Shown: positions 1-30,094 of the stretch, in pieces | How the letters are laid out: each line of letters opens with the position of its first letter | Position numbering within the stretch: the first letter of the stretch is position 1 | From: Methanobacteriota archaeon | GTDB taxonomy: Archaea; Halobacteriota; Methanosarcinia; Methanosarcinales; Methanogasteraceae | Length of the DNA stretch: 30,094 nt | Assembly: GCA_034717055.1 (NCBI GenBank) | Contig: JAYELB010000185.1 | Location: forward strand, 1 to 30,094 | Reading direction: 5' to 3' | Program-made: the position numbers and the translations under genes | The notes under the pieces: generated by a model | What the model saw: only the letters and a program-made list of their open reading frames with translations | What the model was told of the DNA's origin: nothing | The model's database searches: none

Positions 1-170
1 ACGCAGGTGCACATGATGCATACTGCTGCAACCCACTGATCAAGGTCTGCTTCGCTGACCCATCACTGGTATTCGACTTCGCTGACATCAGGAAGGAGTA
101 CGCAAAGGGTGCGATGCGAACCTTCCGGCCAGCAGGCGAGCGCAGTCTGGTTATACCAGCAGGCGTATAG
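1..170 (+). CDS. mcrA: Methyl-coenzyme M reductase alpha subunit, 3' end (partial, runs off the window's left edge)
   Basis: Frame starting at nt 3 translates to [55 protein letters not shown], with TAG at 168-170. [10 protein letters not shown]...FDF...KGA.R.F.PAGERSL.IPA is the conserved McrA C-terminus. Too short for the ORF track. Confidence 0.95.
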
Positions 171-204
171 GCGACATAGTCGCCTTTCCTTTTTTCTTTT
201 TTTC
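169..204 (+). terminator. mcr operon terminator: hairpin plus oligo-T tracts
   Basis: AGGCGAC-ATA-GTCGCCT 7-bp stem (169-185) followed by two T7 runs, directly after the mcrA stop. Confidence 0.75.
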
Positions 205-512
205 TTGTACCAAGCGTCAGCTTCTGTTGTTTGGGGTATGTAATGCACGAAAGAGCGCAAAAACAAGGATATGAGTATTAAGTATCTACATTTTATATTT
301 GCATTTCTTGTTTACCCGACCATAAGATGTAAAACCACAGAGAGGACAGGCGTGCTGAGATAAGTTCATACTCGCCGGCTGGTGAAAATCCAGCCTGAGT
401 AAAGGTTAGTCACCACCTCAGAACAGAACCCCGCACGCAGTCTGGTAACAGGCTGCAGCGTTTGCATCGTCCTAACGGACATGGTTGGAGCACTCAGTGG
501 TTGCTTGTTTTG

Positions 513-851
513 TCGAACCAGATGCCAGTTTCGTTCATTAACTGCTTTTGTGATTCTGGTTTGCAGCCTGTTAACATGTTCTTCAACATTTGCCGTATGT
601 GTTTAGCTGTAATCTCATGGTTGGCTAATCCTACTTTGTCACATTACAGACAAATCAATAACGGGCGATGACATGACCCCAAACCGTTTGGAAAACAAAA
701 CCAACATCAAGCGCCTGAATGCGTGGTTAATCTGACAAAGTAATACTAAACACGTACCATTTGCCCAGTTAATACCGGTCCACTGTGGTTTAAGTTGAAT
801 GTATGTAAGTCTCTCGCTTTTTAATGGCGTAATTGAACTACTTACATTCTC
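513..851 (-). pseudogene. N-terminal remnant of a group II intron-encoded reverse transcriptase/maturase, interrupted by a MITE
   Basis: Removing 595-757 plus one TSD copy restores the frame ENVSSSITPLKSERLTYIQLKPQWTGINWANVEEHVNRLQTRITKAVNERNWHLVR, the W..I.W...E..V..LQ.RI.KA motif typical of intron RT N-termini. An AAGGAGG RBS sits at 865-859, but the start codon is lost and the rest of the RT is absent. Confidence 0.8.
595..757. mobile_element. 163-bp MITE with 12-bp terminal inverted repeats and 8-bp target duplication
   Basis: TIRs GTATGTGTTTAG (595-606) and CTAAACACGTAC (746-757), 1 mismatch. Direct repeat CATTTGCC at 587-594 and 758-765. Subterminal inverted repeat TACTTTGTCA (632-641) / TGACAAAGTA (733-742). 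Confidence 0.85.
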
Positions 852-1308
852 AGGTTTGCCTCCTTGCATACAATGAAACACCAATTTGGTAAGTCAGCAC
901 CATTTCTGGCTAATGCAAATTTTGAACCTCTATCCGATCCATTACAGATCGATATTTGCTTTTTACTGAATCTTCTACGCCCTATGCCATCGTTTGCCCT
1001 TACGGGGTCACTACCCGGTTTTCCCGGGAGCATATAGGGCGAACCCGGGTTCTACATCACAGATAATTATAAAAACCTTAGAAGCCATCTGTAAGCCGGG
1101 AACCTTATGTCCATTCCCTATAACGTCAATCCAGCCAGTATAGTCCGATTCCTCACCTTTTGGTCTAAGCGTACAGGTGGATCTCATGGATGCTTAACAA
1201 CACACATATAGTGGGATGTTATCATCGAGCCTGCATTTGGGTAAGTTATTTATTGGGGCTTACCTTACGGAAATGCTGCCCGATACTAAAAAGGATTATG
1301 AGATGCGC

Positions 1309-1384
1309 AAGCGTGTATGAGGTGAAAGTCTCACGTACCGTTCTGAGATGAGGAGTGGCGGGTAACTGCCCCCCCTTAATCGGC
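1309..1384 (+). ncRNA. Group II intron domains V and VI (mutated)
   Basis: AAGCGTGTATGAG-GTGAAAGT-CTCA-CG-TACCGTTC matches the DV consensus GAGC(C/G)GTATGAGGTGAAAGTCTCACGTAC(G/C)GTTC, with a G>A change and one inserted T. DVI is GATGAGG...GGCGG-GTAA-CTGCC...CCTT-A-ATC, with the bulged A at 1378, 7 nt from the inferred 3' end. The end reads GC rather than the usual AY. Confidence 0.8.
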
Positions 1385-1455
1385 GGTTATCATGTCTTGA
1401 CAGAAAGCACAAGATCGCAATCAGGCGACCAATTAGCATACCTGAATAGTCTATT

Positions 1456-2556
1456 TCACAAAAACTCGACATCGTCGTCGACCGGCGTGGTTATGGCGGT
1501 TCCATCGCGAGCGTCGATCATGACGCTACCATTCATACCTTTAACCTCCCAGACTGGCAAGTACACAAGTTCCATCTCGAGATCGATGTCCTTCGCCAGG
1601 GGCCTCACTGTCCTGTGCTCAGTGATGACGGCGCCACCTGATGTACTGGTAGATGCCATGTTTTTCGTATTGCTCTCGATCGCATCATTCAGCATCCCCT
1701 CTCTGGCTTCGATTTTCGCCACGGTAGGACTTTTTATCTCGTAATTCTGACAGGGAACTGATATGGAATCGCACACATTCTGCAAGTGCTCGTGTTTCTC
1801 TCTGTTAAGGGCATTGATCGCGCCCGACCCTTCTGCTGCTATATGTATCGTCTTCGTCTTATACTTACGGTGCGTATCGATGACATATCTATAATTCCAG
1901 AACGGAACAAACTCTATGGCAACGCCGGTTACGCCTCTGACAAACCCCTTCGCAGTCGCGATCGCACGCTTCTCATCCACGCGTATAGCCGCGCATCGAA
2001 GTTGTAGTGCATCACGCGAATCGTCCGCGGCCTCGATGATCTCCAGAATCCTGCCCGCAGAATAGTCCGGATGGTCTTGAGACTCATAGTAGTCCCCATG
2101 TGGTGCATACTTCTGGTACTCCGGAGGTTCATATTCAGGAGACTTCTGGTACTCCGGAGGTTCATATTCAGGAGACTTCTGGTACTCCTGCCCCAGAAGA
2201 TCATAGCGTGCGTCTTCTGCCTCTGCAAGCATCGCCTTTCCGATGCGAATCTCAAGTTCGGCGCGATCCCACATCCTGATGTTGTACTGCTCCGCGAAGC
2301 GCGCCATCCGGTCAGTGATCTCGTCCGATATGAAAATCGAATCGTAAGCCCCCTGCACCGCATCTGCGAAGTACCTCAGATCGGTCTCGGTCCCGCCATA
2401 CTGGATGCAAGTCATCCCGCCGTCCTTCGCAACAACCAGATCAGTTCGCGGATGGGTTCCCCGGATCGGGGGATTCGTATCATACCCCTGCGAACTTAGA
2501 ATATTTGTAAGAAGATCGAATAGGATTTGCTTGTTCACCATATTCCTCACACACAT
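1456..2556 (-). CDS. Hypothetical protein with a possible restriction-endonuclease-like (Mrr-type) N-terminal domain
   Basis: 366-aa ORF. The N-terminal DLVVAKDG...CIQ and later S.I.I....T.....FA...NI.MWDR.EL pattern recalls Mrr-like folds, but the catalytic Lys after Q is not evident. Abuts the cfbC stop. Confidence 0.6.
   Translation of the reverse strand: MCVRNMVNKQILFDLLTNILSSQGYDTNPPIRGTHPRTDLVVAKDGGMTCIQYGGTETDLRYFADAVQGAYDSIFISDEITDRMARFAEQYNIRMWDRAELEIRIGKAMLAEAEDARYDLLGQEYQKSPEYEPPEYQKSPEYEPPEYQKYAPHGDYYESQDHPDYSAGRILEIIEAADDSRDALQLRCAAIRVDEKRAIATAKGFVRGVTGVAIEFVPFWNYRYVIDTHRKYKTKTIHIAAEGSGAINALNREKHEHLQNVCDSISVPCQNYEIKSPTVAKIEAREGMLNDAIESNTKNMASTSTSGGAVITEHRTVRPLAKDIDLEMELVYLPVWEVKGMNGSVMIDARDGTAITTPVDDDVEFL
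2109..2188. repeat. 33-bp coding tandem repeat (about 2.4 copies; EYQKSPEYEPP)
   Basis: Unit ACTTCTGGTACTCCGGAGGTTCATATTCAGGAG starts at 2109, 2142 and 2175 (third copy partial). No spacers. Confidence 0.95.
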
Positions 2557-3354
2557 CTATATATTGAGCAGTTCACGGAGGCTATCATCCTCCATCGGAG
2601 CTGGTATCGCTGAATGTTCGCAGTCCATGATCGCTTTTGCAAGCTTGCGGTACACATCTGCGATTGTAGAGTCCGGTGCACTTTCGAGCACAGAGAACCC
2701 TCGGCGCTCGCAGTCCTGCACGATATCGTCTTTCGGGATAAATGCAACGAGTTCGCTCCCAATTCTGCCAGCAAATTCAGTTATGATCTCTTCTTCTCGT
2801 GGAACGTTTCTTGAATTGCATATTACCCCGCTAAGCGGCATCTTCAGCTTCAAAAGCCCTTTGCAGATGTTGTTTGCAGCATAAATTGGCATGTATTCGC
2901 CTGAAGAGATGATATATGCCTCACTAACAAGCCCCTTTCGGATCGGCGCCACAAAGCCGCCGCATACAATATCCCCTGGCACGTCGTAGATCACAAGATC
3001 GCTATCTGTAAGTGCTGTTGTGATCTTCTGTAGTTCTGTGACCGCAACGATGATCCCCCTGCCAGCACATCCGACACCTGGCTCTGGTCCGCCGACCTCG
3101 ATACATTTTACGCCTTTGTAACCCTCGTAGACGACATTCGCCTCAGATATCTCGGCCCCCTGCCGCATTAGATCCATCACTGTCGGAATCCGCCTACCCT
3201 TAAGCAGCGTAATCGAAGAATCGCTCTTCGGGTCGCAACCGATGATGGTAACTGAATACCCATCATCCGCGCACGCTGCTGCGACATTCGAGGCGGTGCT
3301 GGACTTACCGATTCCGCCTTTGCCATATATCGCTATTCTTCTTGTTTGGTACAT
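2557..3354 (-). CDS. cfbC: Ni-sirohydrochlorin a,c-diamide reductive cyclase, ATP-dependent reductase subunit (NifH-like, F430 biosynthesis)
   Basis: [56 protein letters not shown] and [16 protein letters not shown] match the Methanosarcinales CfbC/NflH type rather than true NifH. Confidence 0.9.
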
Positions 3355-3593
3355 GCGTTCTCAAGCGCTGCTATATACTCCTGATATGCTGAGATCAGAC
3401 CGATTGTTTTGTCCATGAAACCATGAACGCGCTCGTAAAACTCTTTGACATACGCCTCTTCATCCGGACAATCATCTTCTGACAGTTCCGATATTGATCC
3501 GGAGAACTCTGAAAACTCTTTTTCGCGAACATTCACCGCATCACTAAGTTCAAGTAATACTTCTGTATCCATGTTTGAAACTTGCGCGTCCAT
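3333..3593 (-). CDS. Small acidic helical hypothetical protein (86 aa)
   Basis: Overlaps the cfbC start by 22 nt on the same strand, with an AT-rich region upstream. Confidence 0.7.
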
Positions 3594-3894
3594 AGTATTT
3601 AATAATGATTAATGGGGGGAAGCTATTGTCTTATGGTGTCAACAATCCGGTTATGGATTCCCCAAAAGTTAATATGTCAAGCATAGTTTATTTCAGTAGA
3701 TAGTATATAAAAATCTGGTTAAAATCACGAATGACACGAATTTTATGAATCGCCCAAGTACGAGTGCATCAAAATCACACATACTGAAAGTTTTAGAGAC
3801 ACGTGTTATGTGCCAATAAACTAGATACGTTCGTGATATTCATGTTAAATATCTTGCATCAACACATTAATTATGCGCGGTTACTAAAAATTTA

Positions 3895-5004
3895 TCACAC
3901 CACAAACCTCTTCCCAATCGTGGTGAGATTCTCGCACCCCGAGCCCGTGACTACAACCAGATCCTCGATCCTGATACCACCGATCTCAGGGTCGTACAAC
4001 CCGGGCTCAACGGTGATCGCATTCCCTGCTTTGAGCACCTCACCGCCGACACCTATATGTGGCACCTCATGGACATCCAGCCCAACTCCGTGCCCGGTAG
4101 AGTGGATAAAGAGTTTTCTGTACCCGGCATCCTCAAAGACGCCGCACGCCGCATCGTGAACCTCCTCGCCAGATACGCCTTCCCGCACCACTCGAAGAGC
4201 GGCAGTCTGCGCATCCAGCACTGCATCATACATCTCAGATAGTGCCCGCGATGGGTGGCCCCGCGCAACCGTGCGGGTCATATCCGCGTAGTACCGCTCC
4301 ATCTTAAGGCGGGGGAAGATATCGATCACGATGCTCTCGTCTACCCGCAGTGCGCCCCTACCCGCGTTGTGCGGATCTGCTGCGCCCTTCCCGCCTGCAA
4401 CAATAGTCTCCTCTGATTCGCAGCCGCATCTGATCAGGGCGTACTCGATCTCAGTCCTGACCTGCTCGGACGTCAATGGCTGGTCAGAGCCCGGGACTGT
4501 CAGAACGCCTCTTCTGATATCTGCTCTTCGTATCAGATCGATCGCACTCTGCATGGCAGATTCGCAGCAGACCTGCGCCTTTTTGATGTATTCAATCTCT
4601 TCTCTGGTCTTTACGGATCGCAATTTTCTGATCGGACTCTGTACTGGGATGATCTTATATCCGTCACCTCTCAATTCGTCTGCAAGGAATACCGGGAAGT
4701 TATGCGGGACATTGACTTCGGTTACGCCCTCGTCGTGCAGCAGTTCTGATATAACCAGGGATTGTGCGCGGTCCCTCCCATATTGTTTCAATTTCTCGAT
4801 TATGCTGTAATCTGACGTTGTGCGGATATCACTGATCCGCGATTCCTTGCGGGCGCGACCAAGTTCCATCTCCGGCACCATGAGAATATCCCCGCCTCCT
4901 GATCTTAAATATAAAAATTGATCTGGCGCAAGGAACCGGGTCACATAGTACAGGTCCTGATCATGGATGCTGTTGTCGATTATGAGGAAGGGGGTGGGAG
5001 TCAT
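3895..5004 (-). CDS. Xaa-Pro aminopeptidase/dipeptidase, M24B family
   Basis: Metal-binding motifs DIFP...YYADMTRT, HSTGHGVGLDVHE, TVEPGLY and GGIRIEDLV. Confidence 0.93.
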   Translation of the reverse strand: MTPTPFLIIDNSIHDQDLYYVTRFLAPDQFLYLRSGGGDILMVPEMELGRARKESRISDIRTTSDYSIIEKLKQYGRDRAQSLVISELLHDEGVTEVNVPHNFPVFLADELRGDGYKIIPVQSPIRKLRSVKTREEIEYIKKAQVCCESAMQSAIDLIRRADIRRGVLTVPGSDQPLTSEQVRTEIEYALIRCGCESEETIVAGGKGAADPHNAGRGALRVDESIVIDIFPRLKMERYYADMTRTVARGHPSRALSEMYDAVLDAQTAALRVVREGVSGEEVHDAACGVFEDAGYRKLFIHSTGHGVGLDVHEVPHIGVGGEVLKAGNAITVEPGLYDPEIGGIRIEDLVVVTGSGCENLTTIGKRFVV

Positions 5005-5233
5005 GTTTCAAGCCGCGATAAACATCTGTTTTTAGCTAATTAAAAAAAGATTTGATATAACTCTTCTGCTTGTTTAGGGCTGCCGACATAGGTGGTGCAA
5101 GGGGGGAAGCACCTCTTTAGTAAACGAACGTCGGAGGACTGAACAAGGGGTAAAGTGCGATACAACCATTCGAGGGGATGTTCTCTTATCAATCAAATAT
5201 CGACGATAGGGTAAGAAATATAATATTCTTTTT

Positions 5234-6274
5234 TTATGGTGTGTAGTCCCGCAGTATCGAGCCGTCACGATTTAAGAGGACGATGCGCACGCCCGGAGCA
5301 TCTCCTTTTGCAGCGGCAAGCGTCCGGTCGATCCGTACATCATCAGGGTTTCGGTCGATTAATTCCTGAGTCGTGAGACTGCCGGATCCGCGCAATATAT
5401 CAGGATCGATCCATTTCAGGATCAGTCCCGGAAGTCCGGAGATAATCACTTCGCTTTTGTCCTTTGCAGCAGCAAGTCCCTCCGAGATCCGGTTTCCTAC
5501 CATGACAACCGTGTGATCCGGAAACAGCATATTCGAGTATCTCATGCCAAGGCGTCCGGTGGTCAGCACCACCCGATCTGCCTGCCGTATCAGTTCATGC
5601 TTCGTCTCGAGTAGGTGCTCGTTCCACGGCTCGACAAAACCTGTTGTTCCAAGTATCGATATGCCTCCGATGACTCCGACCCTGCTGTTCAGCGTCTCGA
5701 GACCAATTTCCTCACCTCGTGGAACATAGATCAGAACGTCTACACCGGAAATGCCGATCTCGCGTACAGCTTCTCTGATTGCGGTGCGTATCTGCTTCAT
5801 CGGCACCGGATTGATCGCAGGCACACCCCTCTTAACCCCGATGCCGATCCCTGCTCTAATCGATATACCATCACCGGAATTATCAGCATTGTCTACATTA
5901 TCAGCATTACCAGCACCGCCTGATTCATGCGCTTCTGCCACAATCTCGATCCCGCCTGTGATATCGAACCCATGATCTCCGCAGTCCTTGATCGCAGATG
6001 CCCTGCCACATGATGCCGAGACTGGCAGTGCCACCTCGATTCCAACCGGTGTCAGGACGGTGACGTGCTCGATTGTGCGTTTGAGTGAGAGCACAGCCGC
6101 CTTTGCCGCTGCTGTCGCAGTCGTTCCTGTGGTATACCCGCGCCGCAACACCGAGCCATCAGCGAGCAGTACGAGACGCCCGCTTGTTATGCCCGTTCTC
6201 AGTTCGTATTCAGGGAGTGTAGCGCGCTCTATCCATTCAGGAGGGATTTCGAAGTTGTTGACAGGGTCTTTCAT
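5234..6274 (-). CDS. cbiD: Cobalt-precorrin-5B C1-methyltransferase
   Basis: LRRGYTTGTTATAAAKAA, KDCGDHGFDITGG, PAINPVP and GGISILGTTGFVEPW motifs. Confidence 0.93.
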   Translation of the reverse strand: MKDPVNNFEIPPEWIERATLPEYELRTGITSGRLVLLADGSVLRRGYTTGTTATAAAKAAVLSLKRTIEHVTVLTPVGIEVALPVSASCGRASAIKDCGDHGFDITGGIEIVAEAHESGGAGNADNVDNADNSGDGISIRAGIGIGVKRGVPAINPVPMKQIRTAIREAVREIGISGVDVLIYVPRGEEIGLETLNSRVGVIGGISILGTTGFVEPWNEHLLETKHELIRQADRVVLTTGRLGMRYSNMLFPDHTVVMVGNRISEGLAAAKDKSEVIISGLPGLILKWIDPDILRGSGSLTTQELIDRNPDDVRIDRTLAAAKGDAPGVRIVLLNRDGSILRDYTP

Positions 6275-6405
6275 TTATGTTTTCTGTGTTATGGATTTCG
6301 TTATAATAAGTTGATGCTTTTTTTAGATCGGTACATCAGATTCAAGGGATTGTCGCATCACATGTGTTAGATCAACCATGGATGGTGTGCATACCATCAT
6401 GCAAA

Positions 6406-6589
6406 GTAACTACTCACCCCCATTGAAACACTATCAAGAGGCTTTGCTTGTAATCTAAAATTTGCTGCTGTTCGGTCTTGTGATTTGGTGAAATCGACTG
6501 CGGAAGACTGCGGCGGTCAATGCTTCTCAAAAAGCAGGCAAACAACTTTTCGCTATCGGTATCCCCGATTAGAGGGGGTGAGTAGTTAC
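6406..6589. mobile_element. 184-bp MITE with 16-bp perfect TIRs and 8-bp TSD (IS66-like termini)
   Basis: GTAACTACTCACCCCC (6406-6421) / GGGGGTGAGTAGTTAC (6574-6589). CATGCAAA is duplicated at 6398-6405 and 6590-6597. No transposase inside. Confidence 0.92.
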
Positions 6590-6708
6590 CATGCAAAATC
6601 CTAAATCGATGAAGGGTGGTAGATCCGGTGCAACCTCTCTGAATCCAGTATATCTATATGTCGTGGAAATCAAAGGATGAGTGTAGCGTGTTTCGTCTAT
6701 GACATATG

Positions 6709-7245
6709 TCATCCCTGGCAGTAGATAGGAGGATCAGTATGGTAACTATCGATATATCCAGTGTCATAAGGTCTGTACCGCTGAAAATAGAACAGCAATA
6801 AACCGACGAGTAGTAGGGCATTCAAGCCAACAGGGAGCAGCCATTTGGATTCAAATGCTAAAACATTAATGATACATTGGACTACAGAAATAGTTGTCAA
6901 AAGTAGGATAAGTTGGTTCATCATGTGGCTATCATCATGCGCCTGTTTTCCAAATTTTATATTATATTTATTACGTAAATTTATAGATATGTGATTTATC
7001 ATCTTGATTTTATGTTCCAGCTTTCTACCAAGTATCTTTTCCAAGTCTTCTTCTTCGAGTAGTGATTTATACAATGCAACAGAACGATCACAAAGCTCGA
7101 TCAACTTTTCAGAATTGATCTCATCGCTATCAATTAATTCACTGATGCTTTCCATCACATTGGAATATACCGTGACAGCCTCCGGAATTACTTTACCTGC
7201 CTCGTCGGGTTCGTTTAGGTATCCACCATTCATACCATTGCACAA
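6709..7245 (-). CDS. Unknown protein with a helical region and two C-terminal hydrophobic segments; may be the 3' part of a gene broken at the TGA at 7252-7254
   Basis: 178-aa ORF (TTG at 7245, or ATG at 7233). Hydrophobic segments QLILLLTTISVVQCIINVLAF and WLLPVGLNALLLVGLLLFYF. In frame with the upstream ORF. AT-rich. Confidence 0.6.
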   Translation of the reverse strand: MCNGMNGGYLNEPDEAGKVIPEAVTVYSNVMESISELIDSDEINSEKLIELCDRSVALYKSLLEEEDLEKILGRKLEHKIKMINHISINLRNKYNIKFGKQAHDDSHMMNQLILLLTTISVVQCIINVLAFESKWLLPVGLNALLLVGLLLFYFQRYRPYDTGYIDSYHTDPPIYCQG

Positions 7246-7251
7246 AAATAA

Positions 7252-8154
7252 TCAGGTCAGACTCAAGTAATCGTTGACCAATCTGTTGGTTACCGCTAGG
7301 GCGGAATATTGTTCGGTTAGATTCGTGATCACCCGATGATCCGGACCAATCTCATAGTTCAATGTCTTTGTAGGAATTTTCTTATTAGCCTGATATATAA
7401 TCATCTTGCTTTGCTTTGCTTCGACTCTATCAATAGCATCTCGAATTGCTTCAGGGGTTATCGGCTTCGCATTGGATATTAACGTTCCATTAGGCAGTAA
7501 CACATGGTATGCATCCAATATCTTTTTTTTGTCCAGAGCACGTCCGACGTCAGCGCAATGGGGCGAGAACTCAAATTCGGTTTTGCCGTTTGCAAGCACA
7601 GACTCAATAATAACATCGATATCAGGATCGTTGGATTCTACACTTGCTATATTACTAATGTATTTAACACCACCCAATGAAAACGATTCCGGAATTTCTT
7701 TATGGATAAACCTGCAGATGTCTTCTTCTTTTTCAAAAATCGAATTCATTAAATTTGCGGTTGTCATGGCATCACGGAGATGTTCTCTAAAATCCAAGTT
7801 TGCAGAAACTGTGATCTTTGCTCGGCTTCCTTCAACTCGATTACAAACATGGACGCGCAAGATGAGTTCATCTACTGTAACACCATTCATTTTAATATTA
7901 TTAAATTTTGTTAGCTTTATATGTTCGTTTCCTTTTGTGGGCTCAAATCTTGGTGCATGATACTCTATATCCGCTTCGCTTACCTCTAACATCTCACTGA
8001 GTTCACCAACAATGTTTCCATGAGTGAATATTTCGTTGAGTTCTTTGCCCACGGTCACGATACTACTATCTTCCGGTTCCGGTTTAAATCCATGATCGGT
8101 CCACAAAACAGTAGTTATATCTGCAGCCTCGAAGGTTATATCACCTGAAACCAA
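7252..8154 (-). CDS. Hypothetical protein (300 aa)
   Basis: Long AT-rich ORF with a TTG start 6 nt after a GGAGGTG RBS (8167-8161). No motif recognised. Confidence 0.7.
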   Translation of the reverse strand: MVSGDITFEAADITTVLWTDHGFKPEPEDSSIVTVGKELNEIFTHGNIVGELSEMLEVSEADIEYHAPRFEPTKGNEHIKLTKFNNIKMNGVTVDELILRVHVCNRVEGSRAKITVSANLDFREHLRDAMTTANLMNSIFEKEEDICRFIHKEIPESFSLGGVKYISNIASVESNDPDIDVIIESVLANGKTEFEFSPHCADVGRALDKKKILDAYHVLLPNGTLISNAKPITPEAIRDAIDRVEAKQSKMIIYQANKKIPTKTLNYEIGPDHRVITNLTEQYSALAVTNRLVNDYLSLT

Positions 8155-8676
8155 TTAAGACACCTCCATTATGTTAGAGCTGTTTCGATTTCTATCAAAT
8201 TGTAGCACGGTTTCACTATTTTTTGGTCCAATATACATGCGTGCCCCACGTTCCTCAACTATCAAGTCAAGCATCATATGGAGACCTTCCTGTGTAAAAT
8301 TGTGATCGTTTAATTTAAACCTGCTTAATAAATCTGCATTAACTAAATCCGTGTCCATATCCATGTATGTCGCGCCAGTGGTTGTGAGCGCACCACCTAC
8401 GTTAGCCGGATCTTGTGAGTATTGTGCACCATCATACCTCATTGGGTCATTAATACTATCATTTAGGATTACTCTTGGATTAGTGCATATCAGATCATAC
8501 ACTGGGTGTTTTACATATATCCTATCGCAATGGGGCGCGCCAAGTGCAGAAACATTGATGCTACTAATTTCATTTTTTCCGGTATCATCCGAACCAAGCA
8601 ATTTGCTTGATACCATTATCATCATGCTTTCCATAAAGTCACCTACTGCAAATACCAATTCCGACTCTCTCATCAT
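8155..8676 (-). CDS. Hypothetical protein (173 aa)
   Basis: AT-rich ORF whose TAA abuts the next ORF's start. No motif recognised; start uncertain. Confidence 0.6.
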   Translation of the reverse strand: MMRESELVFAVGDFMESMMIMVSSKLLGSDDTGKNEISSINVSALGAPHCDRIYVKHPVYDLICTNPRVILNDSINDPMRYDGAQYSQDPANVGGALTTTGATYMDMDTDLVNADLLSRFKLNDHNFTQEGLHMMLDLIVEERGARMYIGPKNSETVLQFDRNRNSSNIMEVS

Positions 8677-8844
8677 CGTATATAAGTATTGCGGCTATCC
8701 GGGGCGGTCACGCCATCATGTGTTGACGGTATTCCAAAGTTGATGTCGATTCGCATCTCGTGGCTGCCCGCGTTAAGTTTGGGCATGTAACGGTAGGGTT
8801 CCCAAGTCCAACATCCCGTAATATGGCAGTCCTCCACCATCTGG

Positions 8845-9336
8845 TCATTTACCCTTAAGTTTCCTCTTCGTATTCTCGATAAGCCCTACATCGAGCAGAT
8901 CTACCAGAAAATCAGGAAGCGAAGGAAATGTGTATCCCGCGCTGGTATTCGTATTCACGATCTTTCCGTCCTTGAAGTCGATAGCAAGAATGTCGCCATC
9001 CGCTGCATCGACATCGCACTCGACAAGTGGCAGCCCGATATTGATGCTGTTTCGGTAAAATATCCGTGCGAAACTCGGCGCAACCACGCACTTGATCCCC
9101 GCCCCGAGTAGAGCGCGTGGCGCATGTTCCCTTGAGGATCCGCTGCCGAAATTGGGTCCGGCAACGATGATGTCGCCATCCGAGACGTCCTTTGCAAAGT
9201 CCGGTCTCACGTTCTCAAATGCGTGCTTTGCAAGTTCCTGTCGATCACCGGTCACAAGATATATCGCTGGAATGATCTGATCGGTGTCCACGTTCTCTGA
9301 AAATCGCCATACTCTACCTTTGATATATTTTTCCAT
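8845..9336 (-). CDS. leuD: 3-isopropylmalate dehydratase small subunit (LeuD/HacB family)
   Basis: True start is MEKYIKGRVW at 9336 (the track's 9483 start overlaps leuC). Motifs NVDTDQIIP, NFGSGSSREHAP and SFARIFYRNSINIGLP. The YLVT loop is closer to the isopropylmalate type (YLV-) than to the homoaconitase type (YLRT). Confidence 0.88.
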   Translation of the reverse strand: MEKYIKGRVWRFSENVDTDQIIPAIYLVTGDRQELAKHAFENVRPDFAKDVSDGDIIVAGPNFGSGSSREHAPRALLGAGIKCVVAPSFARIFYRNSINIGLPLVECDVDAADGDILAIDFKDGKIVNTNTSAGYTFPSLPDFLVDLLDVGLIENTKRKLKGK

Positions 9337-9341
9337 TGCAG

Positions 9342-10607
9342 TCACCCCTCCAAAAGATCGGTGGGATCGGTTATCCGCCCGGTAATCGCGCTTGCTGCAA
9401 CCACTGCCGGGTTCGCAAGATAGACCTCTGAATTCGGATGCCCCATCCTGCCGATGAAGTTGCGGTTCGTGCTGCTGACGCACCGCTCACCCTCTGCAAG
9501 CACGCCCATATAACCGCCGAGACATGCGCCGCACGTCGGTCCTGCGACATAAGCATCCGCATCCATGAATATCCCGATAAGTCCTTCCCGCATCGCCTGC
9601 TCAAAAACGTTTTTGCTTGCCGGAACCACGATCATCCTGACATCAGGGTGCACGCCCTTCGAAGCCCCTTTGAGAACTGCTGCTGCGGCACGTAGATCCT
9701 CGATCCTGCCATTGGTGCACGATCCGAGATATGCCTGATCGATCTGCACATCGATTTCGGATGCCGGAGTTACGTTCTCAGGAAGATGCGGCGTCGCAAC
9801 CACTGGCACGATCTCGGAAGCATCGTATTCGAACGTATTCTTGTATTCCGCATCCTCGTCTGCGTAAACCGGTGAATACTCTCCGATGACACGATTCTTG
9901 AGGTAATCGAAGACCGCCTCATCCGGCGGAATGATCCCGCATTTTGCGCCTGCCTCGATCGCCATGTTTGAGATCGTGATCCGGTCCGACAGATGGAGCG
10001 ACTCTATTGCAGAGCCGTAAAACTCCATCGACTTGTAAAGAGAACCGGAAACTCCGATATCTCCGATAATGTGAAGAATGATATCCTTTCCCATCACGTA
10101 TTTGCCAAGTTCTCCGTCAACGACGAACTTCTGTGTCTCAGGAACCTTGAACCATAGTTCTCCTGTTGCCATTGCGGCTGCGGCTTCCGATGAGCCGATA
10201 CCTGTTGAGAGTGCGCCGAGTGCGCCGTAACTGCACGTATGCGAGTCTGCGCCTACGATCAGCCGTCCCGGTGCTGCAAATCCCTCTTCGATCATGATCT
10301 GGTGGCAGACACCGCCCCGACCAACATCGAAATGATTCTCGATCCCGTATCTTCTGGCAAACTCGCGCATCGACTTTGCCTGCTCTGCCGATGCCACATC
10401 CTTGTTCGGCACGTAATGATCCTGGATCATTATAGTCTTCTCGGTGATCGGCGTGGCATCGAACTCTTCGAAGACCTCGAACGCAGGAAGCCCGGTCACG
10501 TCGTTTACCATGACATAATCGATCCTTGCGTCCACGATCTCCTTTGGCGATACGCTTTTCTTGCCGGCGTGTGCTGCGAGGATCTTTTCAGCGATGGTCA
10601 TTCCCAT
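9342..10607 (-). CDS. leuC: 3-isopropylmalate dehydratase large subunit (aconitase family, LeuC/HacA)
   Basis: MTIAEKIL, DH, GADSHTCSYGA, YLGSCTNGRIEDL, PTCGACLG and STNRNFIGRMG motifs. Confidence 0.9.
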   Translation of the reverse strand: MGMTIAEKILAAHAGKKSVSPKEIVDARIDYVMVNDVTGLPAFEVFEEFDATPITEKTIMIQDHYVPNKDVASAEQAKSMREFARRYGIENHFDVGRGGVCHQIMIEEGFAAPGRLIVGADSHTCSYGALGALSTGIGSSEAAAAMATGELWFKVPETQKFVVDGELGKYVMGKDIILHIIGDIGVSGSLYKSMEFYGSAIESLHLSDRITISNMAIEAGAKCGIIPPDEAVFDYLKNRVIGEYSPVYADEDAEYKNTFEYDASEIVPVVATPHLPENVTPASEIDVQIDQAYLGSCTNGRIEDLRAAAAVLKGASKGVHPDVRMIVVPASKNVFEQAMREGLIGIFMDADAYVAGPTCGACLGGYMGVLAEGERCVSSTNRNFIGRMGHPNSEVYLANPAVVAASAITGRITDPTDLLEG

Positions 10608-10828
10608 GACTCTGGTGTTGGCGGCGATTGGATAAAAAGATGCGCGCGGGTGGTGCCGGGTGTGGTGTGGGAGTCTGATGCGAAGATTTATATAGTATGT
10701 ACGTTAATTCAAAGTATAATGTACGTAAAAACATGCATTACGAAAGGAGGACGTGAACAATGAATGACAAATGGCAAACAAATAGAAGGATATATATATA
10801 AATTGATCAAACAAATATGCATACAGAT

Positions 10829-11107
10829 ATGCTCAAATTGAAAGAGCAGGTACGCGAACTCGTTCTCAACGAGAGATATGCCATCCAATGGCACCACATA
10901 CTATCACGCCACCCGAATATCACCGAAGATGACATAATAAATGGACTTTTATATGGATATTACAAATCTGACCAAGAAATAGATGGACGCTACTTATCAT
11001 GGTCTCGAATGAATTATCCGCCAAGACTGATCCGCATCGTGTTCGAAGTGCACGAGACCGATTCTGGCAGTCTTGTGAGGGTTATCACAGCATTCGATGA
11101 AGACTGA
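10829..11107 (+). CDS. Putative DUF4258-like small toxin/nuclease
   Basis: ~92 aa with ..Y.I..HH...R...I...DI....L.YG and a C-terminal I.IVFE...V.VITAF pattern. Start at 10829 (MLKL) or 10817. A TA-rich box lies at ~10789-10802. Confidence 0.6.
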   Translation: MLKLKEQVRELVLNERYAIQWHHILSRHPNITEDDIINGLLYGYYKSDQEIDGRYLSWSRMNYPPRLIRIVFEVHETDSGSLVRVITAFDED

Positions 11108-11124
11108 TACAAACAAACACAAAC

Positions 11125-11610
11125 ATGGATAGAAAAAAAGAAGATGCACCTCCGATGGCTGATATTCCAACCATAACTCCTGAGATGGTGGAGGAAACAA
11201 AAATAGAGATCGCGAAGAGGCGTGCGGGCAGACACGGATCGCCACTAAAGGATATCGTAGATGTGACCTGTCCGGTATGCGGATCCTCCACAGTCAGTTT
11301 CGCAGATGATCTCGTATTCGAGGTTGTGCTGGCTGGCGAGCGGATCGTGATCCCAAATTTGACCGGGCTCCGGTGCTCGAACTGCGGAGATTTCGCATTC
11401 GATGCCGGTTCATCGAAGATAATCGATCGATACACCAGAAACAAGCCCTCCGGAGGATACAAATGCAGCATATCCACAGTCGGCGCAGGAAGACTTGGGA
11501 TGTATATCCCAAAAGACGTTCTCAGGGTTATGGAGATCACGAAAAAAGGTAAAGCGATCGTGACGCCGCTTTCGAAGCAGAAGATGATCGTGGAATTGTG
11601 TTTGGAGTGA
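11125..11610 (+). CDS. YgiT/MqsA-type zinc finger fused to an AbrB/MazE-like domain; putative antitoxin
   Basis: CPVCG...IVIPNLTGLRCSNCGD.F.D zinc ribbon, plus C-terminal ISTVGAGRLGMYIPKDVLRVMEITKKG resembling the swapped-hairpin AbrB fold. Confidence 0.7.
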   Translation: MDRKKEDAPPMADIPTITPEMVEETKIEIAKRRAGRHGSPLKDIVDVTCPVCGSSTVSFADDLVFEVVLAGERIVIPNLTGLRCSNCGDFAFDAGSSKIIDRYTRNKPSGGYKCSISTVGAGRLGMYIPKDVLRVMEITKKGKAIVTPLSKQKMIVELCLE

Positions 11611-11611
11611 C

Positions 11612-11640
11612 CTCCTTTGTAAAAACGGAGCCTTTTTAAT
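11612..11640 (+). terminator. Possible terminator after the TA-like pair
   Basis: Weak CTCC/GGAG stem followed by CCTTTTTAAT just after the stop at 11610. Confidence 0.4.
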
Positions 11641-11704
11641 TTAGTAGGGTCGGTTGAAAAAACATGACACCAATCCTGCAAACACTGGTGCTATTAGATT
11701 GTGG

Positions 11705-11812
11705 GAATCCGTGGAATCAGCGTTATGGATTCGCCACTACTGTCGCAGTCGGTGGCTAAAAGTTTTATTTTCCACTGATTAACACATATTGCGCAGATTA
11801 ACCTGGTAAATG
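11705..11812. repeat. REP-like short-period imperfect palindrome, copy 1
   Basis: AATCCGTGG-AATCAGCG...GTCGGTGGCTAAAA...CCACTGATT-AACACATATT-GCGCAGATT; same architecture as 12628-12697. Confidence 0.55.
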
Positions 11813-11844
11813 GATTTTTAGATCGATGGTGCCCCACCTCCCCA

Positions 11845-12507
11845 TCACTCGATCGCATACTCAAAAACGACCATTGATATCAGGAAGAAGACGATATCGT
11901 ACACACAGAGCAGCCTGATTTCGGGAACCACGCTTGTGTATGTTAGCACATTGGCAGTCGCAGGCACCAGCACAAGGATCAGAGGAAATAGCACCGGAAA
12001 GAGTATTACATAAAGCAGGATATCTCTCGTCTGTGCGTTTAAGGTCAGTGCCGATAAGAGCGTGCCGACCGCGAGAAACCCGATCGTGCCGAGTAGCACG
12101 ACAATGGACAGCAAGAGGGTGTTTGGAATATTATAAGAAAATATAACCATAAATATCAGTATGGATATTGCCTCCATAATTAGCATCAGCACGAGATTGG
12201 AGAGTAACTTGCCGACATAGATAACGCTGCGATCGACCGGGCAGAGTTTCAGACCCTCGATGCAGTTCTCCTCCTGCTCAAGGGCGAACGATCCGGACAG
12301 ACCTAACATGCCTGCAAACATGAACGTAATCCAGAGCATGCCCGGAGCCAATTCTGTGATCCGGTCGTGACTACCGCGCAAACCCACAAACGAAAAACTG
12401 AAGATCAATAAGATAAGGAACGCAAACATAATCATCGAGCTTAGCATCTGCTTGGTTCTAAACTCGGCGGTAAGGTCTTTTTTTGCGATTGCGATGCATC
12501 GCTTCAT
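11845..12507 (-). CDS. ccmB: Heme exporter / cytochrome c maturation protein B
   Basis: True start MKRCIAIAKKDLTAEFR at 12507. Motifs PGMLWI.FMFAGMLGL..SF..E.E..CIEGL.L.PV and GKLLSNL, plus multiple TM helices. Confidence 0.9.
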   Translation of the reverse strand: MKRCIAIAKKDLTAEFRTKQMLSSMIMFAFLILLIFSFSFVGLRGSHDRITELAPGMLWITFMFAGMLGLSGSFALEQEENCIEGLKLCPVDRSVIYVGKLLSNLVLMLIMEAISILIFMVIFSYNIPNTLLLSIVVLLGTIGFLAVGTLLSALTLNAQTRDILLYVILFPVLFPLILVLVPATANVLTYTSVVPEIRLLCVYDIVFFLISMVVFEYAIE

Positions 12508-12627
12508 ATCGCTTACTTGGTGTGGTGGCACATAAACATGATTGCACCAATATCGAGACTTTTTAACTTGTTCTGGTCTGTTGAAAACATGGCGCCAACC
12601 CGGCAAATACAAATATGATTAGATGGG

Positions 12628-12697
12628 TGTAATCAGTGAAATCCGTGTCAATCTGTGGCTAAAACAGTGTAAGCCACATATTAACGCAGATAGACAC
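12628..12697. repeat. REP-like short-period imperfect palindrome, copy 2
   Basis: GTGT-AATCAGTGA-AATCCGTGTC-AATCTGTGGCTAAAA-CAGTGT-AAGCCACATATT-AACGCAGAT-AGACAC. Confidence 0.6.
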
Positions 12698-12747
12698 CAA
12701 TTATCGGTGTAAACCCATGCCCGCCCACACTGCGCACCGTACTCAGA

Positions 12748-13296
12748 TTATTTCATCGGCTCCTTCAGATCACTCATCTGCTCAAGGAGACCTTCCCCAG
12801 TCTCATTCTGCAGTTCTCCATAGTACCCAAGAAGATTCTGCAGATCCTCAAAGTCTTCTTCGACCGCTTCTTTTTGACCCTCTTTCACGCATCCGGTCTC
12901 GTTGAAGTGTGATGCACACTCAAGCATCTCGGTGCGGATCTTTAATTTTATGCTCTGTTTCCGCACGACCTGTGCGATCTCGTCTTGGCCCATTGCAGAT
13001 AAGGCATCCGCACCGGCACCAAGGACTGCGGCATTTATGCTGTCCAGTATCTTCATCGTCTGAGATGATTCATTCTTGACCATCATTATATTTTCAGTAG
13101 CATTGTATACCTTCCGATTCAATTCATCCTCCGATGATGCGTTGAACTCTTCCATCATCTTTATGGGATCGCCTGATGGCATCCCATAGACGATATCGCT
13201 GATCGATGTTATGAATATGGTCATCATGCTAAACGTCAAGCTGACTACAGCAAGCAATATCGCAAGACTCACCGCCTTGATGATTATATTGGTCAT
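12748..13296 (-). CDS. Hypothetical membrane-anchored helical protein (~182 aa)
   Basis: GGAGG RBS before ATG 13296 (MTNIIIKAVSLAILLAVVSLTFSMMTIFI, one N-terminal TM segment). Confidence 0.7.
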   Translation of the reverse strand: MTNIIIKAVSLAILLAVVSLTFSMMTIFITSISDIVYGMPSGDPIKMMEEFNASSEDELNRKVYNATENIMMVKNESSQTMKILDSINAAVLGAGADALSAMGQDEIAQVVRKQSIKLKIRTEMLECASHFNETGCVKEGQKEAVEEDFEDLQNLLGYYGELQNETGEGLLEQMSDLKEPMK

Positions 13297-13436
13297 TTTA
13301 TTGCCTCCACACCTCGCAGAAGTTGTAAACTTATCCGGCATCGGATCAACCGATGACTTCACAACCCCATAGTACCACATTATATATGGGATGAAGTGTA
13401 TTAAACATATCGTCGGTATGTGGGAGGGAGGATGCC

Positions 13437-14261
13437 ATGGCTACAAAGATGTTTGATGACGAAACTGACTTTAAGATGGTGATGAGTAAGATCTACAAGG
13501 AGACTGGTCTTGATTGTAAGCAGTATAAGGACAACTATCTAAAACGCAGGATTAACGTCAGGATAAGGGCTCTCAATGCGGAATCCTACCGCGATTATAT
13601 GAGAATACTGGACAACAATCCGGGCGAATACGATCTGCTACTGGATAAACTCACGATCAACGTTACACAATTCTTCAGGGATAAGACTGTGTTTAATGCA
13701 GTCAGGAACACGGTGCTTCCCGCATTGATATCTGACAAGAAAAATAGGGGAAAGAAGCTCATACGTATATGGAGCGCGGGATGTGCCAGCGGAGAGGAGC
13801 CGTACACTATCTCGATACTGTTGCACGAAGTACTGGGTAGTGATATCCACAATTTCATGATCTCGATCTATGCCACAGACATCGATGATACGGTCATGGC
13901 AAAGGCAAAGACGGGCGTGTACGAAGCCGCAGCCCTCAAAGGTGTGGAAAAGAGGATCATCGATAAATATTTCACGTACGATGGAAAGTATCATGCAACC
14001 AGTGAGATCAAACGTCTTGTACGATTCAAGCACCTTGACCTGATCTCGGGGACGAACTTTTCACACATCGATGTTATATTCTGTAGAAATGTTGTTATAT
14101 ATTTTTCAAAAGATCTTCAGAAGCGACTGTACAACAAATTCCACGATGCATTGAATAGAGGCGGATACTTCGTCATGGGAAAGACTGAGACGCTTGTTGG
14201 TGATGCGAGAGATAAATTCAAGAGTATCAATAGCAAGGAACACATCTACCGAAAGCCGTGA
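13437..14261 (+). CDS. cheR: Chemotaxis protein methyltransferase
   Basis: LTINVTQFFRD, IRIWSAGCASGEEPYTI, IYATDID and DVIFCRNVVIYF motifs. Confidence 0.95.
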   Translation: MATKMFDDETDFKMVMSKIYKETGLDCKQYKDNYLKRRINVRIRALNAESYRDYMRILDNNPGEYDLLLDKLTINVTQFFRDKTVFNAVRNTVLPALISDKKNRGKKLIRIWSAGCASGEEPYTISILLHEVLGSDIHNFMISIYATDIDDTVMAKAKTGVYEAAALKGVEKRIIDKYFTYDGKYHATSEIKRLVRFKHLDLISGTNFSHIDVIFCRNVVIYFSKDLQKRLYNKFHDALNRGGYFVMGKTETLVGDARDKFKSINSKEHIYRKP

Positions 14262-14274
14262 TACTCCCAAACCT

Positions 14275-14571
14275 TCACCCACTCCTTCCGATTCGCACCT
14301 CCCGCCTCGCCAGGACGAACCATGCCATATTTGTCACGAATGATCCGGTGATCATAGAAGCGATGATCATTCCGTACAGACTCCAACCTGATAGAGAGAG
14401 CACGATGATGGATAGGATGAGTGCAAGTTCGCAAAGCCCGACAAGACCCGCGATCTGCGATATGGATGTGCGATGCTCCACGGTCTGTTCATAGCAGATC
14501 GACCTCAAGTTGCTAACAACGGTCTGAAGTGCTTTCTCCTTTGAGACGCCCCCTCTCGCATTTCTTTTCAT
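14275..14571 (-). CDS. Small two-TM hypothetical protein at the end of the che operon (~98 aa)
   Basis: GGAG RBS before ATG 14571, 10 nt after the cheD stop. Two hydrophobic segments. Confidence 0.55.
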   Translation of the reverse strand: MKRNARGGVSKEKALQTVVSNLRSICYEQTVEHRTSISQIAGLVGLCELALILSIIVLSLSGWSLYGMIIASMITGSFVTNMAWFVLARREVRIGRSG

Positions 14572-14581
14572 AGTCTCCCTC

Positions 14582-15061
14582 CTATAGTTCTTTGTCAACG
14601 CCCCTCACGGTCTTCACCAGTACCTTGCCGGATACCAGATCAAATCTCAATGTGCGCCCATTGCTCCCACCGAGATCCTCGGCGACTATTTTGATATGCT
14701 CTTCCGTAAGCTTCTTCTTCACAGCAGCTATGTTCCGCTCTCCGATGTTCATGGTGTTGCCCTTTATACCTGAAAACATGTGCGCCCCACCTGCAATCTT
14801 TGCGATCGTCCTTAACTTTCTCGCACCGATATCCATCATATCGTGGATCGTTAGTGGTATTGCTGTGTCAGCAAACTTTCCAGGGTTGGTGTTTCTGGCT
14901 TGCGTGCTGTCCGGTAGCATGACATGCGAAAGCCCACCAACCTTTGCTCTCGAATCGTAGAGAGCGATTCCAACGCATGACCCCAACCCGATTGTGACCA
15001 ATTCACATGGGTTGTGAGCTGCCCTGTATTCTCCAATCCCAATAGTATATGTTTCATTCAT
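14582..15061 (-). CDS. cheD: Chemoreceptor glutamine deamidase
   Basis: TIGLGSCVGIALYD, GGLSHVMLP, KFADTAI, AKIAGGAHMF, IGERN and EDLGGSNGRT motifs. ATG 15061 overlaps the cheC stop. Confidence 0.95.
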   Translation of the reverse strand: MNETYTIGIGEYRAAHNPCELVTIGLGSCVGIALYDSRAKVGGLSHVMLPDSTQARNTNPGKFADTAIPLTIHDMMDIGARKLRTIAKIAGGAHMFSGIKGNTMNIGERNIAAVKKKLTEEHIKIVAEDLGGSNGRTLRFDLVSGKVLVKTVRGVDKEL

Positions 15062-15680
15062 CGATCTGTCCCCCAAGCATTTTTAGCACATTCTTAAGCG
15101 ATTCCGGATTCGGCACCAGCATGAAATATCCGGAAAAAAGATTCGACTCCCCTTCAAAGACTGTTTTGAAGAGTATAACCTGGTCCGCCACCATACCGAC
15201 TCTTGCAAGCACATAATCCATCACCGCACCAGCCATATCGAAGGCAAGTGTGGGTGGGGATGTAATCAGTGTGATTCCTAAGAAATCAGCCCATGCGGTA
15301 GCGAATGCGGACGTCAGGATATTTCCTATCTCCATCAGTGCCGATTCATCCATCCCGGATAATGCCCTGGTACTCCCGATCTCCCTACCCATCAGGATAT
15401 CCACCAGTGCCAGTGCGCTATCTTGCGCAAACAGTAACTGTATGTAATCGGTGGTATCGCCGGATAGTTCAAAGAACAGTCCTGCCATAATCTCTTCTTC
15501 TCCAACGAGTCTTGGAATCTCCGTGATAGATATGACACTTATGTCTGGCACCCTTATAGCGATCCTTACACCGGTCATCTCTGCTAACGCGGTGGTAGCA
15601 TGACCGGTACCGATGTTCCCAAGCTCTCTCAGTGCGTCCAGTTCCATATCGGTTAATATCATCTCTTCTGTGCTACTCAT
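15054..15680 (-). CDS. cheC: CheY-P phosphatase CheC, copy 3 (most divergent)
   Basis: Two D/S-x3-E-x2-N motifs: DALRELGNIG and SALMEIGNIL. Confidence 0.92.
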   Translation of the reverse strand: MSSTEEMILTDMELDALRELGNIGTGHATTALAEMTGVRIAIRVPDISVISITEIPRLVGEEEIMAGLFFELSGDTTDYIQLLFAQDSALALVDILMGREIGSTRALSGMDESALMEIGNILTSAFATAWADFLGITLITSPPTLAFDMAGAVMDYVLARVGMVADQVILFKTVFEGESNLFSGYFMLVPNPESLKNVLKMLGGQIDE

Positions 15681-16296
15681 CGATCTGTCCTCCGAGAATT
15701 GTTAGTATATTATTAAGCGATTCCGGATGTGGTAACAGCAAGAAATATCCGGAAAAGATGCCTAACTCCCCTTCAAAGATTGTTTTGAAGAGTATGGCAT
15801 TGTCTACTGTCGTACCAATCGTTGTAAGCAGATGATTCGTCACTGCCCCAGCCGTATCGAAGGCAAACGCTGGAGGGGACGGGAGTAGTATTATTCCCAG
15901 GAGTTTAGCCCACGCATCCGAGAACGCGGACGCCAGGATATTACCAACCTCTTTCAGTGCCGATTCATCCATCCCGGATAGGGTCGTGCCACTCCCGATC
16001 TCCCGCCCCATCAGCAGGTCTGTCAGTGCCAGCGCACTCGCTTCCTTAAATAGTATCTGCATGAAGCCAGTGGTACCGCCAGATAGTTCAAAGAACAGCC
16101 CTGCCACCAACTCGTCTTCGTCAACGATCCGCCCTATAATTCGGTTGATAGGTACGATATCGATATTTGGCACGCTGATGCCAATCCTTACACCGGTCAT
16201 CTCTGCCAACGCGGTGGTAGCATGACCGGTACCGATATTCCCGAGCTCTTTTAATGCGTCCAGTTCCGAATCAGTTAATGTTATCTCTTCTGCCAT
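15673..16296 (-). CDS. cheC: CheY-P phosphatase CheC, copy 2
   Basis: DALKELGNIG and SALKEVGNIL motifs; GAGGTG RBS. Confidence 0.92.
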   Translation of the reverse strand: MAEEITLTDSELDALKELGNIGTGHATTALAEMTGVRIGISVPNIDIVPINRIIGRIVDEDELVAGLFFELSGGTTGFMQILFKEASALALTDLLMGREIGSGTTLSGMDESALKEVGNILASAFSDAWAKLLGIILLPSPPAFAFDTAGAVTNHLLTTIGTTVDNAILFKTIFEGELGIFSGYFLLLPHPESLNNILTILGGQIDE

Positions 16297-16909
16297 TATG
16301 TATCACCTCCTCCAAAACACGCTACTCAGCGATCTGTCCTCCGAGAAGTGCCAGCATATTGTTAAGCGATTCCAGATGTGGTAACAGCAAGAAATACCCG
16401 GAAAAGATGCCCGACTCCCCCTCAAACGATGTTTCAAATACTATCGCATTGTCTACCGTCGTACCAATCGTTGTAAGCAGATGATTCGTCACCGCCCCAG
16501 CCGTATCGAAGGCAAACGCTGGAGGGGACGGGAGTAGTATTATTCCCAGGAGTTTAGCCCACGCATCCGAGAACGCGGACGCCAGGATATTACCAACCTC
16601 TTTCAGTGCCGATTCATCCATCCCGGATAGGGTCGTGCCACTCCCGATCTCCCGCCCCATCAGCAGGTCTGTCAGTGCCAGCGCACTCGCTTCCTTAAAT
16701 AGTATCTGCATGAAGCCAGTGGTACCGCCAGATAGTTCAAAGAACAGCCCTGCCACCAACTCGTCTTCGTCAACGATCCGCCCTATAATTCGGTTGATAG
16801 GTACGATATCGATATTTGGCACGCTGATGCCAATCCTTACACCGGTCATCTCTGCCAACGCGGTGGTAGCATGACCGGTACCGATATTCCCGAGCTCTTT
16901 TAATGCGTC
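15845..16909. repeat. Direct repeat between cheC copies 1 and 2 (offset 649 bp)
   Basis: 15845-16260 appears base-for-base identical to 16494-16909 by eye, with the gene ends diverged. Confidence 0.9.
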
Positions 16910-16945
16910 GTACTCCATCTCAGTTAGTGCTATCTCGGCCATCAT
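16322..16945 (-). CDS. cheC: CheY-P phosphatase CheC, copy 1
   Basis: Same motifs as copy 2. GAGGTG RBS before ATG 16945/16942. Confidence 0.92.
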   Translation of the reverse strand: MMAEIALTEMEYDALKELGNIGTGHATTALAEMTGVRIGISVPNIDIVPINRIIGRIVDEDELVAGLFFELSGGTTGFMQILFKEASALALTDLLMGREIGSGTTLSGMDESALKEVGNILASAFSDAWAKLLGIILLPSPPAFAFDTAGAVTNHLLTTIGTTVDNAIVFETSFEGESGIFSGYFLLLPHLESLNNMLALLGGQIAE

Positions 16946-16952
16946 ATTCACC

Positions 16953-18842
16953 TCAATCCACAGCAAGTGTGGTTGTATCCAGTATTGGAATCACCCGCCC
17001 ATCCCCGAGAATGGTGGTGCCACTAAACCCCCTGTTCCCTTCCAGCAATTTCCCAAGAGGTTTGATTACAATCTCCTCCTGATCAAGGATAGAATCTATG
17101 ACCAGTCCGATATTTCCATCACTCTTCTCTATCACAACGACAACGCGACTCTCTGTGGTCACATCTGCCGCTATTCCAAATAAGTGGCGTAACGTCACGA
17201 GCGGGAGCACCTTTCCTCGCAGATTGATGACCTCGGTCCCGCGTAACGTCTTTATATCTGCGGTGTTGATCTTTAATATCTCCAGAACGCCTGATAGGGG
17301 TATCGCATAAGTCATATCCCCCACATCGGCAAGCAGAGCCTGAATGATCGCCATTGTGATGGGAAGTCTCAGTCTCGTTTTGGATCCCGTCCCAATCTGC
17401 GACTGTATCTCAACGGTACCGCCAAGGGATTCGACCTTGCTCTTCACAACATCCATCCCAACCCCCCTACCAGATACATCAGTGGTAACCTCAGCAGTGC
17501 TGAAACCAGGATTGAAGATCAGCAGCAATGCGTCCGTATCGCTCAGTTCCGAGGCTCTCTCTTCCGAGATGAATCCCTTTTTGACAGCGATATTCCTTAC
17601 CTCTTCCGGATCTATCCCCTTGCCATCATCCTCGACCTTTATTGTGACATAACCCCTCTCCCGCTCTGCAATTAGTTTGATCGCCCCTGTTTTATCCTTG
17701 CCTTTACTCACCCGGTCATCGGGCGATTCGATACCGTGATCCACTGCATTCCTGAGCAGGTGGAGCAGAGGATCACCGATCTCATCCAGCACTGTTCGAT
17801 CAAGCTCGATCTCGCTACCTTCGATGATAAAGTCGATCTCTTTCTTCTGCGTCTTGCCAAGGTCTCTGACCAGCCTTGGAAATCTGTTGAAGATGTGATC
17901 GACAGGGATCATCCTCATCTGTGTGATCTCGTCCTGCAGGTCGGTTATTATCCTATCAACCCTGGCTAACGTCTCGGTCAATTCCCTCAGTTGATATTTG
18001 TCCCCGATCCGGATCAATCTGCTCCTGTTGATCACCAGCTCCCCGACCAGATTCATCACGACATCCAGACGTTCGACACCTATACGAACGCTTGAAGCGC
18101 TTCTCACTGTGGTCTTGCCTGGTGCTTCTTCCTTGATCGATTCCTCCTCTTTCATACTTGTTGTTAGCTCAACATGCGCTATATCGCCGACAGACTCAAC
18201 CGCCTCTTTAAGCGTGTCATAATCCTCACCGCTCTCTATGAAGACTGTTAATTCCGGACCAAACTTCTCATCTTCGATCTCCTGCAGATCAGGGATTGTT
18301 CTGATGATTTTTCCCAGTCCGGATAGGGTTCTGATCACTAAAAATCCTCTGGCACCTTTGAATTGGCAGTCCTCACTTATAGAGATGTTTATCTCACGGA
18401 TATCCTCCATGGTATCGGCTTCGGATTCCACAGTCTCCCCGCCACCTCCGGTTTCCTCACTCTCCTTAAATCTCTTCAGTCGCTCAAGTAGCGAAGAGGT
18501 GTCGATCTCCGCATCTCCGCCCCGATCGATGTCATCAACCATCGCTTCCAGTACATCAAAGCAGTTTAGCAGCACATCGACGGTCCCGGATGTTACAACA
18601 AGTTCGTGGTTACGCAGCTTGTCCAGTATATCCTCCATCATATGACAGAGTTCTGCCATTGTATTGAATTCCATCGTGGCAGACATGCCCTTAAGAGTAT
18701 GTGCAGCACGGAATATCTCGTGTAACAGTGCCGGATCAGGGCTATGTTCCATGTCCAGCAACGATTTGTTCAGGGTCTGCAGATACTCTCGCGACTCCTC
18801 CACGAAGACATTCCTATATTCTGATGTGTACATATCACTCAC
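16953..18842 (-). CDS. cheA: Chemotaxis histidine kinase
   Basis: P1 EIFRAAHTLKGMS, a P2 domain, LMNLVGELVINR-type dimerisation region, HLLRNAVDHGIE, DDGKGID, GFSTA, SGRGVGMDVV and a CheW-like C-terminus. Confidence 0.97.
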   Translation of the reverse strand: MSDMYTSEYRNVFVEESREYLQTLNKSLLDMEHSPDPALLHEIFRAAHTLKGMSATMEFNTMAELCHMMEDILDKLRNHELVVTSGTVDVLLNCFDVLEAMVDDIDRGGDAEIDTSSLLERLKRFKESEETGGGGETVESEADTMEDIREINISISEDCQFKGARGFLVIRTLSGLGKIIRTIPDLQEIEDEKFGPELTVFIESGEDYDTLKEAVESVGDIAHVELTTSMKEEESIKEEAPGKTTVRSASSVRIGVERLDVVMNLVGELVINRSRLIRIGDKYQLRELTETLARVDRIITDLQDEITQMRMIPVDHIFNRFPRLVRDLGKTQKKEIDFIIEGSEIELDRTVLDEIGDPLLHLLRNAVDHGIESPDDRVSKGKDKTGAIKLIAERERGYVTIKVEDDGKGIDPEEVRNIAVKKGFISEERASELSDTDALLLIFNPGFSTAEVTTDVSGRGVGMDVVKSKVESLGGTVEIQSQIGTGSKTRLRLPITMAIIQALLADVGDMTYAIPLSGVLEILKINTADIKTLRGTEVINLRGKVLPLVTLRHLFGIAADVTTESRVVVVIEKSDGNIGLVIDSILDQEEIVIKPLGKLLEGNRGFSGTTILGDGRVIPILDTTTLAVD

Positions 18843-19867
18843 CCAAGCATACTTCCAATCTCTTCAGGTATCTTATGAAGTGGAGCGATCCGATCCACGC
18901 ATCCGAGATCGATTGCAGCTTTTGGCATGCCAAAGATGAGACTTGTCTCCTCATCGCTTACAATCGTCTTTCCACCATGTTCCTTGATCGCTTCCATCCC
19001 ACATGCGCCATCAGACCCCATCCCGGTCAGGATCACCCCGAGTGTCCGGGAACCGTAGCTCGCTGCAACCGACTGGAGCATTATATCAGCAGCCGGTCGT
19101 ACAGCATGTACCGGAGGGTCTTGATTCAGATCCACCACTCTCTCTCCATTCTCTGCCCGTTTCACAACCATGTGGTAATCGCCGGGCGCGATGAGTGCCT
19201 GCCCATCCTCTATCTTATCTCCAACCTCTGCTTCCTTGACACGTATCGCACAGGATCGGTCCAGCCGTTCCGCCAGTGATTTTGTGAACCACGGCGGCAT
19301 GTGCTGGACGATGAGTATACCTGCCGGAATATCTCCGGGAAACTGTGGTAAGAGTTCTGATAGGGCTCTTGGACCGCCTGTGGACGTACCTATCGCGATG
19401 ACATGCTTACCCGTCACTCGTCTGAACGAAGCCCTCGCCCGGTGTAACCGGGGTGCGAGATGCCTTTCTGGCTTAGCCAGTGATGCTGCCTTGATCTTGG
19501 ATATGAGCAGATCTTTCACCTTGTCTATATCCAGCGAGAGAGAACCCGACGGTTTCGGAACAAAGTCCACTGCGCCGTGATGCAAGGCTTCGAGTGTCGC
19601 ATCAGCGCCTTCCTGTGTCAATGCACTCAGCATCACGACAGGGGTGGGGTTCTCCTTCATTATGGCTTTGAGCGCTTCCAGCCCATCCATGCGAGGCATC
19701 TCCACGTCCAGTGTGATCACATCCGGATGGTGCAGTCTCGCCTGTGCTACCGCATCCGTCCCATCCTTTGCTGTTGCAATCACGTCGATATGGGAATCCG
19801 AAACCAGCATATCCGAGATCAAAGTGCGCATAAACTTCGAATCATCGACTACAAGTGTTCGTATCAT
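18839..19867 (-). CDS. cheB: Chemotaxis response regulator methylesterase
   Basis: Receiver domain (VVDDS, TLDVEMP) plus GTSTGGP, QHMP and LTGMGSDG motifs. Confidence 0.97.
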   Translation of the reverse strand: MIRTLVVDDSKFMRTLISDMLVSDSHIDVIATAKDGTDAVAQARLHHPDVITLDVEMPRMDGLEALKAIMKENPTPVVMLSALTQEGADATLEALHHGAVDFVPKPSGSLSLDIDKVKDLLISKIKAASLAKPERHLAPRLHRARASFRRVTGKHVIAIGTSTGGPRALSELLPQFPGDIPAGILIVQHMPPWFTKSLAERLDRSCAIRVKEAEVGDKIEDGQALIAPGDYHMVVKRAENGERVVDLNQDPPVHAVRPAADIMLQSVAASYGSRTLGVILTGMGSDGACGMEAIKEHGGKTIVSDEETSLIFGMPKAAIDLGCVDRIAPLHKIPEEIGSMLG

Positions 19868-19874
19868 CGTTTCC

Positions 19875-20237
19875 TCAGTTAAGCACTTTGTTTATCTCTT
19901 CCAAGACCTTTGGTGCTTGAAACGGCTTTATGATGTAACCGCTGGCGCCTGCTTTCATCGCATCCATGACCATAGACTGCTGCCCGACAGCAGTGCACAT
20001 TATAATCTTTGCACCCGGATCAAGCATCATTATGTTCTTTGTCGCCTCAACACCGTCCTTATCAGGCATTACGATATCCATCGTCACCAATTCAGGCTTT
20101 AGCTGCGCATACTGCTCTACCGCATCATTTCCATCACATGCTTCGCCCGCGACAAAGTACCCATTCGACGTTATGATCTTCTTTAGAAGCATTCTCATGA
20201 ATGCCGCATCATCGACGATCAATACTCCCTTTCCCAT
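19875..20237 (-). CDS. cheY: Chemotaxis response regulator
   Basis: 120-aa stand-alone receiver domain: LIVDDAAFMR, VTMDIVMP, GYIIKPF. Confidence 0.95.
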   Translation of the reverse strand: MGKGVLIVDDAAFMRMLLKKIITSNGYFVAGEACDGNDAVEQYAQLKPELVTMDIVMPDKDGVEATKNIMMLDPGAKIIMCTAVGQQSMVMDAMKAGASGYIIKPFQAPKVLEEINKVLN

Positions 20238-20272
20238 TCTAATCTCCTCCTTTCAGTGTGTTCTACATTCGT

Positions 20273-21139
20273 TCAACCACCGAATCTTCCGTCCTTGGAT
20301 AGATCGGTTACGTACTTCATTCCTTCTGTCGTCAGCTCCAGCTCTCTTCGCACACGTACGACCTTTGCCAGTTTCGATTGTATCAGATGGTCGAAGTATC
20401 CATCCAGTTCATCCGCCCCGCACTCAAGCATGTCCTCCATTATGGTCGAATCGACACCGCCCGTATACAGGAGCATCACGATCTGGTCTTCCATATCTGA
20501 CAGATTCTTCTCTGTTTCGTACTTGGTAAGTATAGTAGAGAGGTATCCGGTCACCATATCCATCGTATCCGCAGGACATGCAATCAAGCTTGATAATGCC
20601 TCACCTGCATCGTAATGGTTGATGGATACGGCACTATCGTTTTCGCTCAATTTAATCTCCTTGCGTTCGAGGGATATGATCTTTTCAAAGGGGATGCGCG
20701 TGTGGCTATCCCTACCCACGAGCCAGACCGATTTGCCTGCTATCGCAAGCAATCCCTTAGTCCACATCTTCTCTGTGAGTAGTACCCCCCCTTTGCTTGC
20801 TGGTGAGATGTAATACATCTTGAACCAATCCGGTCGAGGGGCTCTGACGATACTCATCTCAACCATATCCAGCACATTTGCCGGAGCTGCAATCTTACTC
20901 ATCACTACCACATTCCCTTCGTAGTGGTCGATTTGCAAGATCCCTTTCTTGCGTTCAATGTCCGATATGGCCCTCATGGGGATGTGTATGTTGTTCTGTC
21001 CGCGGACCAGCCACAGATTCATGTTTGTCAGCACAAGCGTGCCAGTCACCCATCTCCGGCCCTTGTACATCGCACCGCCGCTTCCGGCAGGTGAGATGAA
21101 ACGCACACCAAGATTGGCTATATTCCTTTCTTCCATCAT
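20273..21139 (-). CDS. cheF: Archaeal taxis adaptor CheF (DUF439 family)
   Basis: Two repeated W..G.L.L......WL beta-rich modules, YYISPASKGGV, and a C-terminal winged-helix-like VRVRRELELTTEG. Positioned between cheW and cheY. Confidence 0.85.
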   Translation of the reverse strand: MMEERNIANLGVRFISPAGSGGAMYKGRRWVTGTLVLTNMNLWLVRGQNNIHIPMRAISDIERKKGILQIDHYEGNVVVMSKIAAPANVLDMVEMSIVRAPRPDWFKMYYISPASKGGVLLTEKMWTKGLLAIAGKSVWLVGRDSHTRIPFEKIISLERKEIKLSENDSAVSINHYDAGEALSSLIACPADTMDMVTGYLSTILTKYETEKNLSDMEDQIVMLLYTGGVDSTIMEDMLECGADELDGYFDHLIQSKLAKVVRVRRELELTTEGMKYVTDLSKDGRFGG

Positions 21140-21147
21140 ACACACCT

Positions 21148-21187
21148 CATGATAATTATCATGTATTATCTTACTTAAACCTTTCGG
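21148..21187 (-). promoter_or_regulatory. Internal promoter (BRE-TATA) for cheF and downstream genes, with a perfect 16-bp palindrome over the likely TSS
   Basis: Minus strand reads CCGAAAGG-TTTAAGTA (TATA ~21179-21172), then CATGATAATTATCATG (21148-21163), then the GAGGTG RBS. Confidence 0.65.
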
Positions 21188-21217
21188 ACTTATGCGCTCC
21201 TGATATCTCCTGTGATA

Positions 21218-21697
21218 TCACCCCATCCTGAGCATCTCTTCCTCAGTCAGTATCTTCCCGAGATCTATCAGGATTAAAAGGCGGTTCTCCAACTTACCAA
21301 CGCCTTTTAAGTAATGCGTATCGATCTTGCTTGCTATTATAGGTGGCACCGGTTCAATATCCTTCGTAGGCAGACGTATTACCTCTGATACCGAGTCAAC
21401 CATCATGCCAACGATATTGTCCTTCAGTTCCACGATGATGATACGCTCCTCCTGATCCCCGTCGGTGTGGTCAAGACCGAATCGCTTTTTAAGATCGACG
21501 ATAGTGGTGATCTGTCCCCTGAGATTGATCACACCCTTCACATAAGCAGATGCGTTTGGGATGTGCGCAATCTCTCCGGTCCTGATGATCTCACGCACCT
21601 GTGAGATATCCACACCGAACTCCTCCTCGCCAAGCTCAAATACAACCAGTTGTTGCTCCTGCTCTATTGCGTCATGACGTTTTGAGTCTTCTGTCAT
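21218..21697 (-). CDS. cheW: Chemotaxis coupling protein
   Basis: VVFELGEEEFGVDI..VREI, GVINLRGQITTIVDL and GMMVDSVSEV motifs. Confidence 0.96.
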   Translation of the reverse strand: MTEDSKRHDAIEQEQQLVVFELGEEEFGVDISQVREIIRTGEIAHIPNASAYVKGVINLRGQITTIVDLKKRFGLDHTDGDQEERIIIVELKDNIVGMMVDSVSEVIRLPTKDIEPVPPIIASKIDTHYLKGVGKLENRLLILIDLGKILTEEEMLRMG

Positions 21698-21698
21698 C

Positions 21699-23801
21699 TC
21701 AGAATTCTCCCTCTTTCACTTTGAACCTGTCCAGCAGTTCCATCGCAGCCTGTGCCTGCTCTGATAGATGCTGGGATCCGGCGCTTAACTCTTCGATAGC
21801 TGCCAGCTGCTCTTCGACAGCAGAGGACGTCTCTTCCGATGCGGATGCCGCTTCCTCGGATGTGCTTGCCATCTCGTCCGCACCCTTAGCCACTTTCCCG
21901 ATGCTTGCAGATCCCTGCTTTGATCCGGCAGCAACATCCTGTACCCTGCTAGTAATCTCGGCCATCATCTCCACAGCTTCTGCCGCGCCATCGGCAGCTT
22001 CTCTGACAGTTTCTGTCACTTCGACCGATTTATCTGCCATACCCTGAGAAGAGTTCACAACGTCCGCCATCTCCTTCTGTATATCCTTTGCAAGGATTGC
22101 GATATCGTCAGTCGACTTTCTCGACTCCTCGGCAAGCTTTCGAACCTCCTCGGCAACGACGGCAAATCCCCTACCATACTCTCCGGCACGGGCTGCTTCT
22201 ATCGCAGCATTCAACGCGAGCAGATTCGTCTGGTCTGCAATATCCTTTATCACATCAGTCACATCACCGATCTTCTGGACAGCATCATTCAGACCACCGA
22301 CCACTTGTGACGACTCAGTTATCGCATCCCGAATCTCATCCACGCTATTCCTCGCGCTTCCGGATACCTCGCCGACATGCTGCACCGTTTCAACGCCACG
22401 CTCCACAAGCTTGCTCGATTCTTCGATGGCCGAATCCATCTCCTGGAACATAGCCGCGGTATCTTTCAGCTCCTTGACAGCATTATTTACAACTTCAGTA
22501 AGATTCTGCGCTCCTTGCGCGATCTCCTGCGATGCTGAGCCTATCTGCTCCATGCCAGAGTTCATCTCCTCGGTGGATGCTGCTGATTCCTCTGATACGG
22601 CTGCCACCGCCTGGATTGCTTTCTGAAGACCTGATACCAAATCCGACAGATCCATGTTAGCCTGATCGAGATTATCCCTGATCGTGCTGAAGTCCCCTGG
22701 AGTCTCGGCTTCGAAGACCGCGGTCATATCCCCCTCTGCCATCATCCCGGTCACTCTACCGACGTCTTTGATGATCTCCTGTAGACCATCTCCGAACTTG
22801 TTTAAGGTTTCTGTCATCTCAAGAAGTTCGCCTGATGCTTTTGTTGCCTCTGCTCTGGTAGCAAGTTTTCCGCTTGCAAAATCATCGACGACCCGCACCA
22901 CCTCGCCAACAGGTCCTGTGATCGACCTGGTGACAAAAGTCGCAACCCCGATGCCCGCAACAATCGCCACAATGATAAATACTACCACATACATGGCAGC
23001 TCTATCTGCTGCCGCTGATGACGCCGCCTCTGCATTTGCAAGCAGTGTAGTTGCCGCGGCATCGACCGTGCGCCCTGACTGCACGAGCGGACCTTCTGTG
23101 GAAGTATGCTCGGTAAAGTCATGAACCGTGCCAACATAATCGGAAAACGACTTCTGATACGTATCTGCCGCATCTCTGATCGCACTCTTCTCAGATCCTG
23201 TGATCTCTGCTGCATTGGCGTCTGCCTTCAGCCGGTTCACCTCTGCGGATACATCTGCCGCGTATCTGTCATCCTCCCTTGCTACGAAATTCTTCTCAGC
23301 CCGCCTGGCTGCCAGCAACTGGATGATCATTTCATCCTCGGTCGCCTGATCGGCTGAACTGCCCTTTATCGCAGTCTCTATATCCCGTGCATCATCTTCG
23401 CAGACCGATAGCTGCCTCGCTTTGGTATCCGTAAGCGTTTGAAGATCAGCAAAAGCCCGCTCATACGTAGGGATTGTTCTCTTCGCATCCGCTATTGCGG
23501 CTTTGTTCGCAGCGATTGTCACCATCGGCTCAAGCTCGGCTATCAGACGCTTCACCTTCGTCACTGCTTCATTGGTCTCATCGATGCTTGTCTGGTCGCC
23601 TCGCAGTATGTAGTTCTTCTCCTGCTGCCTGACATCCTTCATCGCCGCCTTTAAGTCTGCCGATTTTCCCATCACCTCGCTCTGATCCTGCATGGTGCCT
23701 ATCTGAAGATACGAAACGATCCCCAGTGCTGCCGTCAGTATCAGCACAACGCCGAACCCGGCAAAGAGTTTCGGTCCGATCTTCATGTTTCCCAATTTCA
23801 T
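21699..23801 (-). CDS. Methyl-accepting chemotaxis protein (TM1, helical extracellular sensor, TM2, HAMP, signalling domain)
   Basis: [40 protein letters not shown] hairpin tip, two TM segments, and a HAMP region after RSITGPV. Confidence 0.97.
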
Positions 23802-23894
23802 CTCTTCTAATCCCTCCTTGGTTTGTTCTGTTTGTTGTTTATTACCGGACGTACCGGTGCTGATGCCCCGATACTACCGCGATAATTTTAAATG

Positions 23895-23916
23895 ATTCTA
23901 TATTTATATTTTAGAG
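23895..23916 (-). promoter_or_regulatory. Probable TATA box upstream of the MCP
   Basis: Minus strand CTCTAAAA-TATAAATA (TATA 23908-23901), about 100 nt upstream of ATG 23801, in an AT-rich gap. Confidence 0.5.
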
Positions 23917-24375
23917 TCATTTTTTACCCCTCTTAAGCTCCGCCACAGTACGTCTCAGCTCAGCTACCAGCTCGTCCACCGAAGTCGCCTCGAGATACTC
24001 CAGTATCTCATGATCTTCGGAATCATCAAGCTCATCGTCCATCTTTAGCTCTGTTAACAGCGTATCCTCTGTGGTGTCTACCCCGCCTTGCCCGAATGCC
24101 TGCAGATCGGTCTTATCATCATCCTGCTGAATCCATTCATCAGACTCTTCGCCTTCTTCGCCTTTAGCGGAATCGGAGGAGTCGTCTTCAAAGGATGGCT
24201 CCTCATTATCCGCGTCATCTATCGTCTGCACCCATCCACCAGCAGATTCTGACGCCAACCCTTCATCAGGCTCCTCTTCATCAGATAATAGGTCTTCGAT
24301 CTCCAGCTCAATTCCCATCTCATCTTCCCCTTTTATCTTCCGGATCAGTTTTTCAGTTATCTCGCCTATATTCAT
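23917..24375 (-). CDS. Highly acidic hypothetical protein (152 aa) between arlJ and the MCP
   Basis: GAGGTG RBS, 11 nt after the arlJ stop. D/E-rich core with basic amphipathic helices at both ends. Confidence 0.75.
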   Translation of the reverse strand: MNIGEITEKLIRKIKGEDEMGIELEIEDLLSDEEEPDEGLASESAGGWVQTIDDADNEEPSFEDDSSDSAKGEEGEESDEWIQQDDDKTDLQAFGQGGVDTTEDTLLTELKMDDELDDSEDHEILEYLEATSVDELVAELRRTVAELKRGKK

Positions 24376-24386
24376 ATCATCACCTC

Positions 24387-25865
24387 TTACACGTTAATCG
24401 CGAACATCGTAGATACAAGAACCGGTACGACCAGCATAACCAGACCCGATATAGCAGTTATCATCGCGCCATATAAGAATGCCTTATACTTTGAACCGCC
24501 ATCTGCCACCATCAATGCAGCGGTATCTGCAATCGTCAGTATCAAGACGGCTGCTATCGTAAACTGGTACAGGAATATAAGCTCGGCAGGACTTGTACTT
24601 CCAAAACTGCCAGCAAGCCCGGTCATACCAGTCATGCTCCCCTCCGCACCCTCAGCTAAGCCTGACGATTCGAACATCGCCGTAAGCGCCTCATTAAATG
24701 CGACTATGATCTCGATGATGAATATGAGAAGAGCTGACATTGCGAAGTGGAGCAGTATAACCAACCCTGCAAAGTTGGCACTGACCGGTTTTCGCTTCAT
24801 CCTTAAGAGAACGATTGCAAGGCTTGACGAAGAGACGATCCTTCCGATCTCCGCAGGATCTCCACCAAGCTTTATAGCATCGTTAAATATCCTCGTGCAT
24901 CGGTTCATCAGCTCGGATCCACTGTCCCTGATGAACCGATCCCAACAGAGACTCGGGCTGAGTTCAAGCGATAGGCTTTTATGTAGTGTATCGACCAGTG
25001 GTTCAAGGGATCCGACTGTTTCACGGTCTAAGTGGTTCATCGCAATATTCGGGTTGGTGCCCATCGTTCCTGCAAGTGAACCAAGCGTCTTTATAAACGC
25101 GGGAAAGTCAAAATCCCTGTCGGTTATCTTACCATCATCAATCACCGCCATAACCCCGATCGGAGCTATGAATGCTGCGGCAACGATCATAATATACCCA
25201 AGAGGTATCTGTAACAGAAGGAGCCCAAGTGTCACTATGAATCCGGCCGGAAGTAATGCCCTGAAGAGCAGTTTTATGATCTCTTGTTCTTTCGATCCGG
25301 TCTCAAGCGAATGCACTCTGAACTCGAATGGAGCCGCATCGCGTATGGTAAACACTCCTATCCCACAGATGACTACCATCACCAGGGAGATCACGAACGC
25401 AGTCTGGTGTATATCCCCAAGCGGGTACAGCATTGTTGATAGCAGTATAACCATCACAATGAGCGTTGTTGAGATGAGGAGCGCGGTATACCCATCCGTC
25501 CATTTCTTAAGTGCCTCGATGCTTCTTTCATAGTTATTAGAGTAGATACTTTCCGTCGTACTCATCTCATTCTTCAGAAACTCCTTTTCAGGCTCTCCTG
25601 ACGACATGGCGCTTGCCATTCTCCCGAAAAATTCCTTTAAGACCGCAAATTTTGCCTTTTTTGAGATGAATTTGCACGCCTTTGAATATGCATAGCTCCA
25701 CTTTGCAGCAAGCGTATATACCCGCTTGAAATATATCGACAGTTCATATTTCTGCTCGGATGTATGTTTGAATAGCTCATTCCTATCGATGTCTGCTGTG
25801 GCAATCGATGCCATATACGTGAGCAGGAAGAGCAGATCATCAGCAACCCTCTTCTCCACACTCAT
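24387..25865 (-). CDS. flaJ: Archaellum membrane platform protein ArlJ (FlaJ)
   Basis: DLLFLLTYMAS, FF.RMA.A..SGE, FPAFI.TLG and many TM segments. ATGA overlap with flaI. Confidence 0.92.
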   Translation of the reverse strand: MSVEKRVADDLLFLLTYMASIATADIDRNELFKHTSEQKYELSIYFKRVYTLAAKWSYAYSKACKFISKKAKFAVLKEFFGRMASAMSSGEPEKEFLKNEMSTTESIYSNNYERSIEALKKWTDGYTALLISTTLIVMVILLSTMLYPLGDIHQTAFVISLVMVVICGIGVFTIRDAAPFEFRVHSLETGSKEQEIIKLLFRALLPAGFIVTLGLLLLQIPLGYIMIVAAAFIAPIGVMAVIDDGKITDRDFDFPAFIKTLGSLAGTMGTNPNIAMNHLDRETVGSLEPLVDTLHKSLSLELSPSLCWDRFIRDSGSELMNRCTRIFNDAIKLGGDPAEIGRIVSSSSLAIVLLRMKRKPVSANFAGLVILLHFAMSALLIFIIEIIVAFNEALTAMFESSGLAEGAEGSMTGMTGLAGSFGSTSPAELIFLYQFTIAAVLILTIADTAALMVADGGSKYKAFLYGAMITAISGLVMLVVPVLVSTMFAINV

Positions 25866-27625
25866 ACGATTCCCTCCGCTTCCGCACGCCCCATCATATT
25901 GAATAACTCATAGAATCCGAGCACCCCTGCATCATGCATCTTCCTTAAGACCTTCTCCCTTCGATCAAGCTCCTTATATATCCTTCTCCGCTTATTCTTC
26001 GGTAAGCCGCGCTTTGGAGCGATCTTGTTCTCAAGCAGGTACGAGTTGTTCTTCCCTGTAAATTTGAACACATCCTTTGAGGCATCCCACTGAAACGTCT
26101 CAATGAATGAGAATGACTGAGAAGATGGATCATACCCTATGATCTCGTTGATGCTTGTGATGCGCCTTGCCATCCCTTTACCCGGGACGTTCACAGCGTT
26201 CTGGATAACAACAAGGTTTAAGTTGTCTATATAGGTCTTCGGAACATTTATGGGGTCGCCGGTCAGTCGCTGGATCAGTTTCTCAACAGATGCTGCGTGA
26301 AACGTAGCCATTGCAGGATGTCCTGTCTGCATCGCCTGAAATGCAATGTTACCCTCAGCACCCCTGATCTCTCCGATTATTATCTCATTCGGACGCTGTC
26401 TCAAGGCAGCCTTCAGCAGATCAAACATCGTCACGTCCGAGCTTCCCCCGTCTCCGGATCCTCTTGTGACTTCTCTTAACCAGTTCTTGTGAGGTACCTG
26501 TAATTCAGGTGTGTCTTCTATTGATATGACCTTTGCGTCTGCCTGTAGGCACGTTGTCATTGCATTAAGCGTCGTTGTCTTTCCTGATGCGGTCTCACCA
26601 ACAACGAAACAGTTCATCCCCGCACCCAACAACATCCAGAGGTACGCAGCCATCTTGTAGTTGAGCGTCTGGAAGTCGATGATGTTTAAGATGCTAAGCG
26701 GCGTCTCTGAAAACTTCCTTATCGTGAAATTGCTGCCCCGTTTCGATACATCCTCTCCGAACACGATGTTTATCCTTGATCCGTCGGGAAGCGCAGCATC
26801 GACGATCGGATCCCGGTATGTTATCGGCTTTCCGATCTTCTCTGACATCCGTATAACATAAGAATCGAGATCCGCTATACTCCCAAACGTTATCGATGTC
26901 TTTAATCCGGAAAAGATCTTGTGCTCCACAAATATCCGCCCCACACCACTGCAACTGATATCCTCGATATACGGATCCATCAACAGTGGCTGGAGGGGTC
27001 CCATCCCGATCTTATCCTTGAATAAGTAGTACTTGACCTTCTTGAATTCATCAGGGGTAACATGCACCTTCTTATTTTTGGTGGTACTGGCAAATCCGTG
27101 GATGCGATCAAATATCTTCTTCTTAAGCCCCCCTTCTTCTTCCCTATCTCCACCGTCTTCTATGATGCACACGTCATTCAAACCCTCTTCGAGTAAGGCT
27201 TTCTTAGAATCCATATCATCTGTTGTAACCTCCAGAACGTCTACGATATCGACAAGTGCTTCTTCCACCTCTATAAGCAGTTCATCGACACTCACGAACA
27301 GGGTTGGTTCGATAGGGATATAGTAGTTCCGCACATCCTCTTTATCCGGATAAATATGGATGGATACTCCATCTCCTGCTGGATATATGATATTCGGCTT
27401 CACTATCTTCTTCAGATCTCTTGAAAGCTCGGGGTAGAACTTTGGTACGCCTAGCTCATCGAGTGGAAGCATGTGGATATAGTCAAGTACATGATGGTTC
27501 TCCTCCGCACTGAGGAACTTCTTCGCATCCGGAGGCAACATGCGGTAGAGCCCACACTGTCTCAGATCGGCTCCATGTGCCTCGGAAACGTTCGGTTCAA
27601 AGGGCAGAGATTCCATTTCAACCAC
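25862..27625 (-). CDS. flaI: Archaellum ATPase ArlI (FlaI)
   Basis: Walker A GETASGKTT, SIEDTPEL, LRQRPNEIIIGEIRGAEG and QTGH motifs. Confidence 0.96.
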   Translation of the reverse strand: MVEMESLPFEPNVSEAHGADLRQCGLYRMLPPDAKKFLSAEENHHVLDYIHMLPLDELGVPKFYPELSRDLKKIVKPNIIYPAGDGVSIHIYPDKEDVRNYYIPIEPTLFVSVDELLIEVEEALVDIVDVLEVTTDDMDSKKALLEEGLNDVCIIEDGGDREEEGGLKKKIFDRIHGFASTTKNKKVHVTPDEFKKVKYYLFKDKIGMGPLQPLLMDPYIEDISCSGVGRIFVEHKIFSGLKTSITFGSIADLDSYVIRMSEKIGKPITYRDPIVDAALPDGSRINIVFGEDVSKRGSNFTIRKFSETPLSILNIIDFQTLNYKMAAYLWMLLGAGMNCFVVGETASGKTTTLNAMTTCLQADAKVISIEDTPELQVPHKNWLREVTRGSGDGGSSDVTMFDLLKAALRQRPNEIIIGEIRGAEGNIAFQAMQTGHPAMATFHAASVEKLIQRLTGDPINVPKTYIDNLNLVVIQNAVNVPGKGMARRITSINEIIGYDPSSQSFSFIETFQWDASKDVFKFTGKNNSYLLENKIAPKRGLPKNKRRRIYKELDRREKVLRKMHDAGVLGFYELFNMMGRAEAEGIV

Positions 27626-27630
27626 CTTGA

Positions 27631-28377
27631 TTATGCCTTTGCCTTCGATATCGGGATGATCCTCATACCAAAGCCAGGATCAACGTCGAAACTGACGATG
27701 TTTCCTGTGCTCTTCTGTGCACCCCGTATCTTTGCAACCTCCAGCGACTTTATCATCTGATCGCCAGCTTCTTCTATCTTCAGGTGCAGGTGTGCGTCAC
27801 AGATCGACCTGATCCTGATCAGAAGATTCTCAGGGAATGCATAGCCATGTGCCGTCAGTAGAATCGTTTTTCCAAGATCGCACAGCTTTTTGCATCCTGT
27901 GAAGAAATTTAAGATGTCGTTATCATTCGAATGAAAGACAAAGACCGTGAGCGAATCGATGATGATAATCTCGTTCTTGCACCGCTCCATGGATTTCAGC
28001 ATGAACTCGAGCAGGTTACCACTCACCCCTTCATCCCAGTCAACGCCCTGCACATGGATCGGAAATATATTCAAGCGTCCTATGATGAAATAATCATCTA
28101 CATCGAGTGATAGACTCCCCATCTGCTTAAGCAAGCTCTTGACCGTGTTTTCAGTCGTGAATATGGAGATGCGCCGTCCCTGATTCAAGCCCCCCCACAT
28201 AATCTGCTGCACAAGGACCGACTTACCACTGTCGTTCTGTCCTTCGAAGAGGGATAATGAATCCATTGGGATTCCGCCACCCATCTTCTGATCGATCTCA
28301 TAATTTCCCGAGGATACGACATTCGCAAGAAAGTCTTCATCTTCGTCTTCTTCACCGTCGAATTCTTCTTCAGCCAT
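27631..28377 (-). CDS. flaH: Archaellum KaiC-like ATP-binding protein ArlH (FlaH)
   Basis: GGGIP..SL.L.EGQNDSGKSVL.QQ, IIDSLT and LEVAKIRGA motifs. Likely start ATG 28377. Confidence 0.95.
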   Translation of the reverse strand: MAEEEFDGEEDEDEDFLANVVSSGNYEIDQKMGGGIPMDSLSLFEGQNDSGKSVLVQQIMWGGLNQGRRISIFTTENTVKSLLKQMGSLSLDVDDYFIIGRLNIFPIHVQGVDWDEGVSGNLLEFMLKSMERCKNEIIIIDSLTVFVFHSNDNDILNFFTGCKKLCDLGKTILLTAHGYAFPENLLIRIRSICDAHLHLKIEEAGDQMIKSLEVAKIRGAQKSTGNIVSFDVDPGFGMRIIPISKAKA

Positions 28378-28382
28378 ATTGA

Positions 28383-28898
28383 TCACCCACTAAAATATTT
28401 TGATGTGTCCACTCCGTTCGGAGTCGTTATCTGAAGCCAGTTTATATATCCATACTTCATCGGATCGCTATCAGCAACCTCGATCCGGATCGTCATCTCC
28501 TCATCGGGATCGAATATGCCAGGATTGATCAGATCCGGTGATATCCCGGTTACGGCCCATTCATCGTCATCCGGCGTTTCATTCGTGTATGGTATCCAGA
28601 CGACCCTCACAGTCCCACCATTGACCGAATGGTAATGCACGATCAGATCCATCTGCGAATACTCCCTGATACGTTCGTGGCCTGTGTTACAGAGCGTTAC
28701 GTCGATACGGGTCCCATTCGCAGTGATGTTACTGATCCCTATCTCAGTCTTCAACTGCTCATTCTCCGCATCCTGCACTTCCTTCATCGAGCTTGTTAAT
28801 GTATTGGTCATATATAACCCCCCTGTTATAACAACGTTGGCTGCTATCAGGATTGCTGCAACCGCTACTATCGCCGCAATGATTGATCCAGCCCCCAT
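28383..28898 (-). CDS. flaF: Archaellum stator protein ArlF (FlaF)
   Basis: N-terminal TM segment, then QLKTEI.I..I...V.L.NTG and INPGIFDPDE motifs. Position directly before flaH. Confidence 0.8.
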   Translation of the reverse strand: MGAGSIIAAIVAVAAILIAANVVITGGLYMTNTLTSSMKEVQDAENEQLKTEIGISNITANGTRIDVTLCNTGHERIREYSQMDLIVHYHSVNGGTVRVVWIPYTNETPDDDEWAVTGISPDLINPGIFDPDEEMTIRIEVADSDPMKYGYINWLQITTPNGVDTSKYFSG

Positions 28899-28903
28899 TT
28901 TCC

Positions 28904-29395
28904 TCACACCGTGAAATAGTCCTCATCCGAGATACCATTATACATTATGAACTTTACGAAATACTCCGTCCCTGGTATGACCGGATCGACAGTCATATTC
29001 ATCGTGACCTTGATCGTATCTCCTTGCCCCCACCTATCGCCACCGTTTTCGATTGTGTAGTTCCAGCCCGGTGAGATCGATCCGGTCTCATCATATACAA
29101 CCCTCATCAGATCACTCTCTGTTCCGAAGAAGAGGTCTGAGTTAGCGATCAGATTCGGATGGATGCGATTGTTTCCCACGTTCTTGACCCAGATGTAGAC
29201 GATGCTTCCGGATGAAGAGTCTGTCTCGTGTATGATCGTTATATCGGTCTTCATCCTATCATTGATCGCGTCTGTTGAAGCTATGAGCGGGTCCTGCGTC
29301 CTTGCAATCGCCGGAAATGCCGAAGTGACGAATGTTGCAGCGCATATAACAGACGCTATCGTGATCATAGCAATACTGATCGTTTCTCCTCCCAT
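28904..29395 (-). CDS. flaG: Archaellum stator protein ArlG (FlaG)
   Basis: MGGETISIAMITIASVI, DRMKTDITII and VYIWVKNVG motifs. Confidence 0.85.
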   Translation of the reverse strand: MGGETISIAMITIASVICAATFVTSAFPAIARTQDPLIASTDAINDRMKTDITIIHETDSSSGSIVYIWVKNVGNNRIHPNLIANSDLFFGTESDLMRVVYDETGSISPGWNYTIENGGDRWGQGDTIKVTMNMTVDPVIPGTEYFVKFIMYNGISDEDYFTV

Positions 29396-30094
29396 CTACC
29401 CCACCGTCCTCCATGGCAATTCCCCATATATCGAATAGATCGCCTTCTGATCAGACTCGCTTGGATGCAGTACCGCATTTAACTGGAACATCGCTGTTAT
29501 GTGATTCTGCATCGTTGGCGTACTCCCTTCAGCAACCTCCCGGGTGGATAGGTCTGCGATCTTCGAGATGATGTCTTTTAGCGTCTCTGAGATATGTTCG
29601 GTAAACACACACAGATCCAGCAGCTCATCCAGTCTACTCCGCTCGATCGTTGTAAGTGTGTAATCTGTCCATCTCATCAGTTCGGCGAGGGTATGGATGT
29701 CAAATCCGTTGCCAGGTTGGATCTCCGGGGTTTCTTCCGGCATCCCTTCGCTCTGCTTCGCTTCCTCGTACTGCTTAAACATCTCTGCAAAGCCTGGAGC
29801 ATGATCTGACGTCGCCTCCGGCGTAGTCCCATCATCTTCGCTCTGCTTCGCTTCCTCGTACTGCTTAAACATCTCTGCAAAGTTGGGAGCATGTTCGGAG
29901 GTTGCCTCCTGCGTAGTCCCATCATCTTCACTCTGCTTCGCTTCCTCGTACTGCTTAAACATCTCTGCGAAGTCAGGTGCATGATCTGGTGTTTCCTCTT
30001 GCATCATCCCCTCCTGCTGCACCGGCATCTCATGTTGCATTGGCACCTCCTGCTGCACCGGCATCTCGTGTTGCATCGGCATTCCTTGCTGCAT
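29396..30094 (-). CDS. Archaellum switch-complex protein ArlD/E (FlaD/E)-like, partial (N-terminus outside window)
   Basis: C-terminal TLAELMRWTDY...LDELLD...HIS and H...M..L pattern typical of the FlaD/E domain. Position before flaG. Low-complexity repeat linker. Confidence 0.75.
   Translation of the reverse strand: MQQGMPMQHEMPVQQEVPMQHEMPVQQEGMMQEETPDHAPDFAEMFKQYEEAKQSEDDGTTQEATSEHAPNFAEMFKQYEEAKQSEDDGTTPEATSDHAPGFAEMFKQYEEAKQSEGMPEETPEIQPGNGFDIHTLAELMRWTDYTLTTIERSRLDELLDLCVFTEHISETLKDIISKIADLSTREVAEGSTPTMQNHITAMFQLNAVLHPSESDQKAIYSIYGELPWRTVG
29746..29990. repeat. 90-bp coding tandem repeat, 3 copies (HAP.FAEMFKQYEEAKQSE...)
   Basis: CTCTGCTTCGCTTCCTCGTACTGCTTAAACATCTCTGC starts at 29751, 29841 and 29931. 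Confidence 0.95.
30014..30094. repeat. 36-bp coding tandem repeat (PMQHEMPVQQE[V/G]), at least 2 copies, cut by the window edge
   Basis: CTGCTGCACCGGCATCTC(A/G)TGTTGCAT repeated with 36-nt period. Confidence 0.9.

Follow-up and report, generated by a model that had tools for sequence, protein, structure and literature searches.

The locus and its surroundings

The stretch of DNA analysed here, called the window, comprises 30,094 nucleotides of contig JAYELB010000185.1 (GenBank assembly GCA_034717055.1) from a Methanobacteriota archaeon of the Methanogasteraceae. It is the first 30 kb of that contig (C185), which belongs to a fragmented metagenome-assembled genome (MAG) of 416 contigs, about 80% complete. 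The window opens within the 3' end of mcrA. A mosaic of intron and repeat fragments lies directly behind this gene, at positions 350-1453, and is flanked by the following features.

3 to 170, plus strand: 3' end of mcrA, the last 55 codons and the TAG stop (phmmer against the PDB; open reading frame list)
169 to 195, plus strand: terminator-like hairpin AGGCGACATAGTCGCCT followed by a T-run (pattern scan, a consensus match only)
1456 to 2556, minus strand: open reading frame (ORF), family unknown
2557 to 3354, minus strand: cfbC (NF033200, 414 bits against a cut-off of 402)

The 55 C-terminal amino acids of McrA correspond to residues 507-561 of the ANME-2c MCR alpha chain 9qm5_A (phmmer, PDB, E 9.7e-32), and the ANME-2c enzyme is the best match to this end of McrA among solved structures. 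The stop codon occupies 168-170. The first intron base, at about 350, is 179 bp further downstream, which confirms an earlier estimate of about 180 bp. The hairpin at 169-195 may act as the mcrA terminator.

The order of genes around the mosaic differs from that in two sister species, G008 and G004. In both, the DNA downstream of mcrA is homologous to contig C262 of the present genome (G000), and the block containing the ORF at 1456 and cfbC is preceded by DNA homologous to contig C153. Both places are deep within long contigs in G008. On C153 itself the block that neighbours the ORF and cfbC in the sister species runs into other MITEs and a fragment of the D/F intron family described below. 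Judged by gene order, the mosaic is at a rearrangement point, a synteny breakpoint relative to the sister species. The break fits recombination among dispersed repeats, and the altered order of mcrA and cfbC is consistent with such repeats driving rearrangement in these uncultured methanotrophs.

Anatomy of the mosaic

When 346-1450 was compared with its own genome by BLAST, it fell into modules with sharp limits, labelled A to G, each of which is present in multiple copies elsewhere. Comparison with these other copies divides 350-1453 into seven pieces, whose identity, strand and limits are given below together with the duplicated target of one of them.

350 to 455, plus strand: first ~106 nt, from the 5' end, of an A-type group II intron truncated at 455 (family alignment; module A, BLAST limits 346-455)
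454 to 594, minus strand: D4/ORF remnant of a D/F-type intron, with the N-terminus of its reverse transcriptase (RT), ...NVEEHVNRLQTRITKAVNERNWHLVR (aligned to C9 and C410; module B, 454-594)
587 to 594: left copy of the target-site duplication CATTTGCC (exact repeat)
595 to 757: 163-bp MITE with terminal inverted repeats GTATGTGTTTAG and CTAAACACGTAC, within the RT N-terminus of the minus-strand intron (module C, 621-749)
758 to 765: right copy of the target-site duplication CATTTGCC (exact repeat)
758 to 1173, minus strand: interior of the same D/F intron, from the 3' part of D1 through D4a (copy alignment; module D, 760-1173)
1165 to 1268: final 104 bp, at the right end, of an interspersed repeat of ~200 bp, the E family (copy alignment; module E, 1165-1268)
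1260 to 1384, plus strand: last ~125 nt (pre-DV linker, DV and DVI) of a D/F-type intron of the C49/C392 lineage (RF00029, alignment; module F, 1260-1389)
1385 to 1453, plus strand: ~175-bp G-MITE, right half only, serving as 3' exon to the D/F intron (alignment to uninterrupted copies; module G, 1380-1450)

Modules B, D and F belong together in a single intron family, here called D/F. This follows from two reference copies. The copy on contig C9 is a colinear ORF-less intron, in which an RF02012 match (42-186) is succeeded by D (229-643), B (638-778) and DV/DVI (880-957, 55.5 bits). The copy on C410 carries the RVT_1 and GIIM domains. An overlap of exactly 127 nt (100% identity) links the end of C410 to C392, and the two joined give a full-length intron of ~2.1 kb with an F-type 3' end. 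RF02012, the Rfam D1 model that matches the D/F family, also matches the Methanosarcina acetivorans control genome.

The A-type stub

The 5' exon context of the stub is ...ACAG, at 346-349. The intron 5' end at about 350 is common to about 11 copies in the genome, each of which stands behind a conserved ...ACAG and begins with G(A/C)G(C/T)GCCGAGATAAAT.... Beyond the equivalent of 455 the other copies continue as ATGTGAGGCCGGGG..., which is missing from the window. A weak RF02005 match on the plus strand at 385-494 (21 bits in a permissive Rfam scan of 150-1600) was discounted, because it spans the join at 454/455 and extends into antisense RT sequence.

The usual target of A-type introns can be read from other contigs. 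On C285 and C126 the A-type 5' end comes after ...GATTTCACTG of a 245-bp MITE, and the bases that follow in this MITE (ATTTCAC...) come after a 105-nt class of DV/DVI on C369. By the logic of the empty site, the A-type 5' end and the 105-nt class are assigned to one site in the 245-bp MITE. A-type introns would then home into this MITE and end in the 105-nt DV/DVI class, not in F. Since their target and their DV/DVI class are both different, positions 350 and 1384 are not the bounds of one insertion. A-type introns are also found within other introns: on contig C182 one is nested in the 5' end of a D/F intron.

The minus-strand interior and its MITE

The segment 758-1173 is 80-93% identical to the copies on C9, C299, C410, C269, C373 and C363, and all these alignments stop at 1173. 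All six of these copies have ~230 nt more of D1 upstream of the equivalent position, with the RF02012 match. The antisense interior begins only at about intron position 230; the minus-strand copy lacks the first ~230 nt, that is the 5' part of D1, as well as most of the ORF. A candidate for the missing 5' part, C153:3771-4018, was rejected: it is only ~73% identical to C9 and overlaps positions 230-320, which are already present in the window.

At the other end, the remnant at 454-594 consists of the RT N-terminus, an internal deletion that is also present in C9, and a short piece of the RT domain. It aligns without a break with C9:638-778 (85%). Its part 521-454 aligns with C410:5766-5832, inside RVT_1, and C410:5493-5560 also aligns to the remnant. 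The minus-strand intron therefore runs to 454. Its translation, ...KPQWTGINW... / ...NVEEHVNRLQTRITKAVNERNWHLVR, matches the frameshifted RT of C410, ...KPKWTDVNW... / ...RIAKAVKQGKWYLVKR. The RT remnant contains stops, two internal deletions and a MITE. The antisense copy was probably a D/F-type intron of the ORF-less C9 lineage that lost both ends and was later hit by the MITE.

The insertion of the MITE is plain from the alignments. The 8-bp sequence CATTTGCC is duplicated around it and is held once by other intron copies, five of which (C9, C299, C410, C363 and C194) have no MITE at this site. The point of insertion is between ...INW and NVEEHV... of the RT N-terminus. The element is short and non-coding, its 12-bp terminal inverted repeats are complementary at 11 of 12 positions, and about 16 further copies with up to 99% identity occur elsewhere in the genome, all of which agrees with the definition of a MITE. 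Independently assembled Logan contigs of other intron copies skip 595-757. The genome as a whole is saturated with MITEs.

The E repeat, the D/F 3' end and the G-MITE

The E family is represented by four longer copies and about 30 partial ones and belongs to neither intron family. Other copies reach further left than the fragment in the window, and their flanks diverge to the right of 1268. The fragment stops at a natural terminus of the repeat, ...GGGGCTTACCTTA.

The sense 3' end that follows is recognized by RF00029 at 1307-1384 on the plus strand, with a score of 39.3 bits against a gathering threshold of 40 (E 7.5e-6) in the permissive scan and 30.9 bits in a whole-genome run. Its homology to copies that exceed the cut-off, that of C9 for instance, is clear. 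About 25 other copies can be aligned with it, and their flanks diverge immediately past ...AATCGGC, which ends at 1384. Over 1260-1384 the identity is 91-95% to C49 and about 70-80% to C9.

The G-MITE has GTAAC...GTTAC ends and about 40 copies. The 3' join in the window reads ...AATCGGC/GGTTATC, and uninterrupted G-MITE copies read ...CCTCCGC/GGTTATT, so that the join falls in the usual D/F homing site, ...CCGC/GGTTA.... Near the other end of the G-MITE there is a mirror-image site. The D/F 5' ends on C410 and C363 come after its ...CTCTGC, and on C49 and C336 the F 3' end is followed by GGTTAAATYCCCGGTTTGGTTACAG, the rest of the same mirror-image site. Thus D/F 5' ends (C410, C363) and F 3' ends (C49, C336 and the window) flank matching G-MITE halves. 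From these flanking sequences, the two intron families each appear to home into a MITE family of their own. The left half of the G-MITE was found neither ahead of 350 nor anywhere else in the window. The canonical joins at 349/350 and 1384/1385 therefore belong to two different insertions.

Joins and contiguity

Three joins within the mosaic are irregular. The A stub and the antisense ORF remnant share ~2 nt where they abut at 454/455. At 1165-1173 the D and E pieces overlap in a near-identity of ~11 nt, in which the window has CTAAGCGTACAGG, D copies have CTAAGCGTAACAGTCC and E copies have CTAAGCGCACAGGTGG; the shared motif is CTAAGCGTA.CAG. At 1260-1267, where E (…CTTACCTAA) passes into F (…TTTAACTTACGG), the two agree at about 7 of 8 nt.

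Logan contigs from four runs in three studies were placed on positions 1-2000 of the window. On the left side, contigs at single-copy depth cover 174-582 (X1, 1 mismatch), 145-580 (X2) and 145-582 (X3). None has more than 2 mismatches, and all start in unique flank, pass through A and the 454/455 join and end inside the antisense ORF remnant. On the right side, contigs covering 1337-1914 (X1), 1334-2000 (X2) and 1326-2000 (X3) run from DV through the G-MITE to the unique downstream gene. The left join and the right flank are thus present in independent samples. One X1 contig spans the join of D and E (1077-1236, 8 mismatches). Loose contig ends at 454, 455 and 1173 are the normal continuations of other copies. 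No single contig among those listed, which are short pieces of many copies, bridges 583-1325. The evidence for contiguity of the whole is therefore the MAG assembly, the uniqueness of the k-mers at the junctions and the duplicated target site of the MITE.

An assembly artefact, in which the mcrA and cfbC sides were misjoined through a multicopy intron or MITE or through a chimeric read of the type made by MDA, is a rival explanation that we consider very unlikely. The MAG is broken everywhere by introns and MITEs, the two flanks are not neighbours in G008 and G004, independent contigs leave the middle of the mosaic unbridged, and the longest exact repeats on the path measure 120 nt (MITE) and 71 nt (DV). 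Because the mosaic sits at a rearrangement point relative to the sister species, a mis-join keeps some weight. However, the 454/455 join recurs at single-copy depth in three independent studies. Every k-mer over the three irregular joins, at k=21 and k=31, is unique in the assembly, so mis-traversal of the assembly graph cannot have made them. The path through the longest exact repeat is validated by the target duplication of the MITE and by colinear intron on both sides. The 127-nt overlap of C410 and C392 indicates that the assembler worked with k=127, longer than the other exact repeats. Had the assembly taken a wrong turn within DV, the antisense interior would still lie beside the sense pre-DV piece. 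Exact-pattern scans of public metagenome contigs for both interior joins together, and for 454/455 alone, gave no match. The 454/455 join also had no match in species-representative genomes, a result that carries little weight.

Origin of the mosaic

We judge it highly probable that 350-1453 is a non-functional composite of mobile-element debris that was assembled over several steps. This 1.1 kb behind mcrA holds the dead fragments of at least three intron copies together with three MITE-type repeats and three irregular joins.

The composite lacks what a complete, functional group II intron should have. There is no complete D1-D4 with a 5' splice-site sequence on the strand of DV/DVI: the only long D1-D4 piece is on the opposite strand and minus its first ~230 nt, and the D1 content of the plus strand amounts to just 106 nt of another family. 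Neither an RT and maturase (X) protein nor a clean ORF-less D4 is present. The two ends do not abut the two halves of one target: an A-type context (...ACAG) lies on the 5' side, and on the 3' side stands the right half of a G-MITE, the left one being absent. Nor is the composite a twintron, because the A stub and F come from different families and the antisense piece has neither end. With no complete ribozyme or reading frame left, nothing in 350-1453 is able to splice or move.

The interior and the 3' end most likely stem from different D/F copies, as they rank their relatives oppositely. Identity of the interior to its relatives is 88.6% for C9, 86.4% for G018:C84, 82.1% for both G010:C58 and G007:C29, and 79.1% for C410. 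For the 3' end, where the comparison of lineages covers only ~116 nt, the order is C49 (91.4%), C392, which is part of the C410 intron (83.3%), G007:C29 (79.2%), C9 (69.5%) and G018:C84 (63.3%). The same discordance could, however, be the work of gene conversion among intron copies.

The two outer joins are those of ordinary retrohoming. At 349/350 an A-type intron begins after the ...ACAG exon that is usual for it, and at 1384/1385 a D/F intron ends in a G-MITE, its usual target. The third intron copy, the antisense D/F interior, and the 104-bp E fragment lie between these ends. The irregular joins would then be the result of deletion or illegitimate recombination among neighbouring or dispersed elements, not of one inversion. 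The join of E and F may instead be an insertion of the E element, because E ends there at its natural terminus. The order of events is not reconstructible from one locus.

Two introns inserted head to head at the mirror-image sites of one G-MITE were also considered as a source of opposed intron strands. A pattern search of 27 family genomes, of low power in fragmented MAGs, found no doubly occupied G-MITE, which leaves the idea unsupported without refuting it.

Another history would derive the antisense interior together with the sense 3' end from one ORF-less D/F copy, the E fragment having been captured as filler. One route would be a 5'-truncated insertion followed by local inversion, the other an aberrant retrohoming that involved a second priming or template switching. 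The latter route resembles twin priming, by which LINE-1 5' inversions arise. Such an origin is favoured by the canonical join of the 3' end to the G-MITE, by a succession of pieces like that in a 5' inversion, and by the microhomology at the joins. In a C9-like parent the breakpoints, the antisense end at ~778 and the sense start at ~840, would be only ~60 nt apart, a closeness expected by chance in roughly one case in eight by our rough estimate. The opposite ranking of relatives speaks against it, as does the fact that the ORF-less C9 lineage retains its own type of 3' end in two species. Furthermore, the left flank is an A-type stub and not the left half of the G-MITE. The combination of an antisense interior with a sense 3' end has no second case in the genome, and relatives with both parts have them colinear. 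A single D/F copy is accordingly an unlikely source. Less likely still is the particular version in which one aberrant retrohoming of an ORF-less D/F intron into the G-MITE, by twin priming or template switching, captured the filler and the 3' end was later gene-converted. If true, group II introns would have a natural counterpart to the 5' inversions of LINE-1.

The first-pass annotation of this DNA had read 348-1384 as a single group II intron with most of its RT deleted and its interior inverted. Several of its observations were correct. DV/DVI is on the plus strand, as is the 5' end, there is no inverted repeat at the joins, and the minus strand does carry an intron interior with an RT N-terminus, recognizable in six copies of which one has RVT_1 and GIIM. 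The limits given to these parts were not. The D1 hairpin that was thought to continue on the plus strand to ~512 is cut at 455, and 456-512 is antisense RT remnant by alignment to C9 and C410. The proposed breakpoint at 512/513 does not exist, as the minus-strand intron passes through it. That at 1260/1261 is likewise misplaced, as this intron ends at 1173 and 1174-1268 is an unrelated repeat. The TTGAGCCCC motif seemingly restored by re-inversion is a product of joining at the wrong breakpoints. The failure of the putative EBS1 loop (1103-1113) to pair with the flank of 348 is uninformative, because the two belong to different introns. The same annotation had named two observations that would tell against it, namely reads failing to span the junctions and covariance models failing to recognize the minus-strand segment, and these came out differently. 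Independent contigs do span the left join, at 454/455, but covariance models did not match the minus strand: Rfam models at gathering thresholds gave no match in the whole window, no D1-D4 model reaching its threshold, and the permissive scan of 150-1600 gave nothing credible on that strand. Such a match is not to be expected, because the modelled D1 (RF02012) is situated in the lost 5' ~230 nt.

Sense intron ends flanking an antisense interior, with its D4 end to the left and its D1 end to the right as an internal inversion would leave them, do recommend a single inverted intron, but the two plus-strand ends differ in family, target and 3' end class, the interior and the 3' end are of different lineages, and re-inversion rebuilds no intron known in the genome, leaving D1 of the interior's own family without its 5' ~230 nt and a foreign 104-bp repeat before DV, so that this reading is barely credible. 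The fallback offered with it, a recombination of intron copies, is closer to the evidence but understates the number of elements and joins involved.

Comparison with known systems

The composite behind mcrA represents ordinary mobile-DNA decay in a very repeat-rich ANME-2 archaeon, in an unusually dense graveyard. The locus itself is of little importance: the DNA is dead, and a terminator-like hairpin that belongs to mcrA precedes it. It is of more use as a worked example from this lineage. An apparent rearranged intron turned out, after alignment of copies, to be pieces of several elements, and such loci are therefore not to be read as single elements. The by-products of the analysis are, in our judgement, more interesting than the mosaic.

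Like a LINE-1 insertion made by twin priming, the mosaic has a sense 3' end at a canonical target join, preceded by an antisense segment from further 5', and it shows microhomology together with a small loss of sequence at the point of inversion. Unlike in twin priming, where both segments come from one RNA copy, the segments in the window are of different lineages, as the opposite rankings and the persistence of the C9 type of 3' end indicate. A target-site duplication is absent, the sequence upstream is something other than the second half of the target, and the structure is non-recurrent.

Most intron copies in prokaryotes are described as truncated and sited among other mobile DNAs (Dai and Zimmerly 2002, reviewed in PMC4424553). 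The mosaic resembles the truncated introns in that account in being intergenic and non-functional, in lacking ends and ORF, in its situation amid mobile elements, and in leaving the housekeeping gene unaffected. It differs from those described there in that two intron and three repeat families are crowded into 1.1 kb with one piece antisense, and in its position directly behind mcrA at a synteny breakpoint. It is another case of fragmentary introns among mobile DNA, neither a twintron nor a functional intron.

The introns of M. acetivorans are among the closest parallels. They are reported to nest as many as five deep and to have undergone deletions between copies, and its twintrons are attributed to homing into other introns (PMC4424553, section 'Twintrons'). 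The likeness to that account extends to a related archaeal host, ORF-less derivatives, insertion into mobile elements (here on C182) and the loss of copies through recombination. In contrast to the twintrons of that section, the window has no outer intron that resumes past an inner one, and its irregular joins are not homing joins. Moreover, compared with M. acetivorans as portrayed there, the introns of this genome prefer MITEs over intron ORFs as targets.

Intron families and their probable MITE targets

The D/F-type group II introns, the family to which the antisense interior and the sense 3' end (F) of the mosaic behind mcrA belong, appear, from their flanking sequences, to have as their target a MITE of ~175 bp, which has the ends GTAAC...GTTAC and is present in about 40 copies. 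Two mirror-image insertion sites are found in this MITE, ...CCGC|GGTTAT... and ...CTGC|GGTTAAAT... The loci behind this pairing, all in the MAG that contains the window (G000), are:

Window 1385-1453
C410:4717-4860
C363:6381-6550
C49:150-180
C336:122-150

The F 3' end followed by the right half of the ~175-bp MITE is also found in relatives (G006:C215, G017:C93 and G017:C155). The MAG contains a single full-length D/F intron, which is divided between two contigs:

C410:4860-6799 plus C392:1455-1262 (minus strand), full-length D/F intron; the contigs overlap by exactly 127 nt

Its RT/maturase gene is interrupted by several frameshifts, and thus an intact intron-encoded protein is not seen in the G000 assembly.

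A second family, the A-type, begins unusually, with G(A/C)G(C/T)GCC, and its DV/DVI is 105 nt long. The apparent target of these introns is another MITE, ~245 bp in length and present in more than 80 copies in the 2.35-Mb MAG; they enter it at ...GATTTCACTG|ATTTCAC... The loci behind this pairing, also in G000, are:

C285:8778-8965
C126:2641-2733
C369:52-234
C13:4273-4518

Each of the two intron families appears to be tied to its own MITE family, which may merit a separate study.

Another truncated intron is found in L039 (G018:C84), a locus of a sister-family genome. Here a C9-type intron, of an ORF-less lineage within the D/F family, occupies positions 235-1024 and begins only at its own position ~169. 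Directly 5' of it, positions 210-236 are the last 27 nt of the DVI of another intron. This arrangement is another case of a truncated or nested intron.

Gene order around mcrA and cfbC

Two genes follow the mosaic:

1456-2556, minus strand, ORF of 366 aa with a tandem peptide repeat, PEYQKSPEYEPPEYQKSPEYEP...
2557-3354, minus strand, cfbC (NF033200, 414 bits)

The 366-aa ORF has no family match in Pfam or NCBIfam. It is retained at 85-88% nucleotide identity in genomes of the same genus. This ORF is where contigs of G009, the closest relative, and some of the run contigs are interrupted or leave sequence out, as in a 1485->1734 joint. In sequencing run X4, a 12-nt duplication, TCTACATTTTAT, follows window position 284, in the unique DNA that separates mcrA from the mosaic; it is a strain variant.

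The NF033200 match identifies cfbC as the reductase subunit of Ni-sirohydrochlorin a,c-diamide reductive cyclase, which participates in coenzyme F430 synthesis. The gene order of window 1-350 and 1454-3400 is unlike that of the sister species (L034, G008:C42; L035, G008:C158; L036 and L037, both G004), in which DNA similar to contig C262 of G000 comes after mcrA, and DNA similar to contig C153 of G000 comes before the ORF1456/cfbC block. The corresponding ends in G000 all adjoin repeats. The distance from cfbC to the mcrA stop is 2.4 kb, and the convergent arrangement of the two genes is found only in G000.
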